Shown: in pieces, positions 1 through 64,000 of the stretch
Layout of the letters: each line of letters begins with the position of its first letter
How positions within the stretch are numbered: the stretch's first letter is position 1
NCBI GenBank assembly: GCA_951406725.2
Contig: OX597836.1
Span: forward strand, 9,548,001-9,612,000
Source: Octopus vulgaris
Lineage: Eukaryota
Reading direction: 5' to 3'
Length of the DNA: 64,000 nucleotides
Notes under the pieces: model-generated
The model's database searches: none
Seen by the model: only the letters and a program-made list of their open reading frames with translations
What the model was told of the DNA's origin: nothing
Made by a program: the position numbers and the translations under genes

Positions 1-264
1 CTCATAACTAGGTGAACTCAAGTTGTTTAGCATACAACTAAAGGTCCTAGGTTAAGAGACACACCCCAACCACTTGAAATGGTCTTTTACTGTGAAATTT
101 GTAATTGGTGTATGTTAACCTCTTAACATACACATTTTTTTTGTTTTTCAATTTCTATGCAAAAAATATTTTTTTTTATTATTCATTTTGAATCTGTAAA
201 TAAGGAAGAACAATTACACAAATTATTTTGGATCAGTTTATGATTTATTATGAGGTTACTGATA

Positions 265-672
265 GGCGTAGGAATGGCTGTGTGGTAAGTAGCTTGCTTA
301 CGAACTACATGGTTCCGGGTTCAGTCCCACTGCGTGGGACCTTGGGCAAGTGTCTTCCACTATAGCCTCGGGCCGACCAAAGCCTTGTGAGTGGATTTGG
401 TAGACGAAAACTGAAGGAAGCCCATCATGTGTGTATATATATATGTATGTGCGTGTATATGTTTGTGTGTCTGTGTTTGTCCCCCCAACATCGCTTGACA
501 ACCGATGGTAGTGTGTTTACGTCTCCGTAACTTAGCGGTTCAGCAAAAGAGACCAATAGAATAAGTACTAGGCTTACAATGAATAAGTCCTGGGGTCGAT
601 TTGCTTGACTAAAGGCGGTGCCCCAGCATGGCCACAGTCAAATGACTGAAACAAGTAAAAGAGCAAAAGAGT
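265..672 (+). mobile_element. tRNA-derived octopus-type SINE (representative full copy)
   Basis: A/B-box-like head (tggctgtgtggtaag...ggttcagtccc), internal microsatellite, tail aaacaagtaaaagag. Other copies at ~8005-8375(-), 9665-10065(-), 12215-12635(-), 18425-18842(+), 25035-25408(-), 30940-31342(+), 31555-31965(+), 36385-36778(-), 38562-38993(+), 44090-44430(+) and 45775-46025(+). Confidence 0.85.
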
Positions 673-839
673 ATAGAAATTCTAGTTGCTGATAGTTGAT
701 ATTAGAAAACAGGAATACCATCACAAACGAAGTATTTTGGGTTAGAAATAAGTTGCAGATATCCCCAGACTACGGTGAACATACATTTTCGTTCAAATAT
801 TTATTTACCAGACATCTCTGAATCAAAATATACAGGATA

Positions 840-1330
840 ATGTGTTATCTCCTCAAAGACATACAGCATCTCGAAAGAGTCCAGAAGCTGGCTACCCGCA
901 TGGTTCATGGTCTCAAGAATTTGTCTTATGAAGAAAGGCTGAAGACGCTCGACCTTTATTCTCTAGAAAAACGCCGCCGCCGTGGTGATCTCATTCTCGC
1001 TCACAACATCATAAGCAGAAAGTGTAACCTCTCGAAAGAGCTGTTCTTCACTCCTGCTCCAGAGCGTCGGCTGCTGGGTCACTCCGAAAAGCTCTACCTG
1101 CGACGATTTCATCTCAATCGAAGGAGAGGAGCTTTCTCCGTCTGGGTTGCGGATCCGTGGAACAAGCTGCCAGACGAGATGGTGAAGATGCCGACGACCG
1201 CTTTGTTCAAAGTCTCCCTTGACCTCAAGTGGCCTGAACTCTTTGCATGAACACCACCCTGTACTTAACTCCATGTCCCCCTACATGGCCTTGCTTTTTG
1301 CTTTTGAGCCAAAAAATTAACTAACTAATT
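840..1330 (+). mobile_element. CR1/L2-group LINE 3' fragment
   Basis: LERVQKLATRMV...LSYEERLKTLDLYSLEKRRRRGDLI...WNKLP is the ORF2 C-terminus; short (CTAA)n-like tail. Confidence 0.88.
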
Positions 1331-1938
1331 AAGAGGTTAAGTTGTAAATGAATTTATCCTCCTTGTCACCATCATCGTTTAACCCTTTAGTGTTCGCATC
1401 ATTCTACCAAAATTAATGCTTTTTCATCCACTTTGTTTTGAACTAATCAGGCATTAATGTTGTAGCTATGAGAATTTGATGAGGTAGCTGTTAATTTTTA
1501 AAATGATATTGTAGGGTTGGTGTGAGAGACCAGATCTGGCCAGTTTGAACATAAAACAGGCAGAATACTTTTGACCGGATACGGCCGGTTTAAATGCTAA
1601 AGGATTAACTCTTTAGCTTTCAGACTACTTTGGTAAATGTAATGCATATTTTTATTTTACTTTTACTTGTTTCAATCATTTGACTGTGGCCATGCTGGAG
1701 CACTGCCTTAACCCTTTCGGTACCATATTTATTTTGAGATGTTCTGTGTTTCTTTAAATTATTTTAAATATAACAAAGAATTTAGTAAAATAACTTTGTT
1801 ATCATTAAGCTAGTGTTAGGAACATAGATTGTACAAACCCTAATTTGTATACCAGTCTCACTTTGATGGCATGCACTGCTCTCTCAATAATAATAATAAT
1901 AATAATTATTATTATAATAAGATGATATTAGATATTAT

Positions 1939-2158
1939 ATGAGAGGGTACTAAAAAGTTCCTGGTTTTAAGGGTATCACAAAAGGCCTGGTTGGAGGACC
2001 AGCCTCCCGAGTTCTTTTACAGAGCTTAGAAAAACTGAAGGACCGGTGCAATAAGTGTGTGAATCTGAGAGGGGAATGTGTCCAATAAAATCATAATTAA
2101 CTGATCCTACTATGTTTTCTTTTACTGAAAGCTAGGAACTTTTCAGCACCCTTTCGCA
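1939..2158. mobile_element. Mariner-type MITE, degenerate
   Basis: Imperfect TIRs gagagggtactaaaaagttcctgg / ctaggaacttttcagcaccctttc. Confidence 0.65.
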
Positions 2159-2850
2159 AGGAATAATTCGAGTCAGGAATGAGAAACTGGTTCATTGCAG
2201 GGGTCTGGCAGAAAACAACTTATAAACTACTGATGTTTAGATCATAATTTCATGTTGAATGAATCAGAGAAAAGCTTTTCTCTGAATTAATCAGATGCCA
2301 ATCTAGATCTGCCAACAAACCACTGCCCCAGTAGCCATAACAACAACAACAATAATAATAATAATAATAATAATCTTCTGATATTACAAAATTGTTTTCA
2401 TTTTGATTGCTCGAGATCTAATTTCTGGCTTGGTCTGTTGTTTGCCAAGTAAATAATTGCTTGCCAAATATTTATTGTAAGTTTCCATGCCTTATTTATA
2501 GATAGATAGGGAGAAAAATGTCAAAAGAATGTGTGTTTGTGTGTTTAAGTGTTAATGTTAGGGCTGCTAAATTATAATGGTATAAAGCAACAAACATTTA
2601 CTGATAAAATGAGTCAAATTTACGCAAACACACATCTCTCTTTCTCTCTCATATATATATATGAACGCGTCACCGGCACGGGCAACCTGAACGCGACACC
2701 GGTATGGGTGCCCTAAATGAGTCACCGGCACGGGTGCCTGAATGCGCCACTAGCACGGGTGCCCTGAATGCATCACCGGCACAGGTGCTCTGAACGCGTC
2801 ACCGGCACAGAGGCCCTCAACATGCCACCGGCATGGGTGCCCTGAACACG

Positions 2851-3085
2851 AAAGGCGGCAAGCTGGCAGAAACGTTAGCACGCCGGGCGAGATGCTTAGC
2901 GGTATTTCGTCTGCGTTACGTTGAGAGTTCAAATTCCACCGAGGTCGAATTTGCCTTTCTTCCTTTCGGGGTCAATAAATTAAGTACCAGTTACGCACTG
3001 GGGTCGATGTAATCGACTTAATACCTATGTTTGTCCTTGTTTGTCCCCTCTGTGTTTAGCCCCTTGTGGGTAATAAAGAAATAGG
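2851..3085 (+). mobile_element. Second SINE family (ggcggcgagctggcagaa head; cctttcatcctttcggggtc core)
   Basis: Many related copies in both orientations at 3.2-3.6, 4.3-4.7, 6.4-7.2, 21.2-22.9, 27.9-28.1, 29.8-30.8 and 52.2-52.4 kb, usually with (AAT)n tails. Confidence 0.8.
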
Positions 3086-3653
3086 TATGGGTGCCCTGAA
3101 TGCTTCACCAGCATGGGTGCCCTGAATGTGTCACTGGCGCAGGTCCCTTTAATGCATCAGCAGCGGGGGTACCTTTTATGTGCCACCGGCACTGTCCATC
3201 CGTACAATTTCACTTAGTTTGACATGTTTCAAATTTTGGCACAAGGTCAATAGGCTTGGGGGTGAGAATAAGTCAATTAAATTTGACCCCAGTGGTCAGC
3301 TGGAACTTATTTTATTGACCCCAAAAGGATGAAAGGCAAAGTCAACCCTGGCAGAATTTCACCCAGTATGCTAATGATTCTTTCCTACTCTGGGCACAAG
3401 GCCCGAAATTTTTGGAGGACAGGGGCCAGTCAATTAGATCGATCCCAGTACACAACTGGTACTTAATTTATTGACCCCGAAAAGATGAAAGGCAAAGTTG
3501 ACCTTGGCGGAATTTGAACTCAGAACATAAAGACAGCTGAAACACTGCCAAGCATTTTGCCCGGCTTGCTAACGTTTCTGCCAGCTCACCACTTTACATT
3601 TGTCTTATATTAATGTTTGTACTCTTACTTACATCCGAGCATTAAAGTCAGCA

Positions 3654-4037
3654 TCGTATATATATATATATATATATAAACGGCAGTTTGTCTGTGCGTT
3701 TTCTGTGTGTCTGTTTGCGTGTACCCTCACCCTGACCACGGCTTTCAACCGATTCTGATGAAACTTGACACACACATAGCCCAATGTCATAATTCAAAAC
3801 TAACGCAGCGAAAATTTTGAAAAGTTCCCCCAGTTCTGAAAAAAATCGATAAATTCGACATGGGGTCGAGAATCAGAAACACAAACCGCAAACTGTCTAG
3901 GGGACGCAACTCCACCTTTTTTAACTCTCAAAAAAAATTTACCATCATTTTTTTGCTATTTTTTGCCTATAACTCTCTAAAAATGCTTTATAGTTATTTC
4001 CCTTACAAACCTGAGCAATGCCGGGCGATACTGCTAG
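3654..4037 (+). mobile_element. Non-autonomous Helitron
   Basis: 5' TC after A, 3' hairpin (cctgagcaatgccggg) followed by CTAG then T. Near-identical copy at 61036-61417. Confidence 0.8.
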
Positions 4038-5205
4038 TATATATATATATATAAATATCCCTGATAGAGGTAGTGTTGAAAATACCTTGCAGGTGAAACC
4101 AGACAACCTGTTAGCAATGTAGATAAACTCCAAATTATCTAGAGCAGCTGAGACCTTCAGTAATAAAAACGAGTTTGGCACATTTCTTTTGTTTAAAAAA
4201 ACCCAGAAAAAACATTCATATTTTTGTTAATAGTGTAACAACAGCTGTAGTATGAATTCTAAACATGTAACATTATATCAATAATGATTTCGAATTTTAG
4301 CACAAGGCCAGTAATCTTTGAATGGCGGAGAAGTCAACTGGTATTTATTTTATCAAACCTGGAAGGATGAAAGGCAAAGTTGAACCCTGGCAGAATTTGA
4401 GCTCAGACTAAAAAGCTGGATGAAATAATGTCACTTAGCATTTTTTCCCAAGCTTGCCACCTTGATGATGATGATGATGATGATGATAATAATAATAATA
4501 ATAACCATAATAATAATCTTTTCTACTATAGGCACAAGACTCGAAATTTTGCGGGAGGGAACCAGTTGATTAGATCGACCCCTGTATGCAACTGGTACTT
4601 AATTTATCGACTCCAAAAGGATGAAAGGCAGAGTCGACCTTGGTGGAATTTGAACTCAAAATGTAAAGACAGACAAAATTCTGCTCAGCATTTTCCCCAG
4701 CGTGCTAACGTTTCTGCCAGCTCACTACCTTAATCAATAATCATCATCATCGTTTAATGTCCGTTTTCTGTGCTAGCACGGGTTGGACGGTTCGACCAGG
4801 GTCCAGGAAGCCAGGAGGCTGCACCAGGCTCCAGTCTGATCTGGCAGTGTTTCTACAGCTGGATGCCCTTCCTAACGCCAACCACTCCATGAGTGTAGTG
4901 GGTGCTTTTTATGTGCCACCGGCACAGGTGCCAGGGGAGGCTGGCAGCATCCACGATCGGTTGGTGCTTTTTATGTGCCACCAGCACAGAAGCCAGTCAA
5001 GGCGGCGCTGGTATCGGCCAGGTTTGGATGGTGCTTTTTATGTGCCAGTTTCAAATTTTTCCACAAGGGCAGCCACTTTGGGGGAGGGGATAAGTCAATT
5101 ACATCAACCCCACTGTTTCACTGGTGCTTAATTTATCGACCCCGACTGTCTGTCTGTCTATCTATCTATGTCTGTCTATCTGTCTGTCCATCCATCCATC
5201 CATCC

Positions 5206-5282
<77 letters not shown>

Positions 5283-6110
5283 CTAAGGTAGGCTGACATA
5301 ATATTGCAAATGGATTTGAATGTAAACAGAGAATAAAAGTGTTAGAATTTGGTGTAATTATATTTCTGTCAGGTAGAGCTGCAGCTTTGGAAATTTGAGA
5401 AGCCTTTCATTTATTTATATAATATTCTACAAGTTCTTTGAATCTGCTAATAAGAACCTTGGTCTATCTTGAAGTTGATACACACACACACACTCTCTCT
5501 CTCTCTTTACCCTCCTCCATCCCCCATAAATATCTATGTATATCTACTTTAAGATAAATATTAATATTAGTAGCATTATAATTCTTCATGTCTGGATATA
5601 ATAATAATAATAATCTATATATATATATGTGTGTGTGTGTGTATGTATGCCATATGTGTTCTCAGAAATAAGAATGCCATGTCTCTGTGTGTTGTAAGAG
5701 TGTTTGGCAGTGAAATATTGTGTGTAAAAAGAGAATTTAAACAGCTGATTGTGTCTGGATATGTTACTATCAATTACCTATTAGTTTAGCTCATTAGACC
5801 AGCTGCATTGTGTTTCTATTTATAGAAGGTACACACGTGGATGTGTGGAGGTGCAGGCCTTATACAGGTGAGAAGCTTGCTTCCCAACTACATGGTCTTG
5901 GATTCACTCCCATTGTATGGTTCTTTGGGCAAGTGTCTTCTTCTGTGGCTATGAGCTGACCAAGGCCTTGTGAGTGGATTTCGTGGATGGAAACTTAAAG
6001 AAGTCCCATCACGTAGATGATTCAAAAAAAAAAAAAAATAGAAGACAGTGACAGGTGAGGGAACAATAATCAAGGTGTGTTAGTTTGATGCTCAGGAAAA
6101 GTGAAAGAAG

Positions 6111-6147
6111 TCTTTGACGTTTCGAGCCCATGCTCGTCTACAGAAAG
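6111..6147 (-). ncRNA. Minimal hammerhead-like motif (A6U variant) in a Penelope pLTR-like remnant
   Basis: CUUU CUGUAGAC GAGC augg GCUC GAAACGUC AAAG. Confidence 0.55.
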
Positions 6148-6969
6148 TAGTGAAGAATGAATACAGAGAGGGACAAACATGCCTGGATTAATAGTTACAT
6201 AGGTGTGTGTGTGTTTCTACTCTTGTTCTTTCTGCATGTCATGGTCGTAAATGGATGTCTTTGTTATACAAGTGAGACCATTCCTCTATGAAAAACATTT
6301 CTTGCTGTGAGGAAATGTTACTTTGTTTGGAAACGGGCGAGGGTTGAGCAATGGGGTCGATGTAATCAACTTATACTCTGGCTAAGAGTATAAAAACTGC
6401 AGGTTAAGAGTATAAAATAAGGTGGCGAACTGGCAGAAAAGTTGGCACACCGGGCAAAATGCTTACTAGTATTAAGTCAATTATATCGACCCCCAGTGCA
6501 TAACTGGTACTTAATTTATCGACCCTGAAAGGATGAAAGGTAAAGCCAACCTTGGCGGAATTTGAACTCACAACGTAACGGCAGACGAAATACGGCTACG
6601 CATTTCGCCTGGCGTGCTAACGATTCTGCCAGCTCGCCGCCTAATAATAATAATAGTTATAATAATAGTAATAATAATAATAATAGTTATAATAATAGTA
6701 ATAATAATAATAATAATAGTTATAATAATAATAATAATAGTTATAATAATAGTAATAATAATAATGATTTCAAATTTTGCCACAAGGGCAGCAATTTTAG
6801 GGGAGAGGCTGAGTCGATTACATTGACCCCAGTGTTCAACTGGTACTTAGTTTATTGACCCCGAAAGGTACAGTTAACCTTGGCGAAATTTGAACTCAGA
6901 ATGTAGTGAGGGGCAAAATTCAGCTAAGCATTTTGTCCAGCGTGCTAACAATTCTGCCAGCTCACCGTC

Positions 6970-7006
<37 letters not shown>

Positions 7007-7172
7007 TTATTTCTTTACTACCCACAAGGGGCTAAACACAGAGGGGACAAACAAGGACAGACGAACAGATCAAGTCGATTACATCGACCTCAGTGCGTAA
7101 CTGGTACTTAATTTATTGACCCCAAAAGGATGAAAGGCAAAGTTGACCTTGGCGGAATTTGAACTCAGAATG

Positions 7173-7555
7173 TGCCCTGATGCAGTACCAGGCAGTTGCT
7201 CTCATGGCTTCTGATCTTAACTGATTGGAAGTGTTATCATGTACATTGTATTGTCTTGGTATAAAAGATGGGCTACAGCAAATATTCTGCTCAATACCAA
7301 TGCCCTGATGCAGTACCAGGCAGTGGCTCTCATGGCTTCTGATCTTAACTGATTGGAAGTGTTATCATGTACATTGTATTGTCTTGGTATAAAAGATGGG
7401 CTACAGCAAATATTCTGCTCAATACCAATGCCCTGATGCAGTACCAGGCAGTGGCTCTCATGGCTTCTGATCTTAACTGATTGGAAGTGTTATCATGTAC
7501 ACTGTTTTGTCTTGGTATAAAAGATGGGCTACAGCAAATATTCTGCTCAATACCA
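7173..7555. repeat. 128-bp tandem triplication at the end of an interspersed repeat (continues to ~7990)
   Basis: tgccctgatgcagtaccaggcag starts at 7173, 7301 and 7429. Confidence 0.92.
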
Positions 7556-8629
7556 CAGATTTGCTTGTCAGTTGTTTGACCATAACCAGTTGAGCAGGTC
7601 CCTTAGTGGCTGACGATATGTGCATCTCTGATCACGAGCAGAAGTAGTGGGGGAGCATCATAGCCATGTGTTGAAAGGAATTCTTTGGGGTTTGAATAGT
7701 TCACCTCTGGAAACATGGGTGGTTCGTTCAACATCATTAAACAATCCTTATTCAGGGACCTTTTGAGCGGGATGGGCTACTCGACCAGAAGAAAATTCTA
7801 ACTGGGTCCCAGTTGCAAGGTCATGCACTGATTATCTTGATATGAGATCACCGTGTCGTGTACATATGGTTGCGATGCATGTGTGTAGTCATGCAGATGT
7901 GTAGTCATGATGGGTATACTGAGCTTCATATATTTACCCCAGTGTCACTTTGATGGCATGTGCTGCTCTCTCACTCAATAATAATAATAATAATATATTT
8001 ATATATTACTCTTTTACTTGTTTCAGTCATTTGACTGAGGCCATGCTGGAGCACCACCTTTAGTTGAGAAAATCGACCCCAGGACTTATACTTATTCTAT
8101 CAGTCTCTTTTGCTGAACCGCTAAGTTACAAGGACATAAACACACCAGCATCGGTTATCAAGTGATGTTGGCGGGGACAAACACACACACACAAACATAT
8201 ACAGACACACATACATATATACGACAGGCTTCTTTCAGTTTCCGTCTACCAAATCCACTCACAAGGCTTTGGTCAACCCGAGGCTATAGTAGAAGACACT
8301 TGCCTAAGATACCACGCAGTGGGACTGAACTCAGAACCACGTGGTTTGTAAGCAAGCTACTTACCACACAGCCAGAGAGAGAGAGAGTCCTTATTATTCC
8401 ATTTTCCTTCATATGCTACTGATATTGGATATCAGGAAATACAAATCCTCAAGAGAATTCCATAATCCATTATGAAAGGAAAAAGTTGATTTTTACTGCT
8501 ATCAATTGTTAGTGGTTTTAAATATTTTATTCAAGTCTCAGTGACCTTGGCACAGAAACTAGCGTCAGTTTCTCCAGAACAGTAATAACACAGTAATTAA
8601 TATCTGCCATAAATTCTTTCTCCTAAGCC

Positions 8630-9175
8630 TGCAGCAGGGTTGACAGAGAGAGCAGTCTTTGTGTGTGGCAGACGTATAGATATAATAAACACTAGAAATT
8701 TAAAGAATATAGACTTTGTCAAATGCCAGGGGCATACACAGAAGTTGTAAATAGCTTCTGTTATCTGGGTGACCAGGTCAGCAGTGGAGGAAGATGCTTC
8801 GAGAGTGTAGCTGCTAGAATACGAATAGGCTGGGCAACGTCCAGAGAGCTTCTACCTTTGTTGGTAACTAAGAGCTTCTTCAGAGTGAAAGGCAGATTGT
8901 ATAATGCCTGTGTGCAAACAGCCATGCTACATGGCAGTGAAACATGGGCTGTGACTGCAGAAGACATGAGGAAGCTTGAAAGAAAGGAAGCTGGTATACA
9001 TTGCTGGATGTGCAAACTCAGTACGACAGAGTATAAGTGTCTTGAGAGAAAAATTGGGCATACGAGGCACCAGATGTGGTGTAGAAGAGAGAGAACCATG
9101 CTGGTATGGTCATATGATGCATATGGACAAGGGCAGCTGTGTAAAGAAGTGCCAATCTCTAACGGTGGAGTGAAC
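8630..9175 (+). mobile_element. RTE-clade LINE fragment, degenerate
   Basis: EVVNSFCYLGD...ARIRIGW...LYNACVQTAMLHGSETW, with frameshifts. Confidence 0.8.
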
Positions 9176-10543
9176 CTGTGGGTGCTTTTTTTTATGTGCC
9201 ACCAGTACGGGGGGCCAGTCAGGCAGCACTGGCAACGACCATACTTGCATGGTGCTTTTTATGTGCTACCAGTATGGGGGCCTGTCAGGCAGCACTGGCA
9301 ACAACCATACTCGCATGGTGCTTTTTATGTGCCACCAGTACGGGGGGCCAGTCAGGCAGCACTGGCAACGACCATACTCGCATGGTGCTTTTTATGTATC
9401 ACCGGCACAGGAGCCAGTCTGGTGGGACTGGCACCAACCACACTCAAATGGTGCTTTTTACATGCCACCAGCACTGGCATCATGATTTCACTATATTCTT
9501 AATTAAATTCAGTGGCAGCTTGATCTAGTGTAATCTTTATAGCCAGGGATCTATAGATTACAATGTTAGTCTAACACTGAAGGTCATGGATGGAACCATA
9601 CAATACTCTTCACCACAGAAGGTACTTAGTTGGGCTGTAAGTATTGAAGGAGGTTTTTATCTACTTACTCTTTTACTTGTTTCAGTCATTTGACTGCGGC
9701 CATGCTGGAGCACCGCCTTTAGTCGATCAAATCGACCCCGGGACTTATTCTTTGTAAGCCCAGTACTTATTCTATCGGTCTCTTTTGCCGAACCGCTAAG
9801 TGACGGGGACGCAAACACACCAGCATCGGTTGTCAAGTAATGCTAGGGGGACAAATACAGACACACAAACTCCCCCCCCCCCACATATATATATACATAT
9901 ATACGACGGGCTTCTTTCAGTTTCCGTCTACCAAATCCACTCACAAGGCATTGGTCGGCCCGGGGCCATAGCAGAAGACACTTGCCCGAGATGCCACGCA
10001 GTGGGACTGAACCCGGAACCATGTGGTTGGTTAGCAAGCTACTTACCACACAGCCACTCCTGCGCCTTTGTTTATCAATTTCCATTTTAGGAATGAATAC
10101 AAAATAGAGACAACTGACACGTTTACCTTTCCTTTGGAGATGTTTATCGTTAAATAAATAATACCAAGACTTTTTAGAAAACCTGTATTTGGATGTATTT
10201 TTTTTTGTTTTGTTTTGTTTTTGCTAAATTTGTACCTTAGAGGTGTCAGGACAATAGGCTCTAGAAATCATGTTTCATATATACATGTATATATGAAACA
10301 CTGTAGAAACACTGCCAGATCAGACTGGGCCTGATGCAGCCTTCTGGCTTCACAGACCCCAGTTGAACCGTCCAACCCATGCTAGCATGGAAAACGAACG
10401 CTAAATGATGATGATGATGATTGTGTGTGTAGTAAAATGTTGCACAGAATGAAGATGAAGGGACATATAGAAAGCATGGGGACATGCTCATTCCACAGCA
10501 ATTATCAACCAAAAATTCTCATCATTTTGATGCCATGTATGTA

Positions 10544-11042
10544 CTGTAAATCCTCGAGTATAGTCCACCCTTGAGTATAATACGCAGGGGATTTTTAGCA
10601 GGCTGTACCTCTGAAAAACCTAAACCTTGTGTATAATATGCACCCCTTCTCTAACTCGAGCTGTGTGTAATTAAAACAGCAGCACTTAGTCGAACAAACA
10701 CTTATATAATGGTGATGTTCTTAACTGTTATATGGGAATGTAAATATGTTTGAAAATTGTTTTTGTTACATGTTATTCTGTGTTCTGAATACTTTTTAAA
10801 TGTTGCTTACTGCAAGTTATGGATGATTCTTTTATGACTTCATTGCTTTCAGGCTTAGCTTAAGGTATTTTCGCACTCAACATCACAAAATGCATCTGAA
10901 TAAACATTGCTGGACAGCAAATAGAGACTCGGACATTGCTTAGAATATATTTTTCATTTTTAACCTCGTATATAGTACGCTCTAGGGATTTTGACCTTTA
11001 GATTTTGGGGGGGAAATGCGGATTATACTCGAGGATTTGCAG
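10544..11042. mobile_element. Tc1/mariner-pogo-type MITE
   Basis: TIRs ctgtaaatcctcgagtatagtcc / ggattatactcgaggatttgcag, with TA on both sides. Confidence 0.85.
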
Positions 11043-11176
11043 TATGTATGTATATATACATATACATGTGTATGTGTGCATGCACATACATTATGGTCAT
11101 CGTAATCTCCTAGTTCTAAAAGTACCGGTTTGTCAGTCTTCTTGCCAATGAAAATTGCGCATAGATATTGAAATAT

Positions 11177-12062
11177 ATGAATGTCTGGAGCTTGTTGGTG
11201 TTAGTCTTGGTCACTTGTCATGCTTCTGAGCCCTAAAGTAGAACCGACTTTTCACTTGTGTTGAAGATTCGGATCTTGTGGATCGAGAGGGCTGTTAGAT
11301 CTCCAGATTGGTTGCAAGGTGTTGAAGGCATGTCAGGAAATGTTTGTTCGGCATTTAATGTCCTCATCTGTCCCGTCGTCTTTATTGACTACTCTGCCCA
11401 GGTAAACAAACCTGTTGATGTCCTTGATACTACCCTCCTGGTGTAGTCGCACTGAGTCTTGCTGTCTGTTGTTCACTCGCATGGCCTCTGTCTTCTTAAT
11501 GTCTATCTGGAGGCCAGTCCTCTCCGCTTCTTCTGCAACATGACTTAACTTCCGTGCATGTTGCTGCTTGTGGGAGAGAAAACCGATGTCGTCTGCATAG
11601 TCTAGGTCTTCGAACTGTTTATCGAAGGTCCACTGGATGCCTGTCCTTTTGCCTGCTGTGGCTTGTCTCATGATCCAGTCAACCACCATCAGGAAGAATA
11701 ACAGATGTCTCAGAAACATCCTTAGAATCAGGTGGCTGGAGGTCATCTCCAATGAACAACTGTAGACAGGATAAGACAAGCCCCAATCGAGACAGATACC
11801 AAGAAACAAAAATGGGGATAGAAAGGCCAGTTGCTATGAAAGCCTGCACCAAATGTCACCTTGACTGGAACCCTCAGGGGAAGCAAAAAGTGGGCCAGCC
11901 CAAACAGTCTTGGTGCAGGAGTGTCGACGCAGAGGTGAGGGCAGCCAGAATTACATGGGCCGAGCTGAAGAGAATTCCCCAGAACCACGTCTGTTGCGAA
12001 ATTGTTGTTGCGGCCCTATGTTCCTTGAGGAATCAAGAGGCCTAAGAGAGAGAAAAAGAAAG
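11177..12062 (+). mobile_element. RTE LINE insertion with inverted 5' half
   Basis: The - strand RT segment (DLDYADD) ends at KLQTFI and the + strand resumes NRCLRNILRIRW at ~11700. (GA)-rich tail; flanking direct repeat ATTGAAATAT. Confidence 0.85.
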
Positions 12063-13629
12063 ATTGAAATATGTTGAAATACATTAGTAATCTTGATTCT
12101 TCTGTCACCATATTTCTATGGGAATAAACTACCTTTAAATTAATTTGGGGAAAAATGAAGAATTTAGTAAAATAACCTTGTCATTATTAAACTAGTATTT
12201 GCAACATAAATCAACTCTCTTTACTCTTTTACTTGATTTAGTTATTTGACTGTGGCCATGCTGGAGCATTGCCTTTAGTTGACCAAATCGACCCCAGGAC
12301 ATTCTTTGTAAGCCTAGTACTTATTCTATCTTTCTCTTTTGCCGAACCGCTAAGTTACGAGGACGTAAACACACCAGCATCGGTTGTCAAGCAATGTTGG
12401 GGGGACAAACACAGGTACACAAACATACACGCACGCACACACAAACTTATACACACACACACATATACATATATACGACAGGCTTCTTTCAGTTTCTGTG
12501 TACCAAATCCACTCACAAGGCTTTGGTCAGCCCGAGGCTATAGTAGAAGACACTTGTCCAAGGTGCCATGCAGTGGGACTGAACCCGGAACCATGTGGTC
12601 GGTAAGCAAGCTACTTACCACACAGCCACTCCTACGTAGAATTTTAATGGAAAGTTTTAATCAAGATCACTTCAAAACAGGAAGTTTTGTTTCGTAGAAG
12701 CAGAAGGCAGTTTCAAGCGAGGTCGTTGCCAGTTCCACTTGACTGGCCCCCGTGTCAGTGGCATGTAAAAGCACCCACTACACTCTCGGAGTGGTTGGCA
12801 TTAGGAAGGGCATCCAGCTGTAGAAACTCTGCCAGATCAAGACTGGAGCCTGGTGCAGCCATCTGGTTCGCCAGACCTCAGTCAAACTGTCCAACCCATG
12901 CCAGCATGGAAAGCGGATGTTAAATGATGATGGATGGAAGCACTCCGTCGGTTACGACGACGAGGGTTCCGGTTGATCCGAATCAACGGAACAGCCTGCT
13001 TGTGAAATTAGCGTGTAAGTGGCTGAGCACTCCACAGACACGTGTACCCTTAACGTAGTTCTCGGGGATATTCAGCGTGATACAGAGAGTGACAAGGCCA
13101 CCCTTTGAAATACAGGTACAACAGAAACAGGAAGTAAGAGTGAGAGAAAGAGTACAGCAGGGTTCACCACCATCCCCTGCCGGAGCCTCGTGTTTTCGCT
13201 CAATAAACACTCACAACGCCTGGTCTGGGAATCGAAACCGCGATCCTATGACCGCAAGTCCGCTGCCCTAACCACTGGGCCATTGCGCCTCCACTGTCAT
13301 GTGTGTAATGATTCGTTTGATGGAGAAATTGTTTGTTATAAAACCAGTCTGTTGTGCAAAAAAATGTTTGGGACCACTGACTTGAAAGACCGAGATGGTG
13401 ACAAAACTACAAACAACAACCTTTGAACTGGGTGTATAGTAATTAGCTTATGCACAACATGGCTATAAACATACATACATACCTTGTTGTTCAAAAACCT
13501 GTTTCCATTAATGTGTGTATATAAGGTTCTTTGTTAGCTCAGTAAAAAAAAAAATATCATTGACCTTAGTGACTATCTACCTGACTTAGGATATATATAC
13601 ACACACATATACATATGCATACGTATGTG

Positions 13630-13694
<65 letters not shown>

Positions 13695-13835
13695 GTTTTT
13701 ATATATATACACACACACACACGTTTATATATATATATACACACACACATAAATACAGGTATTTGATCCTTTAAGTCTTGTAACTTCATCAGAAGACTCA
13801 AGACTTTTTATACACCCCTCGTGTATATATATGTA

Positions 13836-13880
<45 letters not shown>

Positions 13881-15375
13881 CTACCCACACACATTCACAT
13901 ATGTATATATGTACACATACACACACACATATATATACACATGCATATATATTTATATATATATAAACATACATATATATGTAAACACACCCAAATATAA
14001 CATACACACACACATGTACATATGTTTATGTGAGTGGGTGTGTGTATGTGTGTATATATATATATATATATGTGTATATATATATGTTTGAGTGTGTGTA
14101 TATATATATGTGTGTGTATATATATGTATTGTATATGTTGTATGTTGAACTGACCTAATTTATTTCTGATGTCAATGAAGAGTTGCGCAATTGCAGGTGA
14201 AGTGATTAAAAATTCATGTTGACAGTAAAAAGGTGAAAAGGGCCAGTGAAGACGGGGAACTGTTAAAGAGAGAAATGTCTTCCAAAAGCCTTGTTAAGGC
14301 TTTTGGAAGACAATTCTTTTGGAAGAATTTTGGGTAATTCTGGCTGCCCTCACCTCTGCGTCGACACTCCTGCGCCAAGACTGTTTGGGCTGGCCCACTT
14401 TTCACATGGCTTTGGTCGGCCTGAGGCTATAGTAGAAGACACTTGCCCAAGGTACCACGCAGTGGGACTGAACCCGGAACCATGTTGTTGGTAAGCTACT
14501 TACCACACAGCCACTCCTGCACCTACATGCTGTTAAATGCAATGTTATTAGCAGTTATTCGATAGCCAGTTAAAAGTTCTCAATTAACCCTCTGGCATTT
14601 AAACTGGACACGTTTGTCCAAAATATTGAACTTGTTTTATGCTCAAATTGTCCAGATCTAGCCTCTCACACCAGCCCGACAATATCATTGTAAAAGTTAA
14701 GTTGCCTCATCAAAACCTCAAAGCTACAGGATAATGCAGGATTAATTCAAAGCCGAGAGGATGAATAAGGATTACTTTCAACAGATTAATGTGAATACCA
14801 AAGGATTAAAGTAGGTATTGAGCATACTCTTTTACTCTTTTACTTGTTTCAGTCATTTGACTGCGGCCATGCTGGAGCACCGCTTTTATTCAAGCAAATC
14901 GACCCCAGGACTTATTCTTTGGATGCCTAGTACTTATTCTGTTGGTCTCTTTTTGCCGAACCGCTAAGTTACGGCGACATGAACACACCAGCATTTGGTT
15001 GTCAAGCCATTCACTTCACTCTATTTTGTTGTGGAGAACATTTCTTGCTGTTGACTAAAGGCTAACTGATAAGAGAGATTGTCTCGACTAAAGGCGATGT
15101 TCCAGCATGGCCACAGTCAAATGACTGAAACGAGTAAAAGAGATGTGCATACCCTTTATGTAGTTCTTGGGGATTCAGCATGACACAGAATAGAAATACT
15201 ACTCATATTTGCCAGCCAAGTGGGCTGGAGCAACATAAAATAAAGCAACTTGCTCCAGGACACAAAGCGCCAACGGGAATTGAACTCACAACCTTGCAAT
15301 CATGAACTGGATTCACTAACCACCAAGCCACATGCCTTGTGTTGTATGAAGTATATAGTCTGTATAGCCTGTTCT

Positions 15376-15920
15376 TTAACCCTTTTGATACCAACCCAGC
15401 TGAAACCACCTCTGGCTCTGTAGTACTTGTTTCCAAAAGTTCTGAATTAAAATCTCCCATGAAACTTTTAGTCACAATTTATGTTCCTAACACTAGCTGA
15501 ATGATAACTAAGTTATTTTACTAAACTCTTTGTTATATTTTAAAATTAATTGAAAGAAACACAGAGCATCTCAACAGGAATACGGATATGAAAGGGTTAA
15601 CAATTATTGAGAGTGAAACAGTTATCAGAGAGAAACAGGAATCACCACACAGGTCTTAATATACTATATTTCCATGTTGCTATGGTAACAGTTAACCCTT
15701 TTGATATCAACCCGGCTGAAACCACCTCTGGCTCTGTAGTACAGATGTCTTGTTTTCGTCAGTTTTTAATTAAAACCATCCACCAAACCTTAGTCACAAT
15801 TTATGTTCCTAACACTATCTGAATGATAACTAAATTATTTTACTAAATTCTTTGTTATATTTAAAGTAATTGAAAGAAACACAGAGCATCTCAAAATAAA
15901 TACAGTAATGAAAGGGTGAA
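15376..15920. mobile_element. piggyBac-like MITE dimer with conserved spacer
   Basis: Two ~225-bp TTAACCCTTT...AAAGGGTTAA units separated by a ~92-bp spacer. Confidence 0.8.
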
Positions 15921-17358
15921 AGAAAAGCTTTTTTATGTCTTTGAAATTATTTATAATGATAATCAGAGGTGTCTGAACTTGATTACATACAGTCTGTGTC
16001 CGACCCAAATATTTTTATCTGTTTATATTCAAACCAACCTGATCTTGTTTCTCACAATGTTATTCTAAAAATATACAATCACATCAGCAAAATCTTGAAG
16101 CTATGAGATAATGCAAATACTGTTTTTATCCCATGAAGTTTTGGCGAAATGAATGACAAAACTATTGATCAAATCCCTCGTTATTTCCGTTAAGAAGATT
16201 AACTTAATTGCAACGAACCAAAGCAGAATGAGAGATTCAAAAATATATACTATTTTGGTTAAGTGGCTGAGCACTCCATAGACACGCGTACTTTTAACGT
16301 AGCTCTTAGGGAGATTTAACGTGAAACAGAATCTAACAAGGTTGACCCTTTGAAATACAGGTACAAATTACTTTTGCCAACTGAATGAATTTATTTTAGT
16401 GCAGAGACACACAGACACATTCCAATTTCAGCTGTGCATACACAGAGGAAAATGAATTTAGTGCAATAAATCTTGTAATATAGGTCCAATATAGGTGAAG
16501 GCACGTGGCTTAGTGGTTAGGGCATTCGGCTCACAATTGTAAGGTCGTGAGTTCGATTCCTGGCGACGCTTTGTGTCCTTGAGCAAGACACTTTATTTCA
16601 CGTTGCTCCAGTCCACTCAGCTGGCAAAAATGAGTTGTGCCTGTATTTCGAAGGGCCGGCCTTGTCACACTTTGTGTCATGCTGAATCTCCTCCCTGAGA
16701 ACTACGTTAGGAGTACGCGTGTCTGTGGAGTACTCAGCCACTTGCATGTTAATTTCATGAGCTGGCTGTTCCGTTGATCGTATCAGCTGGGACACTCATT
16801 GTCGTAACCGACAGGGTGCTCCATAGGTCCAACATTGTATGGGGGTCCCAGGGTGATTTTTAAAACTATTTTCTTTGTCTTGGGAGGGGTGGGGGAAATA
16901 GGTGACTTATTTGCTATCGAATATGGTAACACAGGAGCAATGTAACAGCAGTTGACACCGTTTCACAGTCATGAAAAGTGTTTGTGAGAAAATTAACAAA
17001 AGATATTCAAATGCCAAGCAATACATGCATAGAAAAATATATTTGTGTGTGTGTGTGCAAGAGAGAGAGAGAACTATCTTTTGTTTTTTGTTTTTTGAGA
17101 GCTTGAAAAATTGTGTAGCTTGTTTTCAACCTGTAACTATTAATCTTTTACTCTTTTACTTGTTTCAGTCACTTGACTGTGGCCAGGCCATGCTGGAGCA
17201 CCACCTTTAGTCAAGAGAATTGACCCCAGGACTTATTCTTTGTAAGCCTGGTACTTATTCTGTCGGTTTCTTTTGCCGAACCGCTAAGTTACGGGGGACG
17301 TAAACACACCAGCATCGGTTGTCAAGTGATGTTGGGGCGACAAGCACAGACACACACA

Positions 17359-17455
<97 letters not shown>

Positions 17456-17840
17456 TCATCATCATTTAACGTCCGTTTTCCATGCTGGCATGGGTTAGAC
17501 AGTTCGACCGGGGTCTGGTAAGCCATGGAGGCTGCACCAGGCTCCAGTCTGATTTGGCAGTATTTCTATATATATATATTAGGCCCAAATATTGTTTCAT
17601 GTTCAGAATGGCCATATCAGGCCTCTCACAACTACCCTACAATGTCATTCTCAAAAATAAATTATCACATCTTTGAAATCTAAAAGGTATGAGATAATAC
17701 ATAATCCAGTTTAAAACAATGTGAATAAATAAGCATTATACTTGACAGAATAATCTGCTATGTTACTCACAGTTAATCAGATCAGTTATTTAGCTTATTG
17801 GTTTCAAATTTTGGCATCTTTGGGGAAGGGGCTAAGTCAG

Positions 17841-17890
<50 letters not shown>

Positions 17891-18393
17891 ATACATATAT
17901 ACGACAGGCTTCTTTCAGTTTCCGTCTACCAAATCCACTCACAAGGCTTTGGTTGGCCCGAGGCTATAGTAGAAGACACTTGCCCAAGATGCCACGCAGT
18001 GGGACTGAACCTGGAACCATGTGGTTGGTAAGCAAGCTACTTACCACACAGCCACTCCTGACCTTGCAGCTGGTCGGTTTGATTAAAGCGCTAAAACAAG
18101 GTTCTTTTTATTAGGTGCCACCCGAAGATTTCTGGTACAAACGTGTCAAAAGTAGTGATCCCGATTGGCTGAAAGTAACCACCAAAGCACTATCAGGTGT
18201 GGCTGTGTGGTTAAGAAGTTTGCTTCCAAACCACATGGTTTTAAGTTCAGTCCCACTGCATGGCCCCTTGGACAGGTATCTACTACTGTAGCATGGGATT
18301 GACCAAAACCTTGTGAGTGGATTTGATGATAAATGGGAGCTGAAAGAAGCCCATCACACATATATGTATACACATAAATATATATACACATTA

Positions 18394-18428
<35 letters not shown>

Positions 18429-18588
18429 GGCTGTGTGGTAAGTAGCTTGCTAACCAACCACATGGTTGTGGGTTCAGTCCCACTGCGTGGCATCTTGGGC
18501 AAGTGCCTTCTGCTATAGCCCTGGGCCGACCAATGCCTTGTGAGTGGATTTGGTAGACGGAAACTGAAAGAAGCCTGTCGTATATATG

Positions 18589-18620
<32 letters not shown>

Positions 18621-19188
18621 GGGGGGGGAGTTTGTGTGTCTGTGTTTGTCCCCCCTAGCATTGCTTGACAACCGATGCTGGTGTGTTTACGTCCCCATCA
18701 CTTAGCGGTTCGGCAAAAGAGACTGATAGAATAAGTACTAGGCTTACAAAGAATAAGTCCCAGGGTCGATTTGCTCGACTAAAGGCGGTGCTCCAGCATG
18801 GCCGCAGTCAAATGGCTGAAACAAGTAAAAGAGTAAAAGAGAATATATAATGTACACAGTATAAGATAAGAGCTATTAATAGTTTCTTGCTGTGAAGACA
18901 CATGGTTAAGTAGGTTTTTATACCTTGCCTTGTGTCTCCAAGCAGCCTACAGACTCTGAGCATATGGTCTGTTCTATTTGAAAACCAGTATGGTGGTACA
19001 TGAGAAATGACAAGAAAAAACAGAAAACAAAACAGGGTTGATGCAAAAGGTGAAAAGGTGAATAAAAACAGAAAAAGAAAAAAAAAGAAAATTAGAGTTA
19101 TGTCCCCTTTGACCATAGAACCCATAATTAATCTAGTTGTTGTAGAATAATTCAATAGAAAAGGGTCCAAAGTCTGTGAGACAGCTGC

Positions 19189-19480
19189 TCAATCTGGAGA
19201 GGGTAGTGTCTTCCAGTTCACTAGAAAAACTTTGCCCACATGCTTGCATTTGGTGAAAGTTTCCGATCTGGAATTTAGTGTGGTGGAGTTTTTACATCTA
19301 AAAAGAATGTGTAATCTTTCAGATACACACAAGTTGCATTTCTTAGATCCATTTACATTTGACATAGATTTCTCTGTGATTCTCCACTTCATTATATGTG
19401 ATGTGCTAAACCATGTATCGGGCTTGAATACCAACTGCATGCCACATACAATTAGCAGTTTGGCAAGATACTAGTAGAAT
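19189..19480 (-). mobile_element. Penelope-like GIY-YIG C-terminal remnant
   Basis: KWRI...KKCNLCVSERLHI...LNSRSETFTKCKH, homologous to the 63.2-kb domain. Confidence 0.75.
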
Positions 19481-19769
19481 AAGTAATGGACTGAAAAAAA
19501 AAAAATACTTGTTTAAGTTAAACTCTTCAAGTTGGTGCCGCCGCTTGGCTGCAATCCAATGACTGAAAACAAGTAAAACAAAAAAAACCCAAAGATGTCT
19601 CTCTAATCAACATATAACATCTAATCAGACTTTATTTTACTAATAAGGTTTATTAAGATACAAACCTGTCACCAATTCTAGGTTTATCTCTCTTGCCTTT
19701 CTTGATCAGAATTAGTCATTCAGATAATGAGTTTTTGTTTCTCCTCTCTACAATTAATTTTTTTTTTTC

Positions 19770-20225
19770 TGCCTTTAACCCTCCAATGCGGAGTATAGGC
19801 CACTTGTAATTGAATTCCATGTCTCATAATTCTTCGCTTCTGTACTTATACTCTGCCATGAATGTCCCCCTTTCTTTAGTTCCTTTTGTGTTGATCTACG
19901 CCACGAGTTCTTAGGCCTACCTTTCTTTCTTATATCCATCCAGATTCCACTGTAAAGCACTTTTCGCTACATTTGGTGTGTCTTTTCTAATTGTGTTACC
20001 AATCCACTTCCACTTCTTAAATATTTGCTCCCTAATCGAAACTTCATTTGTTCTTTGCCATAGCTCCCTATTGCTTATGTGTTCGGACCATCTAATTTTA
20101 AGTATACTACGCAAGCATCTGTTGACGAATGATTTTATTCGCTTATTTGACTTAACTGTAATAGAAATAGTGGTAGAAATGTTTCATCCATTATTTTCTA
20201 AGATATGGCAGGAAGAAAATGTGCA
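19770..20225 (-). mobile_element. RTE LINE fragment
   Basis: RSILKIRWSEHISNRELW...KWKWIG...ALQWN...GRPKNSWRRS. Confidence 0.8.
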
Positions 20226-20350
20226 ATTAATGTAGAAATTTTTAATTAATCGACAGTTCTATATTAATTATGTTAGCATCCTCGTTAATGTTGCAAGAGT
20301 GCCCCTTAATTAAAATGTTTGTTTCATCGTTGTTTCCATCCTGTTTGCAG

Positions 20351-20463
20351 ATCTTCAACTTGCAGCTGAGATTGGCAAAGCTCTCCTAGAGAACAACAAA
20401 GAACTTGAAAGCCAGACTGTGCATTTACAGACTATTAATGCCGAACAGGCACAGGAACTGGAT
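20351..20463 (+). CDS. CDR2: CDR2/CDR2L-like coiled-coil protein, internal exon (DLQLAAEIGKALLENNKELESQTVHLQTINAEQAQELD)
   Basis: Acceptor ctgtttgcag, donor gtaagt, 113 nt. The peptide matches the vertebrate CDR2 N-terminal motif DLQLAAELGKTLL (recalled). It starts in phase 1, so an upstream first exon must exist but was not located. Confidence 0.9.
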
Positions 20464-21419
20464 GTAAGTTTGTATTGCATTAATTGGCGTTGTTTTAATT
20501 ATCATTGGTGGTGATTATTAAATGCCAGTTTTTTTAATTTATATACTTCCACATTCAGCTTAAATCCTGACTACAGGATTGTTAAAATAAGTAACAGCAA
20601 TATATTGGTGTCACATTAATTAACAATATATATATAACCTCTAAATACTTGTGGACTTGCACAAATGTAAGAAACCATTATTATTATTATTATTATTATT
20701 ATCATTATTATTAGTACCACAAAAATGCACATCAATGGAATTTGCATTTTTGTGGTACTAGTGCCGGTGGCACATAAGAAAACCATCCGAACGTGGCTGT
20801 AGCCAGTAACGCATCGACTGGCCTCCGTGCTGTGGGCACGTAACAAACACCATCCGATCGTGGCCGTTCGCCAGCCTCGTCTGGCACCTGTGTCGGTGGC
20901 ACATAAAAAACACCATCCGAGCGTGGCTGTTCGCCAGCCTCGTCTGGTCCCCGTGTCGGTGGCACATAAAAAGCACCATCCGATCGTGGTCGCTTGCCAG
21001 ACTCGTCTGGCACGTAAAAAGCACCCACTACACTCATGGAGTGGTTGGTGTTAGGAAGGGCATCCAGCCGTAGAAACATTGCCAGATCAAACTGGACCTA
21101 GTGCAGCCTTCTGGCTTCCCAGACCCCAATTGAACCGTCCAACCCATGCTAGCATGGAAAGCGGACGCTAAACGATGATTATAAAAGGCAGCGAGTTGGC
21201 AGAAACATTAGCTTATTCCTATTACGTCTGCCGTTACGTTCTGAGTTCAAATTCCACTGAGGTCGACTCTGCCTTTCATCCTTTCGAGATCGACAAATAA
21301 AGTACTAGTTACGCACTGAGGTCGATGTAATCGACTTAATCCCTTTGTCTGTCCTTGTTTGTCCCCTCTATGTTTAGCTCCTTGTGGGCAATAAAGAAAT
21401 ATATTATTATTATTATAAA

Positions 21420-21940
21420 CATCATCATCATTGTTCGACCATGGTCGAGACAATGGAATTTACTATGTTATGCCAGACTTCACGGTCCATCATAGCATTA
21501 CGGAGGTCCTGTTGCTGGATACCTGTATCCTTGGAGATTACATCAGGGTAGGAGAGTGTGCGCCCTCTGGTATCGCGAGCAGATGGCTTCCAAAGGAGAA
21601 GAGTAGAAATTACCTCGTTTTCAGCTCTACAACAATGTCCAGCAAACTGGACTCTCCTACCTTTCACAAGAGATGATACAGGTGGTAATTTCCCATATAT
21701 TTGTACATTGGTTGGATGATGCTTCCACGAGAGATTTTGAGCTCTCATAAGGAGGCGAGTGTAAGTTCCCTCCAACCGCCTCTCAAGCTTCTTTGATAAC
21801 GTCCAGGTTTCTGAGCCATATAGTAGAATTGGTTTGACTGTGGCTTTGAAGATTTTAAGTTTGAAATCTCTACTTAGATTTGATGACCAGATCTTATGCA
21901 TGTCATTACAGGCTGACCAGGCCATACCCTTTCTAGTTAT
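21420..21940 (-). mobile_element. RTE/RTEX LINE 3' fragment
   Basis: KIFKATVKPILLYGSETWTL...RRVQFAGHC; (TGA)n tail. Confidence 0.82.
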
Positions 21941-23453
21941 TATAAACACTGGGGTTGATGTAATCAACTAGTCCCCTCCCCACGAACTTCAGGCCTTGTT
22001 CCTTTAGTAGAAAGGGTTAAAAAAAAATGACCCCCCTTTGGTCGTGAATGACTATGAGATTGCACCTAGAAAGTTACCCTCCGAGGCAGAAATCTGGGTA
22101 TGGTTGTTTAATGAAGACCAGCAGTTGCCCATGCATACTAGCCATCCCTCTCCACACCACTGATGTTATCCAAGGGAAAGGCAAAGGGGCCGATACAGCT
22201 TGGCACCAGTGATACTACAACTCATTTCTACAGCTGAGTTAACTGGAGCAACGTGAAATAAAGTGTCTTGCTCAAGAACACAACACACAGCCTGGTCCGG
22301 GAATTGAACTCACAACCTCATGATCGTAAGTATAACACTTTAACCACAGTAGAAAGGATTATTATTATGATAAAGGCAGCTAGCTGGCAGAAGTGTTAGC
22401 GTGCTTTTCATCTGTATTTACATTCTAAGTTTAATTTCCACTGAGGTCAACTTTGCCTTTCATCCTTTCTGTGTTAATAAAATAAGTACCAGTCCAGCAC
22501 TAGGGTCAATTTAATCAACTTGTTCCATCCACCAAAATTTCAGGCCTTGTGCCTATAGTAGAAAAGATTATTATAATTATTATTAAGGCAGTGAGCTGGC
22601 GGAATTGTTAGCAGCATTTTGTCCATCTTCATGTTCTGAGTTCAAATTCCGCTGAGGTCAGCTTTACCTTTCATGTTTTTGAGATCGATTAAAATAAGCA
22701 CCAGTCTATCACTGATACTTAATTTATTGACCTCGAAGAGGATGAAAGGGAAAGGTAACCTTAGCAGAATTTGAACTCAGAATATAAGGATGGACAAAAT
22801 GCCGCTAAGCATTTTACCTGGCATGCTAATGATTCTGCCAGCTCACCGCCTTAATAATAATAATAATAATAATAATGATAGGAGACCCCCTTTTGGTCAT
22901 AAATGACCATAGGACTGCACCTAGAAAGTTACTTTCTGAGGCACAAGTCCAGGCAAGGTTGTTTGTGGAAGGCTACCAGTTGCCCATGCATACCAGCCTC
23001 CCCTCTCCACGCCACCGATGTTATCCAAGGGAAAGGCAAAGGGGCCGATACAGCTTGGCACCAGTGATACTACAACTCATTTCAACAGCCGAGTGAACTG
23101 GAGCAACGTGAAAAAAAGTGTCTTGCTCGAGAACACAACACACAGCCCGGTCTGGGAATCGAACTCACAACCTCATGATCATAAGGTCTACGCTCTAACC
23201 ACTGAGCCATGCACCTTCACTAATAATGATGATAATAATAATAATAATAAATGATGATGATTACTTTTGTATTGTTGTATTCTTCTTTTGTTCCATTAAT
23301 TATTACTATGATCTTTGTTGACATTTTAGATTCTAGATTATTTTTCTGTGTTGAATATTTTATTTATTTTTTTGTTAACTTGTTCTGCAAAACTACAATA
23401 TCAAATTTAAAAAAAAAAAAAATTTGTTTCCCCCTACTTCCATTTTCTTTTAG

Positions 23454-23602
23454 TTTTTAAACAAACAATTGGAAGCTTTGCGTCAGGTGAATGAATCTAG
23501 AATGCGCATTTATGAAGAACTAGACAAGAATGTTCAGGACCTGGAGAAAACAAACCAAAGACTAGTCACGGATCACCGAGCTGACAAACAAAGAATAGAA
23601 AC
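23454..23602 (+). CDS. CDR2: CDR2-like exon (FLNKQLEALRQVNESRMRIYEELDKNVQDLEKTNQRLVTDHRADKQRIET)
   Basis: Acceptor cattttcttttag, donor gtaaat, 149 nt. In frame with the previous exon; resembles CDR2 YLTKQVELLRQMNEQHAKVYEQLD. Confidence 0.9.
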
Positions 23603-24289
23603 GTAAATGGCATATTTTTTCCCCTCTTTATTTCTCTCTCTCATATTCCATCTTTTTATTATGGAAAATGTTCAACATTTTCAAATCTGACCCATTCTAT
23701 AACTAAACGGGTCACAGAAATAACATTCAAAAACCTCTCATCTTTTTTTTAATGTATCTAGGTTAAGTTAATTGTCTGTGTGGAACACAACCCTATCTGT
23801 TTTTATGTATCTAGGTATTTAGGCCAGAGGTTCTCAACCTTTGCCGTGTGGCGAACCAGTAGAAAAAAATTTTCACCTCCCCAACTCTGTAATTAATATT
23901 ATATTATGAAAAGTCAATGTCTGATGATAATTTCTATTTTTACGTTACGGAAGAGCCATTCTGGCAATTTATTAACAAACAAATGGGTTGAACTTACTTT
24001 TTGAATTTAAGTTCATGAGTTCCTGTCGAGCTGTGTCGGTGACTGGGTCATCATTGTGTGGTGAGAATTTTGACAACTCGTGAAATAAATTTAAAACGAA
24101 TTTAGTAGCCTTGTGTTTTAAATGACCGGAGCCAACAAAAGCCCAGGGTCGATAGATAGAACCTGAAAGAAGCCTGTTCTGTGTGTTCATGTTTGTTTTT
24201 ATGTCCAATTATAATAAAAGCGGAGATGTACTTGCATAGCAAGTAACCTGATCTGAGATCGTGTGCTGGAACCAAAACAATTGCAGCAT

Positions 24290-24745
24290 ATAATAATAAT
24301 GAAATTATTGTATACAGTGCTCAGGTGCACCACAACTTGTCAGAGTATATGCAGTAATGTACAAATGTCTGGAAAGCGAACAATGTATGAATCAGATACA
24401 TGCTTGCATGTGTATGGAGGGGAGGAAATCAGGTGTAGTGTTCGCGAATCTCAGAAAGCATGGAAGTTTTGAAGGATGCAGTGCTCCGACAACTAACAAC
24501 TGATGCTGGCAGTTTGTTCCATGCTTCAGCAATTCTTAGCGTGAAAAAATGTTTTCTGATTTTGTAAATATGTCCACGGGTGTTAGACAGGTGGAGTTTG
24601 AAAAGGTGCTCAGAGTTATTGTTTGTAAGATGGTGGATAATTTTATGGGTGTCTGCCAAGTCAGCTGCCAGACGTCGGAGTTTCAATGTGTCCATGCCCA
24701 GGGAAGTAAGGCGTTCAGAATATGGCAAATGCCTGATGGAATTCC
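24290..24745 (-). mobile_element. CR1-like LINE 3' fragment embedded in a palindromic ribozyme element
   Basis: LPYSERLTSLGMDTLKLRRLAADL...WNKLP and an (ATT)n tail; same family as 32800-33290. Confidence 0.82.
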
Positions 24746-24760
24746 GTGCTACACGGAATT

Positions 24761-24810
24761 TTGTCGGTGAACAGGTCACGATCTCAAAGCGACGAAAATA
24801 TTTCGACAAA
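24761..24810 (+). ncRNA. Hammerhead-like ribozyme, G3-C8 variant
   Basis: UUGUCG GUGAACAG GUCAC gaucucaaa GCGAC GAAAAUAUUU CGACAA; compensatory G-C in stem I and one stem II mismatch. Confidence 0.58.
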
Positions 24811-24972
24811 TTAAATTTAAATGTTGAAGTGAATCTAACGGTTTTTGTGTGTTTCTTAAATGGCTTATAAACACCTTCCACGCTGCAATTATAATAAAAG
24901 CAATTTTACATTAATCCTGATGGGTTTACTCTAAACTTTTGAAGAATACAAATGACTGAAGGGGGTCAACCC

Positions 24973-25023
<51 letters not shown>

Positions 25024-25429
25024 GTATATATACTCTTATTACTCTTTTACTTGTTTCAGTCATTTGACTGCGCCCATGCTGGAGCACTGCCTTTAGTCGA
25101 GCAAATCGACCCCAAGACTTATTCTTTGTAAGCCCAGTACTTATTCTATCGGTCTCTTTTTGCCGAACCGCTAAGTGACGGGGACATAAACACACCAGCA
25201 TCGGTTGTCAAGCAATGCTAGGGGGACAAACACAGACATACAAACACACACACGCATATATATATACATATATTCGACTGGCTTCTTTCAGTTTTCGTCT
25301 ACCAAATCCACTCACAAGGCATTGGTCGACCCGGATGCCACGCAGTGGGACTGAACCCGGAACCATGTGGTTGGTTAGCAAGCTACTTACCACACAGCCA
25401 CTCCTACAGTATTATCGAAAGAAATCCAG

Positions 25430-25488
25430 AATTCTACAGCTGTTTCTGGGATATCCCCTAGTATGGGATATTCCGTGATCAGAGAGAC
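25430..25488 (-). ncRNA. Degenerate hammerhead-like motif
   Basis: CUGAUCA CGGAAUAUCCC auacuag GGGAUAUCCCA GAAACAGCUGUAGA; G8C breaks the C3-G8 pair. Confidence 0.42.
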
Positions 25489-26075
25489 ACATAAGGAAAT
25501 GAGAATGGTATATATTAATGAGATGACAACATAGAGGAAGGGAACAAAAGAATAAGGAGATGGAAAGAAATCCGTTACAGCACACACCTAGCGTACCTAA
25601 TTGTTTAGATCACCTGTGAACTAAACCTCCATACTTTGTGGCATCCGTGGAGCGCTAAGAGTACTATCCGAGCATGATCATTGCCAGAGCAACAAGCTGG
25701 TGGCATGTAAAAAGCACCATTCGTGTGTGATCGTTACCTGCGTCGCCTTACTGGCACTTGTGCTGGTGGCCCGTGAAAAGACATTCGAGCGAGGTCCTTG
25801 CCAGTGCCGCTGGACTGGCTTCTGTGCAGGTGGCACATGAAAAGCACCATTTGAGCGTGGCCGTTTCCAGTACCGCCTGACTGGTCCCCGTGCCGGTGGC
25901 ATGTAAAAGCACCCACTACACTCTCGGAGTGGTTGGCGTTAGGAAGGGCATCCAGCTGTAGAAACTCTGCCAGATCAAGACTGGAGCTTGGTGCAGCCAT
26001 CTGGATCGCCAGACCTCAGTCAAATCGTCCAACCCATGCCAGCATGGAAAGCTGCCGTTAACGATGATGATGATG

Positions 26076-26100
<25 letters not shown>

Positions 26101-26109
<9 letters not shown>

Positions 26110-26490
26110 ATTTCGGAATGGTCATTTTGCCAGTTTAGCCAATAAAAACACACGCACTATATATTTGGTGTTATTTTGCTTCAGTGTTATTTATTTTTTA
26201 CATTAATCTTAATCTTATTTCGGCCAGAGTTCTTTCGTCACACTCCTGTGACCGCATCAGTGGTCCTTTGCTTTCTTCTTTCTTATTTGTGTCTCTCCTT
26301 ACTCTCCTTAAGAACTCTGGCCGAAATAAGATTAAGATTAATGTAAAAAATAAATAACACTGAAGCAAAACAACACCAAATATATAGTGCGTGTGTTTTT
26401 ATTGGCTAAACTGGCAAAATGACCATTCCGAAATACAACAATATCTGTTTCAACACACGACTTCACATAAAAAATCTTGCACAACAAATA
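26101..26490. repeat. 134-bp near-perfect inverted repeat (26101-26234 / 26310-26443) plus tail
   Basis: The arms are reverse complements by direct comparison. Confidence 0.9.
26222..26266 (-). ncRNA. Minimal hammerhead-like motif inside an inverted-repeat element
   Basis: GGACCA CUGAUGCG GUCACA ggag UGUGAC GAAAGAACUC UGGCC. Confidence 0.55.
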
Positions 26491-26514
26491 TATAAATGTA
26501 TATATATATCATCA

Positions 26515-27015
26515 TCATCATCATCATCATCATTTAACGTCCGCTTTCCATGCTAGCATGGGTTGGACGGTTCAACTGGGGTCTGGGGAGCCCGAAAGCT
26601 GCACCAGTCCAGTCAGATCTGGCAGTGTTTCTACAGCTGGATGCCCTTCCTAACGCCAACCACTCCGAGAGTGTAGTGGGTGATTTTATGTGCCACCGAC
26701 ACAGGTGCCAGACGAGGCTGGCAGACGGCCACGCTCGGATGGTGTTTTTATGTGCCACCGACACAGGTGCCAGACGAGGCTGGCAGACGGCCACGCTCGG
26801 ATGGTGTTTTTATGTGCCACCGACACAGGTGCCAGACGAGGCTGGCAGACGGCCACGCTCGGATGGTGTTTTTATGTGCCACCGACACAGGTGCCAGACG
26901 AGGCTGGCAGACGGCCACGCTCGGATGGTGTTTTTATGTGCCACCGACACAGGTGCCAGATGAGGCTGGCAAACGGCCACGATCGGATGGTGTTTGTTAC
27001 GTGCCCACAGCACGG
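26515..27015 (-). mobile_element. Third SINE family with an internal 62-bp tandem array and (GAT)n tail
   Basis: Conserved gagtggttggcgttaggaagggcatccagctgtagaaac...aacccatgctagcatggaaag. The 62-bp unit is repeated ~5x. Related copies at 4.74-5.05, 9.18-9.48, 12.7-12.93, 20.76-21.18, 25.65-26.08, 36.0-36.26 and 46.78-47.27 kb. Confidence 0.8.
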
Positions 27016-28132
27016 ATATGAATATAGCTGTATGTGTGTGTGTATGCAAGTATATTTATTTCTGCTCCTCATGACCTTGCATTAGATTTGTAAATAATCA
27101 TCATCATCGTCATCATACAAGCAATGCCCTTTGTTTCCAATTTTCCATGCAGATATGCCCATCCATGGGGAATTATTACCATGGTTGGAAGCAGATAAGG
27201 TGTGGCGACAGAAAGGGCATTATGTCTTTGGAAAATCTGCCTCAGAGAATTCTATTTGACACATGCAAGCATGGAACAAAGGATGTTAAATATGATGATA
27301 AGTATTTATATGGTTAGGGCAGTGGACTCGCGGTCGTAGGATTGCGGTTTCGATTCTTGGACGGGGCGTTGTGAATGTTTACTGAACGAAAACACCTAAA
27401 GTTCCATGTAAGTCCTGCAGGGGGTGGGGGGTGGCAAACCCTGCTGTACTCTTCGCCACAACCATCTCACACTCTTTCTTCCTGTTTCTGTTGTACCTGT
27501 ATTTCAAAGGGGCCAGCCTTGCCACACTCTGTGTCACACTGAATCTCTCTGAGAACTACATTAAGGGTACAGGAGTCTGTGGAGTGCTCAGCCACTTGCA
27601 TGTAAATTTCAGAGCTGACTGTTCCGTTGGTCGGATCAACTGGAACCCACGTCGTCGTAACCGACAGAGTGCCATAACGATTTGGTTAGCTCTAGTATAA
27701 TGTACTTCCTCCAGGTCCAGCAATATGGTTTCAGACTGAGTTACCGGCTAAAAAAGTACAACTCCATAAGTTTCCATTTCTTGGCTTAATCCCACAAATA
27801 GTATTGTGGAGGAACAAAACTGAACCAACATAATACTACTACTACTAATAATAATAATAATCCTTTCTATCATTGGCACAAGGCCTGAAATTTTTTGGGG
27901 TAAGGGGCCAGTCGATTAGATTGACCCCAGTACACAACTGGTACTTAATTTATCGACCCCCGAAAGGATGAAAGGCAAAGTCGACCTTGGCAGAATTTGA
28001 AATCGGAATGTAGCGGCAGACGAAATACTGCCGAGTATTTTTCCCGGCATGCTAGCGATTCTGTCAGCTCGCCACCTTACTACTACTACTACTACTACTA
28101 CTAATAATAATAATAATAATAACAACAAAAAA

Positions 28133-28705
28133 AGCAAGACTTCCGCCCGTCCCCCCAATAACCACCCTTTTTAAAAATTTCTTTTTTTTTTTTTTTTTTC
28201 AACACAAACCCCACTTTTCGGCTACGGGGAATACGAATCTGCAAAAAAAATTGGCAAAAATTGGCATTTTTAAATTACCACCCCACCCCCATTTCCTTCA
28301 TTTTTTACCTTTTTCAGAATTTTTTTTTTCCAAAATATGCTGAAAAATACGGAAATTGTAATTCTGAAAGAAATTTCCCCAAAAATTGTTTTGTAAGAAT
28401 TTTTTCTTTTTCCAAATATGTGGAAAAATATGGACATTTATGATTCGGACAAAAATTTCAAAACATTTCTGTAGTTACAATTAGGGTTAGGGTTAGGGTT
28501 TTGGCTAGTGTTGTGGAAAAAAGTCAATGTTGAAGAATTCAGGGGTGGGAAAGAGGGGGGGATTTAACAATACAGATTTTTGGCAAAAAAAAATTTTTTA
28601 AATAAACAAATTTGGGAGAAAATGGGGAGTACGGGCGGAAGTCTTTACAAAAAAAGGCATTAGATGGGCGATGCATACCCTGTGCACACACAAGGTTAAA
28701 ATGAA
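28133..28705. mobile_element. Helentron-associated (HINE-like) element with internal TTAGGG repeats
   Basis: Asymmetric subterminal inverted repeat aagacttccgcccgt (28136) / acgggcggaagtctt (28631); (TTAGGG)3 near 28482-28500. Confidence 0.5.
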
Positions 28706-29550
28706 ATTTACCGGCTGAAACTGGCTCTGAGTACAAATGTCATGTTTCCAAAAGTTCTGAATTAAAATCTTCCACCAAACCTTAGTCACAATTTATGTTC
28801 AAAACACTAGCTGAATCGTAACTAAGTTATTTTACTAAGTCATTTGTTATATTTAAAATTAATTGAAGGAAACACAGAGCATCTCAACAGGAATATGGTA
28901 ACAAAAGGGTTAACAATTATTGAGAGTGAAACAGTTATTAGAGAGAAACAGGAATCACCACACAGGTCTTAATATATTATACTTCCATGTTGCTATGGTA
29001 ACAGTTAACCCTTTTGATACCAACCCAGCTGAAACCACCTCTGGCTCTGTAGTACAGATGTCTTGTTTTCGTCAGTTTTTAATTAAAACCATCCACCAAA
29101 CCTTAGTCACAATTTATGTTCCTAACACTATCTGAATGATAACTAAATTATTTTACTAAATTCTTTGTTATATTTAAAATTAATTGAAAGAAACACAGAG
29201 CATCTCAACAGGAATACGGATATGAAAGGGTTAACAATTATTGAGAGTGAAACAGTTATTAGAGAGAAACGGGAATCACCACACAGGTCTTAATATACTA
29301 TACTTCCAGGTCTTAATATACTATACTTCCATGATACCAACCCAGCTGAAACCACCTCTGGCTCTGTAGTACAAATGTTTTGTTTTCGTCAGTTTTGAAT
29401 TAAAATCTTCCACCAAACCTTAGTCACAATTTATGTTCATAACACTAGCTGAATCGTAACTAAGTTATTTTACTAAATTCTTTGTTATATTTAAAGTAAT
29501 CGAAAGGAACATTGAGCATCTCAAAATAAATACAGTAACGAAAGGGTTAA
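28705..29550. mobile_element. piggyBac-like MITE trimer with the same spacer
   Basis: Three units, with spacers at ~28913-29003 and ~29235-29330. Confidence 0.8.
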
Positions 29551-30112
29551 TAAATATTTTCTCAGACGAATTCATATTTCAACAAAATGACATCAAGAGT
29601 TATTTCCCCTGCTTATCGTTTCTGTAGAGAAAGGAAACATTTTGATTGACCCTTCCGCCTAGTTTTGAAGATAATCAAACGAAAATAATGGAATCGAGCC
29701 ACTCACACAATAAGTATTTCTCTCAAAATTGGTGAAAATACGTTCAACCGTTTTCCAATAATTTTGCAAACACAGACAAAGACGAGTGACTACAATATCC
29801 TGCTTTCGCTTATGCGTCACAGGGGGCTAATAATAATAATAATTTCAAATTTTGGCACAAGGCCAGCAATTTTGGTGGAGGGTGTGTGAGTCGATTACAT
29901 TGACCCCAGCACACAATTGATACTTTATTTTATCGACCCCGATAGGATAAAATGTAAAGTTGACCTCAGTGGAATTTGAACTCAGAACACGAAGACAGAC
30001 AAAAAACTGCGAAGCATTTGTACTTTGCCCAGTATGCTAATGATTCTACCAGCTTGCCATCTTACATAATAATAGTAATAATAATAATAATAAGAATAAT
30101 AGTAATAATAAT

Positions 30113-30600
30113 TCTTCTCTTTCTTCTTCTTCCTCCTCCTCTCCTTCCTTCTCCTTCTTCTTCCTCCTCCTCTCCTTCTCCTTCCTCCTCTTCTCCTTCC
30201 TCCTCCTCTCCTTCTCCTTCCTCCTCCTCTCCTTCTCCTTCTTCTTCCTCCTCTCCTCCTCTTCTCCTTCCTCCTCCTCCTCTTCTTCTTCTTCCTCCTC
30301 TTCTTCTTCCTCCTCTTCTTCTTCCTCCTCTTCTTCTTCTTCTTCCTCCTCCTCTTCTCTTCCTCCTCCTCCTCTTCTCCTCTTCTTCTTCCTCCTCCTC
30401 TTCCTCCTCCTCTTCCTCCTCCTCTTCCTCCTCCTCTTCTTCCTCCTCTTCTTCCTCCTCTTCTTCCTCCTCTTCTTCTTCTTCCTCCTCTTCTTCCTCC
30501 TCTTCTTCTTCTTCCTCCTCCTCCTCCTCCTCCTCCTCTTCTTCTTCTTCTTCTTCTTCTTCTTCTTCTTCTTCTTCCTCCTCCTCTCCTTCTTCTTTCT
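30113..30600. repeat. ~490-bp pure polypyrimidine (CTT/CCT)n tract
   Basis: Direct reading. Confidence 0.97.
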
Positions 30601-32426
30601 GCTATATGCACAAGGCGTGAAACTTCAGGGGTGGGCACTAGTCGATTACGTTGATCCCAGTGTGTAAGTCGTATTTTATTTTATTGACCCCCAAAAAGAT
30701 GAAAGGCAAAGTCAACCTCAGCAGAATCTGAACTCAGAACGTAAGGACAGATGAAATGCCACTAAGCATTTTGCCTGGCATGCTAACGATTCTGTCAGCT
30801 GACCTCCTTACATAAAAATGATAATATTAATTATCAGCTTTTGACTTACTGCAAAGAAAAAGTGTGAATGTACATTGAACAATTAGAAAAATAAACTGTT
30901 AACAGTAACAATAATCACAATTGTAAACATAGAATTCAACAGGAGTGGCTATGTGGTAAGTAGCTTGCTAACCAGACACATGGTTCCGGGTTCAGTCCCA
31001 CTGCGTGGCATCTTGGGCAAGTGTCTTCTGCTATAGCCTCGGGCCGACCAAAGCCTTGTGAGTGGATTTGGTAGACGGAAACTGAAAGAAGCCTGTCGTA
31101 TATATGTATATATATGTGTATATGTGTGTATGTGTGTGTGTTTGTGTTTGTCCCTCTAGCATCGCTTGACAACCGGTGCTGGTATGTTTACGTCCCCGTC
31201 ACTTAGCGGTTCGGCAAAAGAGACCGATAGAATAAGTACTGGGCTTACAAAGAATAAGTCTTGGGGTCGATTTGCTCGACTAAAGACACTGCTCCAGCAT
31301 GGCCGCAGTCAAATGACTGAAACAAGTAAAAGAGTAAAAGAGAGTAACTTTGTTCTTGCTTCTTGTTTATAACTTTTATCAAAACATGGAATGTTCTTTC
31401 TGATTCCAATCTGTTGCTCTACATGTGGATTCAGTTGATTCCTAGATTATTTTGTCTGAATCCAGATTCACAGAAGTACCTCATTGCAAATGGGATGAGG
31501 ATTCGGTTCTTCGTCAAAATGTTTTAACGCTTTGGCGTTGAAATTGCTCTGTCATAGGCATAGGAGTGGCTGTGTGGTAAGTAGCTTGCTTACGAACCAC
31601 ATGGTTCCGAGTTCAGTCCCGCTGCGTGGCACCTTGGGCAAGTGTCTTCTACTATAGCCTCAGGTTGACCAAAGCCTTGTGAGTGGATATGGTAGACGAA
31701 AACTGAAAGAAGCCCGTCGTATATATGTGTATATATATATATGTGTATGTATGTATGTGTGTGTGTGGGTGTATGTTTGTGTGACTGTGTTTGTCTCCCC
31801 AACATCACTTGACAACCGATGCTGGTGTGTTTACTTAGCAGTTTGGCAAAACAGACCGATAGAATAAGTACTAGGCATCCAAAGAATAAGTCCTGGGGTT
31901 GTTTTGCTCGACTAAAGGCAGTGCTCCAGCATGGCTGCAGTCAAATGACTAAAACAAGTAAAAGAGTAGTAGTAGCAGCAGCAGCCGTCCAAGAATTTGG
32001 ACCTGGAGATCTCCATTTCCAGCGATTGAGGGCCACCTCCCAGTGGTGTCAAGCGTCAACGAAGAGCCCTCGACTACAACAAGATGACCAAAGTTTTTTG
32101 GGTTTTTTTCCCCAAGGTCTGGGGTCTCCCGCCCCTAAGCCCTAGACCATCACCTAATCACCTTTACACCCCGTCTTGTTGCTTAACAACAACAATAACA
32201 GCAGCAGCAGCATAAGCAGCAGTATTAATAGTAGTCACAGTAGACGGGGGTCTTTGATTTCACTGAACCAATCAAGAATGTAGATTTAAAGTTGTTAGTA
32301 TTTGTCAGAGAAGCAATGACTAGAAAAGTGAATTTGTTACATAATGAAAAAAAAATACTGTAAATAATTCGATAAGAATCAGTCATGTAGGAAGTAGTAA
32401 AAAAAAACAGAACCTTTCTATTTCAG

Positions 32427-32739
32427 TTTACAGGAAGAATTGGTGAACATTGAAGTAAGAAATGGAGAATTACAAACCAAAGTGGAAGAATTGCTCACTG
32501 CTGAACGCCAACGAGAAAAGGCTGAAAGGCGCAAAACTATGAGCGTACCCAGCCTGCATGATATCAACTATGAAGATTTTTACCCGACTAGTTTCCCAAG
32601 TTGGAGTCATAACCAGTTTAAACAAGGCCTCCATCTAAATCCTTATGAAACAGAAATACGTAAACTACAAGACACCGTTAGAAACCTTAAAACGCAACAG
32701 GTTATTGAAAAACGGAAACGAGAGGATTTTGAAATTGAG
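32427..32739 (+). CDS. CDR2: CDR2-like exon (LQEELVNIEVRNGELQTKVEEL...IEKRKREDFEIE)
   Basis: Acceptor ctatttcag, donor gtaaaa, 313 nt. The phase fits (AC|T). Overlaps ORF 32440..32757; coiled-coil composition. Confidence 0.88.
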
Positions 32740-32799
32740 GTAAAAATTTACCTTTGATTACAATGTGTAACGAGATTTTTTGTGTTTTGTTTTAAAATA

Positions 32800-33290
32800 A
32801 TAATAATAATAATAATAATGAAGTTATTGTATACAGTGCTCAGGTGCACCACAACTTGTCAAAAGTGCGTATAAAGAATATGCAGTAATGTACAAATGTC
32901 TGGGATGTGTATGAGTCAGATACATGCTTGCTTGTGTGGATGGAGGGGAGAAAATCAGGTGTAGTGTTTGCGAATCTCAGGAAGCATGAAAGTTTTGAAG
33001 GATGCAGTGCTCCGACAACTAGCAACTGATGCCGGCAGTTTGTTCCATGCTTCGGCAACTCTTAGCGTGAAAAAATGTTTCCGAAAGTCATGGGAGCTGT
33101 GCTGTTTTCTGACATGTCCACGGGTGTTAGACAGGTGGAGTTTGAAAAGGTGCTCAGAGTTATTGTTTGTAAGATGGTTAATAATTTTATGAGTGTCTGC
33201 CAAGCCAGCTGCCAGATGTCGGAGTTTCAATTCAATGTATCCACGCCCAGGGAAGTAAGACGTTCAGAATATGGCAAATGCCTGATGGAG
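32800..33290 (-). mobile_element. CR1-like LINE 3' fragment in a CDR2 intron
   Basis: ORF 32955..33230 (HFFTLRVAEAWNKLP) and an (ATT)n tail. Confidence 0.82.
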
Positions 33291-33964
33291 GGTATTCTCT
33301 TGGTTGCATGTCTCTGGGTTTTTAAAGTCAGTAAGTGTTATTTCTTATTTATTTCTATCTAAAAATCAAAGGAGATGACTAACTATTCCCTTCAAACTCT
33401 GGACATCAATGATTCGAAACTGATCTATTATCCGTTACATTTCAGACAGATTCAGTATTGTGTTGTTGAAGCAGAAATATCATTTTAGCAACTAGTCTAA
33501 TCAGATTTGCTTGTCAGTTGCTTGACCATAACCACTTGAGCATGTCTATTAATGGCTGACAATATGTGTATCTCTGATGATGAGTAGGAGTAGTTGGGGA
33601 GCATCATAGCTATGTGTTGAGAGGGTTTCTATGGGGTTTGAATAAATGTAACGTAAGCAAAATTTGAAAGAAACATTATCCATTTTTCATACTTTCTATG
33701 GATAAGCAAATAGGAAATAACAGTTGCTCTCCAAGGACAAGAATTGTGGTCCACAATGTTATATAACTACGTAATACATATTTATTACTAACTCTGCTTT
33801 TATACCTAGCTTCAACAGTTTGATGGTGTTCATAGGCTATTTTTAGAAACTTTAACAACAAAATCTTATATTGCTCCTGCCATGGGTCATATGGACTCCA
33901 GTTGAGAGCCACTCATCTAATGGTTCTGCTAATATCTCTCTCACTAATACCTGTTGTGTTGTAG

Positions 33965-34189
33965 GTAGCTGTATTGATCCAAGACAATCAAAATCTGGAG
34001 GCCAAAGTTGAAGAATTGGAGAAGAGGCTGATGGACACAAACAAATTAGAGGCGGAACTGAAGCAGTTACAGCTACGATCCGAAAAGGTGTGTCGTCGTT
34101 GTGGTAATGAAATCAAACCATGTCTACCAGCTGGAGTCCTTGGCAAAGAAGTGGAGCATGACGAACCACAGATGACAAGTGAAGGCAAG
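33965..34189 (+). CDS. CDR2: CDR2-like exon (VAVLIQDNQNLEAKVEELEKRL...EPQMTSEGK)
   Basis: Acceptor gttgtag, donor gtgtgt, 225 nt, phase 0/0. Overlaps ORF 33974..34207. Confidence 0.85.
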
Positions 34190-34638
34190 GTGTGTACATC
34201 AAGCTAAGCTTTGTCAGGTGTAGTTTTGGTACAAATCTACAAGCATGAGATATTTTTGGTGATGCATATTTTCCATTGTCTTACTCAACATCCTCATCAT
34301 TCAATGTCTGTTGTCCATGCTGGCATGGGTTGGACAGTTTTACTAGGGCTGGTAAGCTGAGGGGCTGCACCAGACTCCAATCTGATTTAGCATGGTTTCT
34401 ACAATTGGATGCCCTTCCTAATGTAACGGGTTCTTTTATGTGTCACTGGCACAGGTGCCAGTTGCTTGACACTAGTATCTTCCATGACTACAATTTCACT
34501 TGGCTTGATGGGGTCTTCTCAAGCACAGTATATCACCAAAGGTCTGTCACTAGTCATTGCGTCTCTGAGGTCCAATAGTTGAAGATCATGCTTCACCACC
34601 TCATCCCATGTCTTCCTGGGTCTACCTCTCAGATGTTT

Positions 34639-35180
34639 TAACCCTTCCGTTACTGTGTTTATTTTGAGATGCTCCATATTTCTTTCAATTACTTTAAATA
34701 TAACAAAGAATTTAGTACAATAACTTAGTTATCATTAAGCTAGTGTTAGGAACGTAAATTGTGACTAAGGTTTGGTGGAAGATTTTAATTCAGAACTTTT
34801 GGAAACAAGACATTTATACTCAGACCCAGAGCCGGTTTCAGCCGGGTTGGTATCAAAAGGGTTAACTGTTACTATAGCAACATGGAAGTATAATATATTA
34901 AGACCTGTGTGGTGATTCCTGTTTCTCTCTAATAACCGTTTCACTCTCAATAATTGTTAACCCTTTTGTTACCATATTCCTGTTGAGATGCTCTGTGTTT
35001 CTTTCAATTAATTTTAAGTATAAGAAAGAATTTAGTAAAATAACTTAGTTATCATTCAGCTAGTGTTAGGAACATAAATTGTGACTAAGGTTTGGTGGAA
35101 TATTTTAATTCAAAACTTTTGAAAACAAGTCATTTGTACTACAGAGCCAGAGATGGTTTCAGCTGGGTTGGTATCAAAAC
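34639..35180. mobile_element. piggyBac-like MITE dimer, opposite orientation
   Basis: Reverse complement of the 15376-15920 arrangement, including the spacer. Confidence 0.8.
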
Positions 35181-36897
35181 GTGGTCCTTTGCTATTCGTA
35201 AGACCCACAGAAGAGAAAGCAGGTCAACCCCCGACACCGAGAGCATCGACGGATGGATGAATGCACATCCAGGCTCAGCGGTTGCGTAGGAAGTCGGGGA
35301 CAAGAAACAGGAAGAAAGAGTGAGAGAAAGTTGGGGTGAAAGAGTACAACAGGGGTTGCCACCACCCCCTGCTGGAGCCTTGGGGAGCTTTAGGTGTTTT
35401 CGCTCAATAAACACACACAACGCCCGGTCTGGGAATCGAAACCGCGAGTCGGCTGCCCTAACTAATGGGCCATTGCGCCTCCACTGTTGTCCATGCTGAC
35501 ATGGTTTAGATAGTTTGAATGGAACTAGTTAGCCAGAGAACTGTTAAAAAAGCAAAGTCATTGGACTGTGACCATACTGGAGCACCAGTTTGAAGGATTT
35601 AATTGGATGAATCAACCTTTTGAACCTGATGCTTATTCTATTGATCTTTTTGTTGAACTGCTAAGTTATAGTGACATAAACAAACCAACTCTGATTGTCA
35701 AGTGGCGGAAGGGATAAACACACACATACACACAAAAGAGGCCAATAAAATATGTACCAGGCTTTTTAAAAAATGATGTACTAGGGTCAATACATTCAAA
35801 CTAAAAATTCTTCAAGGCGGTGCCCCAGCATGGCTGCAGCCTGGTGACTGGGCCAAGTAAAAGATAAAAGAAATATATATTTATACATGTGACGTACATG
35901 ACTCAATAGGTCTCTGTATAGTGACCCGCTGTGCTTGAGGAAACCTATTGAGTCAAGTACATCAACATCAAAATAAGAATCAAATGGAAATTCTAGTTAT
36001 GATACCCGTGCCGGTGGCACGTAAAGAGCACCATCTGAATGTGGCAAATGTCAGCGCCGCCTGGCTGGCGTCCGTGTCGGTGACACGTAAAAAGCACCAA
36101 CCGATCGTGGCCGTTTGCCAGCCTCTTCTGGCCGCTTACGAAGGGCATCCAGCTGTAGAAACACTGCCAGATCAGACTGGAGCCTGGTGGAGCCTCCTGG
36201 CTTCCTAGACCCTGGTTGAGCTGTCCAGCCCATGCTAGCATGGAAAGCAGACATGATGATGACAGGCTTTGGTTGGCGTAGGAATATAGTGGAAGACACT
36301 TGCCCAAGGTGCGTTGCAGTGGGACTGAACCTGGAACTGTGTAGTTGGAAAGCAAACTTCTTATCATGCAGTCATGCCTGCATATTACTCCTTTATTTGT
36401 TTCAGTCATTTGACTGCGGCCATGCTGGAGCACCGCCTTTAGTCGAGCAAATTGACCCCTGGACTTATTCTTTGGAAGCCTAGTACTTATTCTATCGGTC
36501 TCTTTTGATGAACCGCTAAGTTACAAGGACGTAAACACGCCAGCATCGGTTGTCAAGCGATGTTGGGGGGACAAACATATACACACACTTACATACATAT
36601 ATATACATATATATGATGGGCTTCTTTCAGTTTCCGTCTACCAAATCCACTCACAAGGCATTGGTTGGCCCGAGGCTGTAGTAGAAGACACTTGCTCAAG
36701 GTGCCATGCAGTGGGACTGAACCCAGAACCATGTGGTTGGTAAGCAAGCTACTTACCACACGGCCACTCCGGCACCTATATTAGACCAATTTTCTTGTAT
36801 TAGATGCTGTAAAGTTTTTCTCTGTTTTACCAAATTCCAAACCAGTGTTCCTGAATCTAAAGTTGTTATTTTCGTTTCCTTTTCTATTTTTCTGCAG

Positions 36898-37419
36898 GTT
36901 GCACGTTTAGAGGATGGTGGCAGTGTGTATGGCAGTAATGAATCTATTCACAAAGTCCTAATGGAAACTCGGGAACAACTGTCAGGCAACGGTGTACAGT
37001 CCAATGTCTCCATTCTCAGTGAGCTCGAGTCACAGTACTACGCTCTATGTCAAAAATACGAGTCTCTCCTGCAGCACAAGTTGCGGAGACCTCGATCAGG
37101 TACAGACTTTGATGAAGATGAAGCCGACAGGAATTTCCGTGTTTCGCACAAGGAAGTGCAGACCCTCCTTGTAAACCTGCATCGCTGTGTCGAGGTGAAT
37201 ACAGACGTTGGAGACTCCACGACAAGCCCACCACCTTATCGGTCCCTTTTCAAAGACATCTTTGCCACCCTGCGCAAGTCTCGAATCGAAGAGTCCCCAG
37301 AACAGCAGCCGGCGCCCACTGCAAATCAGGGCTCACAGCAATCAAAATCAGCCACTGGAACACCGATAACCACTCCCATAACAGAAGACAACCCAATGAC
37401 AAAGAGCGCTCATGCATGA
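36898..37419 (+). CDS. CDR2: CDR2-like terminal coding exon (to TGA)
   Basis: Acceptor ttttctgcag. Contains SILSELESQYYALCQKYESLL, SHKEVQT and SPPPYRSLFKDIFATLRKSR, which match CDR2 C-terminal motifs SLLHEVDTQYSALKVKYEELL, SHKAVQT and PPEYKALFKEIF (recalled). Confidence 0.92.
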   Translation, partial: VARLEDGGSVYGSNESIHKVLMETREQLSGNGVQSNVSILSELESQYYALCQKYESLLQHKLRRPRSGTDFDEDEADRNFRVSHKEVQTLLVNLHRCVEVNTDVGDSTTSPPPYRSLFKDIFATLRKSRIEESPEQQPAPTANQGSQQSKSATGTPITTPITEDNPMTKSAHA

Positions 37420-38504
37420 AAATATATGGATAAATAGGAAACCTATTAAAAACTGCTCAATATCTTATTTTATGTTATTTTTCTTGCAGCAACCTACAAA
37501 CCATGATGGAAGAGTTCTTTGTTAACATCATGTTTGTAAAATCCTATTTTGTACAGTTCGATGATGATTTTCATCAACAGGTGTCGTATTTAATATACAT
37601 TTGTTCTGCTGGGTTTGAACTGCTAGAACTTAGTGATAAGACCATTGAAACTACTACCCTCCCCCATGTGAAGTAAAGATACAGAGGTTCAATCCCTGCC
37701 CAATCATATGTATATAAGAATTATGGATCCTGGTTATAGAGCAATGAAATTGTTTTAAATGTAATATTTTAGACACACAGATGATAAGGCTAATATTTCA
37801 TCGATTTTGATAAACTTGTCTAATTAGATTAAATGTTTTAAACCACAGAGTCTTGTTGACCTTCAGGTAAACTGATGAGGTTCACGGCATGCATGTGCAT
37901 TACAGGTGATGCATTTCACACACTATGTTATTTCTATAGTCTTAACTTGGTTTATACATTTCCTTTGTCTTCTGAAAACACAACTCCACTCTTAAATTTC
38001 AATGGTCTCCAGTGACTTTACACAATATCTTTACTCAACTACTTTATTGGCAAATATGTGTGCATGTATTTTGCTTTTTGTTCTTCAAAACAAAGAATGT
38101 GCGTTCCAATATATACTTGCATTAGAGGCGTTTATACGAACGCCTTCTGTCTTTTCTCTTTCCAAAGAAAATATTTCTCCCAGCATTCACCATTTTCCCC
38201 TCATTCTGGTCCAATGACCCTTCATGTTTGTTTTTCATTCAGTTTCCTTGTATGTCTCCACTGTCCTGTTTTTTGTTTCCAACTTCGACCCTCCATATTT
38301 TGGTATTTATGGGAGCAACTGCCTTCGAAGTCTCATATTGTCGTTGAATGCTCGAAATGAGGAGTAGATAGACAGCTGACAACTGATGAAGGGTCCTTTC
38401 CCTGTGTTTATTTGTCCTGTTCTCCATTTTTTTTCTTGTTGTTTGTGTATTCAACTCATTTGTTTTTGTACTTCATGTTGTTTACAGTTGGTGATGTCCT
38501 GTAA

Positions 38505-38565
<61 letters not shown>

Positions 38566-38737
38566 CTGTGTGGTAAGTAGCTTGCTTACCAACCATATGG
38601 TTCTGGGTTCAGTCCCACTGCGTGCCACCTTTGGCAAGTGTCTTCTACTATAGCCTTGGGCCAATCAAAGCCTTGTGAGTGGATTTGGTAGACGGAAACT
38701 GAAAGAAGCTGGTCATATATATGTGTGTGTATGTGTC

Positions 38738-38792
<55 letters not shown>

Positions 38793-39301
38793 GTTGTGTG
38801 TCTGTGTTTGTCCCAACAACATTGCTTGACAACCAATGTTGGTGTGTTTACGTTCCCATAACTTAGCGGTTCAGCAAAAGAAACCGATAGAATAAGTACT
38901 AGGCTTACAAAGAATAAGACCTGGGGTCGATTTTCTCGACTAAAGGCGCGGCTCCAGCATGGCCGTAGTCAAATGATTGTAACAAGTAAAAGAATTGATA
39001 CTTATTCAGTATATTACTCATGTGTGTGTGAGGGCACCTGGCCCTGTGGTTAAGGTGCTGCACTCATGAGGTCTAGGTTGTAGTTTCAGTTTCCAGACTG
39101 AGTGGTGCATTGTGCTTTTGAGCAAAACACTTCATTTCATGTTACTCCAGTCCACTCAGCTGTAAGTGGATCATCCTGTGATAGATTAGTCTTCTGACGA
39201 GGAGGGAATGTTGGCCTGCTCACCCAGCCGGAAGGGCGGCATCATTTGAAAGCTAGAATGATGCAGAGCAACATCATCTAAGGGTTTGGTCAATCACACA
39301 C

Positions 39302-39372
39302 ATATATGTATGTATATATATATATATGTATGTATATATATATATATGTATGTATATATATATATATGTATG

Positions 39373-39438
<66 letters not shown>

Positions 39439-39632
39439 TGTATGTATATATATATATATGTATGTATATATATATATATGTATGTATATATATATATATG
39501 TATGTATATATATATATGTATGTATATATATATATATGTATGTATATATATATATATATATGTATATATATGTATATATATATGTATGTATATATATATG
39601 TATGTATATATATATATTGTATATATATATGT

Positions 39633-39686
<54 letters not shown>

Positions 39687-39754
39687 GTATATATATATAT
39701 GTATGTATGTATATATATATGTATGTATATATATATATTGTATATATATATATG

Positions 39755-39807
<53 letters not shown>

Positions 39808-39983
39808 TATATATGTATATATATATATGTATATGTATATATATATGTATGTATATATATATATGTATATATATATGTATGTATATATATATATGTATAT
39901 ATATATGTATATATATATATATGTATATATATGTATGTATATATATATGTATGTATATATATATATGTATATATATATGTATG

Positions 39984-40072
<89 letters not shown>

Positions 40073-40235
40073 TTATGTATGTATGTATATATGTATGTAT
40101 GTATGTATATATGTATGTTTGTGTATGTATGTATGTATGTTTGTGTATGTATGTATATATGTATGTTTGTATATGTATGTATGTATATATATATGTGGGT
40201 ATGTATATATATATGTAGGTATGTATATATGTATG

Positions 40236-40271
<36 letters not shown>

Positions 40272-40853
40272 GGTATGTATGTATATATATATGTAGGTAT
40301 GTATATATATATGTAGGTATGTATATATATATATATGTTTGTATGTATGTATATATGTATATATATATATGTATGTATATATGTGTATGTATATATGTAT
40401 ATATATATATATATATATGTATGTATATATGTATGTATATATATGTATGTTTGTATATGTGTGTATATATACATATATATATATATAAACGTAAAAGACT
40501 TTTTCTATTCCTGAGCGTTATACTAATACATCTGTTTGTTTTGTACACCACCTGTCTTCGTCTTTCGTTTTTTACGTAAACTCTCCCTATATATATATAT
40601 GTATGTATATATATATATATATATATATAGATGATGATGATGATATATATATATATATATGTGTGTGTATATGTATATATGTGTGTGTGTGTATATGTAT
40701 ATATGTGTGTGTGTGTATATGTATATATATGTGTGTATATGTATATATATGTATATATGTATATATATGTATATATATATGTATATGTATATATATATAT
40801 GTATATATAGATGTATATATATATGTATATATAGATGTATATATATATATGTG

Positions 40854-40900
<47 letters not shown>
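39302..40900. repeat. Very long compound (TA)n/(TATG)n microsatellite
   Basis: Direct reading; interrupted at ~40487-40590 by a pLTR-like fragment. Confidence 0.97.
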
Positions 40901-40901
<1 letters not shown>

Positions 40902-41348
40902 GTATGTATCTTAAAGCTATAACCTACAACAAAAGATTCTTTCTTTCTTTCTTTTTTTTTGTATATTCTGGGTATTAGACTAATTCGTACATTAACTACG
41001 ACACTTCTTATACAAATATGTATCGATCACATGTATGTTATTGTATGACAAAACATATACACACACACATACCTTTATACATAAAACACGCCTTGTCTTA
41101 CAAATGTTTTTTGTTTTAATTTAAAATTTTAGTTTGACATTATTTACATAAAATACATTTTTTCCTATTCCAGCAAGAAAACAAAACAACAAAAAAAACA
41201 AGAAAGCATAAGAAAAAATACAAACTAAACTACAAAACTCTGGTTAGAGATTAAATGTCCTGGATGATATAGTTGAGATTGTCAAGAGTGAATGCTAGCT
41301 AAGTTTTGATGATGATGATGATGATGATGAAAGAGCAGAGTATAACAT

Positions 41349-41811
41349 TAACCCTTTCGTTACCATATTTCTGTTGAGATGTTCTGTGTTTCTTTCAATT
41401 ACTTTAAATATAACAAAGAATATAGTAAAATAACTTAGTTACCATTCAGCTAGTGTTAGGAACATAAATTGTGACTAAGGTTTGGTGGAAGATTTTAATT
41501 CAGAACTTTTGGAAACATGACATTTGTACTACAGAGCCAGAGGCGGTTTCAGCTGGGTTAGTATCAAAAGGGTTAAAAATATCATGGTGACTTTAACCCT
41601 TTTGTTACCTTATTTCTGTTGAGATGTTCTGTGTTTCTTTCAATTAATTTTAAATATAACAAAGAATTTAGTAAAATAACTTAGTTATTATTCAGCTAGT
41701 GTTAGGAACATAAATTGTGACTAAGGCTTGGTGGAATATTTTAATTCAAAACTTATGAAAACAAGACATTTTACCACAGAGCCAGAGCCGGGTTAGTAAC
41801 AAAAGGGTTAA
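41349..41811. mobile_element. Two adjacent piggyBac-like MITEs
   Basis: TTAACCCTTT...AAAGGGTTAA units at 41349-41576 and 41593-41811 with a different short spacer. Confidence 0.8.
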
Positions 41812-41978
41812 GAATGTGGTGGTGGGTGGGTGGGGAGACCAATATTGGTATTACGTATTTTATTGTAGTTGGATCGTTGCCCTCATCTTGATTATTGCCT
41901 TCTCTGTGTTTTGCTTTCCTCGCAGGCCACTTGGAGAATGCTGGAACATACCAGAGCCAAAATGTAGTGAAAACAACA

Positions 41979-42250
41979 ATAAAGATGAGGAGACCAGTCT
42001 GGCTAATATAAAATAAAGATAAGGAGACCAGTCTGGCTAATATAAAATAAAGATGAGGAAACCAGTTTGGCTAATATAAAATAAAGATAAGGAGACCAGT
42101 CTGGCTAATATAAAATAAAGAAGAGGAGACCAGTCTGGCTAATATAAAATAAAGATAAGGAGACCAGTCTGGCTAATATAAAATAAAGATGAGGAGACCA
42201 GTCTGGCTGATATAAAATAAAGATGAGACCAGTCTGGCTAATATAAAATA
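41979..42250. repeat. 34-bp minisatellite, ~8 copies
   Basis: Unit ataaagatgaggagaccagtctggctaatataaa. Confidence 0.93.
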
Positions 42251-42960
42251 CATAATATTTGTTAATTTCTCTTCTTAGAAATACAGAATTGAAATATAGG
42301 TGTTGTTTGTCTGATTAATGCAGCTGATATCTCTCACTCTAAATATCTATTTCTTATATTTAACTTATATATTTTTTAAATCTAATGAGGTCTGACAGCT
42401 GTTTAATCATTAAGAGGAATCAACTAATTGCCGTCGACGTTGTGGTGGCATAAACAAATTCAAAATAGTCTTCAGCACAGCATTAGAAGAACGAGGCCAT
42501 TGCTGATAGTAATGTTTTTTAAAACTTTTAACCAAGGTATGAAGCCATTAACTTTTGGAGGCATTGTGCAGTGGGGTGGGGGTCTTAATGTATTTTTTGA
42601 TCCAGGAGGACAAACGACGAAGCTGGCTTTGGCAAGATTTGATCTGGGTCCAGAAGGATGTAACTAAATAATGAAAGGCACCCCATCCATATTTGCCACT
42701 CCAGAACCCTAATGAGAATATAGTGAACTAGAAGGAATATATTATATCAAAATGTCTATGTTTTTTGAAACTGAAAAGAAATAGAAGGAAACACAACAAA
42801 ACAAAACAATTTATGCTTTGTCTTCTTGTTCATATATTTTCGTTTGAATGGTTTGTGTGAGCTTGTACACATGTATTTAAGCAAGTAAAATTTTGAAGAC
42901 AAATTGTTTCTCTATGTCAGCTCTTCAGAATACTAATTGCAGAAATAGTAATTATGTTCA

Positions 42961-43361
42961 GGATCTTTTTGGTTTGAACGGCAGTTTTTAACATAATTTC
43001 TAGGTAACTAAAAAATTTTAAATTTCGTATACTGGTAGAATGTGTTTATAAACATCTTTTTCTCTTGGCTTTATTGAGAAAATTCTATAGTTTGTTGTTT
43101 TTTTTTTTCTTCAATTTCTGCAATTTCAACCAATCAGTGACGTCTATTGAGTTAAAAAGCATTCTGTGCCGTATGAATATGTCCCTCGTTTAAGAAACAG
43201 ATTGGATTTATTTGCATTTCTGAAGAAAAAAAAGATACCCTTCCCCCACCCCTAACCCTAAAACAGATTGAAATGCAATAGATCGATTCTAGGGTCATAA
43301 TTATGGGTGTAATTTCATATGACACCGCGAGAAAAAACTGCCGTTTAAACCGAAAAGATCC
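42961..43361. mobile_element. MITE with 9-bp TSD (Mutator- or Merlin-like)
   Basis: TIRs ggatctttttggtttgaacggcagttttt / aaaaaactgccgtttaaaccgaaaagatcc; perfect TTATGTTCA duplication. Confidence 0.88.
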
Positions 43362-46089
43362 TTATGTTCATTCTAAAAACTGAAACAAAAGTAAAAGGGT
43401 GTTTTTTTTTAACCCTCCTGCTAATGTTTCATCTCTACAATTAACCAATACAAAATGTACCTTATTCCCCCAGTTAATTTTCCAAAGAGTTACCATGGCA
43501 AAGCTAACTTTGACTTGAATGACTCTTTATATTACTCTGCTACAAAAATAGAACTGGATTCTTTTATTCAAGTCTCTGGTTTGAATCAATTGTCACTAGA
43601 CAGGCAGACACACATACATACTCAAATGTGCATACAGAATGGCCTGTTGACCAATGTTAGCAAAATGGTGTATTGAAATTAACAAAAATTAAATCTGAAT
43701 CATCATCAAGTTAATTAAAAATTTATCTGATCCAAAACAACAAGCTATGAACTATATTAATTTTTATCAAATAATGTTACCTGTCTCTCTCTGTTTCTAC
43801 TTCCTTCTTTTTGAAGTTTTAACGACTGTAATGTGATTAATGTACCTCTGATTAGTTTGTACTGATGACACACCATCATGTTGAAACTGTTCTGTTTATA
43901 AATATTAAAAGATTAAATATAATATTAAGAACAAAAATATAGAGTGTTTTTTATTTAATCAATGAGAATTCTTTTACAGTAAGACATCTTTCTTTTGCAA
44001 AGAGACTGAACAACAGTGACATAAGAAACAAGCTTTTAAATTATACAGCTATCCCATTGAAACAGCTGTACAAATTTTCACAACGCCACAGTTCCAGGTT
44101 CAGTCCCACAACGTGGCACGTTGGGCAAGTGTCTTCTACCATAGACTCAGGCTAGCTAAGCCTTGTGAGTGAATTTGGTAGGTAGAAACTAAGGGAAGCC
44201 TGTCATGTGTGTGTTTTGTCTTTGTATCAGTTTTTGTCCCCATCCACTGCTTCACAAACTGATGTTAGTGTTCGTCTTTATAACTTAGCAGTTCAGCAAA
44301 AGAGACCAATACAATAAGTACCAGGTTTCAAAAAAAAAAAAAAAGCACTTGGGTCAATTCATTCGACTAAAATTCTTCAAGATAGTGCTCCAGCATGGCC
44401 ACAGTCAAATGACTGAAATGAATAAAAGTTAAAATGCACAGCAGTGGTTTGGCAGAACTTTAATGTCCACTTTTCCCATGCTTGCATGCATGAGACAGTT
44501 TACCAAGGTAGACTTTCTATGACTGGATGCCTTCCCTGTCACAAAGCCTTGTTTCCAACCAAGGTAATATTTATGGCCGAACACAGAGAAACAACACAGA
44601 ATATTGGAAAGGAACAATGCTCAAACTATTGCCTGATATGAAGACAAAGTGCCACAAATGTAAGACATATGCTCACACACACACACACACATGACAAGCT
44701 TCTTTCAGTTTCCACCTACCAAATCCACTCACAAGGCTTTGATCGGTTTTGAGCTATAGTAGAAGATATTTGTCTACTGTTTCCACGAAGTGTGGTGGAA
44801 CTCAAGACCATGGGTTTAGGAAGTGAATTTCTTAACCCCACAGCTATAACAGGACATTGAAACTGAACAGAAATGAAAAAAATGGCTACAAACCAACAGA
44901 AACAGGAAAATATATCCTGGAATTAATTTCACCGATCCAGAATTTTGTATCTCTTGGCGTTAAGAGTTCTGCTATAAGTTAAAGTAGCCCAGTGCAAGGT
45001 ATCAAACCTTGCACATATCCAGGGTACTGAACTGACCAGGGCCGGACTGTCCAAATCTGTGAAGTAATCAAGATTCATCATCATCGTTTAACATCTGTTT
45101 TCCATAGTGGCATTGGATGATCTGACAGGAGCTGTTAAGCCAGAGAGCTGCTCCAGGCTCCAATTGTCTGTTTTGACATGGTTTCTACAGCTTGATGCCC
45201 TTCCTAACATGCCAACCACATTACAAAATGTGTTGGGTGCTTTTAAATGTGTTTGATGCCATTAAAAAAATGGCAGAACAAAACAGTTTGATCTCAAATT
45301 ATCACAGGTGAGTTTTAGTGTCATGAAATGCAGACCCTCTCTGCCAAGAAGGGAATGCTTATCTTTGGTGGGGGGTGGGACAGTGGACAGCTGTGAGTGG
45401 CATGGAGAGGTTCATATAGGTGGATATGAGCAGTTAGTGATGGGTGCAGGAAGGACGAGTGTGAAAGGTGCGTGTGTGTGGGGGAAATAAGGGACTAGAA
45501 GAGAGGAGTTGCAGCAGGGAGCAGTGAAAGCTGCAGAAGTGACACAGAGGGGGGGGGGGGTGATATTTGTGAGTCTCAAGAGAGGTGGAGATGGTTAAAA
45601 TTCAAGATGGAGTGAGCAAGGAGACGAGATTTGAAGGAGGGCCATTGAGAGGGTAAAATGAAAGGTAGCATGCTCAAGATGGGAGAAAATTGAATCATTG
45701 GAGTGGGGGTGTAGTTGAAAGTGAGGAAACAGTGGATGAGGTGGAGGATTGCAGATAAGCTCACTGCCATAATATAGGTGCAGGAGTGGCTGTGTGGTAA
45801 GTAGCTTGCTTACCAACCACATGGTTCCAGGTTCAGTCCCACTGCGTGGCACCTTGGGCAAGTGTCTTCTGCTATAGCCTCGGGCTGACCAAAGCCTTGT
45901 GAGTGGATTAGGTAGACGGAAACTGAAAGAAGCTTGTCGTATATATGTATGTATGTGTGTCTGTGTTTGTGCTCCAGCATGGCCACAGTCAAATGACTGA
46001 AACAAGTAAAAGAGTAAAAAGAGAGTAAAGAGTAATCTGACCCCTAGAAGTTCGGTTTCATGCAAAGGCTGAAACATTTGTAAATATGT

Positions 46090-47960
46090 TTCTCCAAGAT
46101 CACTGCCATACAAATGGAGTGATAACCAATGAACAGGCAGGTAGGAAAAAAGGGAGTCTGGGTTTGTGCTGAACAGCTCCTTAAGAAAGCCAAGCAACTT
46201 CGCTGTAATCTCCTAACAATATGACTAGAATACGAGAAGGGGTTCCACTTTGTTCCCTACTCATGAATGATAGAATCACTACACCTTGCCAAAGTATCAG
46301 CTGCTATAGTGAATATCATTGAAAGACTGACCGCAACATGGTCCACACAGTTATCACTGACAACTGCTAAAGCAATACCTATAGTTAAAATCAGAATTAA
46401 GATATCAACAGGTATTTTCCAGGGTGATAGTTTATTGTAATGCTGTTTATACTGGCAGGGAATCCCTTGTCAGCCCTGTTAACAAAATGCCAAGGCTACA
46501 TGCCGGAATATGTGGAAAAGAATAGAGTTAAGAATAAAGTTTGTTGATGACCTAAAGTTACATTTTGATGATATGACCAACATCCAAGAGACAAAATTAA
46601 TTGCAACATTCTCACAGGATGTAAGAATGGAGTTTGTGCAAGGTAAATGCTTGTACATGATAGCCAATCAAGGAAAAAATTGTTGACCAGGCAGAGAACA
46701 TGTACATCAATGGTTTGTCTGTCCCCCCTTAATTCTAATGAGCAAAGCTACAAGTACATTGGAATAGCGAAGTCATTGCCAGTATCGCCTGACTAGCACC
46801 CGTGCCGGTGGCACGTAAAAAGCACCCACTCATTTAAATAAAATAAAGCTAAACGTCTGTGTGTCTGTACATTTATAAGATGAAAGGAAATAGAAGATAC
46901 ATAAAAACAAAGTATGTGTTCTCGTGCTACATAAAATTTACTTTCCATTGCGATTAGGGGGCTTAAAAAGAGGCAAACACCCCCTGTGAAATTTCAAATA
47001 CCTCCGATTTTAATGAAAATAACATAACTACTAGGTACTAAATAAAAACGATTTCCAAAATTTAAACATCTTACAATATTATTTAACCCCTCTAATGGGG
47101 TTTATAACACAGGATACAGCCGCTTTGATACAGCAGAGTGGTTGGCGTTAGGAAGGGCATCCAGCTGTAGAAACTCTGCAAAATCAAGATTGAAGCCTGG
47201 TTCGCCAGCCCTCAGTCAAAATCGTCCAACCCATGCTAGCATGGAAAGCAGGCGTTAAACGATGATGATGATGTTGCATACATTGGTGCTGTAACTAAAG
47301 TCATAATAATAAAAGAATACTTCTGTAGACCCTGGAAGATATGGAACCCAGAACTGTCTGTATTTAACAAAACCATATATCACAATGCTTTTGCAGTACC
47401 AGTGCTTGTGCCAATATTTGAGATATTGGACAGGACACTTGATGCTATATGCTGCCAGGGCATCAAAACCAGAAAGGTGCTGACCACCACTTGCAACTTC
47501 CACATAAACTGTGATACTGATAGGATTTATGTGAGATGAATTGATGGTGGTAGAGACATAAGGTCAATGAAAACAGCCTTTGAATGTATTACTCAGACGT
47601 CTGCTGAAAAGATAAGAAAGAAATATATTTCATGCATACTCAAAAGTGAGAGCAACAACATCTTGAAAGTTGGAGAAGAACTATGGTGCCATTACTCTGA
47701 GAATATAACTGTCTCATGCAATCCAAAGAAGGCTGGACTGGCCTACCTAAACAGAAACTTAGAGGGGAAGCAGGTATCATACCAGCAAGAAGCAATGCAT
47801 GGGTACACACCCTGTAGGCTAAAGGACCACAACAGCATTGAGAGGAAAAGCAGCCTCTCCTGGACCTGCGATAAATATATTACATCCCACCAAGAAGGAT
47901 ATGCCTTCACTATCCAGTAACAGGAGATTGTTATAAAATATCTGATAAATGGGAGGGAAA
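46090..47960 (+). mobile_element. Degenerate R4/Dong-like non-LTR reverse transcriptase, interrupted by a SINE and a nested insertion
   Basis: ggtattttccagggtgatagttta (GIFQGDSL), tttgttgatgacctaaagtta (FVDDLKL), YKYIG and MHG motifs, with many stops. The clade assignment is from recalled motifs. Confidence 0.65.
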
Positions 47961-48080
47961 AAGATATCACTAAACCTCCTTGATGTGATAAAAGCTAGTG
48001 TAAAAAAAGCTAAGTGTGCTGTTATTTTTCATACATAAACACATGTATACTGTGTCTAGGTAGATAAATATATTTAGATA

Positions 48081-48125
<45 letters not shown>

Positions 48126-48127
<2 letters not shown>

Positions 48128-48471
48128 TTGCAGCGTGGAAGGTGTTTATAAGCCATTTAAGAAACACACAAAAGCCGTTTGATTCACTTCAACATTTAAG
48201 TTCAATTTGTCAAAATATTTTCGTCGCTAAAATCCGCGACCTGTTCACTGACAAAAATCCGTGCACGGGATGCAGCACGGACTTTTGTCAGTGAACAGGT
48301 CGCGGATTTTATCGCCGAAAATATTTTGACAAATTGAACTTAAATGTTGAAGTGAATCGAACGGCTTTTGTGTGTTTCTTAAATGGCTTATAAACACCTT
48401 CCACGCTGCAATTGTTTTCGTTTCGGCACACGATCTCAGATCAAATTACTTGCTATGCGAGTACATCTCCG
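48126..48471 (+). mobile_element. Short palindromic non-coding element (Penelope pLTR-like) with two opposed hammerhead-like motifs
   Basis: ~140-bp inverted arms (48126-48264 / 48275-48413) plus a unique ~58-bp tail. Related copies at 56908-57227 and 24222-24890. Confidence 0.8.
48206..48255 (-). ncRNA. Minimal type I hammerhead-like ribozyme, G3-C8 core variant
   Basis: UUUGUCA GUGAACAG GUCGC ggauuuua GCGAC GAAAAUAUUU UGACAAA: stem I UUUGUCA/UGACAAA, stem II GUCGC/GCGAC, palindromic stem III AAUAUU. Confidence 0.65.
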
Positions 48472-48473
48472 TA

Positions 48474-48546
<73 letters not shown>

Positions 48547-49499
48547 AATATGCAATGCATGCATATGTACATTTATATGCTTAGCGAAAGAGAGAGTGAG
48601 AGAAAATGAAAGAGAGAGAGAAAAAGCAAAGAGATCAAAATAAAGTAAATGCGCAATAATGAGAGAGGAGGATAATGAATAATTGAGAGTTGGAGAGAGA
48701 TAGAATTAAAGTGGGGAAAAGCATAAAGGGAGACAAGAAAACATAAAGTTCATGTAACCTTTATTTAAAACCACAGGAGATAAAAAGGAAAGGAAATAAG
48801 TAAAAATATTTAATAGGTTCAACTGTTAATATTTAGCACACTGTAGGTGCATCATGCCACCATTATGAGTTTTCTCCCCTGTAGTAACAGGGCAGTGGCA
48901 GGGGAGACAATTTTAAAGAAAATGCAGTATAGTAAAGGTTAATCAAGCAACAACTTAGGATTTGATGTCTCAATGTATTAATACAAGACTGACAAAATAA
49001 TAATGAGGATTAAAATTAAAAGTTGAGAAGAATACCATGTAAATGCATCTTGAACTGAGGTCAGGGAAATCTGACATTTGAAAAACTTGAATGGTTAACT
49101 GCTGAAATGTTTGGCCTTCCGGCCATTTCCTACTAACTTATTAGCCTACAATGATATCTATTGGCTCGTCTAATATTTACAGGGCCAGGAGTAACAGCCA
49201 TTTTAATCAACCTCTTTATTTAAGTATTTATTTAAATAATACAGTGGGGATAAGAAGCAATGTCGGAATTTGTAGAATTTGAGCAAAGAATATAAAAAAA
49301 ATTGGAACTAAATACTCTTAAACATGGTCGTGTAGTTAAGGAGATCACTTCTCAGTCATATGGGTTTGGGTTCAATCCTAGTGAATGGTACCTTGAGCAG
49401 TTATTTTCCACTGAATCCCAGGGGCAATCAATACCTTGTGATGAAGGTGAGCAAGACAAACATTTGAAATCATTTAACAATTTTAATTAAACAACCCAG

Positions 49500-50290
49500 C
49501 AGGTATTTTATTGTCAGGACATTTTTACTTGGTTTGAAGGCTTTTTGAAATGGTGAATCCTTAAATGGAATCTAATTTTTATTATGTTTAGATTTCAAGA
49601 TACCCAAACACCACAATCTTTGCCATTTTCCTCATTTTTCAGAAAAATGCATTGTCTGTTTGTGGAAATGCTGTCAGAAATTAAGAGCCAAGGAAAAACA
49701 TTGGATCATCAAAGATTGGCCACAACAAACATTACTTCCAGGGTCTTTTAATGTAGCTGAAGAGCCTTTATTTCAACTGGTTAAAAAAAAATATCTTCCT
49801 CAAATCCATTTGGTATTATGAAGCAGATTGTTGAAGTTCTGGATAAAGACAAACCATTTTTTCACTATATTTGCAGCATGTTTCCCAGTCTGAGCAGCAA
49901 AAAGATAAATGCTGGAGTATTTGACGAGCCTCAAATCAGAAAATCTATGAAAGATGAGAACATGAAACATGGAACTTATTTGTAATAGTTGTAAATAACT
50001 TTCTGGGAAAGAAGAAAGCAACCAGTTATGCTGAAATAGTTGACAACATGCTGGAGAACTTTCAAAACTTGACAGCAAATATAAGCATAAAGCTGCACAA
50101 TGCCCACAGCCACCATGATGAATTCCCTAAAGATCTTGGTGACACAAGTAACTAGCATGGAGAACATTTCCATCAGGACATAAAATCAATGGAATAAAGG
50201 TATCAAGGCAAATGAGTCTTGTATACGATGGTGGACCCATACTAGAACTTGGTTCGTCATCTTCCTGAGGTTCATCATTCAGGAAAAGTA
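49500..50290 (+). mobile_element. Degenerate DNA transposase, Chapaev3-like
   Basis: Decayed GVFDxPQIRK, HSH and GEHFHQDIKSME.RYQG motifs are readable across stops. The family assignment is from recall. Confidence 0.6.
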
Positions 50291-50570
50291 TCCAAACAGA
50301 TATTCATGGGAAATTAGGCATAAAACAATGATATAAGTTGCCTATAGAAATTTGAAGATTTTTAATAGTTCTTCAGTAGAATTTCAAGAAAACATTCTGG
50401 TTTTGAAGGAAAATCCATTGCTATGTATGTTTGTATGTTATACCTTATTCCTCATAAGCTGTTTTATTGAAAGACCAATGAAATTCTATGCATCCAGTAT
50501 CTTAAGATCTTGACATGATGATGATACATGGATGTCACTTTCAGATTCTGTGTGCCAAAAAAATCTTATT

Positions 50571-51740
50571 TCACAACCATTTTTTTTGCCAGATGGCAGA
50601 AAATTTTTCTTTGTTGATTTGTTTTATTTTTGTATATCTAAAATAAAACACTTTGTTGTCTTTTTGGCTCATCATCATAGCATTTTCACCAAAACCACTT
50701 CGGCTTATTATCAACGTATCACATTCACTCAGAATATATTGGTCCAAAAACGCCTTCCTTACACCATCACACTTGTTTTTCATCTCCTTACGTGGCCGAT
50801 CCATATGCATTATTCCCCCTGATGTGTACACAATTTGAGGAGAAAATTTTTTAAAAGCTATCGCCTGTACCACTTCTGAGTCTGTTGTCACAAATATTTT
50901 GTACTTGCTTGTGTTGTACTTATTTAACAAGTTCCAAACAATCTGAATACTTGACATTGAATTCCTTGGGGGATCTCTTGGAACACTAGGGTTCTGTCCC
51001 ATTCGAATCTGAGCACACACCAGATGTATATCTGGCCTGGGGATATTGACTTCAAAGAATTTGTCAAATTTTTCCTGTAAATGATCGCTGAAGCGAAACA
51101 ATAAATTCATCATTTTAGCAAATAAATTTCCATATGACATTTTTGATGCCCAATGCAGTTGTTCTTTGTAGCGAGGATTCCGTTTCAAGGCATGAAAATA
51201 GATTCGATTTGTTGTCACATAGAGGACATCTTCAGGGTAAAGCATTTCTAAGTCTGCTGATTGTAAAGAGGAAATGTACGTATTGTTGTCAACCAAATGA
51301 AGGCGACGACTTCTTAGGCCATGCAACTCTTTTGGGTCAATTGTCCAGTTAATTTTGTTTGGTTGAAAATAATTAGTAAAATTACAAAGTCTTGAAATAA
51401 TGATGCCAAAACGACGACCCATGGCCTGTGCCATTAAATATATAGAAATTATTCCATGCTGTCTATCTCCCCAACCTCCACAACCTCTATGATCAACACA
51501 GTAAAAAATAATATATTTAGTTTTGTTGTTTAACTGAACCAATTCCTGTTTCTCTTTGCTTACAGTTTTCTTATTTATATGATGCACTTGATTATTTGGA
51601 AATACCTTAGAATTATTTATAAACTTTTGGTTGTGTTTGTTTAATGTTGTCACTGTATATTCTTTATTCGCAGAATATTGCTTCCAGGCAAACAGTAGAA
51701 AGAAGCTGCTGACCACAGCAATGAATCCAAGAACTCGAAT
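50571..51740 (-). CDS. Type II membrane O-/alpha-1,6-type (GT-B fold) fucosyltransferase-like protein, large terminal exon
   Basis: 1170-nt open exon after the - strand acceptor tttttatcatttctag. It begins with the hydrophobic anchor IRVLGFIAVVSSFFLLFAW. Motifs GGWGDR, VCAQIRMG, IFVTTDS and DQYILSECDTLIISRSGFG correspond to the conserved alpha2/alpha6/O-fucosyltransferase motifs. The exon carrying the start codon was not located. Confidence 0.85.
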   Translation of the reverse strand: MRVLGFIAVVSSFFLLFAWKQYSANKEYTVTTLNKHNQKFINNSKVFPNNQVHHINKKTVSKEKQELVQLNNKTKYIIFYCVDHRGCGGWGDRQHGIISIYLMAQAMGRRFGIIISRLCNFTNYFQPNKINWTIDPKELHGLRSRRLHLVDNNTYISSLQSADLEMLYPEDVLYVTTNRIYFHALKRNPRYKEQLHWASKMSYGNLFAKMMNLLFRFSDHLQEKFDKFFEVNIPRPDIHLVCAQIRMGQNPSVPRDPPRNSMSSIQIVWNLLNKYNTSKYKIFVTTDSEVVQAIAFKKFSPQIVYTSGGIMHMDRPRKEMKNKCDGVRKAFLDQYILSECDTLIISRSGFGENAMMMSQKDNKVFYFRYTKIKQINKEKFSAIWQKKWL

Positions 51741-51867
51741 CTAGAAATGATAAAAAGAAATAAGTGAAAATATGACAACTTTGTAATAAAATACCATAAA
51801 CAAATAGAAAAGAAGTCTTCTATTGCAATTTTTAGTTTTTCAGTTTTTACTAGCTTATAGGTACCGG

Positions 51868-52055
51868 CATGGCTGTATGGCTAAGGAGTTTGCTTCTCAA
51901 CCACAAAGTTTCAGGTTCAGTCCCACTGCATGGTTGTATGGCTAAGGAGTTTGCTTCTCAACCACAAAGTTTCAGGTTCAGTCCCACTGCATGGTTGTAT
52001 GGCTAAGGAGTTTGCTTCTCAACCACAAAGTTTCAGGTTCAGTCCCACTGCATGG
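51868..52055 (+). repeat. 61-bp triplication of a SINE tRNA-like head
   Basis: catgg(c/t)tgtatggctaaggag...ggttcagtcccactg at 51868, 51929 and 51990. Confidence 0.9.
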
Positions 52056-53836
52056 CACCTAGGGCAAGGCTCTTCAACTACAGCTTACTTGTCTTCTATT
52101 ATATTAATACTATGCATGAGTGTGGGTGTGTGCATGTTTATGTCTCCTTATCTTGACAGTGTATGATTATTGTAAATGAATATCCTTCTTCGTTTCCAGT
52201 GTTGTGTGAAAATCTGTCTGACCATGGGAAGATGCTGAGCTGGCAGAACTGTTAGCATGCCAGACAAAATGCTTAGCGGTATTTTGTCCGTCTTTACACT
52301 CTGAGCTCAAATTCTGCCGACGTTCACTTTAACCTTCATCCTTTGCGAGTCAATAAAATAAGTACCAGTCATGTACTGGGGTTGATGCATCCAAGTTCCC
52401 CCTTCCCTCAGAAAGGCCTGCCCTCTACCATAATTTAAAACCAATATGTCTGAATATGGAGAAATACTAAACTGAAACAGATAAGGGTTGGTGACAGGAT
52501 GGGCACCCAGTCGTAGAAAATCTGCCATGGTAAATTTGCTCACCCCATGCAAACATGGAAAAATGATTGTTAAAATTAGACTACCATCAGACATTCTGCT
52601 GTTTATAAGAATACTTACGACCCATTAATGCCAGCATTTTAATTCAAATCATTCTTGTATGCTAGCTAATTCCCTACTTTGGTTAACCATAATTTGGTCT
52701 TACCTTAGTAATAGACAATGTATTAGACCATATCCAGACATTCTACTACCTAGATCAATTGCAGTTGGATAATTCCCTACATTGTTAACCATGATTTGTT
52801 TTCACCCTAGTGATAGATAATCAACAAGACCCTAGTCAAACATTTTGACATTTGTGAACGGACATTTGTAACAGGGACATGTTAAGGACATAAGAAAGTT
52901 TAACACATTCCTTAAAATATTGGGCACAAAAGATTACAACATACACATACACACTAATGCACACGCAACACACTAACAAACATTAACCACACACATACAC
53001 ACACACACACACAAACGGGCACACATATACACACACCATCCTACCAGATTTTACAAACACACAGACACATCTATTCACACCACATATCTATATACACACA
53101 CACACTCAAATCATATTGACCTCTAAAGCCAATCCCCCAAATCATTGATGCTTGAAGGAGAGACATATGGGAGAAATTCTTTTCAGTTCCATATTACTCC
53201 TCCTTCCCCCCACCCAAACACACCAACAGTGTCCCTTGAAAGAGATAATATTCTTTTATGTTAACATGGTGGACAGATCAGTTTTAGCTTCCCTACTATT
53301 ATAATGTAAACCTTTTTGAACTCATAATATTCTGTGCATGTATACCAATATCCCACTGAACTTTTTAATAATTCCTTCTGGAAATTATCTTGAGAACGTA
53401 TAATATATTTACTGTAATCTTTTGTGCCCAATATTTCAATGAACTTGTTAAATTTTTTATGTTCTTAACATGCTCTTGTCACCAAAGAATGTATATATAA
53501 TATTCTGTGCGTGTTTGAATATACAGATACAATACCAATATCCCACTGAACTTTTTAATAATTCCTTCTGGAAACTATCTTTAACATATTCTTGAGAATG
53601 ATTATTTATGTTGTAATCTTTTGTGCCCAATATTTTGAGGAACTTGTTAAACTTTCTTATGTCCTTAACATGTCCGTGTTACCAAAGACTGTATATATGT
53701 AATGTAGCATTTTGTAACAACCAATAATTAACGCAACCAAACTTCTACATGTTACTTTTGACAATCTTTTTCCAAAGAGTGAGACCGGTAAAGTAAATAA
53801 ACATCTTTTAAAAATTGCATTTTCAAACCTTCTTTC

Positions 53837-54010
<174 letters not shown>

Positions 54011-54119
54011 ACACATATACATACGCACATATGTCTGCATGCGTACGTGTATGCATGCCCATGTGTGTAATATATATATTTTTTTATTTTATCTAGTTTC
54101 GGCTCATGAGCTGTGGCCA

Positions 54120-54995
54120 TGCTGGGGCATGGCCATTTGGTGTTGCTACATAATTTTACTTCATGAATGCTTTTTAGGAATTGACATTTGGTGCATGAGA
54201 GAGTTTGACGCAGCTGCCCTCATCTGCACCTCTTGCTGCAAAGTTGGTTCATCTGGGACACTTGACAGGAAGAGGTCCAGCTTTATTTTGAAGACACCTA
54301 CATCCACCCAATGCAGGTCTCTCAGGTCCTTCAGGAGGATATTGAAGAGCTGTGGACCTCTGAAGCCCAGGCTATTGCAGTATCTTGTCCAACTTCTTGG
54401 TGGCAAATTTGGGGTCATTGGCACTATGCAGTGATGCCCAGTTCTAGTATTTGTGTAACTCTTGATGCCAAAGTTTGGGACAAGTCCTTCCAGGATCTTC
54501 CAGATGTATATTATGGCATATCTTTCTTGCCTATGCTCTAAGGAATAGAGTCTTAATCTCTTGAGTCTTGGCAAACTTGTAGAAAGCTCTGGGGTAATAT
54601 TTTATATTGTCTAAAGCCCAGGCTTCTTTGTCTGCTCTTTCTTTTGCATGGGGGAGCAGCAGACTTTTTTCAATCTCCAGCAGTTGTATTTTCAGGTGGG
54701 ACATTTCACTGCTTTCAATTTGTTTGTTTAGGCGATTTGAGACTTTTGTATGCCATCTTATAAGAATTTTCCTCTCCCTGGGGATTTTGTTCTTGTGTAC
54801 AGTGGCATTTCTCTCTGGGACACATTTGTAACATATGGCTTGCATTACAGACATGAATTGTTGAAGTTCCATGTCGATGTCTGCTGGGGAGAAACATTTA
54901 CACCTGTTTTGTTCGAGGATCTCTTTCTCAATTTGTTTCCAGTTTGCCTATTGGAAGTTCAAGCAGGGAAGATTCTCAGAGTTTCTTGTAGGCTG
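54120..54995 (-). mobile_element. CR1/L2-group LINE fragment with internal deletion
   Basis: RLKRLRLYSLEHRQERYAIIYIWKIL...[16 protein letters not shown], joined directly to an upstream ORF2 part (PRAFYKFAK). Confidence 0.8.
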
Positions 54996-55318
54996 CATGC
55001 ATGCATGTATGTATGTATGTATGTATGTATGTATGTATGTATGTATGTATGTATGTATGTATGTATGTATGTATGTATGTATGAATGTATGTATGTATGT
55101 ATGTATGTATGTATGTATGTATGTATGTACTTTATTATTAAAGCTGCAAATGTATAAAAATTTTCGCAAAAATCTGCTACTCAGAGTTTAATGTTCCTAT
55201 TCGTTGGACGGTTTCAATTGAGAATGTGTGTGTTTGTGTGTGTGTGTGTGTATTTCTGTGTGTGTGTGTGTGTGTGTGTGTATTTGTGTGCGTGTGTGTG
55301 TGTGTGTATGTATGTATA

Positions 55319-55379
<61 letters not shown>

Positions 55380-55757
55380 CTCTTATTATAAAAGGCAGAT
55401 TTTTATCTGCCTCCCTTTGGGAGTTATACAAATCTACAATATAGGATTTCTTCAATTACAATTTACCTAGCAATTTTAAGAGTACAATGCATCGCGTCAT
55501 GCCAGGTCCAGTTTTTAAAATTTAAACTCCAATTAAGCAAAATTTACAGAAAACTCACATTCTGGTGTGTGTGTCAAATGCTTTTCTTAGTCTGGTTTAC
55601 ACCACACGCAAACGCACACACACAGTGGGCAGCGAATAAAATGAAAGTAATTTACTTACTGTAGTGAGTGATTCTTTCACTCTGCCTCCCACTTCCTCTT
55701 TCAACACAGACACGCAAATATATAAATAAAATTGTAAGCTAACGTGCGTGTGTGTGA

Positions 55758-55793
<36 letters not shown>

Positions 55794-55801
55794 GTGTGAG
55801 G

Positions 55802-55832
<31 letters not shown>

Positions 55833-55887
55833 CGTGTGCGCGAGTGTGTGACAGGAAAGTTTTTTACGACGAATATAAGTAGCAGAA

Positions 55888-56581
55888 AGATAAGACAGTA
55901 AGGTGTGATTTGAGGGAGATTTGGCTGCTATTTCTACCATGTCTAGCTGCCATGTAGGGGTCTCTCTCATAGGCTCATACATACATATATACATAGATAA
56001 GACAGTAAGGTGTGATTTGGGGGAAATTTGGCTGCTATTTCTACCAGGTCTAGCTGCCATGTAGGGGTCTCCCTCATAGGCTCATACATACATATATACA
56101 TAGATAAGACAGTAAGGTGTGATTTGGGGGAAATTTGGCTGCTATTTCTACCAGGTCTAGCTGCCATGTAGGGGTCTCCCTCATAGGCTCATACATACAT
56201 ATATACATAGATAAGACAGTAAGGTGTGATTTGGGGGAAATTTGGCTGCTATTTCTACCAGGTCTAGCTGCCATGTAGGGGTCTCCCTCATAGGCTCATA
56301 CATACATATATACATAGATAAGACAGTAAGGTGTGATTTGGGGGAAATTTGGCTGCTATTTCTACCAGGTCTAGCTGCCATGTAGGGGTCTCCCTCATAG
56401 GCTCATACATACATATATACATAGATAAGACAGTAAGGTGTGATTTGGGGGAAATTTGGCTGCTATTTCTACCAGGTCTAGCTACCATGTAGAGGTCCCC
56501 CTCATTGGCTCATATATATATACATACATAAGACAGTAAGGTGTGATTTGAGGGAGATTTGGCTGCTGTTTCTACCAGGTC
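55888..56581. repeat. 107-bp tandem repeat, ~6.5 copies
   Basis: Identical internal units; ORF-track starts recur every 107 bp. Confidence 0.95.
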
Positions 56582-56907
56582 TGTTAGGCCTTCTCATGTA
56601 AACTCAAGCTTTCTTATGCCTTGAACATAAGACCAAAGCAGAGAATGTATTCTTTTATTCTTCTGCTTTTTCCAGCCATTGGTCTGTGGCCATGCTGGGG
56701 CAATGCCTTGAAGAATTGTAGGTTAATGAATCAACTCCAGTTTTATTTTTGTAAGCATTGTACTTATTCTATCTGTTTCCACTAGGTGACAGGGATGTAA
56801 ACAAACCAACATTCGTTGTCAAGCAGTGGTGGAGGACAATCACAAGCACAGACACGCACACACACACACATACATGCATACATATATATATATGTGTGTA
56901 TATATAT

Positions 56908-57227
56908 ATTGCAGCGTGGAAGGTGTTTGTAAGCCATTTAAGAAACACACAAAAACCGTTACATTCACTTCAACATTTAAATTTCATTTGCCAAAATATT
57001 TTCGTCGCTTTGAGACCGCGACCTGTTCACTGACAAAAATATCGTGCTAACAGGTAGCGGTCTCAAAGCGACGAAAATATTTTGACAAATTAAATTTAAA
57101 TGTTGAAGTGAATCTAACGGTTTTTGTGTGTTTCTTAAATGGCTTATAAACACCTTCAACGCTGCAACTGTTTTCGTTCCAGCACACGATCTCAGATCAA
57201 GTCACTTGCTATGCAAGTACATCTCTG
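56908..57227 (+). mobile_element. Palindromic pLTR-like element, same family as 48126-48471
   Basis: Inverted arms attgcagcgtggaagg... / ...caccttcaacgctgcaa and the same tail gcacacgatctcagatcaagtcacttgctatgcaagtacatctc. Confidence 0.8.
56987..57037 (-). ncRNA. Hammerhead-like ribozyme, G3-C8 variant
   Basis: UUUGUCA GUGAACAG GUCGC ggucucaaa GCGAC GAAAAUAUUU UGGCAAA; the stem I change retains a G-U pair. Confidence 0.62.
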
Positions 57228-57240
57228 TAACTATTTATAC

Positions 57241-57278
<38 letters not shown>

Positions 57279-57341
57279 TGTTAAAAACAGTAAGATAACA
57301 AAAGAAAGAAAGAGACCTCAATATTATGTAAATAGAGGAAA

Positions 57342-57736
57342 TCTTTATATATAAAAGTGAGGTTGTGTGTCTGTCTCCTACGATTTAGATTCCTAACTAC
57401 TCCCACATTTTGCGGTGCAGTTTAACCAAAAGCGGGTATCTTATAGTCGTGATTCATATCGAGACCGTCTGGGTATTAGCGCGCGTCTACGATGAGTCTA
57501 CGATTTAAAAAAAAAATTACCATCAATTTTTCCCATTTTTAATCCATTTTTGACATATATAAGGGAAGTAACTCTCTAAAATTTATTATTAAATCTCAGA
57601 ACGTAAAAAGCTACAGTAACACCCCTCCCCCTTTGTGGTTAGCCATATTGAGATGGCTATTATACTTTACATCTCTAAAAATGCTTATATAATTATTTCC
57701 CTTACAAACCCGAGCAACGCCGGGCGATACTGCTAG
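57342..57736 (+). mobile_element. Non-autonomous Helitron, different 5' body with shared 3' end
   Basis: Starts A|TCTTTATATATAAA; ends cccgagcaacgccgggcgatactgCTAG|T. Confidence 0.78.
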
Positions 57737-57863
57737 TATATATATATATATGAAAGAAAATGTGAAAATGCAATTTTAAAAGGTTTGACTTTTTTAGAAA
57801 AAGATTGTCAAAAGTAAAATGTAAAAGCTTACGTTATTCTGTTTTATATAATTCACATTTTTT

Positions 57864-58206
57864 TATATATTATTAACATAGTATTTGTAAATTTAATTTT
57901 ATTTGGAACACTATATATTATTAACATAGTTTTTGTAAATTTAATTTTATTTGGAACACTATATATTATTAACATAGTTTTTGTAAATTTAATTTTATTT
58001 GGAACACTATATATTATTAACATAGTTTTTGTAAATTTAATTTTATTTGGAACACTATATATTATTAACATAGTTTTTGTAAATTTAATTTTATTTGGAA
58101 CACTATATATTATTAACATAGTTTTTGTAAATTTAATTTTATTTGGAACACTATATATTATTAACATAGTTTTTGTAAATTTAATTTTATTTGGAACACT
58201 ATATAT
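57864..58206. repeat. 48-bp AT-rich minisatellite, ~7 copies
   Basis: Unit ttttgtaaatttaattttatttggaacactatatattattaacatagt. Confidence 0.93.
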
Positions 58207-58233
58207 GTAGAGTCCAGCAAAACTAATTTAAAC

Positions 58234-58621
58234 ATACCTAATTTAAACATACCTATTTTACACATACTTAAGGGTTCTAAAAAATTAAATATAGTTTATT
58301 GTATTGAATGTTGATAAAATTATATAAGGGCCTGATGATTGGGGTGGCATCTTGAGAGGGGTTCCAGGGAAACACGGAGCGGTTTAGGAACCCGAAGATG
58401 TACCTCATGAAACACGTGTTGCCAAGTAATAAAACAGTAGGTATTTAAAATAAAAATAAAAATTCTTTTTATTTGGCGAGATAAACCTGGAACCCCTCTC
58501 AAGATGCCACCCCAATCATCAGGTCCTTATATGATTTTATCAACATTCAATTCAATAAACTATATTTTAATTTTTTAAAACCCTTAAGTATGTGTAAAAT
58601 AGGTATGTTTAAATTAGGTAT
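58234..58621. repeat. ~135-bp inverted repeat (58234-58369 / 58486-58621)
   Basis: The arms are reverse complements with a few mismatches. Confidence 0.88.
58328..58423 (+). ncRNA. Type I hammerhead-like ribozyme with extended stem II
   Basis: GGC CUGAUGA UUGGGGUGGCAUCUU...GGGUUCC...GGAACCC..AAGAUGUACCUCAU GAAAC ACGU GUU GCC: canonical core and palindromic stem III AACACGUGUU. Confidence 0.65.
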
Positions 58622-58729
58622 TTATATATATATATAACTGTATATATATTTGTATGTCCTTGTGTGTTGGATATATAATATAACAAAGCAGGGTGGGAGA
58701 AAGTATATACACAAAACATTAATATTACT

Positions 58730-60034
58730 TGTGGTGTCGGTGGTGAGGACGACAGATAAGGGAGGGCGGAAGTAGGGCTTGCAGGGGCCCGGTGGAAGAC
58801 TGGAGGGCGCATGTGCGGGGGGAAGCGGTAGCGGTCAAGAGGCATGCACGTGTGGCGATCAACGAAGCCAGCGTTTTGAGCAGAGACGAGGAAGCGACTG
58901 GACGTGCCAAGTTTGGTAAGAGACCTGATCTTCGCCGAGGTAAGACCTGTTTGTATTTCCTTCTCCTTCTGTTGTCCTCTTCATCCATCACACTACATGC
59001 TATTTCGGCACATAAAGAGAAAAAAAAAAAAACGAACGATGAGTGTCCGTATTTCGCACGAAATGATAAAACCGTCTTGTGGCGACATGGATGTAGTCTC
59101 TTGGTTGAAGAAAGTGAAGTTGGTGGTGAAGCTCCATGGTATAAGTGACCTGGTGAGCTTCATGCCACTGTACTGGGATGGTCCAGCATTGGCGCTGTAT
59201 CTAGAGATGGAGGAGACAGACCAACTCAGCACGGAGAAAGTGGAAATCCGGTTGATGGAGGCCTTTGCGGAGGGAATGTTTGAGGCATACGCTTGCCTGG
59301 GTAGAACAAGATGGACTGGGGAACAGGTGGACGTGTTTGCCAATGAATTTGCGACCCGGGGCGGAGGAAGAGCACACCTTCGTGCATGTTGGGGAAGAAG
59401 TTTGGGTAAAACCCCCAAACGCACGGTGTACATCACGATGGGGAAAGGGGACAATAACCTCTGTAAATTCAAAGAACAACATCTCGGTCGATCGTATGCC
59501 ATGCCACATTTTGGATATACGGAGGATTGTCCATGCCTCAGAGGATGGGACCAGCAGCAGTGGGCAAGATGAAAACAACACCAGTAGACAGGATGATGAG
59601 GCCAGCAGCAACATGCCAGGAACCAGTCCTAGGGTCGCACTGCGACCACAGAGGGAACGGCACCCTCCTCCCTGGTTGGCTGATTATGAAACCAGTTAGG
59701 GTGTGAGTTCGGGAGCGGGGAGCGAGTGAGAAAGCCATTTCAGTGATCTGTAGATCAGGGGGGGCGTGTGGTGTCGGTGGAGAGGACGACAAATAAATGA
59801 GGGCGGAAGTAGGGCTTGCAGGGGCCTGGTGGAAGACCGGAGGGCGCATGTGCGGGGGGAAGCGGAAGCGGTCAAGCAGCACGCACGTGTGGCAATCAAC
59901 GAAGCCAGCCTTTTGAGCAGAGACGAGGAAGCGACTGGACATGCCGAGTTCGGTAAGAGACCTGATCTTCGTCGAGGTAAGACCTGTTTGTATTTCCTTC
60001 TCCTTCTGTTGTCCTCTTCATCCATCACACTACA
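58730..60034 (+). mobile_element. Internally deleted Ty3/gypsy-type LTR element (TRIM-like); LTRs 58730-58997 and 59767-60034
   Basis: Two 268-bp TG...CA direct repeats, 5-bp TSD TTACT, and a G-rich PPT before the 3' LTR. The interior has a gag-like N-terminus (DVVSWLKKVKLV...GEQVDVFANE) joined to an integrase-tail-like segment (VGEEVWVKPPNARCT...RPQRERHPPPWLADY). Confidence 0.9.
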
Positions 60035-60215
60035 TTACTATTACAAAAACCTGAAATGCTCTGAATCGTGGCAACAAGTATTTCCGAACTTGATATGCTA
60101 ACGACCTGAAAATTGTCAACTTAATAGTTGTGTCACAGTACACTAAGAGTGATATGAGGTAGGTCAGAAACTTTCCACAATACGCACACACACACACACA
60201 CTATATATATATATG

Positions 60216-60273
<58 letters not shown>

Positions 60274-60529
60274 CATACATACATATATGTATATATATAT
60301 ATATATATACAAAATAAGAAAATGGAGAAATATATCTAAATCATTCATCAACTATCAGATAATACCGAATCACATACTTTATTAAACCACTACACAAGAA
60401 CATTAAGGTTAGACATAAAAATATATAATAAAACAGTGTACAAGAAAGAGTTATACAGTACAATAATTACAATCATTATAAGAGGATATAACTAAATAAA
60501 TATAAAAAGATATAAATATACATATACAC

Positions 60530-60660
60530 TATAACTTATAGCTGTTTCGGCCATGCAGATAAGTATGTCTCATTTTACCTATATTAGCCATGTATTGTAG
60601 GTCAATATGAAGTTATAAATGAGACATTAACAAAAATATCTTAAGGCCTCTTCAGAGATT
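60530..60660 (-). ncRNA. Degenerate hammerhead-like motif with long stem II insert, downstream of the PLE endonuclease ORF
   Basis: CUGAAGA GGCC ...~95 nt... GGCC GAAACAGCUAUAAG, on the same strand as the GIY-YIG ORF. Confidence 0.5.
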
Positions 60661-61035
60661 CTAAAGTATAAACCAAGTTACATATATACTTATATAAGTA
60701 TGGGTACATACCCATAATAAATCATTTACATATAAATATGAGTGCATATACTCATACTCTTATATATACACATATACATATACATAATAATATAAATAAT
60801 ATAAATCAATAAACATATAGATGTTCTATATTGAATGTTACAATTTTTCAACTTTATATTAAGATATTACAACATAGAGAACATAGACATATTCATACTT
60901 AATGCAGATATATATAGTAAACAGTACATATATTAATTTGTATTAATTTACAAAAAGTCATTAATGTTAATACCAATACTGTTATCAATAACAATAATGC
61001 TACCAATATCAATATTCTTATTACTAATAACATCA

Positions 61036-61417
61036 TCTCTCTATATATAAACGGCAGTTTGTCTGTGCGTGTTTCTGTGTGTCTGTTTGCTTGTACCCTC
61101 ACCCTGACCACGGCTTTCAACCGATTCTGATGAAACTTGACACACACATAGCTCAATGTCATAATTCAAAACTAACGCAGCGAAAATTTTGAAAAGTTCC
61201 CCCAGTTCTGAAAAATCGATAAATTCGACATGGGGTCGAGAATCAGAAACACAAACCGCAAACTGTCTAGGGGACGCAACTCCACCTTTTTTTACTCTCA
61301 AAAAAGATTTACCAACATTTTTTTCCATTTTTTTTCTATTTTTTGGCTATAACTCTCTAAAAATGCTTTATAGTTATTTCCCTTACAAACCTGAGCAACG
61401 CCGGGCGATACTGCTAG
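61036..61417 (+). mobile_element. Non-autonomous Helitron (same family as 3654-4037)
   Basis: TC...hairpin...CTAG, inserted at A|T, no TSD. Confidence 0.82.
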
Positions 61418-62558
61418 TTACTAATAAAACAATACATATATCACATAATTAGCAATATAGTAGCAAAACTAAATACCAACAAAATACCACAGTATTATGC
61501 AAGGCATCAAATATCTGCACATACATGCAAGCAGTCAAATTATTCTGTTTACATGGTATTAATTTCCACAGATGCATTTGATTGGCCTATACTTTTAAAT
61601 TTGAATTACAATAGTTATTTTACGGTTGGTTAGCTGGGAAACATACACATGCGCACGCACATTTACAAACGTGCGCACATACTCATATACACAACCAAAT
61701 CACAACATAACATAAGAGATACTAGCCCACCCATACACGCATACTCACATGCACAACCAAATCATAACATAGCATAAGAGATACTAGCTCACCTATACAC
61801 ACACATACATGCTTTCAAACAGATCCACTCACATATGTCCATAAATCCGTATATGCAATCATGCATACATTTATACCTAGATGAAGAATGTAAATTATCA
61901 TAAGTTACATAATTAAAATAACATCGCATTTTTCGTAAACAAATTATCTTAGAACTAAAAATGTCCAATCATTATATCTCCACTACGCCTCCACTCAAAC
62001 ATTTACCAAATTATAAAATACAAAATACATGTTTATGTTTGGCTATCAAAGGACGCATAAACACATACATACCAAGTTAACACAAATTTCCATTAATTAA
62101 GTTATAAGAAATTAATTGTAAATAGTCAAAATACGCCACTATTCCAAGATATATAATCAAAACAACACCGTACATTTTATACACAAAACATCACATCATT
62201 TGAACTCTTACATCGCTACATCACCATTACACTTCTATTCAATCTCTCACCAACAAACCAGGAAAACTATATTCACATCCACACATCCCTATACACACAC
62301 TCACACATATGTATACTCGTGCATTACAACAAACATATGTGCATTCACATTTAATGTGTATGCAAACATTCGCAGTACATATATATATATTCAAATATCA
62401 GCGGACGCACAAATACATATATAATAATTAACAGGACCCACCATTAAATAATATATAAGTAAAAAATTATAAATTAAATTAATTATAAATTAATAAGTGT
62501 TATTACTTAAAAATAAAATATAATAAAATAAAATAAAATAAATAAAAATAAAAATTGA

Positions 62559-62601
<43 letters not shown>

Positions 62602-63209
62602 AAATAATAAAAAATAAAATACAATAAAAATAATAAAGTTTAAAAATATATAAATAAAATAAAATAAAATAGAAAAAAAAATAAATAAATAAATAAATAA
62701 ATAAACAAAAAAACAAAAATAAATAAATAAATAAACAAGTAAAAAATAATTAGATATATATGTATTTATCTACATATAAATAAATGAATAGATAAATAGA
62801 TAAATACCATAAAATACAAATTAAGATGAGTATAAAGATAAACTTAATATATAAGACTGCCAAAAACCCATATGCTCAACCAAAATAAACAATGTATACT
62901 CAATATAGACTCGCATTTATTACATATTAGTATGACAGAATCTAAAACCAGCTCCCCAAAATATGATACGCATACACACCCGTCAACTTTGGAAATCTCT
63001 ATGAATATCAGAGTGCCATGCATATCCCAAAATATATATATATTTTTGGTATATTTTTTACAAGCCAGGACAACAAACAATCAATATAGAACATATATAT
63101 GTAGATACAAAATTATAAATTTATAAATTATAAGTTTCAAATTATAAAGACCAATAGTACAATCAAGTGTAGAGGATTGTTAAACGATTACTGGTAGAAA
63201 AGCTAGGTG

Positions 63210-64000
63210 TTATTTAAATCTAGAGAAAGTATACGCTAATTTGTGAATGCAAAACCAATTTCGCTCGTTAATATTATTAATAATAGGTATTCCAGCTTTG
63301 ATGATGAAAAAAATTTCATTAATACATAGAGAGCATTTTTTATTTTTACTATTGTATACAGATGCAGAAGTTAGTATTTTCCAATTTAATTTAACATCTA
63401 TGTTCTTACTTTTGAGTTCCCAAATATATGTACTTAACCCCGTAGAGTACATCCTGTTTTTATTTTTAAAAGTATATCTATGATAGTTTAGTCTTTGTTT
63501 CATGCTATTCTTAGTTGCTCCGATGTATACCCTACTGCTATATTGTGTATCTACAGTGCATTGATAAACTACCTCTTTTTTGAGGCATTCATTACCAAAC
63601 ACACATTGATTCCTATTTCTGAAATTGCAGTTATCAACAGGTTGAGGTAATTTAACCTTGGCCAAATTCCCTGTAACTTTATTCCTATTAATAGTATTAT
63701 AATTATTTACACTATCTAATCCCAAATTTAATGAGTGATTATGTTTAATATTATTGGTGATATTCTTATCAATAGTAATTGTATTGGTGATAGTAGTATC
63801 ATCCATTACATTAATATTTTTCCTTACAGGTATGGTACTATCATAATTAGCAAGAGGGTTGTTCACGTTAGCTCTAAAAGATTTATTGTCTCTACGATTA
63901 TAGAGAGGCAAATTACTATTACCCAAATTCAACTTTCTATCATTATAGAAGCAATCCAGTTTCCTGTTATTAAATGAGGAGATGATAGTGGCTAAATTAT
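63210..64000 (-). mobile_element. Penelope-like element (Neptune-type) GIY-YIG endonuclease region; element likely continues beyond the window
   Basis: ORF 63210..63932 has a Cys-rich linker, VVYQC...VYIGAT...KQRLNYH, LSTYIWELK, WKIL, CSLC and a terminal CIH, typical of PLE GIY-YIG domains. Confidence 0.85.

Follow-up and report, generated by a model that had tools for sequence, protein, structure and literature searches.

This stretch of the Octopus vulgaris genome raises a question in two parts: whether the ~345-bp palindrome repeated along it is a mobile element in its own right or a piece of something larger, and whether the hammerhead-like motif carried on its arms represents a genuine ribozyme fold. 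A first-pass annotation had described the palindrome as a non-coding element bearing back-to-back hammerhead ribozymes, with the conserved 3-8 pair of the catalytic core swapped from C3-G8 to G3-C8.

Palindromic copies in the window

Working through the window (the whole 64,000-nucleotide stretch that was analysed), we see all three of the copies originally reported, each at its expected location, and recover the inverted arms and the tail (Table 1). The 48-kb copy is built from two inverted arms of ~145 bp each plus a ~58-nt tail, with (TA)n runs on either side. Its motif reads stem I – GTGAACAG – stem II – GAAA – ATAT – TT – stem I, and the three stem I pairings listed by the annotation (GTCA/TGAC, GTCG/CGAC and GTCA/TGGC) are all present. 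The number of motifs had been overstated, however: the window holds four complete GTGAACAG...GAAAATAT cores rather than the six implied by one in each arm, and the ‘back-to-back’ arrangement applies to the 48-kb copy but not to those at 24 and 57 kb. The plus-strand motif of the 48-kb copy carries two private substitutions, which break two of its five stem II pairs.

In the 24-kb copy most of the tail-bearing arm has been lost and a LINE-like 3' fragment stands in its place; this fragment, on the minus strand and ending in (ATT)n, we take from its motif to be of CR1/L2 type. The hammerhead core of this copy (at 24767, plus strand) lies in the tail-less arm. The 57-kb copy is a passenger within a larger amplified repeat, the flanks being common to eight other sampled loci. 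The repeat contains 107-bp tandem units and finishes in a short hairpin plus CTAG, presumably a Helitron-like 3' end.

Elsewhere in the window, an intact frame of 389 aa, whose N-terminus contains a hydrophobic stretch and which weakly matches NodZ (E 0.16), is, as judged from its sequence, likely to be a glycosyltransferase-like host gene. A 232-aa frame has the appearance of a coiled-coil host exon, with no significant match in Pfam. A SINE-like repeat is present in many copies and both orientations, alongside tandem arrays with periods of 34, 48, 61, 62 and 107 bp.

Table 1. Features of the window, numbered from its first nucleotide
Position	Strand	Feature	Remark
48126..48474		Palindromic copy at 48 kb	
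48126..48265	-	Tail-less arm; PLE head copy ending at the inner fixed site (ORF codon ~10-11)	
48206..48255	-	Predicted hammerhead (minimal, type I), undamaged	G3-C8 core 48248-48242; predicted cleavage after 48213
48266..48269	.	Head-to-head arm junction, insertion-specific	25 distinct centres in 30 copies
48269..48474	+	Arm with tail, equal to the PLE 5' head: ORF start preceded by 5' UTR and a 5' end inferred to be capped	
48284..48333	+	Second predicted hammerhead, stem II damaged	Core 48291-48297; predicted cleavage after 48326
48383..48474	+	ATG and first ~30 codons of the RT/GIY-YIG ORF	Tandem junction L213/L208 in frame
48416..48474	+	‘Tail’ bounded by the two fixed end sites (where reverse transcription is inferred to start)	
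24221..24890	-	Second insertion, opposite orientation	~13-bp target duplication
24221..24287		Tail of 24-kb copy	
~24291..24740	-	LINE-like fragment within 24-kb copy	
~24741..24890		Tail-less arm of 24-kb copy	
56908..57230	+	Third copy, older subfamily	Intact core from 57030 (-); other core truncated
~55300..57750		Larger amplified repeat	Contains third copy
50571..51740	-	389-aa frame	
36721..37419	+	232-aa frame	
270..684; 9665..10062; 18423..18854; 30941..31355; others	both	SINE-like repeat	

The unit is the 5' head of an autonomous Penelope-like element

The repeated unit of ~206 nt is the 5' head (a pLTR plus tail) of an autonomous Penelope-like element (PLE) that encodes a reverse transcriptase (RT) and a GIY-YIG endonuclease, and not the separate, non-autonomous, retrozyme-like family first proposed; the autonomous carrier of the pLTR, which the annotation had suggested looking for, does exist. 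At one locus (L147) a pair of motifs lies 2.5 kb apart with a fragment of a GIY-YIG ORF between them. Among the 30 loci that best match the GIY-YIG protein of L147, 28 have the unit in the same orientation 905–1,218 nt beyond the end of the ORF, at 93–100% identity; of the other two, one has no unit within the flank examined and one was scored on an inverted copy. The head thus follows the 3' UTR of RT/GIY-YIG copies, and in tandems it leads into the ORF itself, the tail running in frame across the junction (e.g. L212, L213, L224 and L229). With an ATG at unit position ~116, the outer arm and tail correspond to codons 1–30, an assignment that overturns the description of the palindrome as non-coding; this ORF start also aligns with the N-terminus of the ORF of a sister family (see below). 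A pattern search extending the tail did not reveal this junction: it returned 36 matches, and the 30 examined had no common continuation.

The most complete coding information comes from a 1,000-aa open frame (L197) with DKS, GGAIG, YVDD, CX3CxxC and GIY-YIG motifs and a match to PF01541 (E 1.6e-5). This protein has 105 database relatives, with RVT_1 matched by 3 of 15 aligned members; its identity as an RT is indicated by the YVDD/GGAIG motifs, by these RVT_1-matching homologues and by weak similarity to the RT of a co-resident PLE (E 2e-9). Searched as a single sequence, protein P0002 matched neither RVT_1 nor any PDB chain, and a profile search returned two weak matches to bacterial RTs. 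We found no uninterrupted full-length copy of the G3-C8 PLE family; in the junction copy L213/L208 the frame meets a stop after 129 codons.

Taken as a whole, the element has the anatomy of an endonuclease-bearing (EN+) PLE: an ORF in which the RT precedes the GIY-YIG endonuclease, partial tandem arrangements and 5'-truncated inverted copies that give rise to its pLTRs, a tail, present at one end, whose sequence comes from the ORF start, and short target duplications of variable length at AT-rich or (TA)n targets. This agrees with the published plan of PLEs, where the ORF already begins within the pLTR and tail (PMC3846280, PMC8557442, in the portions available). The mobile element is a PLE of ordinary plan, belonging to a class already known, and nothing indicates a host function. 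A 2026 repeat annotation of O. vulgaris lists 31 recently active PLE families (PMC13282606), whose library may include the G3-C8 family; the main text of that study makes no mention of hammerheads or ribozymes.

Among the other PLEs of this genome, two stand out. A sister family, ~55% identical across RT and endonuclease, retains an intact ORF of 1,309 aa; its insertions end at homologous codons and have formed short inverted pairs too. Many near-identical, intact ORFs of ~1,310 aa with an Asn-rich insert were seen in this family (L235–L269, e.g. L240), and its intact 1,309-aa ORFs offer material for biochemistry. The second, a two-ORF PLE encoding a 781-aa protein, was considered as partner for the unit and rejected, having no DNA similarity to it and a hammerhead of its own with a U3-A8 pair. 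This two-ORF element (L061–L066, e.g. C16:20834000-20843000) is very abundant and apparently young; its overlapping ORFs encode up to 479 aa and then the 781-aa RT–GIY-YIG protein, its direct pLTRs are ~450–500 bp long, its U3-A8 hammerhead has a palindromic CATG, and its 3' region bears repeated ATTGG/TGACGTC promoter-like motifs.

Short heads are abundant across the genome

The genome-wide collection of copies that the annotation called for yielded 1,946 candidates from a search of the 2.8-Gb O. vulgaris genome with the unit (40 were scored, all near full length and 94–100% identical) and 5,107 exact matches to the core pattern, against none for the reversed control; the motif occurs far beyond chance frequency. 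The 5' region of the ORF, by comparison, has 24 matches genome-wide.

Such an excess of short copies over ORF starts (5,107 matches versus 24) raises the issue of whether the heads also sustain themselves, as a SINE-like family of solo pLTRs with an internal promoter mobilised in trans. PLE promoters do lie in pLTRs, according to the part of PMC6765202 available, and a few palindrome centres recur. Set against this, short heads are 97–100% identical to the heads of ORF-bearing copies, centres are mostly unique, and the mRNA of the element itself has this head at its 5' end, so that no separate master is needed. We consider a self-sustaining family rather unlikely, although it is compatible with the PLE origin argued for above.

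Heads have also expanded locally. One locus (L226) contains at least eight tail-less heads in a tandem array with (TA)n between them, and at others (L073–L075) PLE heads are multiplied as 260-bp tandem units; these arrays represent a possible route from PLE heads towards retrozyme-like satellites.

Arm ends and junctions suggest two cDNAs joined at insertion

The outer ends of the arms fall at two fixed places. Counting arms that stop at the end of the tail against those that stop ~58 nt earlier gave 30/30, 36/21, 39/30 and 21/17 in four samples, with five arms ending elsewhere. Two-arm copies have one arm of each type, in short and long insertions alike, and the tail-less arm ends at unit position 138–152 in both. 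We sampled 100 short copies (30 by similarity, 26 by a non-TA flank pattern and 44 by position), of which 66 are two-armed, 28 have the tail arm only and 6 are without it. Among the 94 tail-bearing copies, 23 have target duplications of 6–15 bp (16 of these being 11–13 bp), 49 sit in (TA)n-type repeats and 22 have no target duplication that we could find. Arm junctions vary: the 30 copies compared have 25 distinct palindrome centres, the commonest occurring in four. The common plan of the ends, the variable junctions and the predominance of 11–13-bp duplications together suggest that the palindrome forms at insertion, probably from two cDNAs; given the recurrent centres, whole palindromes may occasionally have been copied as well.

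Long inverted arms might equally bring to mind a DNA transposon of the MITE type, and at one locus (L059) the outer arm and tail lie inside a repeat bounded by terminal inverted repeats (TIRs). That case proves to be a truncated PLE head nested in an unrelated repeat. The tail makes the ends asymmetric, the length of the target duplications is not constant, numerous copies have a single arm or a truncated 5' end, and an RT/GIY-YIG ORF is attached to the unit; symmetric TIRs with target duplications of fixed length were not what we found, and we attach almost no credence to a MITE. The repeat that holds the nested head at L059, ~330 bp long with short terminal inverted repeats in (TA)n (L059/L097, positions 930–1370), was observed in at least 40 copies at 85–90% identity. 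A non-LTR retrozyme, expected as head-to-tail, non-coding units delimited by cleavage, is likewise a poor description of units that are head-to-head or solo and contain the start of an ORF.

The inverted arm could instead be made by fold-back self-priming of a single cDNA, or from an antisense template, as has been proposed for rotifer Penelope elements (a model discussed in PMC3846280, in the part available). The two arms of one copy do differ less from each other than arms of separate copies do (2.4% versus 5.2%), and the centres of two copies (L007 and L009) resemble a short snap-back at the capped end. Yet in 4 of 13 long two-arm insertions (L176, L197, L199 and L206; L208, a tandem, being left out) the tail arm is the shorter, and so could not be a product of copying the tail-less arm; some copies combine arms of different subfamilies; and just 4 of 42 singleton variants are mirrored on the other arm. 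Fold-back as a general route is already contradicted by these data, and we regard it as improbable.

Whether the two cDNAs come from one RNA or two is a finer point. Across 100 short pairs, 27 of 518 diagnostic sites differ between arms, compared with 35% under random pairing, and nine of the discordant pairs are a single passenger event. Three copies (L089, L125 and L139) have arms that differ in the multi-base type of loop II that marks subfamilies; as read from their sequences, these provide modest evidence for two RNA templates. Arms being usually concordant, a two-RNA origin is argued for by few cases, with ectopic gene conversion as the alternative.

The 5' end suggests a capped and mostly uncleaved RNA

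At their other end, 85 of 125 arms start within the first 20 nt of the unit, with 3 of 125 starting within 3 nt of the predicted cleavage site; the RNAs that insert would thus be mostly uncleaved. AGATG is preceded directly by G in 42 of 54 short contexts (including 9 of 13 solo copies) and in none of 21 contexts joined to a 3' UTR, where the base is C or T. Reverse transcriptases can copy the m7G cap as an extra base, and the simplest reading of the additional G would be a copied cap. Since the genomic template does not contain the G of the short copies, the RNA is best interpreted as a capped Pol II transcript beginning at the A of AGATG. Alternatively, the TAG/CAG upstream of ATGCAG might be a 3' splice site, marking a spliced form instead of a start site. 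In contigs of four runs presumed to be RNA, which are blind to starts, ends and strand, the head is far deeper than the ORF and no splice joint is seen; none of our conclusions draws on these contigs.

A predicted hammerhead with a natural G3-C8 core

The annotation identified the motif as a minimal hammerhead of the kind found in PLEs, with a G3-C8 swap, a reading that is strengthened by our finding of C3-G8 homologues in related families. When the head is folded alone, stems I and II form in the minimum-energy structure. The layout is that of a three-way junction of type I, with U4 G5 A6, G12 A13 A14, A15.1-U16.1 and H17 in place, a bulge at 9/10.1, a G10.1-C11.1 pair and a palindromic stem III; the 3-8 pair is Watson-Crick, although G-C here and C-G in related families, departing from the canonical C3 and G8. 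Rfam scans of both the whole window and the head alone return no hammerhead, which we attribute to G3 and C8; the prediction that searches built on CUGANGA would overlook this family thus extends to Rfam.

A C3-G8 version of the pattern has 5,562 matches in the O. vulgaris genome against 21 for its control. They come from the sister family, where the motif occupies an equivalent position ahead of the ATG, and from no fewer than three further sequence types (L272/L279/L285, L276 and L298), some with ORF-start-like sequence. Of the 12 pairs in an alignment of ten motifs, 5 have changed at both positions: the 3-8 pair itself (CG in six, GC in three, GG in one), the 15.2-16.2 pair, two pairs of stem I and one of stem II. 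In total 90% of cells are paired in register against 21–46% when slid, a comparison not to be taken as a probability because the rows were hand-picked and are related. The annotation had drawn its structural argument from variation among copies; stem changes within the family prove to be weak evidence, and the strong covariation comes from related families. With homologous C3-G8 motifs and covarying stems, G3-C8 is best explained as a natural compensatory swap, and a natural G3-C8 hammerhead is, at the level of a fold deduced from sequence, well supported. One genome holds a G3-C8 family, C3-G8 relatives and a U3-A8 family. A looser G3-C8 pattern aimed at other families gave mostly chance matches (2,542 versus 1,747 for the control) and was set aside; none of the six loci followed from it has a convincing hammerhead.

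Variants within the family hint at how the swap arose. There are 409 matches with G3 but lacking C8 and 229 lacking G3; hand counts of the first 100 listed of each gave G8 in 35, T8 in 48 and A8 in 17 of the former, and C3·C8 in 11 of the latter, which extrapolates to ~140 G3·G8 motifs against ~25 for the strand-symmetric change. Classified by subfamily, 26 G3·G8 arms divide into 20 old, 4 middle, 2 unclear and none from the youngest; other mismatched states are concentrated in old copies too. At loci with two cores, G8 is mirrored in 2 of 4 cases compared with 0 of 13 for other substitutions. A G3·G8 lineage may be suspected of having amplified and, with C3-G8 outgroups, of having possibly been an intermediate before G3-C8.

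Does the motif cleave? It could be a structural relic, retained for binding protein or for dimerising RNA. The mostly uncleaved inserted RNAs (3 of 125 arms starting near the site) and the apparent amplification of G3·G8 copies would fit such a role, as would the predicted stability of the AAUAUU dimer helix, just -0.2 kcal/mol. The very active sister family mostly carries A9C at a normally invariant position of the core and has spread with it, so hammerhead activity may be weak or dispensable in the clade; hammerhead mutations, moreover, did not stop insertion by an anole PLE in vitro (PMC11167929, in the part available). Conversely, restoration of a Watson-Crick 3-8 pair and conservation of U4, G5, A6, A9, G12–A15, U16 and H17 fit selection on the geometry of an active site. 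On balance we think a relic somewhat unlikely, and lean towards measurable cleavage by the predicted hammerhead. Self-cleavage of transcripts in either direction, as first envisaged, is a different matter: the whole palindrome folds as one ~145-bp hairpin of -240 kcal/mol, so that a read-through transcript would hide both cores, and the same few arms start near the cleavage site.

A model for formation of the palindrome

Combining these observations, we hold with considerable confidence that the unit is the 5' head of an autonomous PLE, that two cDNAs are probably assembled into the palindrome as insertion takes place, and that the head contains a predicted G3-C8 hammerhead. In our model, a capped Pol II RNA would start at the A of AGATG. 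The endonuclease would make staggered nicks ~12 bp apart in AT-rich DNA, by analogy with the anole Poseidon element in vitro, and both nicked target strands would serve as primers for reverse transcription, which would begin at two fixed internal positions of the RNA, near codon ~30 for one strand and near codon ~10 for its partner, as the same analogy suggests. Where priming takes place on the head at the 5' end, both cDNAs would run off within ~200 nt and join head-to-head, producing the ~345-bp palindrome. The long inverted forms would result where priming uses the head's 3' copy instead. The two cDNAs may derive from two RNA molecules. The candidate hammerhead would be slow, assisted by dimerisation or protein, and mostly uncleaved in the RNAs that insert.

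A bolder version, which we think fairly improbable, has an active G3-C8 hammerhead reached through a G3·G8 intermediate that survives as an old subfamily. The PLE bearing it would insert as a particle of two RNAs, its transcripts possibly paired via the palindromic stem III of the ribozyme, copied from the two fixed sites on opposite strands of the target and then linked head-to-head. Such a particle, if real, would explain the inverted pLTRs and tails seen across PLEs.

Comparison with known systems

The octopus element resembles EN+ PLEs with inverted pLTRs and a tail (Penelope/Poseidon, Neptune and Nematis; PMC8557442 and PMC3846280, as far as their available text goes). Common to both are a single ORF with the RT followed by a C-terminal GIY-YIG domain and a CX3CxxC linker, partial tandems, inverted 5'-truncated copies, an ORF-start tail at one end, (TA)n targets and short target duplications. 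The octopus tail, at ~58 nt, is longer than the 30–40 nt published, head-only palindromes are very abundant, and DKS replaces DKG; the G3-C8 PLE is only ~20% identical to the co-resident 781-aa PLE. How PLEs come by their inverted pLTRs and tails is presented as an open question in the literature available, and the fixed outer ends, independent arm lengths, occasional mixed-subfamily arms and cap-like G of thousands of short octopus insertions make a two-cDNA, two-site model testable.

The closest mechanistic parallel is the Anolis Poseidon element PAc (PMC11167929, available in part), for which Frangieh et al. described nicking and extension of both strands in vitro, with reverse transcription starting at two internal sites that bracket the tail and with uncleaved RNA as template. 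Merging these results into a two-cDNA model is our inference. The octopus copies likewise indicate two internal start sites within the ORF start, an uncleaved template and a hammerhead near the ORF start, and a protein dimer is predicted; in contrast to PAc, the octopus hammerhead is confined to the 5' UTR, ~55 nt ahead of the ATG, and the evidence is genomic where that for PAc is biochemical.

In architecture the motif matches the minimal hammerheads of PLEs, in which a 9/10.1 bulge and a palindromic stem III are typical (PMC4209133, in part): both are of type I, with this bulge, G10.1-C11.1, a short palindromic stem III and an NUH cleavage site. They differ in the bulged base, G in octopus and H in the published minimal consensus, and in the core, the natural variant described in the available text being U3-A8 (PMC4209133, PMC3088659). 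G3-C8 is natural in octopus but an engineered double mutant in PAc, where the C3G/G8C change partly rescues activity (PMC11167929); partial rescue by engineered G3-C8 is also reported in the portions available of PMC8495972 and PMC3884650. Within the searchable running text of the literature we found no natural G3-C8 hammerhead, although an earlier description may exist; in the part of the Cervera supplement available, none of nine GUGA strings is one.

Non-LTR retrozymes (bioRxiv 10.64898/2026.07.22.740005, in part) are similar in being short, hammerhead-bearing and related to PLE pLTRs, but form head-to-tail tandems delimited by cleavage; octopus units occur singly or head-to-head, their start lies ~58 nt upstream of the predicted cleavage site, and they still belong to a coding element. 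In these octopus heads, thousands of natural copies have fixed a base pair that the sources available otherwise describe as an engineered rescue mutation. Natural G3-C8 alongside C3-G8 and U3-A8 means that hammerheads are undercounted when search descriptors are based on CUGANGA, and it opens to study a compensatory change that a catalytic core has undergone naturally in two steps.
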